Part shown: positions 1 through 64,000 of the stretch, one piece after another
How positions within the stretch are numbered: the first letter of the stretch is position 1
Layout: every line of letters begins with the position of its first letter
Assembly (NCBI GenBank): GCA_963777955.1
Contig: CAVZSQ010000019.1
Span: 320,001 to 384,000, forward strand
DNA from: Calditrichia bacterium
GTDB taxonomy: Bacteria > Calditrichota > Calditrichia > JAJRVZ01
Direction: 5' to 3'
DNA length: 64,000 nt
Position numbers and translations under genes: made by a program
Notes under the pieces: model-generated
Seen by the model: the letters and a program-made list of their open reading frames with translations, nothing else
The model's database searches: none
Told to the model about the DNA's origin: nothing

Positions 1-332
1 AGTTGATCAAAAGCGAGTGTCCGCTCGCCCAGCAATTCCGACAACCGACCTTGCGCTACCCGCCGGATTAAATCCATCTGGAACAGGCGATCCGAGGCAT
101 GCAGCCAACCGGTGGTGAACCAGGCATCATTTTCAGTCTGAGCCCAGATCTGGGGAATACCCATCTGGTCAAAATTGACAGTAACTTCTGATTTCAGACC
201 GTCGAGCACTCTCACACCCATATGCTGCGGCAGGGATTTATTGACGATATAGTACAAGTATATGGAGAAAAACGTCAGTGAAACTATGATAAAAATTACC
301 AGTAGCAACAGAATTCGTTTGAGTTTTTTCAA
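1..332 (-). CDS. Penicillin acylase family (peptidase S45) protein, N-terminal part; runs off the window edge
   Basis: Hand translation from TTG at 332: MKKLKRILLLLVIF...EVTVNFDQMGIPQIWAQTENDAWFTTGWLHASDRLFQMDLIRRVAQGRLSELLG, the typical S45 N-terminus. Not in the ORF track. Confidence 0.85.
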   Translation of the reverse strand, partial: MKKLKRILLLLVIFIIVSLTFFSIYLYYIVNKSLPQHMGVRVLDGLKSEVTVNFDQMGIPQIWAQTENDAWFTTGWLHASDRLFQMDLIRRVAQGRLSELLGERTLAFDQ

Positions 333-355
333 ATTATAATTCTCGTATTATTAGT

Positions 356-1543
356 TTATTTCAGGATTGGGACGATTTCCTGCTGGAGAGGTTGTGTATA
401 GATATGAATATTATTTTCGGCCACGTAGACATCAATTTCACTGCGCATGCCATAATCCGAGAAGTACAGCCCTGGTTCGATCGAAAAACAACTCCCGGTC
501 ACAATTTCACGTTCGTCCCTGGTTTCCAGACTATCCAGGTTGACGCCATTAGCGGTTAATTCCCTGCCGATCGAGTGTCCGGTGCGATGGAGAAAATAAC
601 TTTCATAGCCGGCTGTCTTGATTAAAGTCCTGGCATATTCATCCACCTGGTACCCATAAATCTTTTTGCCGGATTTAATCGATTTTTCAAGGTAATCGAT
701 CACCTGATCGCGGGTTTCACAGATTACTTTAAAAACCCGGCTATATTCTTCAGGGATTTCATCACCTACATAACCGACCCAGGCTACAACTGCATAAACA
801 GCATGCACACTTCTTTCTTTGGCCGAGATATTTAATTGAACGATCGAGCCCGGATAGATCGGGGCAAAACGGGTTTTGGTCGGATAATAGTGAGGAATAC
901 CGCTGTTTTTACCCGTGGAGACAGTAGCCGGATAATCAGTAATCAGGGAGCGGGATCTAATCTCATTCATGATATAGCGCTGGACGATATACTCATTGAC
1001 CTCTTCATGGTGTTCTACCTTACGTTTTATTAATTTAAAAGTTTTGGCAACCAGCTCGGTTAACTGCTTGGCTACATTAATGTGCATATTCAGTTGAGCC
1101 GGTGTTAAGCAGGATTCAAATTGCTGAACCAGACCTGCCGAGGTAACCAGTTCCAGGCGATAACTTTTCAACAATTCAAAAGTACCCGCATCGATTTTTG
1201 AGACGTAGGGAATAGCATTACGCGGCGAATACTGTATGGCGATTCTTCCCCCGTTCTTAAATATCTTTCCCAATTTTTCTTCCATTTCCTGCCAGCTGAG
1301 ATAAACTTCCTTTTTGCCCGGCAGATGATCCAAGACATCTCTCTCAATACTATGGACCAGTTTAACCGGTACCCCTCGCGCAGGGATATAAAACCACCAA
1401 CGCCTGGTCTGGATTTTATCTCCCGGGATATTAAGGATTATGCGGGCGATGGGGTCACTACCCTGGAAATCATAAAAAAGCCAGCCATCTATCTTATTGG
1501 TGTTCAAAGTGCGTTGGATAGCAGTAAGATCAAATCCCGACAT
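356..1543 (-). CDS. M24 family (Xaa-Pro aminopeptidase-like) protein; metal ligands appear degenerate
   Basis: HRTGHSIG, FSIEPG and RSEID motifs. ATG at 1543 follows a GGGGAG RBS. Confidence 0.85.
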   Translation of the reverse strand: MSGFDLTAIQRTLNTNKIDGWLFYDFQGSDPIARIILNIPGDKIQTRRWWFYIPARGVPVKLVHSIERDVLDHLPGKKEVYLSWQEMEEKLGKIFKNGGRIAIQYSPRNAIPYVSKIDAGTFELLKSYRLELVTSAGLVQQFESCLTPAQLNMHINVAKQLTELVAKTFKLIKRKVEHHEEVNEYIVQRYIMNEIRSRSLITDYPATVSTGKNSGIPHYYPTKTRFAPIYPGSIVQLNISAKERSVHAVYAVVAWVGYVGDEIPEEYSRVFKVICETRDQVIDYLEKSIKSGKKIYGYQVDEYARTLIKTAGYESYFLHRTGHSIGRELTANGVNLDSLETRDEREIVTGSCFSIEPGLYFSDYGMRSEIDVYVAENNIHIYTQPLQQEIVPILK

Positions 1544-1785
1544 GCAAAGCTCCCCTATTATAACCAATTGATTTTATTATATTTGATCAATTTCAAATTA
1601 CTTAATTGTATCAGAATAAACCGTTATCTTATTGCGTTAGAACAATACGTGTTCTATAAATTGATTGTTACACTCAAAATATAATAAAATTAAAGGGTTA
1701 ATAAAAATCTTAACTGCTGCCTGGTCAGGAATATCCAGAAATACGAAAAAAAAGTTGAACCACTTGCTTCTGCTTTTGTAAATTG

Positions 1786-1812
1786 TTAGCACTTTAATGA
1801 ATTGAGTGCTAA
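1786..1812 (+). promoter_or_regulatory. CIRCE element (HrcA operator) upstream of groES
   Basis: TTAGCACTT-N9-GAGTGCTAA, one mismatch to the consensus TTAGCACTC-N9-GAGTGCTAA. Confidence 0.93.
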
Positions 1813-1871
1813 AATTTCGAAACTAAAATATGTTTTATTGATAAATAATAACCAATTTCAAGGAGAAATTT

Positions 1872-2156
1872 ATGAAGATTAAACCATTGTCTGATCGTGT
1901 CGTAATTGAGCCTCTGGAGGCGCAGGAAAAGACCAGTGGAGGAATTTATCTGCCTGATACGGCTAAAGAAAAGCCGCAGATGGGTAAAGTCCTCGCTGCT
2001 GGTCCGGGAAAAACTTCCGATGAAGGCAAACTCATTCACATGGAAGTAAAAGTAGGTGATAAGGTTTTATACGGCAAATATTCCGGTACCGAAGTTACGG
2101 TTGAGGGCAAGGATTATTTGATCGTACGCGAAAGCGATATTCTGGCAATAGTATAA
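1872..2156 (+). CDS. groES: Co-chaperonin GroES
   Basis: [13 protein letters not shown]...[22 protein letters not shown]. Confidence 0.99.
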
Positions 2157-2187
2157 CAAAAATAAAAAAGAAAATCGGAGGTTTAGT

Positions 2188-3819
2188 ATGGCTAAAATAA
2201 TTTTGTATGATGCCGAAGCACGCGCCAAACTGAAGGCAGGCATTGATCAATTGGCTCATATCGTCAAGGTCACTCTGGGGCCCAAAGGGCGTAATGTGGT
2301 CATCGATAAAAAATTCGGTGCACCCACCATTACCAAGGACGGCGTCACGGTGGCTAAAGAAATTGAACTCGAAGATCCCATGGAGAACATGGGTGCGCAG
2401 ATGGTCAAGGAGGTTGCCTCCAAGACCAGCGACGTGGCCGGTGATGGAACCACTACGGCAACCATTCTGGCTCAGGCTATTTATACCGAAGGTCTGAAGA
2501 ATGTCACAGCCGGTGCCAATCCTGCTGAATTAAAAAAAGGTATCGAACTGGCCGTGGCCAGAGTAGTTGAAGAACTGAAAAAGATGAGCAAAAATGTCGG
2601 CGGCAAAAAAGAGATTGCTCAGGTCGGCGCCATTTCGGCCAATAATGATCGAACCATCGGAAATCTGATTGCCGACGCCATGGAAAAAGTCGGAAAAGAT
2701 GGTGTGATTACGGTGGAAGAAGCCAAGTCTATTGAAACATCTCTGGATGTTGTCGAAGGTATGCAATTCGACCGTGGTTACGTTTCCCCGTACTTCGTGA
2801 CCGATCCGGAGAACATGGAAGCTGTGCTGGAAGATCCGCTGATTCTGATCCATGATAAGAAAATCAGTAATATGAAGGAATTGTTGCCCGTTCTGGAAAA
2901 AGTCGCACAGATGGGTAAGAGTTTACTGGTTATTGCTGAGGATCTGGAAGGGGAAGCTCTGGCCACCATGGTAGTGAATAAATTGCGCGGTACTTTAAAG
3001 ATCGCCGCGGTCAAAGCTCCCGGGTTTGGTGACCGCCGCAAGGCCATGCTGGATGATATCGCTATCCTCACCGGTGGCCGGGTGATCAGCGAAGAAGCCG
3101 GTTTCAAACTTGAGAACACCACGGTATCAGATCTCGGTTCAGCCAAACGCATAACTATCGACAAGGACAATACCACTATCGTGGAAGGTGCCGGTAAGTC
3201 GGCGGATATCAAGGGACGTGTGGCCCAGATCCGTACACAGATTGATAACACCACCAGTGATTACGATCGTGAAAAATTACAGGAACGATTGGCAAAATTA
3301 GCCGGCGGTGTAGCCGTATTGAAAATCGGTGCAGCCACCGAAGTTGAAATGAAAGAGAAAAAAGCCCGGGTCGAAGATGCCCTCCATGCCACCCGTGCCG
3401 CTGTTGAGGAAGGTATTGTTCCCGGCGGTGGTGTAGCATTCCTGCGCTGTTTGAAAGCTCTGGAAAGTATGAAGGTTAAGGAGGAGGATCAGGCTATCGG
3501 TATCAATATCGTAAAACGCGCCATTGAAGAACCGATCCGCCAGATCGTGCAGAATGCCGGTAAAGAAGGTGCCGTGATCGTCGAAGAAGTGAAGAAAAAA
3601 ACCGGAGCTTACGGTTATAATGCCGCCACGGAACAGTTCGAAGATCTGTTGGAAGCCGGTATTATCGATCCGACCAAGGTAACCCGTACAGCATTGGAAA
3701 ATGCCTCGTCGGTCGCAGCCCTGCTGCTGATGACCGAGGGATTGGTTGCCGAGAAACCGGAAAAGGAACCAAAAGCGCCACCAATGCCTCCGGGCGGTGG
3801 AATGGGTGATATGTATTAG
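2188..3819 (+). CDS. groEL: Chaperonin GroEL
   Basis: [20 protein letters not shown]-type C-terminal tail. Confidence 0.99.
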
Positions 3820-3840
3820 TCGTCGTGTTCTCCCTGCTTG

Positions 3841-3880
3841 AACCCTGGTCGGCGGCAACGCCGATCAGGGTTTTTTATTT
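3841..3880 (+). terminator. Intrinsic terminator of groESL
   Basis: AACCCTGGTCGGCG-GCAA-CGCCGATCAGGGTT hairpin followed by a T tract. Confidence 0.9.
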
Positions 3881-3941
3881 TAGTTTGATAAAAAATGGGA
3901 TTATTAATATATTAAGTTTTATAACGGTCGAATAGTAAATT

Positions 3942-4309
3942 ATGGATGTTATCAAACTTTGCAATATTGTTTTCTATGCCCACCATGGTTACTATGAAGC
4001 CGAACGGGAACTGGGTCAGCGATTCGAAGTGGATATCGAGGTGGAATGCGATCTGCACGATAACAGTGACCAACGATGACCTTAAATCAACCATTGATTA
4101 CCGTCATATCTACGCTATTGCCAAGGATGCTTTTGAAAATAATAAATTCAAACTCCTGGAGACAGTGGCCAATCGGATCGCCGCTCAGATAGTCCAGATT
4201 CGATCCGGTCCAGGCTGTGCTGATCAGAGTGCGCAAGCCCCATGTCCCGATAAAAGGATTTCTGGATCATATCGAAATTGAAATTAAACGATCTAAAAAT
4301 GATATATAA
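3942..4309 (+). CDS. folB: Dihydroneopterin aldolase, split by two +1 frameshifts (~4062, ~4195; probably sequence errors)
   Basis: Three frames join as MDVIKLCNIVFYAHHGYYEAERELGQRFEVDIEV / TVTNDDLKSTIDY...KLLETVANRIA / FDPVQAVLIRVRKPHVPIKGFLDHIEIEIKR. Confidence 0.88.
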
Positions 4310-4790
4310 TTATTTTCTGGGTCTGGGTTCCAATATAGAACCACGATTGAACTATTTACAGACAGCGTTGACAAAACTGACTCCTTTCGGCCGGATCAAA
4401 CATAAGTCCAGCATTTATAACACGCAGGCCTGGGGAGAAACTGAACAGGATGACTTTTATAATGCGATCATCGAATTCGATTCCGCCCTTCCGCCGCGGA
4501 TCCTGCTGGAGACGATAAAAAAAATTGAAGCGGAAACCGGCCGCCGGTCAACCTCTCACTGGAGACCGCGGGAAATCGATATCGATATCATTTACTGCCG
4601 GAACATGACTGTCCAGGAGGCCGATTTAATTATTCCGCACCGTTATGCAGCGGAACGCCGTTTTATCCTGGCTCCGTTAAGTGAACTGGACGAGAATCTA
4701 TCGATTGATGGTCGTGGCACACCGGTCCGGCAGACTTTGCGCTCCTGTCAGGATTCTGCTCAGGTCTCTAAATTAGATCTGGCATGGTAG
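4299..4790 (+). CDS. folK: 2-amino-4-hydroxy-6-hydroxymethyldihydropteridine diphosphokinase
   Basis: LGLGSNI, WRPREIDIDII, LIIPH, RRFILAPL; follows folB. Confidence 0.95.
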   Translation: MIYNYFLGLGSNIEPRLNYLQTALTKLTPFGRIKHKSSIYNTQAWGETEQDDFYNAIIEFDSALPPRILLETIKKIEAETGRRSTSHWRPREIDIDIIYCRNMTVQEADLIIPHRYAAERRFILAPLSELDENLSIDGRGTPVRQTLRSCQDSAQVSKLDLAW

Positions 4791-4796
4791 GAAATT

Positions 4797-5444
4797 ATGG
4801 CTCTTGAAGATTTAAAATATATCGCTATCGACGGGGTAATCGGCGTGGGCAAAACAAGTCTGACCGCCCGTCTGGCCCAGACCCTAAATGCCAAACCTCT
4901 TTACGAAGAATATGAAAAAAATCCTTTTCTGGAGGAGTTTTACCAGGATCCCGAACATTTTGCGTTTCAGACTCAACTTTTTTTCCTGATGAACCGTTAT
5001 CGTCAGCAGCAGGAATTACATCAGATGGATCTTTTCCATACCTGCGTGGTAAGCGATTACATCTTCGCTAAAGATCGCATATTTGCTACGCTGAACCTGA
5101 ATGAAAAAGAAATTAAATTGTATGACGGTATCGCCCGCCTGATGGAAAAAGATATCGTTAAACCAAATCTGGTTATTTACCTGCAAGCCTCCACCCGGCA
5201 TCTGCTGGAGAGTATCCGTCAACGCAACCGTAAAATTGAAAAGTTTATCTCGGAAGAATATATCCAGGCCCTGAATGAACTTTATAATAATTTTTTCTTC
5301 CATTATACGGATACGCCTTTATTAGTCATAAATACCGATGATATGGATTTTGTACACCAGGAAGGTGACTATAAAGATATACTTTATGAGATAAATCAAC
5401 ATATTTCAGGCACCCGTTATTACGTCCCGCAGAAAATAAGGTAA
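4797..5444 (+). CDS. Deoxynucleoside kinase family protein
   Basis: IDGVIGVGKTSL P-loop, NPFLEEFY, FQTQLFFL, SDYIFAKD. Confidence 0.92.
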   Translation: MALEDLKYIAIDGVIGVGKTSLTARLAQTLNAKPLYEEYEKNPFLEEFYQDPEHFAFQTQLFFLMNRYRQQQELHQMDLFHTCVVSDYIFAKDRIFATLNLNEKEIKLYDGIARLMEKDIVKPNLVIYLQASTRHLLESIRQRNRKIEKFISEEYIQALNELYNNFFFHYTDTPLLVINTDDMDFVHQEGDYKDILYEINQHISGTRYYVPQKIR

Positions 5445-5450
5445 GCACGG

Positions 5451-5633
5451 ATGAGTTTAATCAGGTTAATCGTATTTATTATATTTATATATCTGGTAGT
5501 CCGCCTGGTGGTCCGGATGTTTGCCATGCTGGGCGGCAGTAAGAGCAGCCAGGTCAGAGGACAGCCGCGCGACAACGGCAGAATTAAGGACAGGAAAGAC
5601 ATCGAAGACGCTGATTATGAAGAACTCAAATGA
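5451..5633 (+). CDS. Small single-TM hypothetical protein with C-terminal IEDADYEE motif
   Basis: Fills the gap between two co-oriented genes; hydrophobic N-terminus. Confidence 0.7.
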   Translation: MSLIRLIVFIIFIYLVVRLVVRMFAMLGGSKSSQVRGQPRDNGRIKDRKDIEDADYEELK

Positions 5634-6936
5634 TGTCAATGAATTTCAACTCCAGCTTGAAAAATTACAGCATGAAATCAAAAAGCTGGTAACAGAGAAA
5701 AAAGGGCTGAATGCTTTATTAACCATTACCCGCTCCCTCGCCGCCGAATTAGATCTGGATAGTTTATTATTCAAAATAATAAGTCAGGTCAGGAAAACAC
5801 TGCGTGCCGATCGCTGCACGGTCTTTCTGCTTGACGAAATGAAAAATGAATTGTGGTCAAAAGTAGCCCTGGGAGTGGATGAAGAGATTCGTTTTCCTGC
5901 AGATAAAGGTATAGCCGGACATACCCTGCAGACCGGTGAAATCATCAATATTCCTGATGCCTATAAAGATCCGCGTTTTAATCCTGATGTAGATAAAAAA
6001 ACCGGTTATAAGACCGGGACTATCCTGACCATGCCTATGTTTAACAAACAGAACGATGTCTTCGGTGTATTTCAAGTGCTCAATAAAAAAGACGGAATTT
6101 TCACCGTTGCCGACGAAAAACTTTTATCGGCTATCGCCCTGATTGCCTCTACCGCCATTGAAAATGCGCAATTGTACGACGAACAGAAAAAATCATTCAT
6201 CAGTTTTATCGATACACTTTCCACCACTCTTGATACACGCGATTACATTACAGCCGGACATGCTCGCAGAGTTACCCTGTATGCGCAGGAGATCGGCCGC
6301 CTGATGAAATTAGACCCGGCCCGGATGGATGTACTTCGTTATGCTGCGCTACTGCATGATATTGGCAAGATTGGTATACCGGAGATGATTTTATTCAAAG
6401 ACCGTAAACTAACCAACGAAGAGTACGAAATAGTTAAACGGCATGCTAAAATCACAAAAAATATTCTGAAAAAGATCCATTTCAACAAAAAATTGAAAGA
6501 TGTCCCGGAAATAGCCGGCAGCCATCATGAACGCCTGGACGGTACCGGCTATCCCGAACAAATGCACGGAGAACAAATACCCCTGGAAGGTAAGATCCTG
6601 GCCCTGGCCGATACCTTTGATGCGATAACGTCACGACGCCAATTTTTAGACCGCATGGATCTGGAAAAGGTCGTACAGCTCATTGACAGTGAAACCGGTA
6701 CTTCCTTTGAACCATACGTGGTATATAATTTTAAATATATTACCCTGGACCGTCTTATCCAGATACTGGAATTCGGACATACCTCCGAAATAAATCCTGC
6801 AGATTTGCAGAAACTTACGGACTACACCCTGCGGGAATTGATAGAAATCCGCGGTAAATCCATTAAATCAGAGGATGAGTCGGAGATTGAAAATATTTTT
6901 ATGCGATATTACCTGCAGCAATATCGTACGAAATAA
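5617..6936 (+). CDS. GAF + HD-GYP cyclic-dinucleotide phosphodiesterase
   Basis: GAF (ADRCTVFL, GIAG, DAYKDPRFNPDVD) then HARRV, LLHDIGKIG, HHERLDGTGYP. Confidence 0.9.
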   Translation: MKNSNDVNEFQLQLEKLQHEIKKLVTEKKGLNALLTITRSLAAELDLDSLLFKIISQVRKTLRADRCTVFLLDEMKNELWSKVALGVDEEIRFPADKGIAGHTLQTGEIINIPDAYKDPRFNPDVDKKTGYKTGTILTMPMFNKQNDVFGVFQVLNKKDGIFTVADEKLLSAIALIASTAIENAQLYDEQKKSFISFIDTLSTTLDTRDYITAGHARRVTLYAQEIGRLMKLDPARMDVLRYAALLHDIGKIGIPEMILFKDRKLTNEEYEIVKRHAKITKNILKKIHFNKKLKDVPEIAGSHHERLDGTGYPEQMHGEQIPLEGKILALADTFDAITSRRQFLDRMDLEKVVQLIDSETGTSFEPYVVYNFKYITLDRLIQILEFGHTSEINPADLQKLTDYTLRELIEIRGKSIKSEDESEIENIFMRYYLQQYRTK

Positions 6937-6944
6937 AAATATTA

Positions 6945-8096
6945 TTATACTTCTTTTAACAGGTCCTTTACCTTATCCGTCTTTTCCCAGGTGAACTCTT
7001 TCTCCGTCCGGCCAAAATGCCCATAACTTGCTGTCTTACGATAAATCGGACGGCGCAGTTGCAGTGTTTCGATGATGGCACCCGGTCGAAAATCGAATAA
7101 TTTCCTGATAATCTCCAGGAGTTTAATATCGCTGATTTTGCCGGTGCCCCATGTCTCGACCAGCAATGAAACCGGCTCGGCGACACCGATGGCATACGCG
7201 ACTTGTAATCCGCATTTATCGGCCAGACCGGCCGCAACAATATTCTTGGCCACATAACGGGCGAAATAGGAAGCAGAGCGATCGACTTTTGTAGGATCTT
7301 TCCCGGAAAAAGCACCTCCGCCGTGAGAATACATACCACCATAGGTGTCGACAATTATTTTCCTCCCGGTTAAACCCGTGTCGCCCTGCGGACCGCCGAC
7401 TACAAAACGACCGGTAGGATTAATAAAATATTTTACTTTCCCATCGCTTAACAAATCGGCTGGTATTGCTTTTTTTATCACCTTTTCGATTATTTCCTGC
7501 TGCAGTGTTTCGTATTCGACTTCAGAATGGTGCTGGGTTGAAACCACCACACTTTCGACCGAGATTGGTTTACCATCTTCGTATCGTACTGATACCTGAG
7601 CTTTTCCATCCGGTCTCAGGTATGGTATCTGGCCCGATTTTCGTTCTTCGGCCAGGCGCCGGGTGATTTTATGAGCCAGGTTAATGGGCATGGGCATCAG
7701 TTCCGCAGTTTCTTTACAGGCGAAACCAAACATCATACCCTGGTCGCCGGCCCCGGCACGGTCAACACCCATGGCGATATCGGGCGACTGCTGATCAATA
7801 CTGGTCAAAACCGCACAGGTCAGATAATCAAAACCATAACGGGCATCCGTATATCCGATTTCTTTAATGACCCCTCTGGCAATGCTGGGGATATCCACAT
7901 AGCATTTGGTGGTGATCTCTCCGCCGATCAGCGTCAAGCCGGTAGTTACAAATGTTTCGCAAGCTACCCGGCCGAATGGATCTTCTTTAATTATCGCATC
8001 AAGAATAGCATCGGAAATCTGATCCGCGATTTTATCAGGATGTCCTTCGGTAACCGATTCGGAACTGAATATATACCTGCTCTTACCCTTATCCAT
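6945..8096 (-). CDS. metK: S-adenosylmethionine synthetase
   Basis: [26 protein letters not shown]. Confidence 0.99.
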
Positions 8097-8162
8097 AAAC
8101 CAGAACCCTCATCATTTTTAAAATGCCGTTTAAAATACGTGTTGCCAAAATAACTTTCAATT

Positions 8163-9212
8163 TCATTTTAATTTTTTCAGTTCAGCTTTAAAATAATCAA
8201 TATTCAGAATGGTCAGCGGATCTTTTTCGTACAGAATCGCCAGGTAATAACTGACCCAGTCGCTCAGGCAGATCAACGATATCGTATTTTCTATCAGATT
8301 TTTCCCTTCGCCATAAACTGTAATAACCTCAATCCCTTTATCGGTCAGGATCTGCTTGGTCAGCTTTATTCTGGTTTTAATACGGGGCGGATAAATATCG
8401 CTATCCAGGATTACCACGATCAGGTCCCGGGTCAGTTTTTCATTGATCTCCCAGCCTACAATCTCATTATGATTCATTTCCGGTAAAACATGATGGAAGG
8501 CCAGTGATTTGGCGTTTTCATTCAACTGGGTACGCCAGCGAAAGGCCACCGATTTCAAATAAGGCTCCACCGAGTAAATAACCGGGATTTTATTATGCAA
8601 TTTAAAAGCAATCTCTTTCGGCAGGGATTTTCCTTCGGCCGTGTTTTCATCGCTGCGCAGGATCTGCGTTTGAACATGAACAATCAAATCTTCTATCTGT
8701 TCAGCCGAAACCGGTTTAGCGGTAAATTTATTCAGCAGTAACAAGACCGGGAAAAACAAGTACCCGAAAGCCTGGCGCGGTGGAAAGCCATCCGGCAATT
8801 TGATCAGTTTCCATTTATTTCTTTTGGCCAGTTTTGATAATTCACCACCGGAACTAACCGTAACTATCTTTGAAGTCCTCTTCCTGGCCTGATTAAAAGA
8901 ACTTAGTGTTTCTTCGGTATTGCCGGAATAACTAGAAGCGATTACCAGCGTTTTTTTATTACAATAATCCGGGCATTCATACCCCCGTACCACCTGCATC
9001 GGGATAGTCAGTTTATCGAATAAAACTTCATTTAATATATCACCGGCGATGGCCGACCCCCCCATACCCAGATAAATAATGTTTTCTATGGATTCAGGGC
9101 GGACTTTGATTTTAGCATCATCAAATAACTTTTTACTGGCAATGATTTGTTCAGGAAATTTTTTTAAGAAAACTTTAAAATTTGATTTGTCAAAAGAAAA
9201 CATGCGATTCAT
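8163..9212 (-). CDS. Bifunctional phosphoglucose/phosphomannose isomerase (SIS family)
   Basis: GMGGSAIAG, SSYSGNTEET, QLNENAK, PEMNHNEI. Confidence 0.92.
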   Translation of the reverse strand: MNRMFSFDKSNFKVFLKKFPEQIIASKKLFDDAKIKVRPESIENIIYLGMGGSAIAGDILNEVLFDKLTIPMQVVRGYECPDYCNKKTLVIASSYSGNTEETLSSFNQARKRTSKIVTVSSGGELSKLAKRNKWKLIKLPDGFPPRQAFGYLFFPVLLLLNKFTAKPVSAEQIEDLIVHVQTQILRSDENTAEGKSLPKEIAFKLHNKIPVIYSVEPYLKSVAFRWRTQLNENAKSLAFHHVLPEMNHNEIVGWEINEKLTRDLIVVILDSDIYPPRIKTRIKLTKQILTDKGIEVITVYGEGKNLIENTISLICLSDWVSYYLAILYEKDPLTILNIDYFKAELKKLK

Positions 9213-9287
9213 CTCCTTCCAACGAAAATGTAATTTATCTGTTTGTGCAAAGATCCAGAAGAAATTTATCGATTGATGGTCAGTTGC

Positions 9288-9560
9288 TCAGCGGGTATCT
9301 TCATAAAACTTGTTCGTAATCAAGTCTTTCAATGCCTGTAATGCAGATGCTTCATCGCAACCGTTGACTATAATCGTAATCGTGCTGCCAGGTTCAGCAG
9401 CAAGCATCATGATACCCATAATACTTTTGCCATTCACCTCCAGGTCGTCCTTGATCACTTTGATCTCAGATTGAAACTTTCCGGCAATCTTTACAAATTG
9501 GGCAGCTGGACGGGCATGCAGCCCATGCTTGTTAATTATCTTAATCTCTTCTTTTATCAT
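9288..9560 (-). CDS. ptsH: Phosphocarrier protein HPr
   Basis: GLHARPAA and NGKSIMGIM motifs; start overlaps the IID stop. Confidence 0.95.
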   Translation of the reverse strand: MIKEEIKIINKHGLHARPAAQFVKIAGKFQSEIKVIKDDLEVNGKSIMGIMMLAAEPGSTITIIVNGCDEASALQALKDLITNKFYEDTR

Positions 9561-10333
9561 AGTACTTTCATGATCATGCTTAATACCAGCACCGCCAGCA
9601 GTGATAATAGCACAGCCTGATAAAAATTCTGACGCCATTTCCAGATATAATATGCTGATACTACGCTAACCAGAAACACAATCCCCTGCAGCAAATCAAC
9701 CTGTCCGAATTTTAAAAGTGAAAAACCACCAATACTGCCCAGGGCTATAGCTCCAATTGCCCCGAACAGCCTCTTTAAATTCATATACTCGTCCAGATTG
9801 AGGACTTTATAAACCTCAAATCCGAGTTGATACCCCTTGCGGATGCCGCCAATTCGTATAAAGAAATGCGGGATATTATAGATCAGCAACATAAATCCCA
9901 GAAAAATCAACTGCCAGTGCAATTCTTTGAAAATTAAAATACCCAGAACAGCCACCAGTGCAGAAGACGGTTTGATACTTGCCCAGAATACCTGATCGCC
10001 GATTGCTCCCAGCGGACCGATCAGGGCATTCTTTAACCGCTCAACCTTGCCCGGATCAGGTTGGCGCGAGACCTGTTGATCTTCCTCAACCCTTACAATA
10101 GCACCAATAGCGAACGAAGCAAAGTATGGATGAGCATTAAAAAAATTCAAATGCCGGCATAGAAATTTGATCCGCTCACCTTTTTCTTTAAAAATTCGTT
10201 TGGCTGCAGGCACCAGTGTATAACAGAAACCGATCGATAATAAACTATGATAATTCCAGACCGCCTGTATAAAGAACGAGCGGAAAAACATGCGCCACAA
10301 ATCCCAGTAATTTAATAAGCTCTGCTTACTCAT
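9557..10333 (-). CDS. PTS mannose/fructose/sorbose family IID component
   Basis: FFIQAVWNY, HLNFFNAHP, GPLGAIGDQVFW. Confidence 0.9.
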   Translation of the reverse strand: MSKQSLLNYWDLWRMFFRSFFIQAVWNYHSLLSIGFCYTLVPAAKRIFKEKGERIKFLCRHLNFFNAHPYFASFAIGAIVRVEEDQQVSRQPDPGKVERLKNALIGPLGAIGDQVFWASIKPSSALVAVLGILIFKELHWQLIFLGFMLLIYNIPHFFIRIGGIRKGYQLGFEVYKVLNLDEYMNLKRLFGAIGAIALGSIGGFSLLKFGQVDLLQGIVFLVSVVSAYYIWKWRQNFYQAVLLSLLAVLVLSMIMKVL

Positions 10334-11010
10334 GCTAAAATATAAAAAAGTATTATTCCCAATATTGCACCTGCACTGATCAGCCTTTTACTGCCCTTAT
10401 CTTTAAAGATGGTCAGAATCAATCCACAACCAATCCCCAGTATGGCCGCCATGCCATGATCGAAAAATTTATACCAGTTCGTCGGGATAAGTTTTAAAAA
10501 CGGAAAAAGCAGATCCGCTGCGGATAAAGCAGCAATAATCAGCGCAAACATCAGTACGAAATGCAGCATGATCGCTGAGAAAACCGTAAATCCCAGGGCA
10601 CTGCTGTGGCCATTCTGCACCGCAGCATACACCCGGTGAAAAATGATACTGTTAAGCCGGCGATGCACCACCACAAATTCAGAACCGATGTAACTGATCA
10701 ATAACCCGTAGAGAATTCCCGCAGCAAAAACCAGATTAAAATAATTATAATCAGGCGCAAAACGCATGATCAGGGTACTGGTCACAATTGCAGCGACATT
10801 AGCCTCGGGTATTTTTACTCCTCCGACCGGCAGACTGATCAGCCAGAGTAATTGCAAATACAGGCCTACATGTAATCCCAGCTGCACATCGCCAAAGTAC
10901 CAGCCGATCAGCGTGCTGGTGATCAGCGGTTGGGCCAGTAAAGTCTGGAAAACCACCGAAGTATCCAGAGCAATCAGACTGCCGATTAATGCTATAACTA
11001 AATTTTCCAT
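10330..11010 (-). CDS. PTS mannose/fructose/sorbose family IIC component
   Basis: QPLITSTLIGW...GLYLQLLWL...PVGG; multi-TM; adjacent to IID. Confidence 0.85.
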   Translation of the reverse strand: MENLVIALIGSLIALDTSVVFQTLLAQPLITSTLIGWYFGDVQLGLHVGLYLQLLWLISLPVGGVKIPEANVAAIVTSTLIMRFAPDYNYFNLVFAAGILYGLLISYIGSEFVVVHRRLNSIIFHRVYAAVQNGHSSALGFTVFSAIMLHFVLMFALIIAALSAADLLFPFLKLIPTNWYKFFDHGMAAILGIGCGLILTIFKDKGSKRLISAGAILGIILFYILA

Positions 11011-11036
11011 CCAGCGTAATTTATGATAAAGATCGA

Positions 11037-12083
11037 TTATTTTGGTTTTAAATAATAGACAATTTTTTGCGCAATGTCCATAAACACCCTGGCCTGAACA
11101 TGATCCGGATTTTTCTGAACCACCGGGTGGCCCTCATCTCCGCCGATCCTGATCTCCAGGTCCAACGGAATTTCACCTAATAAATCCACCTGTAACCGTT
11201 CACATTCGCGTTTTGCACCACCAGCCGAAAAAATTTCCGTTCTACCCTGGCAATGCGGACATACAAAATAACTCATATTCTCAACGATACCGATGATGGG
11301 CACATTTACTTTACGGAACATCTGTACCCCTTTGGCAGCATCGAGCAATGCAACGTCCTGAGGTGTGGTCACAATAACCGCTCCATCCAGGGCAATCGAT
11401 TGCGATAAAGTCAATTGCGCGTCCCCGGTGCCGGGCGGCATATCGAACAACATAATATCCAGGTCACCCCAGGAGACATCCCGCATCAACTGCTGCAAAG
11501 CCCGCATAACCAGAGGTCCGCGCCAGATTACCGGATTATCGTCGCTCAGTAAAAAACCCAATGACATTAACTGTACATCATACTTACGGATGGGTAATAA
11601 TTTTTGCCCGTCAAATTGCGGTTTGTCTTTTATCCCGAACATCAGGGGAATGCTGGGACCATATATATCGGCATCCAACAGACCCACTTTTAATCCGCTC
11701 CTGGCCAGAGCTACCGCCAGGTTTACACTGACGGTGGATTTGCCCACTCCGCCTTTACCGCTGGCTACCGCAATTTTATGCCTGACCGTGGGCAGAAAAG
11801 TATCCAGAGGTGTTGTTTTGGAAACATTCTGAACATTCGTTTCCGGTTCGGGGATTTGCACCGATACAGCCCGGACGCCGTCGATGGCCTGTACTTTCTG
11901 TTTAATATTGCCAATGACCTCCCTGATAATTGCGTCGTCACGTATCCGTAAATCCAGCGTAATAACCACTTCGCTATGAATAATTCGAATATCTTTGACG
12001 ATGCCGAAGGAGACTATATCTGTTGAATAGCCCGGATATAAAACCAGCTGCAGCGCGGTTGATACTTCGTCTTTATTAATCAT
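11037..12083 (-). CDS. mrp: Mrp/NBP35 (ApbC) Fe-S cluster carrier ATPase
   Basis: ASGKGGVGKST, DADIYGPS, DMPPGTGD, CPHC. Confidence 0.95.
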   Translation of the reverse strand: MINKDEVSTALQLVLYPGYSTDIVSFGIVKDIRIIHSEVVITLDLRIRDDAIIREVIGNIKQKVQAIDGVRAVSVQIPEPETNVQNVSKTTPLDTFLPTVRHKIAVASGKGGVGKSTVSVNLAVALARSGLKVGLLDADIYGPSIPLMFGIKDKPQFDGQKLLPIRKYDVQLMSLGFLLSDDNPVIWRGPLVMRALQQLMRDVSWGDLDIMLFDMPPGTGDAQLTLSQSIALDGAVIVTTPQDVALLDAAKGVQMFRKVNVPIIGIVENMSYFVCPHCQGRTEIFSAGGAKRECERLQVDLLGEIPLDLEIRIGGDEGHPVVQKNPDHVQARVFMDIAQKIVYYLKPK

Positions 12084-12157
12084 GAAAATTACCTGATTCC
12101 ACCAGATTCATTTTACCGATTTTAGCCAAAAATTCTGCACTAACCAAAGATTAATTT

Positions 12158-12191
12158 AAAAAAAAAGCCAACCATCGATAGGTTGGCTTTT
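12158..12191 (-). terminator. Intrinsic terminator (possibly bidirectional)
   Basis: A tract-GCCAACC-N7-GGTTGGC-TTTT, downstream of the 12210 ORF. Confidence 0.8.
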
Positions 12192-12209
12192 ATGGATTAC
12201 CTGTCCATC

Positions 12210-12872
12210 TTATATAATAACCTCGAGATCCAGAATTTTATCATTATTCAGATTTAATACTATTGTTTTGTCTTTCTTGAGTTTAATATCATTTATCAGC
12301 GTTAGAGTGACCTTGAAATCCAGCGTCTCCATATTTTTCTCTTCCAGAGTTCCCAGGCCGTTAATTACTCCACCCTGGGCTTTATCATAATAACTGATGG
12401 TGATCTCTTCTTTTAGATCCAGTGCATCCAGTATTTCTCTGATTTCCTCGATATTACGTTGTTCCACGATTTTTTCATCGATATCTTCTTCCAGGCTCAG
12501 GATATCGCCATCGGCATAAAAAAAATCGAGCGTTCCGCCGCCCCCCTTGATAAAGATCAGTTTCTCGCTTTGACCTTCCGAAATACTTCGTTCCACATTA
12601 ACGACTTTACCGGTAAAATGGTTGTTGCCGATATCTATAATTTTAACCTCGATTGGAGGATCTTCAGGAGTGCCGTCATAAGCTAAACGGGTTATCTTGA
12701 CCTTTTTACCCTTGCCAACCTTGATCAGTTTGCTCTTGACTTCTTCCGGCAGCAGGACTCCGGCACGAACTTTCGGTTTTGATCTAAACAGACCCATCAA
12801 ATACCTTCTGGATCTGAGCTCAACCTCTATAAAATCCTGAACCGGGAAATGGATAGGTACTCGCATAACCAA
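12210..12872 (-). CDS. Hypothetical protein
   Basis: 220-aa ORF with GAGG RBS and its own terminator; no family recognised. Confidence 0.7.
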   Translation of the reverse strand: MVMRVPIHFPVQDFIEVELRSRRYLMGLFRSKPKVRAGVLLPEEVKSKLIKVGKGKKVKITRLAYDGTPEDPPIEVKIIDIGNNHFTGKVVNVERSISEGQSEKLIFIKGGGGTLDFFYADGDILSLEEDIDEKIVEQRNIEEIREILDALDLKEEITISYYDKAQGGVINGLGTLEEKNMETLDFKVTLTLINDIKLKKDKTIVLNLNNDKILDLEVII

Positions 12873-12980
12873 TCCTCATAGATGTTTGTTAAATTTCATG
12901 ATTATATTAGACTTATAAACTTAATAAAGATAAGCTATAAAAGCAAGTAAGTCAAAAATATGGCCTGCGGAAATATAGAT

Positions 12981-13074
12981 AGTTCCTTAGTACCTGAGTT
13001 CCTGAGTACCTTAGTATAAAGATACTTAGGGACTAAAGGACTCAGGGACTAAGGTACTCAGGGACTAAGGTACT
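12981..13074. repeat. Two inverted arrays of 8-bp tandem repeats (CCTKAGTH / KACTHARG)
   Basis: ccttagta cctgagtt cctgagta ccttagta -taaaga- tacttagg gactaaag gactcagg gactaagg tactcagg gactaagg. Confidence 0.85.
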
Positions 13075-13080
13075 ATTAAA

Positions 13081-14790
13081 TCATTTCCCCCTTGCCTCCA
13101 GCAGAACTCTGGCATTGGCAATTGCCTGCGGAGTGATTTGCTCGCCGCCCAACAGTCTGGCGATATTTTCTACACGCTCCTCCTGCCCGAGTTTTTTCAC
13201 CTCAACTGTAGTCCGGCCGGTGGATTCAATCTTATTTACCGCGAAGTGCACCCCACCCTGCGCTGCTATCTGGGGCAGATGGGTAATCACAATTAGTTGA
13301 TGCCGTCGCGCAATTTCCTGCATTTTTTTTCCGACAATCTCGGCATAACGGCCGGAAATCCCGCTGTCAATTTCATCAAAGACCAGCGTGGAGATGTTAT
13401 CACTTTCCGCTAAAATCGCTTTGAGACACAACATGATCCGGGAAATTTCTCCCCCTGAAGCCACCCGATGTAGCGGACGAACAGGTTCGCCCACATTCAT
13501 GCCGACATAGAATTCAATTAAATCCATGCCCAGCGGATTAACGGCATATCTTTTCCCCTTTTCCATGACCACTCCCTGCTCCTCTTCCTGCCAGGAGATT
13601 TGTACCTGGAAACGGGCCTTTTTTAGTCCGACCGTATCGAATAAATCCTGAAGTTGTTGTTCAAACTGTTTGGCTGTTTTTTTTCTGTAGGCAGAAATTG
13701 ACAGGGCCAGCGATTGCAGATCAATCCTGCTTTTTTCAATATCCTGCCGCAGCACCGTGATACGTTCATCGTAGTTCTCCAGCATGGCCATATATGTTAC
13801 CAGTTTATCCCTGAATTGGATTAAGTCCCGCACCGATTCAACCTGGTACTTTTTTAATAACCAGTTTATTTCAGCTTCGCGGATTCTGACTGTTTCCAGC
13901 CGCTGGGGATCAAATTCCAGGGTACCGCTGTACTGTTCGCAAAATCTTCCGGTTTCTTCCAGCGCCACCCGTGCTGACTCCAGTCCCTGTACCAACTCCA
14001 CAAATTGCTTGTCGATGGTACTGATTTTGCCAAGATCGGAGATGGCCTGAGCGATTTTTTTATTAAGGGCATTCTCATCGCTGTAAAGCAGATCTGCGAC
14101 GGTCCTGCTCAGTTCGAACAATTGTTCGCTGTTTTCCATGATCCGGCGTTCAGAGATCAATTTTTCTAACTCGGAGTCATCAAGGTTGGCTTTGCTCAGT
14201 TCATCAATTTGATATTGATACAGATCTTTTTTCTCAAAACTGGTTTTACGCAACGCCAGCAGATTATTCAATTCTTCGAGCCTGGCAAAATAGTTACGGT
14301 AGGTGATTGTGTACTTGTCCAATTCCGGTTTAACCCGGTTAAAGGCATCAAGATAATAAATATGGTATTCGGGATGAATCAACCGCTGATGCTGATGCTG
14401 TCCGTGAAGATCAAGCAAACCCGCCATGATCGAACCCAGATCATTAAGCGTGACGGGAGTGTCATTGATGAACGCACGGCTGCTCCCCTTGCTTGAAATT
14501 TCACGCCGGACCAAGATGGCCTGGTCAATATCGGTTAACTGCAAACCGGTCAATTTATCGATGACTTCTTTATTCAGACCGGTTTTAAACTCTGCCTCCA
14601 GAATCGTCTTGGATGCACCGGCACGTATCAGATCTGCATTCCCGCGGTCTCCGCAAAGCAGGCCCAGAGCACCAACCAGAATTGATTTTCCCGCTCCTGT
14701 TTCACCGGTTATTACCTGGAAACCCGGTGCAAATTCAATGGACAGTTCATCGACAATAGTGAAGTCTTTGATATATAACCGGAGAAGCAT
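13081..14790 (-). CDS. recN: DNA repair protein RecN
   Basis: TGETGAGKS, VASGGEISR, LVFDEIDSGISG, ITHLPQIAA. Confidence 0.98.
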   Translation of the reverse strand: MLLRLYIKDFTIVDELSIEFAPGFQVITGETGAGKSILVGALGLLCGDRGNADLIRAGASKTILEAEFKTGLNKEVIDKLTGLQLTDIDQAILVRREISSKGSSRAFINDTPVTLNDLGSIMAGLLDLHGQHQHQRLIHPEYHIYYLDAFNRVKPELDKYTITYRNYFARLEELNNLLALRKTSFEKKDLYQYQIDELSKANLDDSELEKLISERRIMENSEQLFELSRTVADLLYSDENALNKKIAQAISDLGKISTIDKQFVELVQGLESARVALEETGRFCEQYSGTLEFDPQRLETVRIREAEINWLLKKYQVESVRDLIQFRDKLVTYMAMLENYDERITVLRQDIEKSRIDLQSLALSISAYRKKTAKQFEQQLQDLFDTVGLKKARFQVQISWQEEEQGVVMEKGKRYAVNPLGMDLIEFYVGMNVGEPVRPLHRVASGGEISRIMLCLKAILAESDNISTLVFDEIDSGISGRYAEIVGKKMQEIARRHQLIVITHLPQIAAQGGVHFAVNKIESTGRTTVEVKKLGQEERVENIARLLGGEQITPQAIANARVLLEARGK

Positions 14791-14809
14791 GGTGAGTATT
14801 ATTAAAGGG

Positions 14810-17171
14810 TCAAGGTTTAATTACAGAAATTTTCCCTGAATTTTTCAATCCTTCTTCATTGAAGATCAGATATAAATAGATACCACTGGGTACAAATTTG
14901 TTTTGGACATCCTTGCCGTCCCAGGTCGCACGGCTGCCTTCGATCTCTCCGCCAACTGCGCTTAATTCCCTGACCAGATGTCCATTAATATTCAGAATTT
15001 TTACAGTCGAATTGGGAACCAGATTCTTAATTACAAAGTCCCTCGAACCGTCCAGCATGAAAGGATTGGGTCCGCTGGCTACTTCGACTAGATCAGACCG
15101 AAATTGTGAGAAAGCGCCTTTAAAGATCACCAGTCCAAGTTCCGTACCCAGATAGGCAGCTCCGCTCTGATTGTCCACCAGGACACTGTTGATTATCGGG
15201 CTGGGCAACCCGCTGTTTTCGGTCGTATAATGTACCCAGGCAGCCGGATCCCAGGGACTCTTTCCTGCCTGCAGGATACTCAATCCTCCATCGGTAGCAA
15301 ACCATTTATTATTATAAGCATCGACAAATATACAATTGATTTTATTCTCTACCGGCCCGATATCACCCACATGTTTATAAACACGCCGGTTCAGACCGCT
15401 GGCATCATTCTGGTAAGAGTTTAATCCCGCACTTGTGCCGATCCAGATAATGCCATCCTGATCCTGTTTCAGGGCCAGGATTGTGTTACTGAATAAATTA
15501 TCGCTGTTCATATTCATACGGTACAGACTGGTCATCACTGATATTCTCAATATCTGCACCGTAATCCAGAATCAGTATCCCGCCATTCCAGGTACCCATC
15601 CATACCCGGTTGAATGCAGAAGTAGTTTCAAATTCCAGACATGATACCTGGCTGTCGTCCAGAGTCATACCGATATTATCGCCCAGATAAGTCCATTCCG
15701 AACAGGAAGGCAGGTCGGAATGGGAATTGTTAAACACGGCCAGATATTCGGGAATCCGGGCATAGTGATTAACAATCCATAGATTTTGATTAACATCCTC
15801 CTGGAAATAAGGTAGGACTGTATAGGTATCGGAATCTTCTACTTCCGCACCAACGAGACAATTGCGTTTTGCTTCGGGTACTTCCGGCAGTACGATTTGC
15901 TGATCCGCCTGCAGAGTTGAGATAACCATTCCACCTTCGCCCGCCCAGGCATGATAATAATCAACATTATCACCCGAAATAACGGTCGCTCCGCCTCCCC
16001 AGGCACCGATCCAGACGCGCCCGAGTTGATCTTCATAAACAACATCCGTGTGATTCTTTATTAACCACAGATCACCGGTAAATTTATAATTGGTCCAATT
16101 CCTGAAATCATATTTGTAGAATCCTTCGCCATAGGTCAGTTTGAATTTTCCGGAAGTCATCCATAATTGTCCCTGACGATCTTTGATCACCACTCCCACA
16201 TGGTTGCTGCCAGGCCCGTCAATTTTAAATGATTTCAGCCAATTACTTTTACGCAGACCGCCGGAGGTCAGGCCCAGCCATAATTCTCCGTTTTCAGCGA
16301 GAGACCCCGCAGAGATATTTCGATCCAGAGTCTGCTGGAGTACCCATTGTCCATTTTGTTTCAGGTAATATTGATTGTACTGTACAAAATATAGTTGTGT
16401 TTGATTGGTAATAATCCCGTTCACATAACCAAATTCCCAGGAATCTTCCGGATGAAGTACAAAGGACTTGTCTAACCAGGCTGCACCAAGGGTTGTTGCG
16501 ATATATAAGACAGAATCCACCACGGCCAGATCCAGGATCACGTCTGCGGGTAATCCCTGTTCTGTGGTAATTGTTCTCCAGGCACCTGCAATTTTTAAAT
16601 TGTCCTGCTTATAATTGGCTGAGGCGTAAAGCAGGCCATGCTGCGTCGCATAGAAAACAAAATTATTAAAAACTGCTATCCGGTATCCTTTTTCGGGATT
16701 AATAGTAAAATTATTATAAAAATCGCGAAAAATAAGTTCGGTACTGGCAGATTCAAAAACACCCACACCTTCATCGGTTGCAATCCAGATACTGCTTGTA
16801 TCGGCCTCAACATCCATTATGTTCTGTTCTTCCATAGCTGAATTTACAAGCCAGGACTTCGTCAGCGGATTATATAAGTTTATCACTCCGTCCCTGCTGG
16901 CAAATAAAAGATTTCCATACCTGTCGGCTGTCGCCGCAGTAATGTCCAGTGATTTCAATCCGTCCAGATTGTTATAGATCTGCCAGGTGCTGTCGGCAGG
17001 TTTAAAACGGTATACTCCGCCGCTGCTGCCCACCCAGATCTCATGGTTTGAGTATTGTACAGCAGTTACATCATTCATATTAGTGATGACCTGCCAGTCA
17101 TGCAAACCCTGCGCTGAAATATTTTGAACCGTTAGATTCAGCAGTAAAAGGAATGATAATTTCTTCAGCAT
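14810..17171 (-). CDS. Secreted beta-propeller protein (PorZ-like/two-component regulator propeller) with FlgD/CTD-like tail; one +1 frameshift at ~15527
   Basis: ORFs 15498-17171 and 14810-15559 join (DDQ|LYRMN). Signal peptide, repeated D..G..W.GT propeller motifs, C-terminal GPNPF...WDGKD...PSGIYLY. Confidence 0.8.
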
Positions 17172-17174
17172 TAA

Positions 17175-17648
17175 TTATTTTTTTTCGATTTTTTTAACCA
17201 GATCTGCCATTTCAATTGCCGAAAGGGCGGCATCCCAGCCCTTATTCCCCGATTTCGTCCCGGCCCGCTCAATCGCCTGTTCGGTAGTATCCGCGGTTAT
17301 GATACCGAATGCAACCGGTGTGCCAGAATCAAGCGATACGTGCGCGATCCCCTTGGCCACTTCACTGGTTATATATTCAAAATGAGGCGTATCACCGCGA
17401 ATGATCGTGCCCAGGCAGATAATTGCATCAAATTTGCCGCCGCTGGCTACTTTCTGGGCAATCAACGGTATTTCGAAAGATCCGGGAACCCAAAGAATTG
17501 TCACATCTTTTTCATCGGCACCATGCCGGAGCAAACAATCCATGGCTCCGTCAAGTAATTTGTGTGAGATAAATTCATTAAAGCGGCTTATTACCAGGGC
17601 AAATTTGCGGTTTTGGGCATTAAGATGACCCTGCAGCGTTTTGATCAT
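17175..17648 (-). CDS. ribH: 6,7-dimethyl-8-ribityllumazine synthase
   Basis: [33 protein letters not shown]. Confidence 0.98.
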
Positions 17649-18870
17649 TGTACCCTCCCGTTTTTCCATTTAAAATTAGATGTCCTAACTTATCCCGTTT
17701 TGTCTTTAAATATTTTTCATTAATCCGATTGGGCTTAATCTCCAGAGGTACCCGCTCAACAATTTCCAGACCGTACCCGTGCAGACCAACAATTTTCTTG
17801 GGATTATTGGTCAGTAATCTGATTCTGGTCAAACCAAGATCTTTCAGAATTTGGGCGCCGATACCATAATCCCTCAAATCAGCCTTGAAACCCAGGATCT
17901 CATTTGCTTCCACTGTATCACTGCCCTCTTCCTGGATAGCATAGGCTAATATCTTGTTCAAAAGTCCGATGCCCCGGCCCTCCTGGCGCATATACAGTAC
18001 AACACCCCGGCCCTCCTGTTCAATCATACGCAGAGCACTTTGCAATTGATCCCCGCAATCACAACGCAGGGAAGCAAAAACGTCCCCGGTGAGACATTCT
18101 GAATGTACCCGTACCAGCACCGGTTGATCACCGTTCAGTTCACCTTTAACCAGGGCAACGTGATTCTCATTTTCAGTCAGTACATTCTGATAGAGATATA
18201 ATTTGAAATTTCCGAAACGGGTCGGCATATCTATCACAGCCCGGCGACGGACCAGTTTTTCGCGCAATCGGCGGTATTCAATTAAATCGGCGATGGTGAT
18301 CATTTTTAAACTGAATTTCCTGGCTAATTTCCTTAACTTCTGTGTGCGGGCCATCTTGCCGTCATCATCCATAATCTCGCATAATACTCCTGCCGGCTTC
18401 AAACCGGCCAGGATCGCCAGATCGACTGCTGCTTCGGTATGACCGGCCCGGCGTAAAACTCCGCCATCTTTCGCTACCAGCGGGAAAATATGCCCGGGCC
18501 GGGCCAGATCGCCCGGACGGGTCAGCGGATCGATCAGTGTTAATATGGTTGTAGCCCGGTCATAAGCGGATATACCCGTGGTCGTTCCTATCTTCGCATC
18601 CACCGTCACCGTAAACGGCGTTTTGTGCAGGGCGGTATTATCCTCAACCATGAATTCCAGATTCAACTCCCTGGCTCGCTGAGAAGTGATAGCGGTACAG
18701 ATGATACCGCGGGCATATTTGGACAGGAAATTTACTGTATCAGGGCTGACCTTTTCGGCGGCCATGATGAAATCACCCTCGTTCTCACGATCTTCATCGT
18801 CCACCACGATTACCAATTTACCCTGGCGAATGTCAGCGATGGCTTCATCAATGCTATTAAAAATATTCAT
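17620..18870 (-). CDS. ribBA: Bifunctional DHBP synthase / GTP cyclohydrolase II
   Basis: [40 protein letters not shown]. Confidence 0.98.
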
Positions 18871-18884
18871 AATCAGGAAATCTA

Positions 18885-19538
18885 TTAGTACCCTAAATTT
18901 TTAAACCACTCCCCGGAAAAAGTTTCGACCCTGGAGTCCGTTTTACGGGGCAGCACCAGTTTCCCAACATAGCGGGCCAGAAAATCCGTTTCAATGTTTA
19001 CCAGCTGACCGGCTTTATAACCAGAAATAACAGTGTTTTTAAATGTATGCGGTATAATCGATATTCCCGCTTTAGGCCCGGCCGCCGACAGGTCCGCAAT
19101 AGTTAAACTCACCCCATCAATAGCAATACTACCCTCGCGGACCAGAAATGGTTCCAATTCCGGCGGCATGGCCAGTTGCAAGTACCAGTTTTCTCCCCTG
19201 TTCTTCATGCTCGCTACCCGGGCCAGTCCACTTACATGTCCCTGGACGAAATGACCACCCCAGCGGCTTTCAACTTTTACTGCCCTTTCCAGGTTGACCC
19301 TGCGGCGCATTGCCCATTGTTTAATTGTTGTTTTGGTTATTGTTTCTCCGACTGCCTCGGCAATAAAACAATTTTTTTCAAGTCCCGTAACTGTCAGACA
19401 GACACCGCAGACGGCCACGGAATCACCAATTTTCAGGTCGTCGATAATTGTTTTGGCTGCAATAAACAACCGTTTCCCGCCGCGGATGGAAACGATCTTT
19501 TTCAGCGATCCTATTTCTTCAATGATTCCTGTGAACAT
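18885..19538 (-). CDS. ribE: Riboflavin synthase
   Basis: MFTGII start, [19 protein letters not shown]. Confidence 0.97.
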
Positions 19539-19620
19539 GACTCCAATTTAATAAGTAAACCATCTTAAAACATAAAAATGTTATAACTGGTTTACATTAA
19601 TTTTCCTGAATAATTACCTG

Positions 19621-20709
19621 CTACCGGCGGTAGATCAGCAGTATATCTTCCGCAACATTCTTCACGGTATGTAATCGCCAGTTTTGGATTTTATTAAGGG
19701 GATTTGAAACAAAAGCAGGGAGTCCTTTACCCCAAATCTGCGGAGCAATAAAAACTACAAGTTCATCGATCAGATCACTTTGAACGAATTGAGTAAAAAT
19801 TTTTTGCCCCCCTTCCACCAGGACCGAGCTGATTTTCTCCCGGGTGAGAATTTTTAATATTGTTTTTACGGGAATCTGCCCTTGCTGGTCTCCGGCTGCA
19901 GGGATGACGGTACAATTAAGTGCTTCAATTTTTTTCAGTTTGTTTTTATGACAGGCTGCTTCGTTATATATCAGAATAATCCGGCTGTTGTAATCTCTGC
20001 TGAATACCTTATAGTCCGGGTTTAAATTCAATTTACCGTCAATAATGATGCGAACCGGATTCCTGCCCTGCTCTCCATGCACAGTCAATTCCGGATCGTC
20101 AATCCGTACCGTATTGCCGCCCACCAGCACGGCATCGTACCCGGCTCGCCAGCGGTACACGATTTGCCGTGATGGCAGGGAGCTAATCCACTTCCGGGAA
20201 ATCCGCAGCGGTGCAATTTTTCCATCAAGGGTCTGTGCAATCTTCAGGGTTACATATGGCAGGCGCCGGGTAATATATTTAAAAAAGAAGCGATTTAACT
20301 CTTCGTTTTCTGCAGATAAAAGGCCTGTCTGCACCTCTACACCGGATTGCTGCAGCAAGGCCACACCCCTGCCCTGAACCTGAGGATTCGGATCCAGGCT
20401 GGCTATGACAACCTTTTTAATACCTTCACGGATCAAACGCTGGGCACAGGGCGGGGTTTGTTTATTATTATGCACACAGGGTTCCAGGTTACAGTACAGG
20501 ACTGCACCCTGTACTCCTTCTGCAGCGGCCTCAATGGCCCGCACCTCAGCGTGAGCCCGGCCATAATGGGCATGATACCCTGTGCCGATGATACGGTTAT
20601 TTTTTACCAGTACCGCCCCGACCAGGGGATTAGGGCTGACAAAACCCTTTCCGTTACCGGCCAGCTGCAAGGCCATTTTCATAAATTGAATATCTTGATT
20701 ATCGGACAT
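19621..20709 (-). CDS. ribD: Bifunctional pyrimidine deaminase/reductase
   Basis: PNPLVGA, HAEV, LEPC...PPC, VLVEGG. Confidence 0.97.
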   Translation of the reverse strand: MSDNQDIQFMKMALQLAGNGKGFVSPNPLVGAVLVKNNRIIGTGYHAHYGRAHAEVRAIEAAAEGVQGAVLYCNLEPCVHNNKQTPPCAQRLIREGIKKVVIASLDPNPQVQGRGVALLQQSGVEVQTGLLSAENEELNRFFFKYITRRLPYVTLKIAQTLDGKIAPLRISRKWISSLPSRQIVYRWRAGYDAVLVGGNTVRIDDPELTVHGEQGRNPVRIIIDGKLNLNPDYKVFSRDYNSRIILIYNEAACHKNKLKKIEALNCTVIPAAGDQQGQIPVKTILKILTREKISSVLVEGGQKIFTQFVQSDLIDELVVFIAPQIWGKGLPAFVSNPLNKIQNWRLHTVKNVAEDILLIYRR

Positions 20710-20801
20710 ATTCAGTTCTCAGAATCGATAGAGTAACTCAATCTAAATAATAATACCGGTTGATGCTAATCGGAACAACGCCATTTGCAACGGAGTATGT
20801 A

Positions 20802-21413
20802 CTAGGACATACGTTTCAGCTCAAAAACAATAGACAAAAAATTGCTCAGCAGAAATCCGGTCACTCCCCAGATGACTTCCTGGTTATAGTAGTAAAAATG
20901 TACATCCCACAGGATGCCGTTTCTCTCCCATTTTTTTTGTTCGAATATCTCCGGTTGTAATAAGTGCTGCAACGGTACTTCAATCAATTGGGATATCTCG
21001 GCGGAATTAACGCGATACGGATATGGATATGAAAAGTATCCAACATAGGGGGTCACCATAAAATTAGTGTTGGTTAAAAATTTGTCGGTATGACCCAGTA
21101 TGGTTATATCCTGTTCCCGAATCCCTACTTCCTCCCATGTTTCACGCAAGGCAGTAGCCTGCAGGTCCTGATCGTTTTTATCCCATACTCCGCCCGGGAA
21201 GGAAATTTGTCCTTTGTGATGTTCAACAATCTCGGTACGTTTGGTAAACAATAGACAGGGAATCTGATCCCTATAAAAAAGCGGGATTAGAACGGCTGCC
21301 TCGCGGTGAGCGACGTCGGCATATTGATATGTCTGCTGTTGATGATTTTCCAGCCGGGTTTTAATCAGGGAATATAGTTCCGTTGGTGATTTAAGATCAG
21401 TATTCCTAGCCAT
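20802..21413 (-). CDS. Nudix hydrolase, CoA pyrophosphatase family
   Basis: AAVLIPL, HKGQISFPGG, ALRETWEEVG, IWGVTG. Confidence 0.92.
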   Translation of the reverse strand: MARNTDLKSPTELYSLIKTRLENHQQQTYQYADVAHREAAVLIPLFYRDQIPCLLFTKRTEIVEHHKGQISFPGGVWDKNDQDLQATALRETWEEVGIREQDITILGHTDKFLTNTNFMVTPYVGYFSYPYPYRVNSAEISQLIEVPLQHLLQPEIFEQKKWERNGILWDVHFYYYNQEVIWGVTGFLLSNFLSIVFELKRMS

Positions 21414-21501
21414 GCAGTATAAAACGAAAATCTGTCAGAAATTATATCAGGATTCTGTAAGATTATCGGGAATTCCGGACAAAATACAAATCCAGAAGTC
21501 C

Positions 21502-21789
21502 TCAATCTTTCAGATACAGATTACGGGCGCTGAGGAATTTCTCGATTTTGCCTATCAGGGCAGATTCAAAAGCCAGCAGATACTTTTCTGCTCCGCGGCG
21601 GGTATGTGCTACTTGCTCCGCCCAGTGCAGAATTACTTCCAGTTCCTTAGGAGTGAAAGACATACTGTAATTGACATAACAGTTTTTTAACCGTCTGATC
21701 AGGGCTAGCTCCTGGGGAAAAGGACTGCTTTGGTCGTTCTCAGCCCAACCGTTTACTATTTTAATTTCAGCTGATGACAGGTGCAGCAT
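21502..21789 (-). CDS. Hypothetical protein
   Basis: 95-aa ORF overlapping the upstream methyltransferase stop. Confidence 0.6.
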   Translation of the reverse strand: MLHLSSAEIKIVNGWAENDQSSPFPQELALIRRLKNCYVNYSMSFTPKELEVILHWAEQVAHTRRGAEKYLLAFESALIGKIEKFLSARNLYLKD

Positions 21790-22450
21790 AATCGATCCTA
21801 TAGATATAAATAACCTGTTGTTTATTATTTAAGTTAACCGTTCTTTGATCTGTTTTATATTTCCACTTGTGTTCATCCAGCATGCTGAAAAACTCCCTGG
21901 CTATGCGGCGGCCCGGTTCAGCTATAAGAATCCAGCCATGATCTTTAAGCGCTTGACCGTAAAAAGTCAGGAGCGGTGTCAGCATTTTCCGCTCATATAA
22001 TATATCGGCACCGATTATGATATCATAAGTTTCCTGTAGTGATGGAATTCGCCAGTCCAGCAATTGTACATCCGGCAGGTAACCAAAATTCCGTTTAAAA
22101 TTACGCCGGGTAAATTCCAGGGCCACCGGATCATAATCAGTAAATAAAACATCAGCTTCAGCAGCCCGGGCTGCTATTCCGGCTAAACCCAGTCCACAAC
22201 CCAATTCCAGTACCCTTTTATTTTTAAAATATTTGCGGTTTTCCAGAATATGTTCACCTAGTCCAAGGGAGGACGGCCATAATTCTGCCCAGTAGGGAAA
22301 ACGGTCTTCACTTTTAAACTCAGTTTCATTCATACTTTCTATCAACTTATCTGTATCCCCGATGGTTTCCAGGACAAACGAATATTTACCGAGGGATATG
22401 GTCTTTATTTCTAAATAATCGACCAGAGCCCGGTAAAATTTATTCCCCAT
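21767..22450 (-). CDS. SAM-dependent protein methyltransferase (family 16/METTL21-like)
   Basis: PYWAELWPSS, VLELGCGLGL, TDYD, LDW, GADILYE. Confidence 0.88.
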   Translation of the reverse strand: MGNKFYRALVDYLEIKTISLGKYSFVLETIGDTDKLIESMNETEFKSEDRFPYWAELWPSSLGLGEHILENRKYFKNKRVLELGCGLGLAGIAARAAEADVLFTDYDPVALEFTRRNFKRNFGYLPDVQLLDWRIPSLQETYDIIIGADILYERKMLTPLLTFYGQALKDHGWILIAEPGRRIAREFFSMLDEHKWKYKTDQRTVNLNNKQQVIYIYRIDYAAPVIS

Positions 22451-22482
22451 CTGTTTAAACTAAAAAATTGATCAGTTTTTAC

Positions 22483-23814
22483 TCAGGAAGCAGGAGGATA
22501 AACGGCATATTTATTGCCTTCGGTTATGATAGTGATGGTCGTGGCTGGATTTTGGGCAATCCAATGATCGACCAGATCCTGAGCATTATGGCAGGGTGTT
22601 AAATGAATATCTTCCAGCTCCTGATCCGTCAATCTGCTCATGACATGAATTGATTTCAGATTACTGATCATCTGGGCGAATTTATATGTTTTATGCGCAT
22701 ACATGACATATTTTTGGTTGTATTGCTCCATAATTGCCGGCAGGGGTTGTTTCAAGGGATCATAAAAATTATGAATAGATTTTTCCGGACCAATACCATT
22801 ACGGCAGCCAGCCAGAAACAACACCTCTCCGCCCTGACGAATGCCATTCTTACTTAATTCCAGCGCGCGTTGTGCAGAATATAAAGATTCGTCGTTGGGG
22901 TAACCGCCGCAACTAACGATTAAATTATCCGCTACGGGAATTTGCACACTCATCAATCGGTCGACTTGCCTGATCCCTTCGGTAACGGTCGGTTCCAGCA
23001 AGCCAGCCCCGGCCCAGAGAATATTATTCTTGATGGAAATCGTGGCAACTACATACACCGGCCGGTGGCGCACAATCAGCCGGTACGCTTCCCACATATC
23101 CTGAGCCAGTGGATTGGTACGCCGTTTTACATCGGGATGCAGGGGATGATGCCCGAAGGTGGATTCCGGACGCAGGCTTAAAGCATGATTTTGCTCAACC
23201 GTCTGGTAGGCACATATACCCGGAACGAAATTTTTTATAGCATTGGAATAGCCGGCAAAATAGTGATTTTTCATATCGGACAGTACGATGAATATTTCAG
23301 CATCCTGAATGGCGGTATTGACCATGACCTGATTGCCAATCGAATCGGTGGTGCCGGCTGCATAGAAAGGACCGTGCTGACAATCGTGAATAATAATCCT
23401 GCCCAAAGCGAATTCATATTGGGCTGCATATTGCCGCAGGCTTTCCACAATTTCGTAATTCCCATCATTCTCACCATCATGAGTACCGGTGGCCAGCAGT
23501 ACCGTTATTTTTTCGGCGACAGGCAAATGAGGGCCCAGAACCGTTAATAAATCATCTAGCGGAACCGTCCTGGTGGCATCCTCTACAATCATAGCCACAC
23601 GTTTGTTACGGATCAGATCCTCTAACCGCACCGCGTGTGTGCCATGCCCCTCTGCTGATCGTGCCACGGCCTCTTTTAATTTATCCCGGTTCTCACCATT
23701 GACCGATCCCTGTTTTAAATCCATGTAAAATTGGACATTGGCGGCCGGAATTTTAAGCTCGATCTCTGAGTCATCATAAGGAATACGATATGATTGGTGT
23801 ATCAATTCATTCAT
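22483..23814 (-). CDS. LarA-like nickel-pincer-dependent racemase/epimerase
   Basis: EDATR, ATGTH, HYFAGYSNAIK, NH, GGYPND motifs of the lactate racemase family. Confidence 0.82.
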   Translation of the reverse strand: MNELIHQSYRIPYDDSEIELKIPAANVQFYMDLKQGSVNGENRDKLKEAVARSAEGHGTHAVRLEDLIRNKRVAMIVEDATRTVPLDDLLTVLGPHLPVAEKITVLLATGTHDGENDGNYEIVESLRQYAAQYEFALGRIIIHDCQHGPFYAAGTTDSIGNQVMVNTAIQDAEIFIVLSDMKNHYFAGYSNAIKNFVPGICAYQTVEQNHALSLRPESTFGHHPLHPDVKRRTNPLAQDMWEAYRLIVRHRPVYVVATISIKNNILWAGAGLLEPTVTEGIRQVDRLMSVQIPVADNLIVSCGGYPNDESLYSAQRALELSKNGIRQGGEVLFLAGCRNGIGPEKSIHNFYDPLKQPLPAIMEQYNQKYVMYAHKTYKFAQMISNLKSIHVMSRLTDQELEDIHLTPCHNAQDLVDHWIAQNPATTITIITEGNKYAVYPPAS

Positions 23815-23925
23815 ATTTCTACCGCTTATATTAAAATATTATACGTAGAAACCTGTTATTTGCTTCAGCTCTGATCTGCACTGTTTTGCCAAAACACATT
23901 TTTACTGTCAGCATCTTAGCCCTGC

Positions 23926-25083
23926 CTATGTTACTCTGATATAATCCAGTACCTTTTTCGCTGCCTGTAAGGATGCCCCGGGGGGACCCAGTTTTTCCCC
24001 GACAATTTTCAGTTTTTCCCGTATTTTATCATTTACGGGTTGTTGGAAAAATCCGGCCAGCAGGATAGCAGCTTTGTGGACCTGAAAATCGTCCTGCAAC
24101 AACTCATCAGCAACTTTTTCTCCGGCCACAATGTTGGCCAGGCCAATAAACTTAAGTCGTACCAGCATTTTACCCAGGAACCAGGTCAATCGATGCACTT
24201 TATATACGATTATCATCGGAACCCGAAAATAGGCTGTCTCCAGTGTAGCCGTGCCAGAAGATACCAGGGCAGCATCCAATCGATTATAAAAGCCATCCAT
24301 ATTCCCACGGTACAATTTAATATAATCTTCCTGCCCAATATACTGATTATAAACCGAATCCGGTATATGATTCACACCGGCGATCAAAACATGATCGATC
24401 AGTTTTTTCTGATGGAGCAATCTGCTGGTGGCGGTCATATTGACCAGTAAATTCGAAAGTTCCTGCATCCGGCTGCCCGGCAAAAGACCAAGGACAACTT
24501 CTCCCGCCGGATTAAAACTTTTTGGCCGGACCTGATTATAATATGTATCCACCAGCGGATGCCCGACATAATCAGCCTGGATACCGTAACGGGCATAGAA
24601 TTCAACCTCAAAGGGAAAAAGTACCAGCATATGGTCGACGTATTTCTTGATCCTTCTTACCCTACCCTGGCCCCAGGCCCATAACTGCGGACTGATATAA
24701 TAAATCACCTGAATTCCCATCTTCTTAATCTTTTTCGCCAGGCGCAGATTGAATCCCGGGTAATCAACCAGAATGACTGCCTGAGGCCTTACTTCATTTA
24801 TATGTTTAACCAGGTTTTTGAATACCTTTCTGATCGCAGGCAGGTGCCGGATCACTTCGCCCAATCCCAGATAGGCCATCTGTCTTATATGAAATATAGC
24901 CCGAAATCCCCCGCTGATCATACTATCACCGCCGATGCCGCTAAACCTGATACCCGGCTTTAGCTTTTTTATTTCTGAAATCAATCCGGCCGCATGCATA
25001 TCACCGGATACCTCACCGGCAACAACGACCAGGTTTATTGATTCCCCGGCAGGAATATTTTCGGTTCTTTCTTCTAGATCCAT
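23926..25083 (-). CDS. lpxB: Lipid-A-disaccharide synthase
   Basis: AGEVSGD, DYPGFN, YISPQLWAW, VGHPL, LLPGSR, SGTATLE. Confidence 0.97.
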   Translation of the reverse strand: MDLEERTENIPAGESINLVVVAGEVSGDMHAAGLISEIKKLKPGIRFSGIGGDSMISGGFRAIFHIRQMAYLGLGEVIRHLPAIRKVFKNLVKHINEVRPQAVILVDYPGFNLRLAKKIKKMGIQVIYYISPQLWAWGQGRVRRIKKYVDHMLVLFPFEVEFYARYGIQADYVGHPLVDTYYNQVRPKSFNPAGEVVLGLLPGSRMQELSNLLVNMTATSRLLHQKKLIDHVLIAGVNHIPDSVYNQYIGQEDYIKLYRGNMDGFYNRLDAALVSSGTATLETAYFRVPMIIVYKVHRLTWFLGKMLVRLKFIGLANIVAGEKVADELLQDDFQVHKAAILLAGFFQQPVNDKIREKLKIVGEKLGPPGASLQAAKKVLDYIRVT

Positions 25084-25224
25084 TCACTTGACCCGATCAT
25101 GGGTGATTTTTATTTATCACGATAACTGAATATACGATATTTTGAGGGATTTTGGTAGCCGCTGAACCAGCCTTACAATTGATGGGGATTAAAGAGTAGT
25201 ATATAACTGATTGAGAACTAAACA

Positions 25225-25253
25225 GCAACCGCAGGACAAAGTCCTGCGGTTGC
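25225..25253 (-). terminator. Perfect 13-bp hairpin downstream of the 25273 gene
   Basis: GCAACCGCAGGAC-AAA-GTCCTGCGGTTGC; weak U tail on the minus strand. Confidence 0.65.
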
Positions 25254-25272
25254 CGATCGTGAAAAGAAACCG

Positions 25273-25641
25273 TTACTCCCCTGATCCCGCAGAAGATTTC
25301 CGGTCGAGTTCACGTTTGGCCAGAAAATAATAGACCAGAAATGCTATTCCGGCCATTATGAACATTGCACATAAGGTCATCTGTTCTTTTTCACCTGCCG
25401 GAAATTGTTGTCCAATTATTATTCCCAAGCCAAGAGCGATCAAAACGAGTCCCCAGCGTACCGAATTAAATGGTTCAGAAAAAGTATTTGGACTTTTAAA
25501 GTACAGATACTTGATCTTTTCATCAACCTGACCACTATCTATCAGGCGCCGGCGGATGCGATTATCCGAAACGACCTTAACGATATAACCGATTATTCCA
25601 AAAAAGACTGGTACGATAATTATGGGTGCAAGATTTTCCAT
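25273..25641 (-). CDS. Small 3-TM membrane protein (DUF6249-like), divergent from ECF sigma
   Basis: TM-RRRLID-SVRWGLVLIALGLG-TM pattern; GGAG RBS. Confidence 0.75.
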   Translation of the reverse strand: MENLAPIIIVPVFFGIIGYIVKVVSDNRIRRRLIDSGQVDEKIKYLYFKSPNTFSEPFNSVRWGLVLIALGLGIIIGQQFPAGEKEQMTLCAMFIMAGIAFLVYYFLAKRELDRKSSAGSGE

Positions 25642-25676
25642 TAGTTACTCCTTCAAATTTTATATGCTGATAGAAT

Positions 25677-25703
25677 AGACACACCCAGATGCAAAAAGTT
25701 GCA
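25677..25703 (-). promoter_or_regulatory. Putative ECF-sigma promoter for the DUF6249-like gene
   Basis: Minus strand TGCAAC-N17-GTCT. Confidence 0.75.
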
Positions 25704-25716
25704 GGTAGAATTTGAC

Positions 25717-25743
25717 TGCAACATTTTTTATTTTAAATTGTCT
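25717..25743 (+). promoter_or_regulatory. Putative autoregulatory ECF-sigma promoter
   Basis: Plus strand TGCAAC-N17-GTCT, ending 18 nt before the sigma ATG. Confidence 0.75.
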
Positions 25744-25761
25744 TATCTGTTAAACTGACGC

Positions 25762-26367
25762 ATGCGAGTGGATGACGATAAACTTATAATTGAAGAAATC
25801 CTGGGCGGTGCAACAAATTCATTCCGCATCCTGGTCGAACGCTATCAACGACTGGTGGTGCATATTGTTTTCCGACTAATCCCTAATCCGGCCGACCGGG
25901 AAGAAATCTGTCAAGAAATTTTTATCAAGGTTTATCAGCATCTGGCCACATTTAAGTTCAGTTCCAAATTGTCAACCTGGATTGGCAGAATCGCATTCAA
26001 TACCACTATGAACCATCTGCGCAAAGAAAAAATGACCTTGTTCGATGATTTCTCTTCTTCAATCGATAAAGAGCATGACCGGTGCACCAATCTTGGTCCG
26101 GATAACTTTCAACCCGGTCAGATCAAGCCGGATACCTTTTCTGAAAACGAGGAGAAATACAGGATCGTACAGGAACGTGTGGCCGATCTCCCGGCCCCGT
26201 ACCGGTTGATCATAACCCTGTTTCACCTGGATGAATTGAGTTATCAGGAAATTGCCGCCATTACCGCTTTACCGGAGGGTACTATAAAAAGTCATCTGTT
26301 TCGTGGTCGAAGATTACTTAAAGAAAAATTAGTTACCGAATTTAAAGGAGAGGAAATATGGACCTGA
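25762..26367 (+). CDS. ECF RNA polymerase sigma factor
   Basis: Region 2 (QEIFIKVY...FSSKLSTWIGRIAFN) and region 4 (LSYQEIA...GTIKSHLFRGR). Confidence 0.95.
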   Translation: MRVDDDKLIIEEILGGATNSFRILVERYQRLVVHIVFRLIPNPADREEICQEIFIKVYQHLATFKFSSKLSTWIGRIAFNTTMNHLRKEKMTLFDDFSSSIDKEHDRCTNLGPDNFQPGQIKPDTFSENEEKYRIVQERVADLPAPYRLIITLFHLDELSYQEIAAITALPEGTIKSHLFRGRRLLKEKLVTEFKGEEIWT

Positions 26368-26834
26368 GCCATCTTTCCGATGAACAAATTCAAAATTACC
26401 TTGATCAGGCCGATCCGCTCAACCGGGCAGAAATTGAAAGACATTTACAAAATTGTCTGTACTGTACCCACAATCTCCAGATCTACCGGGGTATCTATCA
26501 CCAGTTGAGCCAGGATCTGCTACCGGATCTTTCTAAAAATTTTTCCGGTCTGGTATTAACCAGAATAAAATCCAGTCAGGATGAGAAAACCAACTTCTGG
26601 GAAAATATCTTTTTTATAGCCCTGTTGGTAATCGGTGCCGTAATCAGTTCTTACCTGATTAATCCGCTGCCTTTACTAAAATTAATGGCAGAACCTCTAT
26701 ATGATCTTTTTAGCAAAACCCTGAGTATAGTTCCCGGGCAATTAAATAATACCCTGATTCTGATTGCCGGCGGGATAGTAATCCTCATTTTCTACGAATT
26801 TTTAAATAATAAACTATTGAAATCTAAATTATAA
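26358..26834 (+). CDS. Zinc-binding anti-sigma factor with TM segments
   Basis: HLQNCLYC (HxxxCxxC) ZAS motif; overlaps the sigma stop. Confidence 0.88.
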   Translation: MDLSHLSDEQIQNYLDQADPLNRAEIERHLQNCLYCTHNLQIYRGIYHQLSQDLLPDLSKNFSGLVLTRIKSSQDEKTNFWENIFFIALLVIGAVISSYLINPLPLLKLMAEPLYDLFSKTLSIVPGQLNNTLILIAGGIVILIFYEFLNNKLLKSKL

Positions 26835-26909
26835 TTCAGCCCTGCTGAACTCTGATCTCAAATTGCTTTTATGGCCTGAAATTATTAATTTTATGCGCTT
26901 ATTATACCG

Positions 26910-26994
26910 GCGAGGATGGCGGAATTTGGTAGACGCGCTAGACTTAGGATCTAGTAGGTATGAGCCTATGGGGGTTCAAGTCCCCCTCCTCGCA
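26910..26994 (+). tRNA. tRNA-Leu (anticodon TAG)
   Basis: GCGAGGA/TCCTCGC acceptor stem, CTAGA-CTTAGGA-TCTAG anticodon arm, long variable arm, GGTTCAAGTCC T arm; CCA not encoded. Confidence 0.97.
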
Positions 26995-27009
26995 CTATTC
27001 AGGCAGTGA

Positions 27010-29253
27010 TCAAACGACCTGTATCTTTCCTGATCCGCTTTTTTGAAACTTCCCTATTTCTGCAGCAGTTATGAGTCCGGCCTGATGCAGCTCGGTGATA
27101 ATCTGCTCTGCTGACCGTGGCGGAATTGCAGCCAGCAAGCCACCAGATGTCTGTGCATCAGCCAGAATATATTTCATGGAATCCGCTATTGAACCATCCC
27201 ACTGCACCCGCGCTCCTGCATATTCTAGATTATTCCTGGTACCGCCGGGCACCATACCCAGATTAATGAAATCTGCTACCGCTCCCATTACTGGAATACG
27301 GGCAGCCGATAACTGCACATCCACGCGACTGGCTACGCTCATCTCAAGCAGGTGACCCAGCAAACCAAAACCGCTCACATCGGTACAGGCGTGAACCCTA
27401 TAGTTTTTCAGAATTTCCGCTGCCGTTTTATTCAATTGAACCATCACTGCTGTAACTTCCTGACATTTCTCCGCAGTCAACAATCCATTCTTAAGTGCGG
27501 TGGTCAGAATCCCCGTCCCTAATGGTTTAGTCAGGATCAGGACATCCCCCGGTTCTGCACCATGATTTCTCCAGATTTGTTTGGGATGCACCACTCCGCA
27601 GACAACCAGTCCGTATTTCGGTTCGTTATCTTCAATGGTATGTCCACCCAGAATTGCTATTCCCGCTTCGCCGGCCACCTGCTGGGCACCCTGTAATATT
27701 TTTTCCAGTACCTCCAGCGCTAAGCGTTGTGAAGGAAATCCAACTAAATTCAGGGCCAGCAGAGGTTGTGCCCCCATAGCATATATATCGCTCAGCGCAT
27801 TGCTGGCAGCAATACGGCCAAAATCAAAAGGATCATCGACAATCGGAGTAAAAAAATCTACAGTCTGTACAATAGCGGTTTGCTCATTGATCTGGAATAC
27901 GGCAGCATCGTCAGCAGTTTCCGTCCCGACCAATATCCTGCGGTCAACCGGCACAGGTAGATGTTGCAGGATTCTCTCCAGAACCTGCGGCTTGAGTTTA
28001 CAGGCGCAGCCCAGCCCCTGCGTAAAATGGGTTAACCTGGGCATTTCTGCCGGGATTTCAGCCACAGCGCCGGTACCTGCCGGAATTAATTTTTTTACCG
28101 CACCGCTCACAATCCGGATAGTTTCTTCTATTTCCCGGCTGGTGGTCATCCGCCCTGTGGAAAACCGCACAGTACCCATAGCATACTCTGCAGGTACCTG
28201 CATAGCCTGCAAGGTCGGGGAAATATCAATCCGGTCTGAATGGCAGGCCGCTCCGGCTGACACGGCGATTCTGTCACCAATCTCCGACAGCAATAGATTC
28301 GCTTCAATATTAGCAAAACTTATACTGAGTGTATTCGGCAGGCGGTGCTCCGGGTGACCATTGAGCCGGAAAGGTACATGTTCTGTTAACTCGCTGACCA
28401 ATCCGTCGTATAGTTGGTCACGTGTGGATTTCAGATTCTCCATGACTGACGGCAGTTCTGCGACGGCAATTTCGCAGGCTTTGCCCAGACCGATGATTTC
28501 GAGCACATTCTCGGTACCGGCACGCCGGTCGTGTTCATGACCGGCGCCATGGATCAACTTTTCCAACTTCACTCCCCGGCGAACATAGAGCACTCCAATC
28601 CCTTTGGGAGCATATAACTTATGTCCGGCCAGCGAGAGCAGATCGACACCAAGTTCATTGACCCGTACAGAAATTTTGCCCGCACTCTGTGCAGCGTCAG
28701 TATGCATCAGAATATTGTGACGATGCGCCACAGCTGCAATTTCCGGAATCGGTTGAATCGTTCCCACTTCATTATTGGCATGCATGATTGTGATCAGGAT
28801 TGTTTCCGGTCTAATGGCCCTGCGGATATCTTCCGGATCGACCCGGCCATATGAATCGACGGGTACATAGGTAACTTCAAATTGGTGTGCTGCCAAATAC
28901 CGGCATACTTCCATGACTGCCGGATGCTCAACCGCCGATGTGATCAGATGGCGGCCCGAACGGTTTTCAGCAAAGGTCTGGCCTTTTAAGGCCAGACCTT
29001 TAAAGGCCAGACCTTTGATGGCCATATTATTGGATTCACTTCCGCCACTGGTAAAGATTATTTCTTCGGCAGCACATCCAAGCAATCCGGCAATCTGCTG
29101 CCGGGCCAGTTCTATCGCCTGGCGGGTCTGCAGGCCATAGGCATGAGAACTGGAAGGATTTCCGAAATATTCGGTTAAAAATGGTTGCATGGCAGCCACA
29201 ACCTCGGGCAGGAGGGGTGTGGTGGCATTATAGTCGAGATAGATAGGTTTCAC
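27010..29253 (-). CDS. selD: Fusion of NifS-type cysteine desulfurase/selenocysteine lyase and selenophosphate synthetase SelD
   Basis: N-terminus DYNATTP, HTDAAQ, GHKLY, GAACHS. C-terminus GLGCACK, DDAAV, TVDFFTP, GGHT, TDVSGFGLLGH, DAQTSGGLL. One uninterrupted 747-aa ORF. Confidence 0.93.
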   Translation of the reverse strand: MKPIYLDYNATTPLLPEVVAAMQPFLTEYFGNPSSSHAYGLQTRQAIELARQQIAGLLGCAAEEIIFTSGGSESNNMAIKGLAFKGLALKGQTFAENRSGRHLITSAVEHPAVMEVCRYLAAHQFEVTYVPVDSYGRVDPEDIRRAIRPETILITIMHANNEVGTIQPIPEIAAVAHRHNILMHTDAAQSAGKISVRVNELGVDLLSLAGHKLYAPKGIGVLYVRRGVKLEKLIHGAGHEHDRRAGTENVLEIIGLGKACEIAVAELPSVMENLKSTRDQLYDGLVSELTEHVPFRLNGHPEHRLPNTLSISFANIEANLLLSEIGDRIAVSAGAACHSDRIDISPTLQAMQVPAEYAMGTVRFSTGRMTTSREIEETIRIVSGAVKKLIPAGTGAVAEIPAEMPRLTHFTQGLGCACKLKPQVLERILQHLPVPVDRRILVGTETADDAAVFQINEQTAIVQTVDFFTPIVDDPFDFGRIAASNALSDIYAMGAQPLLALNLVGFPSQRLALEVLEKILQGAQQVAGEAGIAILGGHTIEDNEPKYGLVVCGVVHPKQIWRNHGAEPGDVLILTKPLGTGILTTALKNGLLTAEKCQEVTAVMVQLNKTAAEILKNYRVHACTDVSGFGLLGHLLEMSVASRVDVQLSAARIPVMGAVADFINLGMVPGGTRNNLEYAGARVQWDGSIADSMKYILADAQTSGGLLAAIPPRSAEQIITELHQAGLITAAEIGKFQKSGSGKIQVV

Positions 29254-29289
29254 CGGTTATACTCCCTTGGGATTTACGGTTTTAATTTA

Positions 29290-30720
29290 TTAAATTATCA
29301 AATTAAAATTATGCGGCAGATTAATCCGGATCTCATTGTTTTCAACATAGACACAGGCCAAAATCTCTTTTTCGTATTCCAGAGCATAGTAGCCCTGCTC
29401 AAAAGCAGGGTACGAAACTCTTCCTTTTTCGAAAAGTGCCTTCAACATAATAGTATCTATTTCTAATCTTCTTCTGGAAATATAATCTGAGAAAACCTGA
29501 GCACTGCTATTGAGCAGTTTCCAACCGAATAATCTTTTTTCTGCCAGCAGCAGTCCGGCAAAAACGAAGCGCGGTTTTAAAACTCTATTGATTGCGTCAT
29601 TGACCAGCCAGAGTCTGGTGCTGGTAAGAATAAAACGGTATCTTTTCCAGATAGCAGAATCGATTCCCCAGTTTTTTTCAAGATCGGATAAAATCGCCCC
29701 AACTGCCGGGGCATCTGAAGACAGGGTCGGAACGAAATTTGCAGAGAGCACTTCTTTTGATTTATTAATCGACGCGAGTTTACGCAGTTTAACCACGAAA
29801 AATCCTTCCATGCGCTGCCGCTGCGGCCAGACTCTGATGGCCTGGGCTAATGATGGATTTAAATCAAGATCTGCATATTTTATCCATCCCGGACTGAATA
29901 ATCTGCTTAATTCCTTTGCTGGTTCAATTATCTGCAGCGGATATTCCCCTATCAGCCGGTGGATCAGCATTTCATTCTCTTCAGGCGTAATCGAACAGGT
30001 CGAATAGACCAGTTCCCCGCCCACTTTAAGTGCTTTGATTGCCGATACTAATAATTGATACTGCACCCGGCTCAATTTCAGCACCTTATCCAGACTCCAC
30101 CAATCCCATACTGCCGGACTCGAATGGATCGTACCCAATGCACTGCACGGGGCATCCACTAATATTTTATCAAAATATTCCGGAAAAATCGAACCCATTC
30201 TTTCGCCCCAGGCATTGATCACATAGTAATTGATGGCGGCGCTGCGCTGCATGTTGACATTCAAGGATTGATGCCGGCTGCGCATGGCATCATTCAATAC
30301 TAATTCACCCTGGTTCCTCATCATCGCTGCCAACTGGGTCGATTTTGAACCCGGGGCCGCAGTCATGTCCAACACCCGCTCTCCGGGTTGCACATCGAGC
30401 AATATTACCGGCAACTGGGAGGAAGCATTCTGATACTGAAAATACCCTAAAAAAAAATATAACGTATGGCTCAGCGGGAGATTATCCTCCTGGAGTGTAT
30501 AACCGTTGCGGTTGAAGGGAATGCGCCGATAGTTCTGCTTCAGCCGGTCAAGACATTGCTCAAACTTCAGCTGGTTTGTTTTAAGTTCGTTTAAACGGAT
30601 AGCCGTTAATGGGGGTGCTGCTTCAATAAATGCAGGGTTTTCAGCACCTAATAGATTGTGCAGATAGCGGGTCAGTTCGGGATTTTGAGACCATGATATC
30701 ATGACCTGATCAGAGTACAC
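29290..30720 (-). CDS. RsmB/NOP2 (RsmF-like) RNA m5C methyltransferase
   Basis: LDMTAAPGSKS, DKILVDAPCS, YSTCSITPEENE. Confidence 0.92.
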   Translation of the reverse strand: MYSDQVMISWSQNPELTRYLHNLLGAENPAFIEAAPPLTAIRLNELKTNQLKFEQCLDRLKQNYRRIPFNRNGYTLQEDNLPLSHTLYFFLGYFQYQNASSQLPVILLDVQPGERVLDMTAAPGSKSTQLAAMMRNQGELVLNDAMRSRHQSLNVNMQRSAAINYYVINAWGERMGSIFPEYFDKILVDAPCSALGTIHSSPAVWDWWSLDKVLKLSRVQYQLLVSAIKALKVGGELVYSTCSITPEENEMLIHRLIGEYPLQIIEPAKELSRLFSPGWIKYADLDLNPSLAQAIRVWPQRQRMEGFFVVKLRKLASINKSKEVLSANFVPTLSSDAPAVGAILSDLEKNWGIDSAIWKRYRFILTSTRLWLVNDAINRVLKPRFVFAGLLLAEKRLFGWKLLNSSAQVFSDYISRRRLEIDTIMLKALFEKGRVSYPAFEQGYYALEYEKEILACVYVENNEIRINLPHNFNLII

Positions 30721-30735
30721 TTAGAAAAATATACT

Positions 30736-31812
30736 TCAGGATACAGCCCAGTGTTCTAAAGCCAGATCGCGCCGGATATTCTGGTAATGTCTAACGGTCA
30801 GCCGGTTGGAAAAGGTAAGAATCAATGCTTTCAGAAATTCAAGGCGAATGACATGTCTTGATATTTTGATACTATCGGTTTTCAACAGCCCCAGGGTATT
30901 GGTCTGAATAAGCCGCAATGTTTGCATTGCCCAGAATAATGGCAGCAGGCAGAAAAGACGGATCCTGGTCTCTTCTTTAGGCAGAGTCACGACATAATCC
31001 AGAGCCTTATCCAGATGCTCGACAGCTAACTGGACCATTTCATTGAATAATTTCTCCACCTGCTCGCTATTATCTGCCTCAAATATTGTCCGGCGGGTCA
31101 AACGGTATTTATGCAAAATTTCATCAGGAATATAAGATTGTCCCCGGCGCAGATCCCGGGTCATATCGCGGATGATATTGACCAGTTGCAGTCCTTTGCC
31201 GAATGATTCAGAAAAACTTTCCAGACGCGGCACAATAGCCGGAGTTATTTTTTTTGAAAAGTGAGCAAACAATGCTGTCAGCAAATGCCCGATTGTACCG
31301 GCTACATAGTAGGTATATTCATCCAGTTCCTGCATCGATTTAAGGAATTGCCATTTGCGGCGATTGTTTGCTTGCGCGTACTTGATCATCCCCATCGTCA
31401 TCTCGACGACCCAGATGCCGATCAGTTGTCGAACTTCCAGACTGAAAGATATATAAACCGCATAAACTTTATCCAGATTTTTGAGCAGATAAACATCCGG
31501 ATTATGGTCAGGAATTCCCTGCACGCACTTTATAAATTTCTCTTCGGCCTGATCCCCCCCTGCCCGGAAGATATCGGCGAATAGTAATAGATACTCTCGT
31601 TTTTCTTCCTGGCTCAGACTTTCTTCGTCTTCGACCGTATCGGCAATACGGCAGAGCAGATAAGCCGTCATCACCGGAACATTCAGGCGTTTTGGCAGCA
31701 TCCGGATGGTCGGAGCAAAGGTACGCGAAACTCTGGGCAGCATGGCGGCGCAGAACTCGCAATTGGGATCATTAGCCAGAATCGTTTTAATCTTTTTCAT
31801 ATTCTTCTGCAA
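30736..31812 (-). CDS. Squalene/phytoene synthase family protein
   Basis: VSRTFA, YLLCRIADTVED, YYVAGTIG, GLQLVNIIRD. Confidence 0.9.
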   Translation of the reverse strand: MQKNMKKIKTILANDPNCEFCAAMLPRVSRTFAPTIRMLPKRLNVPVMTAYLLCRIADTVEDEESLSQEEKREYLLLFADIFRAGGDQAEEKFIKCVQGIPDHNPDVYLLKNLDKVYAVYISFSLEVRQLIGIWVVEMTMGMIKYAQANNRRKWQFLKSMQELDEYTYYVAGTIGHLLTALFAHFSKKITPAIVPRLESFSESFGKGLQLVNIIRDMTRDLRRGQSYIPDEILHKYRLTRRTIFEADNSEQVEKLFNEMVQLAVEHLDKALDYVVTLPKEETRIRLFCLLPLFWAMQTLRLIQTNTLGLLKTDSIKISRHVIRLEFLKALILTFSNRLTVRHYQNIRRDLALEHWAVS

Positions 31813-32001
31813 TTATGAACCTGAAATATAAAACAATTACCCGTCGTAAACAACTAGCGATTACAAAATGAAAAACAGAAATGAATCATGAAATTTCTAT
31901 TTACATTTCGGATGCGGATGGTTAACTTGCGCCAATATTATATTTTTATTAAATTTAATCGTTTATTTTACGCTGCTGGGATTGCATGGAAAAGGAGAGT
32001 T

Positions 32002-34611
32002 TTGAAAAACGAGCAAATCAGCAAAAAGTTAGATATATCCATTTTACCTTTTATATCCAAACCAGGAAGATATACAGGGAACGAGCTTAATGTTATCCAG
32101 AAATCACCTTCCCGGGTCGATTTACGCTTCCTGATAGCATTTCCTGATCTCTATGAACTCGCGATGTCTTCTCAGGCAGTTGCTGCACTATATCATCTGC
32201 TTAATAAACTGGATTATGTCTGGGCCGAACGCGTATTTGCACCCTGGCCTGACCTGGAACAGAAACTGCGTCAATACCAGGTGCCTCTTTTTTCTTTAGA
32301 ATCTTTCACGCCGCTCGGTGAATTTGATGTGATCGGTTTTACTCTACAATATGAATTAACTTATACTAATATCCTGAACATGCTCGCCCTGGCAGATATT
32401 CCGCTATGGAGCCGCGAACGACTGGATCATCATCCTGTGATTATTGCCGGCGGACCGGGAAGTTCTAATCCTGAGCCTCTGGCCCCATTTTTTGATGCTT
32501 TCTACCTGGGGGATGCCGAAGATGGTCTGGAGGAATTATGCGATCTGCTCCGTCAGTGCAAACAGCAAAAAGTCACACGGCCGAATCTCTGGCGCCGCAT
32601 GGCGGACCTTCGCGGTGTATATGTACCCGCCTTGTATCAGGACAGTTACAGTGCTGAGGGAACCTTTTCCGGCCTCATACCGCTTCATCCCGGAATACCG
32701 GCTGTGGTCCAAACCCGTTTAACTCCGGTTCTGCAGAATCATCATTACACAACCCGGCCCCTGGTCCCGCTGATCGCTACCACGCACGACCGTCTGGCAG
32801 TCGAGATCATGCGTGGTTGCAGCAGAGGTTGCCGGTTTTGCAATGCCGGGATGATCTACCGCCCGGTCCGTGAAAGAACGGTTGCCGAGCTGGCCGAATT
32901 TACCCGGCAGACTCTGAATAATTCGGGTTATGATGAAGTTTCACTGTTATCCCTCTCCACCTCCGACTATTCTGATCTGGCTGAATTATTAAAAGTCGAA
33001 AATGAGATCTGTACTGATCGCCAGGTGAACATCTCTTTCCCCTCTTTACGGTTGGATAGTTTTTCGGCGGCGATTGCGGAATTAGCCAGTTCAGTCCGTA
33101 AATCGGGATTCACTTTTGCACCGGAAGCAGGCAGCGAGCGCCTGCGCCAGGTGATTAATAAAAATGTCACAACCGTTGACCTGATGCAAGCGGTAGAGAT
33201 TGCCCTGGCCAGAGGCTGGAAGACATTAAAGTTTTATTTCATGGTTGGTTTACCAACAGAAACAGAGGAGGACATACGATCCATTGCTGAATTGGTGCTG
33301 GCCGTGCTTAGAGTCAGTAAAAAATACGGATATATAGAATTACATGTATCCATTTCACCGCATATCCCGAAAGCACACACACCATTTCAATGGGAACGAC
33401 AGGACACTAAAGCAGAATTTCTTCAGAAAATTGATCTGTTGCGCAGCCTGCTTAAATCGCATAAACGGATCAAATTAAACTGGCGTGAATCGCAGGTAGC
33501 AGAAATCGAATGCGCGCTGGGCAGAGGAGACCGTAGATTAGCCCGTGTTATTCATTCCGCCTGGAAACGGGGATCCAGGTTTGACAGCTGGAATGAACAC
33601 TTTAAGTATGATAACTGGACGCAGTCTTTTCAAGAGAACGAAATAGCCATGAGCCCCTATTTACAGGCCATGGCTGAGACCTCGCCCCTGCCCTGGGACC
33701 ATATCGACAAAGGTGTTACCAAAAAGTTTTTATGGACAGAACGAGAAAAAGGCTATCGCGGCCAGAGTACCGGTGATTGCAGAGAAAGTTCCTGTACATG
33801 TTGTGGCTGGCAGCGAAAAAATGGTTTCCGGGAATTCGTCACCTGCTGTGAAGAAAACCGGCCGACTGCCGGTAAAGGCACCAGACAGGCCTCTGGGGCG
33901 GCGGCTAATCCGGCAAACCATGGGGCGGTTAGACATGAGAGTCAGGCACTGCAGACTATCAGGGTTCATTATGAAAAAACCGGCTACATCCGGTTTATTT
34001 CACATCTGGATTGCATGCGATTGTTTGACCGGGCGCTGCGCCGGGCGGAAATACCGGCTGCCTATAGTTCCGGTTATAATCCTCGCCCGAAATTGTCTTT
34101 CAGTCCGGCACTTTCTCTGGGTTATACCAGCAGTGCCGAATATTTTGACCTGGAATTACTGGAAAGTTGCGGGGCTGATCTTAAGGAGCGTTTGAATAAG
34201 GTTCTGCCGGAGGGGCTGACTATCCTGGAAATCAGGATCATCAGTAAGAAAGTACCATCGCTGCAGTCCAGTATTACAACCCTGGTGTATCAGGTCAACT
34301 TAGAAAACAATACTGTCCAGCAATCAGCACTATACAATTTATCGAATCAACCGGATATTTTTATCAGCAGGTTTAATAAAGGCAAGGAACAATCGATCGA
34401 CATCAAACCATTTATCGAATCGATTTCCAGCCATGACGGATTGTTGAAAATACAACTGAACTCCCAACAGGGAAAAACAGTGCGGGTCGAGGACATCCTC
34501 GGTTATCTATTCCAATCCACCAGAGAACAGTTGCCTTTTCTGCCTGTCCACCGGCAAAACCAATTTGTCAAAGTAGCTGATCATTATTACACGCCAATGG
34601 AGATAATTTAA
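32002..34611 (+). CDS. B12-binding radical SAM protein (TIGR03960-type) fused to DUF2344 domain
   Basis: KPGRYTGNE, RGCSRGCRFC, LPWDHID, then ISHLD...YSSGYNPRPKLSF. TTG start after AGGAG. Confidence 0.9.
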   Translation: MKNEQISKKLDISILPFISKPGRYTGNELNVIQKSPSRVDLRFLIAFPDLYELAMSSQAVAALYHLLNKLDYVWAERVFAPWPDLEQKLRQYQVPLFSLESFTPLGEFDVIGFTLQYELTYTNILNMLALADIPLWSRERLDHHPVIIAGGPGSSNPEPLAPFFDAFYLGDAEDGLEELCDLLRQCKQQKVTRPNLWRRMADLRGVYVPALYQDSYSAEGTFSGLIPLHPGIPAVVQTRLTPVLQNHHYTTRPLVPLIATTHDRLAVEIMRGCSRGCRFCNAGMIYRPVRERTVAELAEFTRQTLNNSGYDEVSLLSLSTSDYSDLAELLKVENEICTDRQVNISFPSLRLDSFSAAIAELASSVRKSGFTFAPEAGSERLRQVINKNVTTVDLMQAVEIALARGWKTLKFYFMVGLPTETEEDIRSIAELVLAVLRVSKKYGYIELHVSISPHIPKAHTPFQWERQDTKAEFLQKIDLLRSLLKSHKRIKLNWRESQVAEIECALGRGDRRLARVIHSAWKRGSRFDSWNEHFKYDNWTQSFQENEIAMSPYLQAMAETSPLPWDHIDKGVTKKFLWTEREKGYRGQSTGDCRESSCTCCGWQRKNGFREFVTCCEENRPTAGKGTRQASGAAANPANHGAVRHESQALQTIRVHYEKTGYIRFISHLDCMRLFDRALRRAEIPAAYSSGYNPRPKLSFSPALSLGYTSSAEYFDLELLESCGADLKERLNKVLPEGLTILEIRIISKKVPSLQSSITTLVYQVNLENNTVQQSALYNLSNQPDIFISRFNKGKEQSIDIKPFIESISSHDGLLKIQLNSQQGKTVRVEDILGYLFQSTREQLPFLPVHRQNQFVKVADHYYTPMEII

Positions 34612-34655
34612 AATTTGTGCCGCTGTCGTACCGGCAGGGACGAAAAAGCATTGCT

Positions 34656-36197
34656 ATGAAAAAAGAAATCATTATTAATTCCACGAACGAAGAAACGCGT
34701 ATAGCGATTTTAGAAGACGGGCAGCTGGTCGAGTTATTTGTAGAGCGACCGGAGGCTGAACGCATGGTTGGTGATATTTATAAAGCAAAAGTGAGCCGGG
34801 TACTGCCGGGTATGCAGGCCGCTTTTATTGATGTCGGATTGAGCCAAAACGCCTTTCTGCATTTCTCGGATATTTCCGATGCCACCAATCAATTCCTGGT
34901 TGAACTCGATGATGACGAAGAGGAGAGCGAACATCCCGTAAAAAATATACCGCTCCGGCCGCAGCATGCCCGCCAGGTCGCGCGAAACCTGAAGAAGAAC
35001 CAGGATATTATCGTGCAAATTATGAAAGAACCTATCGGCTCCAAGGGACCGCGGGTTACTTCAGACATTTCCATTCCAGGCCGTTTTGCCGTCCTGGTCC
35101 CCAATCAAAACTATGTCGGTATTTCCAAAAAGATCAGCCATCCCAAAGAGAAAAAACGGCTGCGTACAATTGCCCGGCAGGCTTTGCCAAAAAATTTCGG
35201 TCTGATCATGCGTACCCAGGCGGAGGGTAAATCCGAAAAAGTGATTATGACCGACATCAATGGATTGTTGAAAATCTGGGAAAAAATCGATGCACAGATT
35301 AAAGCCGTGGAAGCACCGTTTCTGGTTTATAAGGATTTTGGTATGGCTTCGTCGATTATCCGGGACCTGTTTACATCGGATGTAAATCACGTGATTATCG
35401 ATTCCCGTAAACAAATGCGCGAAATTAGTTCCTATGTAAAAGATGTCGCTCCGCAATTGAAACACAAAATCGAATACTATTCCAACCGGCTGCCCATCTT
35501 TGAGCATTTTAAAATTGAAGACGAAATTATCCGCACCATGGAATCAAAGGTATGGCTGAAAAATGGAGCCTACGTTGTCATTCAGCAGACCGAAGCGATG
35601 GTGGCAATCGACGTAAACAGCGGAAAATTCATCGGTAAGAAAGATCATGAATTAAATGCCTTGAAAATTAATATGGAGGCAGCCCGGGAAGTCGCCCGCC
35701 AATCGCGTCTGCGCGATCTGGGCGGAATTATCGTAATTGATTTCATCGATATGGAAAACAGTGAAAACCGCATGAAATTGTATCATGAACTGAAACGCGA
35801 GTTTCATAAGGACCGCTCTATTACTAAAATTGAGGAGATCAGCCGCTTCGGAATCGTGGAAATGACGCGTCAAAGAATACGCCCGGGTGTGCTGCATACC
35901 CTGCACGAAGAATGTCCGAACTGCCATGGAACCGGGCTGATTCCGTCGCTGCCCACCATAGTAGCTGCCATAGAACGCTGGATACAGAAGTACCGTGCTT
36001 CGCGCGGAGATCGGCGTATCACCATCCGGGTCAGATCGGATATTTTCGACTATCTGACCAGCGGAAGATTCTCCAGACGGCTACAGTTAATGTGGAAATA
36101 CTGGATTAAAATTAATGTGGTTACTGACAATACTCTGAACTGGCGTGAATTCAAGATGTACGATCGTAAGAATGAACAGGAAATAACCATGAGTTAA
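34656..36197 (+). CDS. rng: Ribonuclease E/G family (RNase G-like)
   Basis: VLPGMQAAFIDVG, IDVNSG, LRDLGGIIVIDFIDM, CPNCHG. Confidence 0.95.
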   Translation: MKKEIIINSTNEETRIAILEDGQLVELFVERPEAERMVGDIYKAKVSRVLPGMQAAFIDVGLSQNAFLHFSDISDATNQFLVELDDDEEESEHPVKNIPLRPQHARQVARNLKKNQDIIVQIMKEPIGSKGPRVTSDISIPGRFAVLVPNQNYVGISKKISHPKEKKRLRTIARQALPKNFGLIMRTQAEGKSEKVIMTDINGLLKIWEKIDAQIKAVEAPFLVYKDFGMASSIIRDLFTSDVNHVIIDSRKQMREISSYVKDVAPQLKHKIEYYSNRLPIFEHFKIEDEIIRTMESKVWLKNGAYVVIQQTEAMVAIDVNSGKFIGKKDHELNALKINMEAAREVARQSRLRDLGGIIVIDFIDMENSENRMKLYHELKREFHKDRSITKIEEISRFGIVEMTRQRIRPGVLHTLHEECPNCHGTGLIPSLPTIVAAIERWIQKYRASRGDRRITIRVRSDIFDYLTSGRFSRRLQLMWKYWIKINVVTDNTLNWREFKMYDRKNEQEITMS

Positions 36198-36200
36198 CAT

Positions 36201-36229
36201 TTGACATAAAGATGAATGTTAATTAAATT
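36201..36229 (+). promoter_or_regulatory. Putative sigma70 promoter of rplU-rpmA
   Basis: TTGACA-N17-TAAATT. Confidence 0.7.
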
Positions 36230-36260
36230 AGTAGTTTATAGACTTAATTTGGAGAAAATC

Positions 36261-36791
36261 ATGTACGCAGTTGTTAAAATTGCCGGAAAACAGTTCAGAG
36301 TCGAGAAGGATACTAAAGTAAAAGTACCGCTGTTGCCGGCAGAACCAGGTAAACATGTGCATTTTGATCAGGTTCTGTTATTCCAGAATGAGAAAGGTGA
36401 ACTTTCCATCGGTAATCCGGTACTGGAAAAGGTAAATGTTTCGGCACTGGTACTCAGACATGGCCGGGAAAAAAAGATTATTGTCTACCATAAAAAACGT
36501 CGTAAAGGTTATCAGCGGAAAAAAGGACATCGTCAGGATTTTACACTGCTGGAAATAAAAGATATCGGCATTGGACGCCGGACGGAAAAAGCAATAGAGA
36601 CAGCTGCCGCAGAAAAATCCGTTACAGTGAGCGAGGTTGAAATCACCGCGAGCAAGGGCAAAACAACGGTTGCTGTCAAGCACGCAGAAAAGAAAGCGGT
36701 CCCGGGCAAAGCCAAGGTCGTCAAAGAAGTTAAAAAAGCAACCAAGAAGCCTGCGGCCGAAAAAAAGAAACCTGCGGCAAAGAAGAAATAA
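36261..36791 (+). CDS. rplU: 50S ribosomal protein L21 with Lys/Ala-rich C-terminal extension
   Basis: MYAVVKIAGKQF, KKRRKGYQRKKGHRQ; GGAG RBS. Confidence 0.97.
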   Translation: MYAVVKIAGKQFRVEKDTKVKVPLLPAEPGKHVHFDQVLLFQNEKGELSIGNPVLEKVNVSALVLRHGREKKIIVYHKKRRKGYQRKKGHRQDFTLLEIKDIGIGRRTEKAIETAAAEKSVTVSEVEITASKGKTTVAVKHAEKKAVPGKAKVVKEVKKATKKPAAEKKKPAAKKK

Positions 36792-36803
36792 AGGAGAATA
36801 ATC

Positions 36804-37061
36804 ATGGCCCATAAAAAAGGTGTGGGTAGTTCCCGCAACGGACGCGATAGTCAAGGTCAACGCTTAGGTGTAAAAGCATATGGCGGTCAGGTGGTTCAGG
36901 CCGGTACGATCATTTTAAGGCAGCGCGGTACCAGAATCCATCCCGGTCAAAACGTGGGGATGGGCGTGGACGACACTATTTTTGCCAAAATTGACGGCCG
37001 GATTCAGTTCGAGAGAAAAGATAAAAAACGAAAAAAAGTCAGCGTATATCCCGTAGCTTAA
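36804..37061 (+). CDS. rpmA: 50S ribosomal protein L27
   Basis: [16 protein letters not shown]. Confidence 0.99.
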
Positions 37062-37084
37062 ACTTATCCTGCTGATATCACGAT

Positions 37085-37124
37085 AGGGGTCGTGGCCGGT
37101 ATCTGCCGCGACCTTTTTATTTTT
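37085..37124 (+). terminator. Intrinsic terminator after rpmA
   Basis: GGTCGTGGC-loop-GCCGCGACC followed by TTTTTATTTTT. Confidence 0.8.
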
Positions 37125-37221
37125 AGTTTCCTGAAATATATTGCTTTTGTATCTTTAAGGTATATAGTTCATCCAACGATTTAATACAGAAAAATCTATT
37201 TAAAAGACAAAGGAGATTACC

Positions 37222-37413
37222 ATGACACAGAATGTCGGAGGTTTGGACAAAATTATCCGGATTATTGCCGGATTGATCATCGTGGCTCTGGTCTTTGTCG
37301 GACCCAAAACAGCATGGGGTTGGTTAGGCCTGCTTCCTCTGGCCACGGGAATCTTTAACTTCTGTCCGGCTTACCCCCTGTTGAAACTCTCTACTGCCGG
37401 GAAGAAAGAGTAA
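37222..37413 (+). CDS. DUF2892 (YgaP-like) small membrane protein
   Basis: NVGGLDKIIR...LLPLATG..FCPAY; AGGAG RBS. Confidence 0.9.
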   Translation: MTQNVGGLDKIIRIIAGLIIVALVFVGPKTAWGWLGLLPLATGIFNFCPAYPLLKLSTAGKKE

Positions 37414-37449
37414 CGACTTCCGCAGGCTTAAAGATCTTCGACTGAATAG

Positions 37450-38193
37450 ATGGCTTTACAACATTTTTTCGAACAGGAAAAACATACCCGCGATTATCTG
37501 TTACCTTATTTTCAGAAATATATTCCCGATCTGCCGCACTGTAAAGTACTGGAGATCGGTTGTGCCGAAGGCGGATTTCTTAAAGCACTGATTCAGCTCG
37601 GGATGGATGCACGCGGAATTGAACTGAGTGCTGCCCGGGTAGCTATTGCTCTTAAACACACTCCCCCTTTACCCGTGCAGGAGGGTGATATCACCGATCC
37701 GCATATCTGCAAACAAATCGGCGCACAATTTGATCTGATTGTCATGCGCGATGTGCTCGAACACATTCCCAATCGGGAAATCACGTTTGAAAATCTGCGG
37801 ACTTTGCTCAGACCTGCCGGCTATCTCTACATCACTTTTCCGCCGAAATACTCCGCCTACGGCGGCCATCAGCAGAATGCAGGTTCAGCGCTAAAATTAA
37901 TACCTTTTATTCACCTGTTACCTGCAGCGGTAGTAAAAAAAATAGGATTCTGGCTGAGGGAAAAATCCCAAATACCCGAACAGATTTTACAAATTTACCG
38001 GAACAGTATATCCATTCGTGAATTTGAGAAACTCTGTGTCAGGTTTGACTTCGCGTTTAAAATCAAAGGATTGTTTTTTTCACGGCCCATCTTTAAAAGC
38101 CGCTATAAACTGCCGGTTATTCGTTGCCCCAATCTGCCCGTGGTCCGCGAATTTTTTGCCAGCGGTTGTGAATATTTACTGCAAAAAAAATAA
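37450..38193 (+). CDS. Class I SAM-dependent methyltransferase
   Basis: VLEIGCAEGG, DVLEHIP, FPP...GGHQQ. Confidence 0.88.
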   Translation: MALQHFFEQEKHTRDYLLPYFQKYIPDLPHCKVLEIGCAEGGFLKALIQLGMDARGIELSAARVAIALKHTPPLPVQEGDITDPHICKQIGAQFDLIVMRDVLEHIPNREITFENLRTLLRPAGYLYITFPPKYSAYGGHQQNAGSALKLIPFIHLLPAAVVKKIGFWLREKSQIPEQILQIYRNSISIREFEKLCVRFDFAFKIKGLFFSRPIFKSRYKLPVIRCPNLPVVREFFASGCEYLLQKK

Positions 38194-39075
38194 TTCAGAA
38201 TCCGGGTCCTTTTCAGCTGCCTGGATTTTAGCAGCTTCCCAGGCTAAAATAACTTTTTTCCGCAGCGGTCCTCCGCCATAATTGCCACTGTTCCCTTCCT
38301 TGCGGATTACCCGGTGACAGGGGATGAGAAATGATACCGGATTGCTGGCAATGGCAGTCCCGACAGCCCGCGCTGCGCCGGGATATCCGATCATGGCCGC
38401 CAGGTCCTCATAGGCCAGTACGCAACCCTGAGGAATACGCAATAGTGCTTCCCAGACCTTAAGTTGAAAATTTGTGCCCTGCAGATGTAAATGAAAGGGC
38501 TGATCACTTTTCCAGGAATGGGGTTGGAAGATCCGTTGCAGCAGTGGTTTCAATTTATCTTCCTGCTCATGAAGTTCAGCCTCAGGCCAGGATCTGCGCA
38601 GCAGGCTGATATATTTTATCCGGTCTCCCACCGCTATAAAATACAGGGCGCAAATTCCCCTGGCTGTGACGGCTAATAAACATGTACCGAAGGGTGTAGG
38701 CAAGAATCCATAGGTAATTTTTAATCCGGCCCCCTGTGCTTTAAATTCTCCCGGAGTGACCGCTTCACACTTTACAAAAAGATCGTGCAGACGCCCGGGT
38801 CCGGATAAACCACTAGCGTAGGCTGCGTCTAACAGGTTTTTTGATTGGCGCAGTACCGTCTTGGCGTATTCCTTGGTCATGAATTGCAGGAAACGTTTCG
38901 GACTGATGCCGACCCAACGCTTGAACATTCTCTGAAAGTGGAATTCACTTAAACCGGCCTGGTGAGCCAGTTGTCCCAATTCGGGCTGCTGGCGGAAATT
39001 TTTGCCCAGATACCTGATGGTTTGTTCGATACGTAAGTAATCGGTTGATTGCCGGCTGAGATCATATTTTTCCAT
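38176..39075 (-). CDS. Ada-like AraC-HTH / O6-methylguanine-DNA methyltransferase
   Basis: LSEFHFQRMFKRWVGISP, GTNFQLKVW, IPCHRV active site. Confidence 0.93.
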   Translation of the reverse strand: MEKYDLSRQSTDYLRIEQTIRYLGKNFRQQPELGQLAHQAGLSEFHFQRMFKRWVGISPKRFLQFMTKEYAKTVLRQSKNLLDAAYASGLSGPGRLHDLFVKCEAVTPGEFKAQGAGLKITYGFLPTPFGTCLLAVTARGICALYFIAVGDRIKYISLLRRSWPEAELHEQEDKLKPLLQRIFQPHSWKSDQPFHLHLQGTNFQLKVWEALLRIPQGCVLAYEDLAAMIGYPGAARAVGTAIASNPVSFLIPCHRVIRKEGNSGNYGGGPLRKKVILAWEAAKIQAAEKDPDSELFFLQ

Positions 39076-39139
39076 GCTTTTTCCTTTCACAATGATCTCA
39101 AACTAAAAAAAGAAAAAATGATAACCAACCCGATTCTTG

Positions 39140-41003
39140 CTATTCGTACAAGATCATATTTTGTACATACAGATCCTGAAAGTCGGCGCGGCCGGCCAAC
39201 TCTACAAAGCGAGTGCTCGCGGCCAACCAGTCAACCTGTTTCAATTGATCCTGATCGAGCAGAATCCTGCGCGCCCCTTCCAGCGAGGCATTCCCGATAA
39301 AATGAATCCGGTTAAGATCGATTGCGGGTACCAACTTCAAATCGACCGCTGTCCGCGGACGGATAAAGTTACCAAAAGCACCGGCCAGATATACATCTTC
39401 GATCGCCAGCGGTTGAATCCCGGCCAATTGGCATAACACTTGCCAGGCCGAAGTGATTGCAGATTTAGCCAGTTGAAAAGCACGGATGTCCGTTTGGGTC
39501 AGATATATATTTCTTTTTGCTCCCTGCAGCACACCTTCAATCAGCAAGGCATGTTCTCCTCTGTACAGTCCCATTCTCTGCCGGTAAAATTCTATTATTT
39601 CCGCAGTATCGAGGTCGCTTTGTTCATTCCATTTCCCGGTCGACTTTATTATTTTTTTCTGTATCAGTACATCGATTAAATGAAATAATCCACTGCCGCA
39701 AATTCCCCGGGCCGGTTCATCATCGATCGTGTCAACTAATAACTCGCTGCCCTGCCAGTGCGCATCATAGATCGCACCTGACTCAGCACGCATGCCGAAA
39801 CTGATAGAAGCTCCTTCCAGGGCCGGACCGGCCGGGGAGGAAGCGGTCATTCGAATTGAATCTGTTTCTACCACCACCTCGCAATTCGTACCGATATCGA
39901 TCAGTAATTTGGATTTCTTATCCTTCTGCCCAAATCCGGCCACCAGCATATCAGCCAACACATCGCCACCTACAAATCCTCCTAAATTTGGTGTAATCAA
40001 TATATTAGCCCCTGTACTGACGGCCAGGCCCAGATCTGCCGCCCGCTCTTTTCTCAACTCTTTAAAAACCGGGGTATATGGTGCCAGAGCCAGTGATTGC
40101 GGATTGATACCAAGAAATAAGTGGTTCATACCTGCATTCCCGCTCAAAGTCATGAGATACACATTATTCGTAGCCACTTGATGAATCTTGCACAATTCGG
40201 CTACCAGACTGTTTATACCCTGGATAATGACCTTATGCAAATGTTCCAAGCCATCTGCCTGTTGGGAAATATAGGTGAGACGTGAAATCAGGTCGGAACC
40301 AAACCTGGCCTGGGGGTTGATCGAAGCAGCGATATCGATCGTTTCCCCCGACAGTAAATGATGCAAGCTGACCACCACTGTGGTTGTGCCCAGATCTATA
40401 GCCAGGCCAAACGCCTGTTCAACCGTATTCCCCCCTTCAACATCGATGATTTCCTGATCCATAACTGTGACCGTAACTTGATAGTCATTTTCACGCAAAA
40501 CTTCAGGCAACCTTCGTAATACGGGCAAAGAAACAGTGGCCCGGATCTGATATTCCCTTTCGATTTCCTCCTGAACCAGTTGAATATCGCATTTTAAATT
40601 CTGCAGACCTTCGGCGACCGGCAATTTTAGAAAGTATTTTTTTACCGGTGGTCGTATCGCAATTTGTTCCGTCACGGATGTCTTTCAAACCGCTCAGATG
40701 GTTCAGTCTGTTTTCATCGGGAATTAATACCGTACTTGACTGGCCGACAATACTCATACAGGACAGACGCCAACCCTGCTGGATTTCCTGGGGTGTGAAG
40801 AATAACCTGTCCTGATAAGTCGGATCCGGGTACCAATCCATAAATTGAACGGCACATTTGCCACAGGAATGGTTGCCACCACAAGGATATAACAGGTGCA
40901 GATTTAATTCTTCGAATACTTTTTTAAGAGAAACAGGAGATGGAAAAGTATGTTTGATCTTGTCTGGCAGGATCTCAATTTCGAGTGCTTTATTCGCTTT
41001 CAT
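39140..41003 (-). CDS. 2Fe-2S + ASKHA ATPase protein (RACo/DUF4445 corrinoid reductive activase family); one +1 frameshift at ~40676
   Basis: N-part PCGGNHSCGKC...RLSC (2Fe-2S). C-part DLGTTT, NPQARFGSD, DIGTNCE, AGPALEG, GICGSG, LAGAFG. Confidence 0.88.
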
Positions 41004-41028
41004 TATACGATTTGAGAACCAGGCTGGC

Positions 41029-41460
41029 CTATTGCTGCTTTTGGCTTTCCGACTTTTTGCTGACTAAGGCCAGAATATGAAGATTGATTAATTTGTTTTG
41101 TGGATCATTTGTATGTACCCTGATGATCTTGTGAATTTTATCTCTCTTATTTTTTGTATTGAGAGATACCTCCACCTTGCCACTGTCACCCGGAACAACC
41201 ACTTCTGAACTCAGAAGTACTGCCGTACAACCTCAGCCGGGCTCCAGGCGGGTTATACGCAGCGTATCATCACCGGTATTCTTGAATTTAAAAACATGAC
41301 CGACCAGGATTCCTTCAGCCAGCTCGCCAAAATTGAACTCTTCCTGATCAAATATTATTCTGGGCGCATGTTTTGCTGTCTGATCGGATTTGGATTGGGC
41401 ACAAGCCGGTAAGGTTAACGCCAGAGCGATCAATAGAATAGTGTTGAATTTATTTTTCAT
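41029..41460 (-). CDS. DUF1573-like lipoprotein; predicted selenoprotein (in-frame TGA = Sec at 41233-41235)
   Basis: Lipobox LPA-C; FKFKNTGDDTLRITRLEPG-U-GCTA...VVPGDSGKVEVSLNT...KIIRVHTNDP. The frame stays open to TAG at 41029 (143 aa). Confidence 0.85.
41201..41218 (-). promoter_or_regulatory. Putative bacterial SECIS hairpin
   Basis: ACUUCUG-AGUU-CAGAAGU starting 14 nt after the UGA; the loop has G at position 2 followed by U. Confidence 0.7.
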
Positions 41461-41752
41461 ATTGTCTCGATTTCTAAAACTTCCAGACTGCTGCCTAATT
41501 CCGAACAGGGGTTAAATCGTTGTTTTAATAAAAATAATTTAGAAAGTGATCAGTTGCAAGAGAAAGATAATCTATCCCCGGCTCCATACTGATGATCAGG
41601 TGATCATGCCGGGAGCTCAGCTATATTTCAGGAACTTGAGATCCAGGTTCAGAAATGATAAATAGTGTTCAGCTTTTACTAAAATAATCCGAAATATATA
41701 GATGAAAACTTTATTTAACAGCACTACCAGCCTCAGCACGAAGGGCATATTA

Positions 41753-44700
41753 ATGAGTGATGCTTTACATACACTGTTGCTAGTGAATAGCAAACAGCAT
41801 ACTGATCTGATTCTGAAACAACTGCGGCAGAGCGGTTTAATAATCATGCCCCGGCAGATTAAATCTGATCGCTCTCTGCTGGCAGCGCTTCATGCCCGTA
41901 AATGGGATCTGGTAATTATTGCCGACAGGTTTACAAGTTTAAGTAATAAAAAAATCCTCCCCATCCTGGCACAAAATGGACAAAGTCCCGCACCGGTTTT
42001 TATCATATTTGAGCAAATCAACCATCAAAAAATAGTTTCGGCAATTCGGGCCGGTGCCAGTGACTGCCTCTCCTGGAATGATCTCGGAATTCTGCCCGCG
42101 TCAGTAAAGAAGGAATTATCAAAATCCGGTAAATTAAACAAACCGCTGCACCGCAAGCCGGAACAACTGGATTCCCATGAAAAGTATCTGCAATTATTCA
42201 ATGGTATCCCGATCGGACTATATAAGAGTTCAGCCGGCGGTAAACTTATTGATGTGAACAATGCCCTGGTACAGATCCTGGGTTACCCTGACAAACAGAC
42301 CTTGCTGGCCACCCGCGCTTCCAGTTTATACGTAAATCCCCAGGATCGGAAAAAATGGAAGAAACAGTTGGAGCAGGAAGGAACAATATTTGCCAATGAA
42401 GTTCAGTTTTACCGTTATGACCAGTCCAAGATCTGGGGACGGGAAAGTACGCGGGTCATTCAGAACAAACCGGGCAAAACCGTCTATTATGAAGGTGCCA
42501 TTGAAGATATTACACAAAACAAGCAAACCGAAAAAGAACTGCGGCGCAGGATCCGCGAACAGATCGTCCTGAATACCATTGCTGCCAACGCTTCCGAAGT
42601 TGAAGATGAAGAAAGTTTGTATAAACATACTACCGCTATCATCCGCGATTTACTGTTTCCCGATAGTTTTGGGATAATGTTGATTGATGAAACCGAAGGA
42701 GTTTTGCGTCTTTCCCATTCCTATCATACTCACCCGAATGATTCAAGGAAGTTGGTTGTACCCTTGGGCAAAGGAGTCACCGGTAAGGTTGCCGTGACCG
42801 GCATTGCCCGGCGTATTGCCGATTCCCGCCTGGATCCCGATTATCTCAGGATCAACACCGAAATGCGGTCGGAAATTACGGTACCGATTCGAGTACATCA
42901 AAAAATCATCGGGGTCATGGATGCCGAAAGTCAGCAACCCGATTTGTTCACCGAAAGTGATGAACGTATTCTGAGTACTCTGGCCCAGCAACTGGCCGGT
43001 ACGATTGAACGCCTGCGGGTAGTCAAAGCGTTAAAAAATGAACATCAATTTTTATCCGGTGTGATCAGTGGTAATCCGGCTATTATCTGTGGTATCGGGA
43101 TTGATGGACTTACCCGTTTTATCAATCCTGTCGGCGAGAAAATTACCGGTTACAGTGAATACGAGATGCAGAGAAAAGACTGGTGGAAAACATTCTATCC
43201 CGGTAAAGAACATGTCCAGGTCAAAAAATTATTCGCTGAACTCGGGAAGGGTGATGTTAAAGATTATGAAATGACTCTGACGGCGAAGAACAATGAAAAA
43301 CGCATCATCTCCTGGAGTTCGATGAATCATCTGGATAAAAAAGGAAAATTATTTGAAACCATCTTTTTTGGCAATGATATAACCGACCGCAAGTCCGCCG
43401 AGGAAGCATTGATCGAAAGTGAGGACCGCTTGCGCCGCATTGCTGAAGCTTCCTTCGAGGGAATTGCCTTCACCGATGGCGGAATAATTATCGATGCCAA
43501 TCCCCAGCTGGCCGAGATGTTTGGATATGCGCTTTCTGAAATTATTGGCAAAGATATAATCGATTTTGTTGCGCCTGACCAGCGCGAAATGGTCACCCAA
43601 AAAATTAAATCGGGTTACAAAAAAACATACGAACACAAAGCCATTAAAAAAGACGGTACAGCGTTTTTTGTGGAAGTGCGCGGCGGCCAGATCAGTTACC
43701 GGGGCAGATATGTGCGCGTGACCGCCGTGCGGGATATAACCGAACGGAAAAGAGTCGAGAACGAACTTTATCAATCCAAGCAGATGCTGGAATTGGTACT
43801 GGATAATATTCCGCAGCGTGTCTTCTGGAAAGACCGGACTTTCCATTTTCTGGGTTGCAATAAACCGTTTGCCCGTGATGCCAATCTGGGATCGACTCTG
43901 GACATCATCGGTAAAGACGATTATGAGTTGTCCTGGAAAGACACCGCCAATCTGTATCGCGAGGACGACCGTGCAGTGATGCAATCCAACACTCCCAAAC
44001 TTGATTACGAAGAACCGCAGAGTAAACCTGATGGAGAACCACTGTGGTTGCGTACAAATAAAATTCCGCTGCACGATCAGCAGGGCAAGGTAATCGGTGT
44101 ATTGGGAACTTACGAAGATATCACCGAGAAAAAACGAATCGAAGATGCCCTGCGTAAAAGCGAAAATAAATTCCGCCAACTGTTCCAGAATGCCAACGAT
44201 GCCATTTATCTGTGGAAACTGAATGATGCGGATCAGATCGAAAAACTGCTGGAAGTGAATAACATCGCCTGTGATATGCTCGGTTACAGCAAGGATGAGT
44301 TGCAGGCCTTAACTCCGCTGCAGATAAATTATCCCGGGTCCGTGGAGAAAAGTTCCCAGTCTGTACAAAAGATTATCAGCCAGGGTAAATATACCTATGA
44401 AATGATACATCGGCATAAAAATGGAACTCCGATACCGGTCGAAATCAATGCGCATGTATTCACCCTGGGTGAGGAGCGGGTTATACTGTCGGTTACCCGG
44501 GATATCCGGGAACGTAAAAACGCCGAGGAAGAATATAAACGGCTGCAACTGCAATTGGTGCAGACTCAGAAACTGGAATCGATCGGGACATTAGCCGGCG
44601 GGATTGCCCACGACTTCAATAATTTACTCACCGTGATTAACGGTCATTCCGAAATGGCGCTTACAAAAATCGGGCCACAGGCCCAGGACAATATCGTGTA

Positions 44701-45727
44701 CAATGATCTGTCCTCCATTCATAAAGCCTGCGAAAAAGCAATCGGCTTAACTAAACAGATACTGGCCTTCAGCCGTAAACAAATTTTTGAACCCCAGATC
44801 ATTGATATCAATACAGCCATCTATGATCTGAATATCATGTTGAAACGGCTTATCGGCGAAAATATTACCATCGAAACTGCGCTCAAAGCCGGTTTGCCGG
44901 CCATCAAAGCCGATCCAGCCCAACTGGAGCAGGTGCTGATCAACTTGATTATCAATGCCCGCGATGCAATAAACGCCCAGACTAATCCTGACAACGAAAG
45001 AAAAATCACCATCAAAACTGATTACGAGGAATTAGACCGGAACTTTACTATTAAGTATCCAGGCAGTCTGGCCGGACCGCATATTCTGATCATTATTCAG
45101 GATACCGGCATCGGCATCAGCGAAAAGATCATCAATAAAATATTCGAACCTTTCTTCACGACTAAAGAAATAGGTAAAGGCACCGGTCTGGGACTGGCCA
45201 CAGTATATGGAATAATCAAGCAAAATAACGGCAGCATCTGGGCAGACAGCGAACCCGCTAAAGGCAGCCGTTTTAAGGTATACTGGCCGGTCACTACTGA
45301 ATATATCGCCACGGTCAAAACCGAAAAGGAAAATTCCGGTGAATATCAGGGTAAGGAAACTATTCTGCTGGTTGAAGATGATGCAGCCGTGCGCGAATTC
45401 ACTAATACCGCCCTGCAGAACTTCGGTTACCGTGTATTTGAAGCCGGTAATGGCAACCAGGCCCTGAAACTGATTGCTGATACCAAAATTAAAATAGATC
45501 TACTGATCACCGATCTGATTATGCCGGAAATGAACGGAAAAGAATTAGCCGAAAAAATATCTGCCTCACTGCCCCTCTCTTCCATCCTGTTTACTTCAGG
45601 TTATACCGAAGATTATATTGTACGCAGCGGTGAACTGGAAGCCGGTATACACTTTTTACAGAAACCTTATTCCATGAATTTACTGGCCCAGAAAGTCAGA
45701 GATATCCTGGATAAAAGTCATACCTGA
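41753..45727 (+). CDS. Hybrid sensor histidine kinase (degenerate REC, PAS, GAF, multiple PAS, HisKA, HATPase, REC)
   Basis: LAGGIAHDFNN, NLIINARDA, DTGIG, FFTTK, GTGLGL, C-terminal LLITDLIMP. Alternative start at 41702. Confidence 0.95.
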   Translation: MSDALHTLLLVNSKQHTDLILKQLRQSGLIIMPRQIKSDRSLLAALHARKWDLVIIADRFTSLSNKKILPILAQNGQSPAPVFIIFEQINHQKIVSAIRAGASDCLSWNDLGILPASVKKELSKSGKLNKPLHRKPEQLDSHEKYLQLFNGIPIGLYKSSAGGKLIDVNNALVQILGYPDKQTLLATRASSLYVNPQDRKKWKKQLEQEGTIFANEVQFYRYDQSKIWGRESTRVIQNKPGKTVYYEGAIEDITQNKQTEKELRRRIREQIVLNTIAANASEVEDEESLYKHTTAIIRDLLFPDSFGIMLIDETEGVLRLSHSYHTHPNDSRKLVVPLGKGVTGKVAVTGIARRIADSRLDPDYLRINTEMRSEITVPIRVHQKIIGVMDAESQQPDLFTESDERILSTLAQQLAGTIERLRVVKALKNEHQFLSGVISGNPAIICGIGIDGLTRFINPVGEKITGYSEYEMQRKDWWKTFYPGKEHVQVKKLFAELGKGDVKDYEMTLTAKNNEKRIISWSSMNHLDKKGKLFETIFFGNDITDRKSAEEALIESEDRLRRIAEASFEGIAFTDGGIIIDANPQLAEMFGYALSEIIGKDIIDFVAPDQREMVTQKIKSGYKKTYEHKAIKKDGTAFFVEVRGGQISYRGRYVRVTAVRDITERKRVENELYQSKQMLELVLDNIPQRVFWKDRTFHFLGCNKPFARDANLGSTLDIIGKDDYELSWKDTANLYREDDRAVMQSNTPKLDYEEPQSKPDGEPLWLRTNKIPLHDQQGKVIGVLGTYEDITEKKRIEDALRKSENKFRQLFQNANDAIYLWKLNDADQIEKLLEVNNIACDMLGYSKDELQALTPLQINYPGSVEKSSQSVQKIISQGKYTYEMIHRHKNGTPIPVEINAHVFTLGEERVILSVTRDIRERKNAEEEYKRLQLQLVQTQKLESIGTLAGGIAHDFNNLLTVINGHSEMALTKIGPQAQDNIVYNDLSSIHKACEKAIGLTKQILAFSRKQIFEPQIIDINTAIYDLNIMLKRLIGENITIETALKAGLPAIKADPAQLEQVLINLIINARDAINAQTNPDNERKITIKTDYEELDRNFTIKYPGSLAGPHILIIIQDTGIGISEKIINKIFEPFFTTKEIGKGTGLGLATVYGIIKQNNGSIWADSEPAKGSRFKVYWPVTTEYIATVKTEKENSGEYQGKETILLVEDDAAVREFTNTALQNFGYRVFEAGNGNQALKLIADTKIKIDLLITDLIMPEMNGKELAEKISASLPLSSILFTSGYTEDYIVRSGELEAGIHFLQKPYSMNLLAQKVRDILDKSHT

Positions 45728-45815
45728 CCGGCGGCAAAACCGCCTGAAGGGAAAACCTCACAGGTTTGTAAAAATCGGGATAGTTCTAAGAATAATAATT
45801 CAGGAATTAATTACA

Positions 45816-46809
45816 TCAGGGAAAGTATTTTTTAGACAGGCTTCCCGCACCGTAGCGGTACCCGATATAATCAAAGGAAACGCTATCCGGTACAGTAAAA
45901 ACCAGGAATCCACCCATATCCTCACCGTGATTCAGAGCCAGTTGCTTGATCCCACTCATATTATAATCACGGGTCATAATTTCTTTATCGACATTATATT
46001 GGTTGCCACGGTAATCTGAAAGTACAAAATTATCGAAACTGAGCGTGACCGCATATGGTAAATAATTTCTGACTACCAGCGAAAATATCATTTTGCCGCC
46101 AACGTACTCCTCCTTCAATACAGCCAGAGCCAGATGATCTTCAAAATTCAGAACTCCCAGTGTCTTGCCGTAAATACGCGAAAGCATCCGACGCAATTCA
46201 GGAGTCGTACCCCCCATGGCCTGAGCTTTTCTGATCTGGGTCAGGGCATCGAAATACAGGTTGACATCATTTCTGCTTTGCGCTCTATTGAAAATCCCTG
46301 TAGCTTTATCAACGATCTTCTGGTAATTGTTCAGTTTAATTTCGTCCAGTATATTTTGGGCATCGACATTAGTGGAGTCCAGATCAAGGGCCTGATGCAT
46401 CAGGGTGGCGGTCTTGTTTAAATTCAGACTCTTTTTCAACCTCATTAGCCGGGCGCGCTTTATAATAAGCCTGGCCGACCTGAAAAACGATCTGACTGTA
46501 AACTCTGTTGAACTCGGACGATGGTTCGAGCGGGATATATTTCTGGCCTTCTTCAAAATTCCGGACAAATGAACTTAGATTGTTTATTTTCTTATACAAT
46601 TCCTGACCACGGTACATATAAGCCAGGGCTAACCGTTCCCTGACACGCTGGCTGGTGGAATCTTGTTTATGGACCTGCAGATACGCTTCAATTGCCTTGG
46701 TATAATCACCTTTCAGAAAGGCCTGTTCGGCATCAACAGACTTATCCCCTCCACAAGCGGTCAATAGAATCATTAGCAGACTAATAAGGATTAATCCAAA
46801 GAATTTCAT
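45816..46809 (-). CDS. TPR-like lipoprotein; one +1 frameshift at ~46428
   Basis: Lipobox LTA-C; helical repeats; ORFs 46384-46809 and 45816-46568 join as EKE|LNLNK. Confidence 0.72.
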
Positions 46810-46898
46810 GGGTCTTTCCTCTCGGTTTAAATCTTTATTTATAATGATTTTCGGCTTATAACTGCTAATAGTTTAGGTTTTTTTAAATTTTTCAGGGT

Positions 46899-50117
<3,219 letters not shown>

Positions 50118-50161
50118 TTAAGACAAATGTAAAAAGAAAAAAGTTAATTTTGATATATGCT

Positions 50162-50364
50162 GCAGAGACGCAATAGACTACGTCTATACAGCAGGATTAT
50201 TTCTAATATGGCGGCGAACATTTTCAATGCATTTTCATCAGGTATAATTCGGTCATAGAATCTTGGTTGCCAGGTAAAATTTTTACCGGTAATTCCACCC
50301 GGTGTATCGCGTATTCTGGAAGGTGATGGGGATTTGGTAGAGCAGCGATGCATCGCGTCTCTAC
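50162..50364 (-). mobile_element. Remnant of a REP-associated tyrosine transposase (RAYT/Y1) between two REP-like palindromes
   Basis: Fragment FTWQPRFYDRII.DE resembles the RAYT C-terminal WQ..F.D.IIR motif. Flanked by 28-nt GCAGAGACG...CGTCTATAC and GTAGAGCAGCGATGCATCGCGTCTCTAC. Confidence 0.65.
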
Positions 50365-50386
50365 GAAAACGGTCATATTACAATTT

Positions 50387-52177
50387 TTACGATTCCCGGT
50401 ACATCCGTGAAATTATATCCGCATATTTTTTTTCCACCACATTGCGTTTGATTTTAAGGCTGGGGGTTAATTCATCTTTTTCGATATTAAACGGTTCGGC
50501 TAGAAGAACAAACTTTTTCACCGATTCATAACGGGCAAATGATTTTTGTTTTTCTTCAATTTCCTGCCAGATCAATTGATTTACCTTATCATGCTTCAGG
50601 AATTCCCGCAGGTCTGCGACATCTATTCCCTGTTCCGTTCCCCACTTTTTCAGTAATTCGTAATTGGGAATTATCAGAGCGCTGACAAAGCGCTGGCGGT
50701 TGCCTACCAGGCATACTTCATCAATATACCTGCTGGTTTTCAGCATGTGTTCGATCGGAGCAGGTGCGACATTTTTTCCACCGGATGTTACGATGATATT
50801 CTTTTTACGGTCGGTCAGGAACAGATAGTTATCCTCATCCAGGTAACCAATGTCACCTGTGTGCAGCCAGCCCTGGGCATCAATGACTTCTGCCGTCAGA
50901 TCCGGACGATTATAGTATCCCATCATCAATGTATCGCCTTTGACCATTACCTCTCCATCCGGGGCGATTTTTACCTGTACTTCGGGAATAGGTTTACCGC
51001 AGGAGCCATATTTCGTTTTACCCGGAGCTGTCAGGGTGATGATCAGGTGAGTTTCGGTCATGCCATAACCTTCCACAATGCGCAGGCCGATTGCTTCAAA
51101 GAACTTGAGTGTATCTACTGAAAGCGGTGCACCTCCGGCAATCGGGCAGCGGAACTTTCCTCCTAATTTGGTTTTAATCTTACTGAATACAACTTTATCC
51201 GCCAGTTGATATTTTTTCTCCAGCACTTTTGAAACCTTGCCTTCGATGCGTTTTTCGTGATATTTAAGTCCGGTATTCAAAGCCCAGTAAAATAAATTGC
51301 GCTTCAGGCTTGAACTATTCTCTATTTGTTCATAAACAGTTGCTGCAACCTTTTCATAAAGCCGGGGCACACTTACCATGACCGTTGGCCGTGCTTCAGC
51401 GATATCCTGGATCACCGTTTCAATACTTTGTGCATAATGAATGGTAGCCCCACGGTACAGGGGACACCAGTGCCCGGCCAGGCGTTCATATAAATGACTT
51501 AAGGGCAAAAAAGAAAGAAATACATCATCCGGATACAGACTTAGCACCGACTCGGCATTAATAATATCGATAATGAAACCTTTTTGATTAAGCATTACAC
51601 CTTTCGGTTCTCCCGTGGTTCCGGAAGTATAAACCAGGCTGCACAGATCCTGGGGATCTATGGCGTCGACTGCCTGCCGGAAAAAATCCGGATTTTTAAG
51701 TTGCTGTCGCCGGCCAATTTCCAGCAACTGATCAAAGGTCAGGATCTGTTCCGCTTTCCCTGCCCAGTTCTCAAAGGAAAATATAAATTCCAACTGAGGC
51801 AATTGGGATTTTATCTCTTTAATTTTGTCGTACTGCTGCTGATTCTGGACAAAAATGCTTCTGGCCCCGGCATCTTTCAGGATGTAAGCGAGTTGCGCCG
51901 GCGGCAGGGTCTGGTACAACGGCACCACCACTCCCCGCAAACAGAAGAGAGCAATATCTGTCATCATCCATTCCGGCATATTGTTGGACAGAATGGCGAT
52001 CCGGTCACCAGCTTTTATTCCCTGTTCCTTTAGTCCATGAGTTAAGAGTGTAATATTTTCCCCCACCTGCTGATAACTGAAAGCCTGAATTTTACCATTA
52101 CGCTTAATGCGCAAAGCATCCTTAGCCGGATATTTCTGGATGGTGTCGAATAACATGTGCACTACAGTGCGGAACAT
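50387..52177 (-). CDS. Long-chain fatty acid-CoA ligase (AMP-binding)
   Basis: YTSGTTGEPKG, EGYGMTE, WLHTGDIG, GGKNVAP, ELTPSLK. Confidence 0.93.
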   Translation of the reverse strand: MFRTVVHMLFDTIQKYPAKDALRIKRNGKIQAFSYQQVGENITLLTHGLKEQGIKAGDRIAILSNNMPEWMMTDIALFCLRGVVVPLYQTLPPAQLAYILKDAGARSIFVQNQQQYDKIKEIKSQLPQLEFIFSFENWAGKAEQILTFDQLLEIGRRQQLKNPDFFRQAVDAIDPQDLCSLVYTSGTTGEPKGVMLNQKGFIIDIINAESVLSLYPDDVFLSFLPLSHLYERLAGHWCPLYRGATIHYAQSIETVIQDIAEARPTVMVSVPRLYEKVAATVYEQIENSSSLKRNLFYWALNTGLKYHEKRIEGKVSKVLEKKYQLADKVVFSKIKTKLGGKFRCPIAGGAPLSVDTLKFFEAIGLRIVEGYGMTETHLIITLTAPGKTKYGSCGKPIPEVQVKIAPDGEVMVKGDTLMMGYYNRPDLTAEVIDAQGWLHTGDIGYLDEDNYLFLTDRKKNIIVTSGGKNVAPAPIEHMLKTSRYIDEVCLVGNRQRFVSALIIPNYELLKKWGTEQGIDVADLREFLKHDKVNQLIWQEIEEKQKSFARYESVKKFVLLAEPFNIEKDELTPSLKIKRNVVEKKYADIISRMYRES

Positions 52178-52349
52178 AACGATCTCCTTATGCTTACTTT
52201 ATAATTTTGAATGGATCGAATTCGATGAAAACTATAAACTTTTATCCGCTATTCAGCCCTTCTCTGCATCGTACCATATAATGTGCATATTTATTTAATT
52301 GTATTCAATAGCAGACCATAGCAAAAATAGGCGTTTTAAAATGTAAGGC

Positions 52350-52982
52350 CTAAAATGTAGAATATTTGTAAAAAAAATAGTAACAAATTACTACTCGACC
52401 GATCAGGCCGCTGCTTCTTAATTCTTTGCTGACCGAGCGGGGATTGGCAATATACTGAGCCAATTCAGTCCAGAATTTCCGGGAGTGATTTTTTATTTTT
52501 GTATGCACCAACTCATGCAGAATCACATAATCCAGCTGGTGTTGAGGTAAACAGACTAATTTCATGTTTAAATTTATATTATTTTGGGCTGAGCAACTGC
52601 CCCACAGAGTCGCCTGATTACGGATAAAAACCCTGTTGAAAGAAAATCCATATTGGTCAGCCAATTCGTTGAGTCTGTTTATTAAAATCCGGCGCGCTTC
52701 CTGCCGGTCGGAGATTTGTAATGTCTGTTTTTGATTATTCTGATACTCCTGTTCAACCTGCTTCATCTGCCGCGAATGCTTGAGCATCCATTTGATATGG
52801 CTGTTTATAAATTCTTCGGCTCTGCTAAATGATATTCCGTATGGGACAGTGACCCGGACGCCTTTAAACGGCCTGATACTGATCCTCAAACGCCGGGCCC
52901 GCTTACTCTTTTCCAGCAGCACCGGACCAACAGAATCTATTTCAATGGTTTTGGAGTTTTTGCTCAGTAAATGGATTAACAT
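52350..52982 (-). CDS. YgjP/DUF45 (M48/SprT-like) zinc metalloprotein
   Basis: WGSCS, DYVILHELVH, NHSRKFW. Confidence 0.9.
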   Translation of the reverse strand: MLIHLLSKNSKTIEIDSVGPVLLEKSKRARRLRISIRPFKGVRVTVPYGISFSRAEEFINSHIKWMLKHSRQMKQVEQEYQNNQKQTLQISDRQEARRILINRLNELADQYGFSFNRVFIRNQATLWGSCSAQNNINLNMKLVCLPQHQLDYVILHELVHTKIKNHSRKFWTELAQYIANPRSVSKELRSSGLIGRVVICYYFFYKYSTF

Positions 52983-53019
52983 ATCGGTCGGCCGGTCGGT
53001 AGATTTACAACAAATTATC

Positions 53020-53679
53020 CTAACGGATAGCAGAGTTTTTAAACATACTGCGTCGCAGGCAAATAAATATTATAATTACGCTGATCAGCAACCAGACCAC
53101 TCCCCACATGATGGTGGTTCCCCCGTATTCGGTGGCCAGCATGCGGGCATCGGAATTCAACTGGGAACGGGATATAGTATCGCTGAAAATGTCCAGGGGA
53201 ACATACAGCATACTGGTGAGACCAATCAGGCGGAGAATAAAATCACTTATATCCTGGCTGAGGTATCTGGCCACCAGCACCAGCATGATACCGGCAAGTA
53301 AACCAAACGCGATGGTAAACAAACTGCCGGCGAATCCTATCGTGATCAGGGCAATAACTATACCCAGGATCATCAGTGCAGCTTTATCAAAGCGTGTATG
53401 TACGCTCAGCAAATATATTATCACACCCCATAGCAGAGAACCGAGATATCCGGAATTTAAAACCAGAAAACGGCTGCCGCCTCGCGACATTACATAACCG
53501 CCCTGCTCCTTCAGCAGCACCAGTTGTGCAACCTCTCCTCCGCTTAAAATTGTAGCCAGAGCATGTGAGGACTCATGGAAAAATACCACTAATAGTTTCA
53601 GAGGATAGAGTATGGGAGTAGTCCAGAGGATAATAACTACGGCAATTGATATCAGCAGAAAGAAAATATTCTTCATCAT
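53020..53679 (-). CDS. Peptidase M50B-like membrane metalloprotease
   Basis: FFHESSHALA, SGYLG, SDA motifs; multi-TM. Confidence 0.88.
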   Translation of the reverse strand: MMKNIFFLLISIAVVIILWTTPILYPLKLLVVFFHESSHALATILSGGEVAQLVLLKEQGGYVMSRGGSRFLVLNSGYLGSLLWGVIIYLLSVHTRFDKAALMILGIVIALITIGFAGSLFTIAFGLLAGIMLVLVARYLSQDISDFILRLIGLTSMLYVPLDIFSDTISRSQLNSDARMLATEYGGTTIMWGVVWLLISVIIIFICLRRSMFKNSAIR

Positions 53680-54515
53680 TATACCGTAAATGGTTTTTGA
53701 GCTTCAAAAACTTTATCATATACTCCACTCCAGAAATAATTGGGAGTCTGATCGGGTGGCATCCGTTGTACGATGGCCTTATGAAACTCTTTATAATTGC
53801 CTTTGAATTTACCGTGATTCCAGACCCGCAGCAATTGAGCCGTGAACAGGCCATTGAAGGTGCCATCGGCTGAATACTGGTTGTCCTGGCAGCCGGAAAT
53901 CAATAACACGCCGGCCTGTACCTTCTGGCTGGTTTTACGCGCACGGATATTACGCTGCAGTTTAATGTAGAACAGCCGGTTTTCACGATAGGTACGCAGG
54001 GCTACTTCCGGAGGCATATAACGATAGGCACTAATCCGGCCGTCACCGCTAAAACCCAGACTGATCAATGTGCCCCGGTAATAGGCCATGCGGGTCACCG
54101 TGCCGCTGTGACAACTGTCAGACAAAACCAGAATCCGCACCCCTGCGGCAAATTTCGCCAGCAGCAGATGAAGTTCATCATCGAGGAGTTCGCCGTCAAA
54201 AAGGCACCAGGTTTCGTCCATATCGTCTGGTTCCTCTCCGGCCAGGTCAGGTACCTGCCCGCCGTGACCCGAATAGGTCAACAAAAATATGTCGCCGGAC
54301 TTGAGCTCCCCGGCCGCATTTATAATTTCTGCGGTCAGCTTATCACGGGTAGCCTCAGTGGTTAATAGTGTATGCGTCTTAAACTTGCGGGATTTCGCTA
54401 CAGCACTCAGATCCTGGGCATCGGCCTCACAGGCATTCAGCGTTCCCGACCATCCGCCATAGTGATCCGGATCGACAGCATTCAGACCAATATGCAAAGC
54501 AATTCCTTTGGCCAT
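53679..54515 (-). CDS. Caspase-family (C14, metacaspase/orthocaspase-like) protease
   Basis: YSGHGGQ and SDSCHSG catalytic His/Cys dyad; AGGAG RBS. Confidence 0.92.
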   Translation of the reverse strand: MAKGIALHIGLNAVDPDHYGGWSGTLNACEADAQDLSAVAKSRKFKTHTLLTTEATRDKLTAEIINAAGELKSGDIFLLTYSGHGGQVPDLAGEEPDDMDETWCLFDGELLDDELHLLLAKFAAGVRILVLSDSCHSGTVTRMAYYRGTLISLGFSGDGRISAYRYMPPEVALRTYRENRLFYIKLQRNIRARKTSQKVQAGVLLISGCQDNQYSADGTFNGLFTAQLLRVWNHGKFKGNYKEFHKAIVQRMPPDQTPNYFWSGVYDKVFEAQKPFTV

Positions 54516-54532
54516 AATCAAGACTCCTATAT

Positions 54533-55183
54533 TTACCAGCCCTTATCTCTCAATTCACGGTAGCGTTTGATAACGTCCCGGTACTTGCCTTTGTAAATCA
54601 ACAGGAAATTACCTTCCTCCGAACCGAGCAGATCGAGACCCTCATCAAGCAAAGTGGTGGAATTAAGATCGGGCACTGAAATGACTAATTCATAATGATC
54701 TTTGCCCCCCTGCGGCTGACAAAAATATTTGATCCTGCCTGGCATTTGCAGTTGCACTTGCATCTGCCCCGGTTTTTCCGAATCAGCCGGTTGGGCCGCC
54801 AGCTGGTCCGCGATAATCTCCTTATATATTTTCATATCCATCGGCTTGCATAAAAATATATCGGCCCCCATATCCATGGCCCGTTTATTTTCATCTCTGC
54901 CATGCAGTGCAGTGATGACCATGATTTTAATGTGCGGATAATTCCGGTGCACCTTCTCCATCAGTTCGAAGCCGCTCATAAAAGGCATTACCAGGCAGGT
55001 AGAAATTAAATCAAATTCTCCGTCCTTCTGTTCAATCAATTTTAATGCCTCGATGGGATTGGTCGCGGTTGTAATTTCCAGCGATTCCGGATTAAAATGA
55101 TTTTTTAGAAATTGCTCCAGGATAGATACCCAGCCTTCCTCATCATCGAGGATTAATATTCTCTTTTTTCTTAGTGAATTCAT
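54533..55183 (-). CDS. Receiver-domain protein with Cys at the phospho-acceptor position and unknown C-terminal domain
   Basis: ILILDDE...DLISTCLVMPFMSG...VITA...FLCKP. Confidence 0.85.
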   Translation of the reverse strand: MNSLRKKRILILDDEEGWVSILEQFLKNHFNPESLEITTATNPIEALKLIEQKDGEFDLISTCLVMPFMSGFELMEKVHRNYPHIKIMVITALHGRDENKRAMDMGADIFLCKPMDMKIYKEIIADQLAAQPADSEKPGQMQVQLQMPGRIKYFCQPQGGKDHYELVISVPDLNSTTLLDEGLDLLGSEEGNFLLIYKGKYRDVIKRYRELRDKGW

Positions 55184-55189
55184 AATAGT

Positions 55190-55669
55190 TTATTTATTCT
55201 TCCGGAATTTCCAGGGGGGTATAGGATCTTTTTCCTGCCATAAGCCCAATCTTTGTGCCCTGGCCTGCTGTTCCAGTTGAGCGAGGATTGCATCATCCGA
55301 ATATTTCGTATAGTGCCAGGCCAGGCCCTCTGCTACCTGAATATAATTCACGTTGATACTATCAACATAAATATCCGCAATAAGTCTGCCGTATCTGTCA
55401 TTTCCGAATGAGTACAGTTTTACCTGTTTTCCGAATACCAACTTAGAAAGACTTTCCTTACTTCTTTGACTGTAGGGCTGGTCTTTTTCCGGAGCATCAA
55501 TCCCGTTAAGCCGGACAATTTTTGTCTTCTGGTCAGCTGTCAGGATTTCTACGGTATCCCCATCTTTAATGCCGATTACCCGGCAGGAAATTGTTTTATG
55601 AGCAGAAAGGCAGAACAGCAGTACCACACATACTATCGCAAAAAACGCTGCTACTTTTATCAGACGCAT
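55190..55669 (-). CDS. Thermonuclease (SNase-like) family protein
   Basis: DGDT, VRLNGIDAPE, DRYGR, GLW...PPW; N-terminal signal/anchor. Confidence 0.93.
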   Translation of the reverse strand: MRLIKVAAFFAIVCVVLLFCLSAHKTISCRVIGIKDGDTVEILTADQKTKIVRLNGIDAPEKDQPYSQRSKESLSKLVFGKQVKLYSFGNDRYGRLIADIYVDSINVNYIQVAEGLAWHYTKYSDDAILAQLEQQARAQRLGLWQEKDPIPPWKFRKNK

Positions 55670-55701
55670 GAGATTATAATATCCGAATTTTCCTGTGCCA
55701 A

Positions 55702-55733
55702 CTTTGTCCCTTTGTCTCTTTGTCCCTCTGTCC
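55702..55733. repeat. 8-bp tandem repeat array (CTYTGTCY x4)
   Basis: ctttgtcc ctttgtct ctttgtcc ctctgtcc. Confidence 0.8.
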
Positions 55734-55737
55734 CTTA

Positions 55738-58700
55738 TTATTTCAGCAATATAAATTTCCTGGTTTGATTAAATCCATCCCCTGTCTGCAATCTGTACAG
55801 ATACATACCACTGGCCAGACCTTTAGCATTGTAATGAAAAGTATGGTTACCGGCAGCTTTTATTTCATTCACCAAGGTCATGACCTTTTTGCCGGTGATG
55901 TCATATACTTCCAGCAGTACATGGCTTCTTTTAGGCAGCGCATACATTATATTCGTAGACGGATTGAAAGGATTGGGAAAATTCTGGGCCAGTAAATGCG
56001 TTAACGGCAAGATATCTCTGGAGTCGACGGATGCGAAGGTTGCACCGCGGACACCGATGTAATCAAAACTCATCCAGTACCAAAAACCATGCAGAGCAAT
56101 TTCATTGCTACCGGCCTGAAGTTGAACCAATAATCCCTTTTGCAGCCAGATGCTGATATTGGGTGCGGTAAATTCCACCACGCCAACCGTATCGCCGTTA
56201 ATTACCAGATACTGTGACTTGGGTGATTCATAAGTCATTTGATAACAGATAGTGAGCAGATATTCACCACTGCCCGGGACATTGATATTATTAAAAGTAA
56301 TGGTCCAGGCATCGCGCATTTGCCTGTACTTGCCGGCGCTGGCTGCAGCGTTGTTAACGATGCTGGTCTGACCTGTGGTCGCTGCCAGTTCCGCTTCGAA
56401 ACGGGTTATGGAGCCATTGTCTATGTAAATAATCAAAGGATCGGATTGGACGGTCAGGTTGCTGTCATCTGTAACGACTGCCGTAAGCTTATAATCTTTG
56501 ACTTCAGCCGGAGTCCAGTTCATTTCAAAAGGTGCCGCATTATCCGTACCCAGTGAATCGCCATCAACATAAAAAACTGCTTCAACAACTTCCCCATCGC
56601 CATCCGTGGTTGTAGCCGTTATAGTTACTTCTGTTCCAACCACAAGCACATTACCTAAATTTGTATTTACCGTGACATTCGGCGGATTTTTTGCAGAGAG
56701 TTTTCCATAGACGGCAATTTCATATAATGAAAAACCATACTGTGTTCCCCGCTGCAGTCCATGCATGCGTAAAAACCGCGCGCTGGGAAAATTCTCAAAG
56801 ACGATGTTATCCTCTCCCCCGTTGCCGGTTGGTTCGGAATAAACGGACTTCCAGAGATAGCCATCGTACGATACCTCTACATTATATTGTGAACCGTAGG
56901 CAGACTTCCCAGTAGAGAATGACCCGCTCGATGTCAATAATATCCGCAAATTCGACAGCAATCCATTCGTCATCAGGATTGTCATCCAGGTTTGAATCGG
57001 CAGGTGCATCTGTCTTCCAGGCGCTGCTCCAGCGGGTTTCCATGTCTCCATCCACGGCAAAACCCGCTACCAATTCATCGCCGCAGCAGGCTTCAAAGGT
57101 TGAGACAGTGACCGGCCGGTTCAAAGCGCGGTTGATCTGGCTCGGATCAAGAACAGTGATAGCCAGTATGGCGGTATCCTGTTCCGCTGCATTCTCACGA
57201 TTTACGGCGATCAGCGTGTAAGAGGTATCCTGCAATGGAGTTATGGCCTGTGTCCCGGTTGAATCGACCGGCACTCCATCCAGAGTAATTGTGGAAGCGC
57301 CAAAGACCAGCCAGGATAAGGTTGTGCTCTGTCCCTGTTCCACCACTGTGCGTGCCGATCGGAAATAGGCAATTTTAAAGCCGGGATTTACGTAAACTTT
57401 GAAAGGTGCTGCCGGCAGGCCTTCGGCATTATAAAGATTGGCATGAAGCGGATTATATTCCCAGGCATAGCGCACTATAGATGGTTCCGGCACCGCATCA
57501 TTCCAGACAATTACCGAATCGTTCTCGATGACGAGCTTCAGCCCAGTGTAATTGTTCATCTTCACCGGCAACGACAAAGGAACCTACCTTGCCGGCCAGT
57601 GAATCAGCAGCGACTAATCCGCTGCCCAGGTGGTCATAATTGATCACAATCCGACCGTCCGGCCGCATTCTATTCGATTTGTAACGCGGCCCGGAATAAA
57701 CGATATCTTCGCCATAGGCCACCTTGCGGCCGACCAGGGAGAGCCGGTATCCGACCGGTTGTTTGTAGGTGGGATGAATATCTTCACCGCCGACATCAAT
57801 GGTGATCGCTTCTCCCGTATTGGGCAGTGTTAAGGCTTCACTCTGGGCCGCACGCAGGACCGGCCAGGCGTCCCAGGTTTGCGGTTGATCAGACGGGGTA
57901 CCATAATTGGGCAATTGCACCCACAGGAAAGGTATATCGCCGAGTCCCCACAGCCCGCGCCAGCTATTGATGAAGTTTTTGAAATTATAACTGTACGCCA
58001 GTGCATCCTCCATATTGTCGGCATTGGATTCACCCTGATACCACAGCACCCCTTTTATAGCATAATTGTGCAGCGGATGGATCATCTTGTTATATAATAG
58101 TGTCGGTTGTCTTTCCGTTTCACCGCTGGCCATGGTGGTATCCTCTTCGTCATAGCCAAGCATGTCTTCACTCATCCAGGCTTCGATCCTGCTGCCGCCG
58201 TAGGATATGTTTAATATGCCAATGGGAATGTTGACATGCTGACGAAGATTTTTGGCGAAAAAGTAGGCTACCGCACTGAAATTGCTCACATAGGATGAAG
58301 TAGCCGGCGACCAGCTGCCCCCGGCCAGTTCTTGCTGCGGTTCTGTTGCCGAAGATTTGGGCACTTTAAATTCCCGGATCAGTTGATCATTGGCGGCGGC
58401 AATAACCTGCGCAGCGCTATCCGTTTGACTCACCGCGAATTCCATATTGGATTGTCCTGAGGCTAACCAGACATCGCCGACATATACAGCGGTGCGGTTT
58501 ATAGTCTGACCGGCGGAGGTTGCGCTCATAGTATACGGACCGCCGGCAGAGGTCGGCGGTAATTCAATCTGCCAGCGCCCGGAGTCATCGGTGACCGTGG
58601 TGTAGGTGGCCGACTGAAAGGTGACTTTTACCGTATCCCCGGCAGTACCCCAGCCCCACAACGGAACATTAGTATCCCGTTGTAAGACCATGCCGTTACC

Positions 58701-58892
58701 GAACGGTTGGGCCATCCGGAATTGGGCTTTAGTATCGGAAGTAAAACAAACTATTATTATCATGGCCATGAGCAAAATCCGAAAAAACTTAAATACCGAA
58801 CGCCGGTATGCTTTCAGATTATTCTGGAATTCTAAACGATGGAGTCTTGATATCTTTGGATCTGAAGCAGGTTGAGAACTTGGCAGAAACAT
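55738..58892 (-). CDS. Secreted modular sialate O-acetylesterase-like protein (SGNH + F5/8 type C + Ig-like + CBM-like + secretion tail); two +1 frameshifts (~57533, ~56904)
   Basis: GQSNM, GGSRIEAW, WYQGESN, DIHP; AVDGD..TRWSS; QNFPNPFNP tail. Three ORFs in the track join end to end. Confidence 0.82.
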
Positions 58893-59450
58893 GGAGAGTT
58901 CCTTTCATACTTAAAAATATTTATACATTCTAATCACTGCACTTCGATAAAAACTACAATCTGATTCATATCTGACTTGTATTTAAATATTTTTGATGCA
59001 AAAGTATAAAGATAAATATATTTATAAACAAGATAGTTCTGGTACGTTTATTAGCTGGAAGTAATAATCTGAACAACTATGAAATAGTACAGGAGATGTT
59101 AAAAAATGGAAGTAATTGCAGTTTTGAAATTCCTTGTCTAAAAATCAGGAATTATAAATGTCGCTAATAAGTTACACCAGATAAAACAACAAAAGAAATA
59201 AGATAGATATAAATATGAAATTTTTTACGACATGGATTGAGGTATTTCTTTTTATGAGGATTGGTGAAAACACTTACCGGTTTATGCTACTGGCAAACAG
59301 GATTAAAAACAGTATAAAAATTAATAATTACCTGATTATTTAATTAAGGCGATTTAATTATTAATGTGTTAACCCATTTATCAAGTGTTTTATCAGAAAC
59401 TGATTTTGTAGTAAGTGAAACCAATGAATCAAACAGTAAGGAGAACTGTT

Positions 59451-60280
59451 ATGAAGAATAAAATAGTTACCTCAGTAGCAGCGGCTTTAGTTCTTAGCAT
59501 TATTTCAGTCTGCAGTATTTGCAGATGGCGGCAGCAAAGATGTAAAGCTCCACATTAATCCCAAATGGGAAGAATGTTCATTTCAACTCGATCCAGCACT
59601 GACTCAGAAGGCCTGGCATCAGTTTACACGGGAAGGCGGCCTGGTTGTTTATTTACGTTCACTTAACGATGCGCGTCCGCTGGGCAGCGGTAATTATGAA
59701 TTTTCAATCCTGCAGTGGGCTACAAAATTTGATGACACCGACGCTGCCTGGAACGATACTTTTGTTCATCCCGATTCCACCCACTGGCTCAAGGATGGGG
59801 ACAGACTGGCATTTCCCGGGGCAATGTTCAGGGCTGGTATCACGGACAGAATTGACGTCGGCGCCTATCTGACCAAGAGTTTCGGGGCAAACTATGGATT
59901 CTGGGGCGGACAGGTTCAATATAATTTTGCCAGCGGTTTCAAAAAGGATTGGGCGGCTTCCGCCCGTTTAAATTTTGTATCCATGTACGGCCCGGAAGAC
60001 TTTTCCTTTACGGTCTATGGCCTGGATTTGATGGCGAGTAAAGCCTACCCGGTATACTCTGACTGGGTTTCCGTTTCGCCTTACGCAGGTGTTTCAACTT
60101 ATTTATCGAACACCCACGAAACAACAACTAAAGTCGATCTTAAAGATGAGCATGTACTGGGTGTTCAGGGTATCGGTCGGCGCTGTTGCCCAAATTTCTT
60201 TCGCCAGGCTGGCTGCAGAATACAATTTTGCGGTGGTTAATTCGATCTCCTTCAAGATCGGGATTAGGATTCTAGTTTAA
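59451..60280 (+). CDS. Exported, probable outer-membrane beta-barrel protein; two +1 frameshifts (~59509, ~60174)
   Basis: AGGAG RBS and signal peptide MKNKIVTSVAAALVL; continuous frame through HPDSTHW...RIDVGAY...GGQVQY; amphipathic strands. Confidence 0.65.
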
Positions 60281-60308
60281 AGGGGAGTATCCGGTTTTAT
60301 ACAAACAT

Positions 60309-60547
60309 TTGATGCCTGGCATCAACCCGCAACTCAAGAGTTGCGGCTACCACTTATGCCCTGAATTATCTAACGCATCCTGCCTAACGGTGGCTGCCAT
60401 CTTACCGGTGTTAAGGATGCGGCTACCGGTTTTTCTTTGTGCCTGTGTCTCGATTCCCGCCTACATACGATCAAGCGTGCCATACGCTTAGCGGGAATGA
60501 CATTCTGGACAAATTTTCTCAGGGACTCAGGGACTTTGGTACTCGGT
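60309..60547. repeat. Cluster of REP-like palindromes and octamer repeats
   Basis: CCGCAACTC-AA-GAGTTGCGG-CTAC, a second CTAC-ended hairpin, GATTCCCGC...GCGGGAATGAC, and CTCAGGGA repeats. Confidence 0.6.
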
Positions 60548-60557
60548 CCTGTGTTTA

Positions 60558-60603
60558 GTGCCGAAGGAGGGACTTGAACTATCACCCTCTTGCCTTGCGG
60601 CCG
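60558..60603 (-). pseudogene. Degenerate 3' portion of a tRNA (Leu-like); possible att scar
   Basis: Minus strand GGCCGCAAGGC..GAGGG(tgatag)TTCAAGTCCCTC-CTTCGGCAC; no matching 5' half. Confidence 0.6.
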
Positions 60604-60794
60604 CGAACGTCGATACAGTGACTATTGCCTATTTATATTCTTTATTGTAAATCTGTTTGATTTTCAAGCCGTGATTGGTAAATTTATTAGCAGGCGAAAG
60701 GAGCAGAAGAGATCAGTAGCAACCGATGCTTATCTTTTCTCCACTGCTTGCGAGTATTTAACTGCAAAAACCAAACCTGCCCATTTCTCCAAAG

Positions 60795-62762
60795 ATGAAA
60801 AAGACCGCATTAATTGTGATAATTATTTTTTTCGGCTTGCTGGCAGCAGCGCTAATTTTCCGGCAATCGTTGACGGAAATTATTATTAACCGTGGTCTGC
60901 AGCGCTTCAATGAACACTACCAGGCGAAATTTACAGTCGGTTCCTTCGCTTTCGATGGACTTTCAGGATTAAGTTTCAGAAATATTACCCTGAAACCATT
61001 ACGAGGTGATTCACTGATGAGAATCGGATACTTCCATGCCAATATCAATATAAGAAAGTTGCTTAGTTTCAAACTTGCCCTCGGAAACCTGGAAATGAAG
61101 GATGTCTGGTTCCATTTTGTGCGGTGCGATAGCTTGACCAATTATATGTTTCTGTTCGACAACGGCATAAAGACAGCTGCTAAATTAGTTCAACCTGAAC
61201 AGCCGGTAGATTACGCCGATCGTGTTGATCGCATACTCAATGCCATATTCGATAAAATTCCTTCGTCTATTACCATTAACAACCTGCGTATAGCTGCAAA
61301 TATGAATTCCAACGAATTTGGGTTTTACCTGGAGCAGCTGGCAGTTTCCGGTCACGAATTTGAAACTCTGATTGTTGAAACCGATAATGGTAAAATAACG
61401 CCGTGGGTGTTGCGAGGTGACCTTGATCCAGGAAATCGCTCAGCCCGGTTTAAATTGTTTGCTCGCAATCACCAGGCAATTGTATTCCCTTACATCGACC
61501 AGCGCTGGAATACGCATATCTCTTCCGACACGCTGCATTTCAGCCTGGCGAGAACCGGCATCACAGATAATGTTCTTACATTAAGCGGCCTGGCATCGGC
61601 GAGCAACCTGGTAATCAACCAGCCACGCCTCAGCAGCAGCGACGTATTTTTTGAACGTGTCCTTGCAGACTATCGCATCAATATTGCCCCGAATTATTTC
61701 GAACTTGACAGTACCAGCAGCTTCCTCTTCAACAAAATAGAGTTAAATCCTTATCTATGTTTCAGAGCAGAGCCAAGTGAGCAAATCACCATCATTCTCA
61801 ACAAACCGGATTTCAATGCGAATGATTTTTTCGAATCGCTGCCAAAAGGCTTGTTTTATAATCTTGAAGGGATCAAAGCCAGCGGTGACCTGGGTTTCCA
61901 TTTCAATTTTTTGGTGGATTTGGCCAGACCCGATGACCTGGTTTTCTCCTGCGATCTGGAGAAACAGCATTTCAGGATCATGAGTTATGGTAACACCGAT
62001 TTTAGTAAAATGAATGCACCGTTCATATACACTGCCTATGAAGGAGGTGTCGCGGTGCGCACTTTTGAAATTGGACCAGCCAATCCCAATTTTCGGAAGC
62101 TGGATGCCATCCCTGCTTATTTAAGGAATGCCATCATGACTTCCGAAGACGGGCAATTCTTTAATCACCATGGATTCCTGCTGGATGCTTTTCGCCAGGC
62201 TATTATCACCAATATAAAGGAACGCCGGTTTGCCCGTGGCGGCAGCACCATAAGCATGCAACTGATTAAAAACGTTTTTCTGAACCGGAACAAAACCATC
62301 ACACGCAAACTGGAAGAAGCGCTCATTGTATGGCTGATAGAGAATAACGAGTTGAGCAGCAAGAACAGGATGTATGAAGTTTACCTGAATATTATAGAGA
62401 TGGGACCCATGATTTATGGGGTAAACGAAGGTGCGCAATTTTATTTCGGAAAAGATGTATCGCAACTTTCGCTGGCCGAGGCCATTTATATGGCCAGCAT
62501 AGTACCGCATCCGAAATGGTTCAGGTATTCTTTTGACCGGGATGGCTACCTGCGCGACTTCCTGGCTTCGTATTATAAACTTGTATCGGAAAAAATGTTT
62601 CACAAAGGGCTCATCACACAAAAAGACTATGATGCGTTGTTGCCCCAGGTTGTATTGAAAGGGTCTGCCAAATGGGCTATACTCCCGCCTGATTCCATTC
62701 CTCCCGTTTCAGTCAAGTCAGATTATTCTACCGAAATGCAGGCGTCTGCGGAGGCGCAATAG
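60795..62762 (+). CDS. Peptidoglycan transglycosylase (GT51) domain protein with long N-terminal region
   Basis: SEDGQFFNHHG, GGSTISMQLIKN, RKLEE, YLNIIE. Confidence 0.9.
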   Translation: MKKTALIVIIIFFGLLAAALIFRQSLTEIIINRGLQRFNEHYQAKFTVGSFAFDGLSGLSFRNITLKPLRGDSLMRIGYFHANINIRKLLSFKLALGNLEMKDVWFHFVRCDSLTNYMFLFDNGIKTAAKLVQPEQPVDYADRVDRILNAIFDKIPSSITINNLRIAANMNSNEFGFYLEQLAVSGHEFETLIVETDNGKITPWVLRGDLDPGNRSARFKLFARNHQAIVFPYIDQRWNTHISSDTLHFSLARTGITDNVLTLSGLASASNLVINQPRLSSSDVFFERVLADYRINIAPNYFELDSTSSFLFNKIELNPYLCFRAEPSEQITIILNKPDFNANDFFESLPKGLFYNLEGIKASGDLGFHFNFLVDLARPDDLVFSCDLEKQHFRIMSYGNTDFSKMNAPFIYTAYEGGVAVRTFEIGPANPNFRKLDAIPAYLRNAIMTSEDGQFFNHHGFLLDAFRQAIITNIKERRFARGGSTISMQLIKNVFLNRNKTITRKLEEALIVWLIENNELSSKNRMYEVYLNIIEMGPMIYGVNEGAQFYFGKDVSQLSLAEAIYMASIVPHPKWFRYSFDRDGYLRDFLASYYKLVSEKMFHKGLITQKDYDALLPQVVLKGSAKWAILPPDSIPPVSVKSDYSTEMQASAEAQ

Positions 62763-62875
62763 CGAGCCGCAAGAAGTAATTTTGTTGTTGCAGCAGTTAT
62801 AAGTCGCTACTCGATCCAAAGATAGCGGTTACTACTGCCCTATCACCTAAGTATTTTCCTTTGTCTCTTTGTCCC

Positions 62876-63766
62876 TTACTTTGTGCCTATGTGCCTTGCT
62901 TGCGCCTTTGTCCCTTTCCCAAGTCTTGGAATACAAAGGGCAGCAGCACCCACTACTCCAACCTCTTCCAGTTCGGAAACCTCAATCTTTAAATCCAGCA
63001 CTGCCCGCTGATAAGCGAATTTCTGTAATGCTTGCCACATTGAGTTTTTAAAGAATCGAAACGAACGACTTACCGCACCGCCCAGGATAATCATTTCCGG
63101 ATCAACGGTATACATCACGAACATAATTGCCTCACCAAGATGACTACCGTACTCAGCAAAAGCGTGCAACGCTTTTGTTTCCCCCTGGCTGGCCCGAATG
63201 GCCATCTCTTCGCCGGAAACACCATGAAAAGTACTGAAGAATGTTCCGCTGCAATAATCTTCCAGGGTGCGATCACGGAAAGGAATGCAGCCAAATTCTC
63301 CCGCACCACAGTGGCGACCGCTGTAAAGTTGATCATTGATAATTAATCCTGCACCAACCCCGGTTCCCAGCACCATACCCACGACATGGTGATATTCCCG
63401 GGCTTTACCAAACATTCGCTCACCCAGCACAAAACAATTTGCATCATTGTTAACAAAAACCGGTACTTGATAGCGGTTTTCCAGAAGACTTTTTAACGGG
63501 ACCTCTTTCCAGGAGGGGATGTTAAGCGTGTCGTAAACAATTCCCTTTTCCACATCGACTACCGTCGGCACTCCGATCCCGATTGCCTCAAATGGCAGAC
63601 TACGTACTTCATCGATTATCCGGTACAGCGTCTGCAGTACCTCTGCTGCTGTTCCGTGGGCATTATATTTCTGTGAAAGTAGGCGCAGGATTTTGCCATT
63701 CTGTATCACACCCAGCCGGGCATTGGTCCCGCCCAGATCAATACCTACCCAATATTTTCCCTGCAT
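62876..63766 (-). CDS. ROK family sugar kinase (glucokinase-like)
   Basis: GIDLGGTN, NNDANC, LGTGVG, GAGEFG; GAGG RBS before ATG 63766. Confidence 0.92.
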   Translation of the reverse strand: MQGKYWVGIDLGGTNARLGVIQNGKILRLLSQKYNAHGTAAEVLQTLYRIIDEVRSLPFEAIGIGVPTVVDVEKGIVYDTLNIPSWKEVPLKSLLENRYQVPVFVNNDANCFVLGERMFGKAREYHHVVGMVLGTGVGAGLIINDQLYSGRHCGAGEFGCIPFRDRTLEDYCSGTFFSTFHGVSGEEMAIRASQGETKALHAFAEYGSHLGEAIMFVMYTVDPEMIILGGAVSRSFRFFKNSMWQALQKFAYQRAVLDLKIEVSELEEVGVVGAAALCIPRLGKGTKAQARHIGTK

Positions 63767-63851
63767 AGTTCTATCCTCTTCAATTCTGACTCCGATCCAA
63801 TTGCGGCATTTATAAGTGTGATTGTAAAATTTTAATCGGAACAGTATTAAT

Positions 63852-64000
63852 TTATAAATCTCTATTACTATTTTGTCTCTTTGACCAAATCGTTTCATTG
63901 ACAACCAGTGGCCTGGCCCAGAATCCCACAGCAAAAATCCAGCCCAGGGTCAGATACAGGAACAGCATACCTGATCTCAAACCAAAAAAATCCCCGATTT
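63852..64000 (-). CDS. C-terminus of a probable MFS sugar transporter (partial)
   Basis: Hand translation IGDFFGLRSGMLFLYLTLGWIFAVGFWARPLVVNETI...stop; lies upstream of the ROK kinase. Confidence 0.65.
   Translation of the reverse strand, partial: IGDFFGLRSGMLFLYLTLGWIFAVGFWARPLVVNETIWSKRQNSNRDL

Follow-up and report, generated by a model that had tools for sequence, protein, structure and literature searches.

The window, a 64,000-nt stretch of a Calditrichia genome (contig CAVZSQ010000019.1, assembly GCA_963777955.1), carries on its minus strand a short gene whose reading frame is interrupted by one TGA codon. The gene is flanked by a frameshifted RACo-like gene and by a divergent PAS/GAF hybrid histidine kinase. 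The features considered below are as follows.

41029..41460, minus strand: gene of 143 codons (41460-41032) and TAG stop (41031-41029), very probably encoding a selenoprotein; the frame runs on past the TGA and encodes one DUF1573 domain
41398..41460, minus strand: N-terminal signal peptide, residues 1-21, MKNKFNTILLIALALTLPACA, located by alignment with ortholog signal peptides ending in ...AQ
41077..41355, minus strand: DUF1573 Ig-like domain, residues 36-128, from the PF07610 match, the AlphaFold2 model and a fold search
41233..41235, minus strand: in-frame UGA, U76, first position of the U-G-C motif, placed by the ortholog and homolog column
41200..41219, minus strand: SECIS-type hairpin, located by comparative pairing and encoding L-L-S-S-E-V
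27010..29253, minus strand: NifS-like/SelD fusion gene of 747 aa with a selenophosphate synthetase part at 27112-28038 (TIGR00476, 405.1 bits)

Reading frame, domain and export

The list of open reading frames and their translations places a 75-aa ORF on the minus strand at 41460..41233, ending in ...TRLEPG-TGA-GGT-TGT-ACG..., with the TGA at 41235-41233. Past this codon the frame continues for 67 further codons (GCTAVLLSSEVVVPGDSGKVEV...HTNDP...QKQQ) until the TAG at 41031-41029, and the translated read-through product comprises 143 residues. These coordinates and translations agree with the initial annotation, which had described the 75-aa ORF, its TGA, the 67-codon continuation and the 143-aa product. 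Translation with table 11 instead yields the 75-aa ORF and a separate 57-aa ORF starting with GTG. That standard annotation would truncate the gene, as anticipated there, is seen in P0006, a 76%-identical relative labeled 'hypothetical protein' that stops at ...RLEPG. The table 11 output, the annotation of P0006 and the frequent use of TGA as a stop in this genome speak for a true stop, in which case the locus would be a pseudogene, a gene cut short at 75 aa or a pair of separate small genes.

The domain content argues against such a stop, since a single DUF1573 domain spans the TGA. In a Pfam profile search, residues 36-128 of the read-through protein match positions 2-93 of the 98 in PF07610 with 77.6 bits (E 7.4e-22), above the gathering score of 26.1. 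The two halves also match separately, the N-terminal one with 30.7 bits (profile 2-39) and the C-terminal one with 29.6 bits (profile 43-93); the TGA therefore splits one domain at the first Cys of its C-G-C motif, which is where the initial annotation had located it from the letters of the motif. An AlphaFold2 model built on a 30-sequence alignment (pLDDT 91.3, pTM 0.77) adopts a β-sandwich and places U76 in the loop that joins strand 67-73 to strand 78-82. Foldseek relates the model to PapD-like/ASH Ig domains, including OCRL (3qbt), HYDIN (2e6j), VesB/VesC and 2qsv of Porphyromonas gingivalis. No bacterial structure comes closer than the last of these, an uncharacterised protein, with a Foldseek E of 6.4e-07, TM 0.65 and 20% identity. 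A sequence search of the PDB with the protein returned nothing at E up to 1, and the fold search, yielding generic Ig domains and one uncharacterised bacterial protein, gave no catalytic clue.

The N-terminus is consistent with export. The model contains a helix at residues 2-21, and nearly all orthologs start with a classic signal peptide ending in ...AQ(D/E/S), with which the LPACAQS of the window protein (ACA|Q) aligns. The occurrence of signal peptides throughout the orthologs supports the earlier proposal that the product is exported. Its further assignment as a lipoprotein is doubtful. The lipobox consensus at the end of a lipoprotein signal peptide reads L-[ASTVI]-[GAS]-C, with an invariant Cys, and in the candidate L-P-A-C the Pro at -2 falls outside it. 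The same string is found only in the same-genus ortholog, the P-A-C-A-Q string is likewise common only to these two proteins, and the other orthologs carry ordinary signal peptides whose ...AQ(D/E/S) ends align with ACA|Q. Judged from these sequences, cleavage by signal peptidase I at ACA|Q appears at least as likely as processing at a lipobox.

A mistake in sequencing or assembly, with TGC or TGT as the true codon, would be a further explanation of the TGA, and the surroundings of the gene lend it some color. The RACo-like gene just downstream (39140-41003, minus strand), which combines a 2Fe-2S ferredoxin domain with the RACo linker, middle and ASKHA domains, is divided between two frames in overlapping ORFs, 40503-41003 (Fer2) and 39140-40675 (RACo), and looks like the product of a one-base frameshift, through an assembly error or as a pseudogene. 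In addition, a public contig of 259 nt (X1) is one base shorter at 41487, within the leader that precedes the start codon, reflecting either strain variation or a base inserted in the assembly. The initial remark that the apparent errors of the window are +1 insertions fits both the split gene and the missing base, as far as these are errors at all. Apparent errors of this assembly are indels and not substitutions, and a public contig of 151 nt (X1), which may derive from the source sample of the window itself, reads the TGA as well: it covers 41202-41352 with zero differences and bridges the codon by 31 nt. The TGA is also found in 34 separately assembled genomes, which leaves a wrong base call with a negligible probability. 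Among public sequencing runs, none contained at least half of the sampled words and coverage of the selenoprotein gene was patchy; a single RNA run covers only 40839-40985, within the neighboring gene and not the selenoprotein gene.

Decoding of the in-frame UGA

The genome of the window encodes a complete selenocysteine (Sec) pathway, with tRNA-Sec, SelA, SelB and SelD all above curated cut-offs. Rfam RF01852 places the tRNA-Sec at C19:19356-19448 with 65.4 bits, above its cut-off of 47, and the same locus is reported by ARAGORN as tRNA-SeC with anticodon TCA. In a profile search, selA (507.4 bits) and an adjoining selB (318.1 bits) were located on contig C26, and SelD, which had been noted near the gene beforehand, is encoded at 27112-28038 of the window; the machinery on which the initial reading depended is therefore present. 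The N-terminal part of the SelD fusion is a NifS-like class-V aminotransferase of the cysteine desulfurase / selenocysteine lyase type, and its SelD part reads GLGCACK, the Cys form, without an internal stop. Proteins of this fusion type have thousands of homologs of similar length, and some JGI entries name them 'cysteine desulfurase NifS/selenium donor protein'. Among homologs of the fusion in the window, those with Calditrichia or Caldithrix names attain only ~60% identity, a level matched by entries named Eisenbacteria and Chloroflexi, and the closest ones are 70-94% identical. For formate dehydrogenase alpha as a second selenoprotein, the search of this genome gave no hit that reached the cut-off, nor any internal stop. 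An Ada-like gene at 38176-39090 (minus strand), in which an AraC-type HTH is fused to a 6-O-methylguanine DNA methyltransferase domain, also has no internal stop; its methyltransferase family is among the known selenoprotein families listed in reviews.

The UGA might alternatively be read through without Sec, by near-cognate insertion of Trp or Cys or under a reassigned code, and in favor of this it can be said that the evidence for selenium in the product is indirect. Of the 1870 open frames in the genome that span 300 codons or more, 648 end in TGA; being an ordinary stop genome-wide, this codon offers no room for a reassigned code as an explanation of the in-frame TGA. The remaining evidence on this point comes from the relatives of the protein.

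Orthologs were searched in six frames with stops read through, at E <= 1e-5 in the family of the window and at E <= 1e-8 in the class, which equals the whole phylum in the genome collection used (n = 86 genomes). Within the family, 8 of 10 genomes gave matches, each with exactly one TGA. Across the phylum, 50 of 86 genomes matched, in 51 rows. The best 36 of these rows are small proteins, 35 with one TGA (in 34 genomes) and one, from G039, without a stop; the remaining 15 weaker rows are stop-free two-domain proteins of ~230-250 aa. All 35 TGA-bearing orthologs read U-G-C-T or U-G-C-A at the same column, which excludes a chance occurrence of the codon, with the reservation that the Sec forms are related to one another within a single phylum and do not agree fully independently. 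Their protein identity to the window sequence is 31-62%, and past the UGA the residues T79, A80, L82, L83, S84, S85, P90, G91, G107, K111, N118 and D119 show little or no variation among 30 aligned sequences. Conservation on both sides of the UGA, as required of bacterial selenoproteins, is accordingly visible in the two domain halves and in the 30-sequence alignment. At the UGA column the G039 ortholog has Cys, as do all the Cys-form homologs (73 of 73). Homologs with TGA or Cys at this position and conservation downstream of it, two features on which the initial reading could have failed, were both found.

The distribution of the two forms follows that of the Sec machinery. The selA gene is present in 71 of the 86 phylum genomes and in 33 of the 34 that carry the TGA form, the exception being G026, an assembly that is 87% complete. 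Family f4 has selA in none of its ten genomes (G037-G046), and the other families mostly keep it. The complete genome of G039 belongs to f4 and is the only carrier of a Cys-form ortholog, which reads CGCTAALLDN and has no hairpin. Co-occurrence with selA and a Cys form in f4 are the pattern that a true Sec/Cys pair would be expected to leave, and f4 itself looks like a lineage in which the Sec trait may have been lost along with replacement of Sec by Cys.

Two genomes hold unusual Sec-form genes. G047 carries two copies, at C4:133527-133916 and C2:4115-4429 (L028, L059); in the second, the protein reads UGCTATVLSSGE and the stem is a variant, GUCCUG-AGUU-CAGGC. G006 (L026 865-1896, minus strand) encodes a 344-aa protein with a signal peptide, a U-G-C DUF1573 domain and two further Ig-like domains; the shared hairpin is absent after its in-frame TGA, and no convincing alternative stem-loop was found there.

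Bacterial SECIS elements obey a spacing rule relative to the UGA. In the window, the hairpin begins 15 nt after the UGA and 21 nt separate the UGA from the loop. Its core consists of a 5′ arm CUUCUG (41217-41212), a loop AGUU (41211-41208) and a 3′ arm CAGAAG (41207-41202), and the window sequence adds two pairs to these six, reaching 41219/41200. By itself the hairpin is not unusually stable, with z-scores of -1.44 (63 nt) and -1.30 (48 nt) and 19 of 200 shuffled sequences folding equally well in both cases. Comparison of 40900-41600 with Rfam, allowing E-values up to 10, returned two chance-level matches and no SECIS family. The core occurs 7 times in the genome, against ~8 copies expected by chance, and only the copy in the selenoprotein gene has a TGA 21 nt upstream.

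The comparative evidence is of a different order. Codon use and pairing were counted in 32 Sec forms (the outlier L026 was excluded, and L045 and L048 were not in the count, the hairpin being present in L048 too). The codons CTG-AGT-TCA occur in 32 of 32, and the core forms six pairs in 30 sequences, five in one and four in one. Pair 21-32, scored over 33 rows, is U-A in 25, C-G in six, U-G in one and G-U in the outlier L026. A Leu codon CTT pairs with a Glu codon GAA in the 25 U-A rows, and in five of the six C-G rows a double change has taken place, from Leu CTT to CTC together with Glu GAA to Gly GGA.

Because the hairpin encodes the conserved peptide L-L-S-S-E, a control with the same peptide was needed. 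It was provided by 73 Cys-form homologs encoding CGCTA[AVS]LLSS, from Geopsychrobacteraceae, Ignavibacteria/Melioribacteraceae, Bacteroidota and others. Among them every one of the six Leu codons and of the six Ser codons is used, and CUGAGUUCAG occurs in 0 of 73. They form 0 to 5 of the hairpin pairs, mostly 2 or 3, and never six (0 of 73), most of them having Lys where the Sec forms carry Glu or Gly. The mean hairpin energy is -7.5 kcal/mol in Sec forms and -2.7 kcal/mol in Cys forms. On this comparison, the hairpin is kept constant at synonymous sites in UGA forms only, and the comparative evidence identifies a stem-loop shortly past the UGA with a G in its apical loop, as is characteristic of a SECIS. 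The bacterial SECIS of the Escherichia coli fdhF type is a stem-loop soon after the UGA, inside the coding sequence. The element of the window resembles it in these respects and in having G (and U) in a small apical loop; it differs in its shorter stem of 6-8 bp, its 4-nt AGUU loop and its lack of a match to an Rfam model. The apical-loop G of bacterial SECIS elements is mentioned in the legend of Fig. 5 of PMC1976440.

These results bear on both remaining alternatives. Under a true stop, the conservation of the downstream half at the protein level in 35 orthologs (31-62% identity) would be unexpected, as would a column that always holds TGA and never TAA or TAG, and the hairpin and the co-occurrence with selA would be left without explanation; such a stop is extremely improbable. 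Read-through without Sec is very improbable: homologs show Cys at the column and not Trp or Gly, the TGA form tracks selA (33 of 34 genomes) with the Cys form occurring where selA is absent, and a hairpin is conserved after the UGA.

The locus is thus very probably one gene for an exported selenoprotein of 143 residues with a DUF1573 domain (OS_HP2-type), a degree of confidence that concerns selenoprotein identity and not biochemical function. The core of the initial annotation, a hidden selenoprotein, stands on the spanning domain, the Sec machinery, the orthologs, the hairpin and the selA co-occurrence. In the corresponding mechanism, SelB with Sec-tRNA(Sec) would recognize the hairpin on the translating mRNA and insert selenocysteine at codon 76, the signal peptide would then take the selenoprotein across the inner membrane, and the Ig-like β-sandwich would present the U-G-C site in the loop ahead of strand 78-82. 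Both SelB-dependent decoding at the hairpin and signal-peptide export would follow what is established for such systems and are well-supported predictions.

Relation to known selenoprotein families

The novelty implied by the initial annotation does not survive a check of the selenoprotein catalogues, in which the family is recorded as OS_HP2. It was named in 2007 by Zhang & Gladyshev (PMC1976440) from two Sec sequences, one from the delta1 and one from the delta4 Olavius symbiont; the accessible text of that description gives no Cys homologs at that time and reports a hairpin after the UGA for all its new families. The table of the 2008 GOS paper lists 'OS_HP2, pfam07610, UxC, 2, 2, 354' (PMC2398784), and OS_HP2 appears as pfam07610 with UxC/UGC also in the 2022 and 2026 catalogues (PMC9312934, PMC13188914). 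A DUF1573 selenoprotein family with U-x-C has therefore been in print since 2007/2008, and the gene of the window adds a member to it. The protein displays both features by which the literature defines OS_HP2, a PF07610 domain and Sec first in U-x-C (UGC). Literature on Calditrichota together with selenocysteine was not found, and review supplements may list more members.

Among NCBIfam models, the best match is NF041425, 'OS_HP2 family (seleno)protein', with 85.3 bits, below its curated cut-off of 100; each of the 30 aligned relatives also matches this model, the lowest E-value being only 1.5e-25. As NCBI delimits NF041425, the window protein accordingly falls outside that subfamily and is a relative of it. 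Compared by domain, motif and description, it shares with OS_HP2 the PF07610 domain, U-G-C at the position of C-G-C and the hairpin after the UGA; it differs in origin, the original members coming from deltaproteobacterial worm symbionts while the clade of the window fills another phylum. With Cys-form DUF1573 proteins (the 73 homologs and 2qsv) it shares the Ig-like domain, and with the 73 homologs also CGC-T-A-x-L-L-S-S, apart from the Sec. Differences from these proteins are that they carry Cys and not Sec, have no hairpin and vary freely in their LLSS codons, and that many are two-domain proteins of ~235 aa.

Function and gene neighborhood

In the accessible literature on DUF1573, no function was found for the family. 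A thioredoxin-fold oxidoreductase (Dsb/Trx, with CxxC or UxxC) was considered and rejected, the fold being a PapD-like/ASH Ig β-sandwich and the motif U-x-C. As membership of the thioredoxin type fails, any redox role for the DUF1573 selenoprotein would rest on analogy and not on membership. Sec usually stands in place of a catalytic redox Cys, and C-X-C sites in other proteins, such as C-G-C in Erv2 and C-P-C in Mia40, are redox-active. The window protein resembles Erv2 and Mia40, as an analogy of mechanism only, in having two redox-capable residues one residue apart (separated by Gly in the window protein) outside the cytoplasm; it differs in being an Ig-like β-sandwich, another fold with no sequence relation. 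On account of the motif and of the rule that Sec replaces a catalytic redox Cys, we tentatively read the product as a periplasmic selenol/thiol redox protein, in which U76 and C78 could quite possibly cycle through a selenenylsulfide.

The motif could instead bind a metal such as Cu, Hg, Zn or Cd in the periplasm, and the protein would then serve as a selenolate/thiolate chaperone or scavenger and not as a redox catalyst. Such a role would suit a two-residue motif on an exported, non-thioredoxin fold, and metal-handling families (mercuric transport, cation ATPase, YHS domain, UxxU metal-binding protein) are found in the selenoprotein catalogue; moreover, no redox partner is conserved near Sec-form or Cys-form loci. 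Against it, no metal-resistance or transport genes adjoin the gene in the window or recur at orthologous loci, and in the alignment His, Met and Cys are nowhere fully or almost fully conserved except in the motif. Metal binding, the main alternative to the redox reading, is possible on this evidence, if rather unlikely.

Gene context decides neither the redox nor the metal reading, as no consistent partner emerged at Sec-form or Cys-form loci. Only two neighbors recur at the 31 Sec-form loci, MsrB, which is lineage-specific, at 9 of them and a MatE gene at 8, and the recurring neighbors at the 73 Cys-form loci are housekeeping genes, namely TsaE, a TsaD-family gene, carboxyl transferase and a PglZ response regulator. 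The 31 loci include 20 from f3, and at 9 of these 20, and in f3 only, the MsrB gene (SelR domain), with an N-terminal signal or anchor, lies directly downstream on the same strand (L034 1948-2529, plus strand; L037 1896-2525, plus strand; and seven more f3 loci). This exported-type MsrB reads SGSGWPSF, with Ser at the position where many MsrBs carry the resolving Cys. It is conceivable, though distinctly improbable, that DUF1573 proteins form an unrecognised class of Ig-fold periplasmic selenol/thiol oxidoreductases in which the Sec protein would donate electrons to the exported 1-Cys MsrB; if true, this would constitute a selenium-dependent repair system for oxidised periplasmic proteins. Several observations run against such a donor role: the linkage with MsrB is confined to one lineage, the genome of the window has its own MsrB without a signal peptide on another contig, and housekeeping genes surround the Cys-form homologs of other phyla.

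As a discovery the gene matters little, U-x-C DUF1573 proteins having been catalogued since 2007/2008. Its clade scores under the NCBI cut-off, and at least one public annotation (P0006) cuts the protein short, so automatic pipelines may miss the gene phylum-wide. The switch from Sec to Cys in the selA-less family f4 would be a neat example of trait loss, and the near-fixed hairpin of Sec forms, set beside Cys forms encoding the same peptide, provides a natural control for the constraint that a SECIS places on codon choice. Being small, well-folding and exported, the U-G-C protein is a tractable target for the function of DUF1573.
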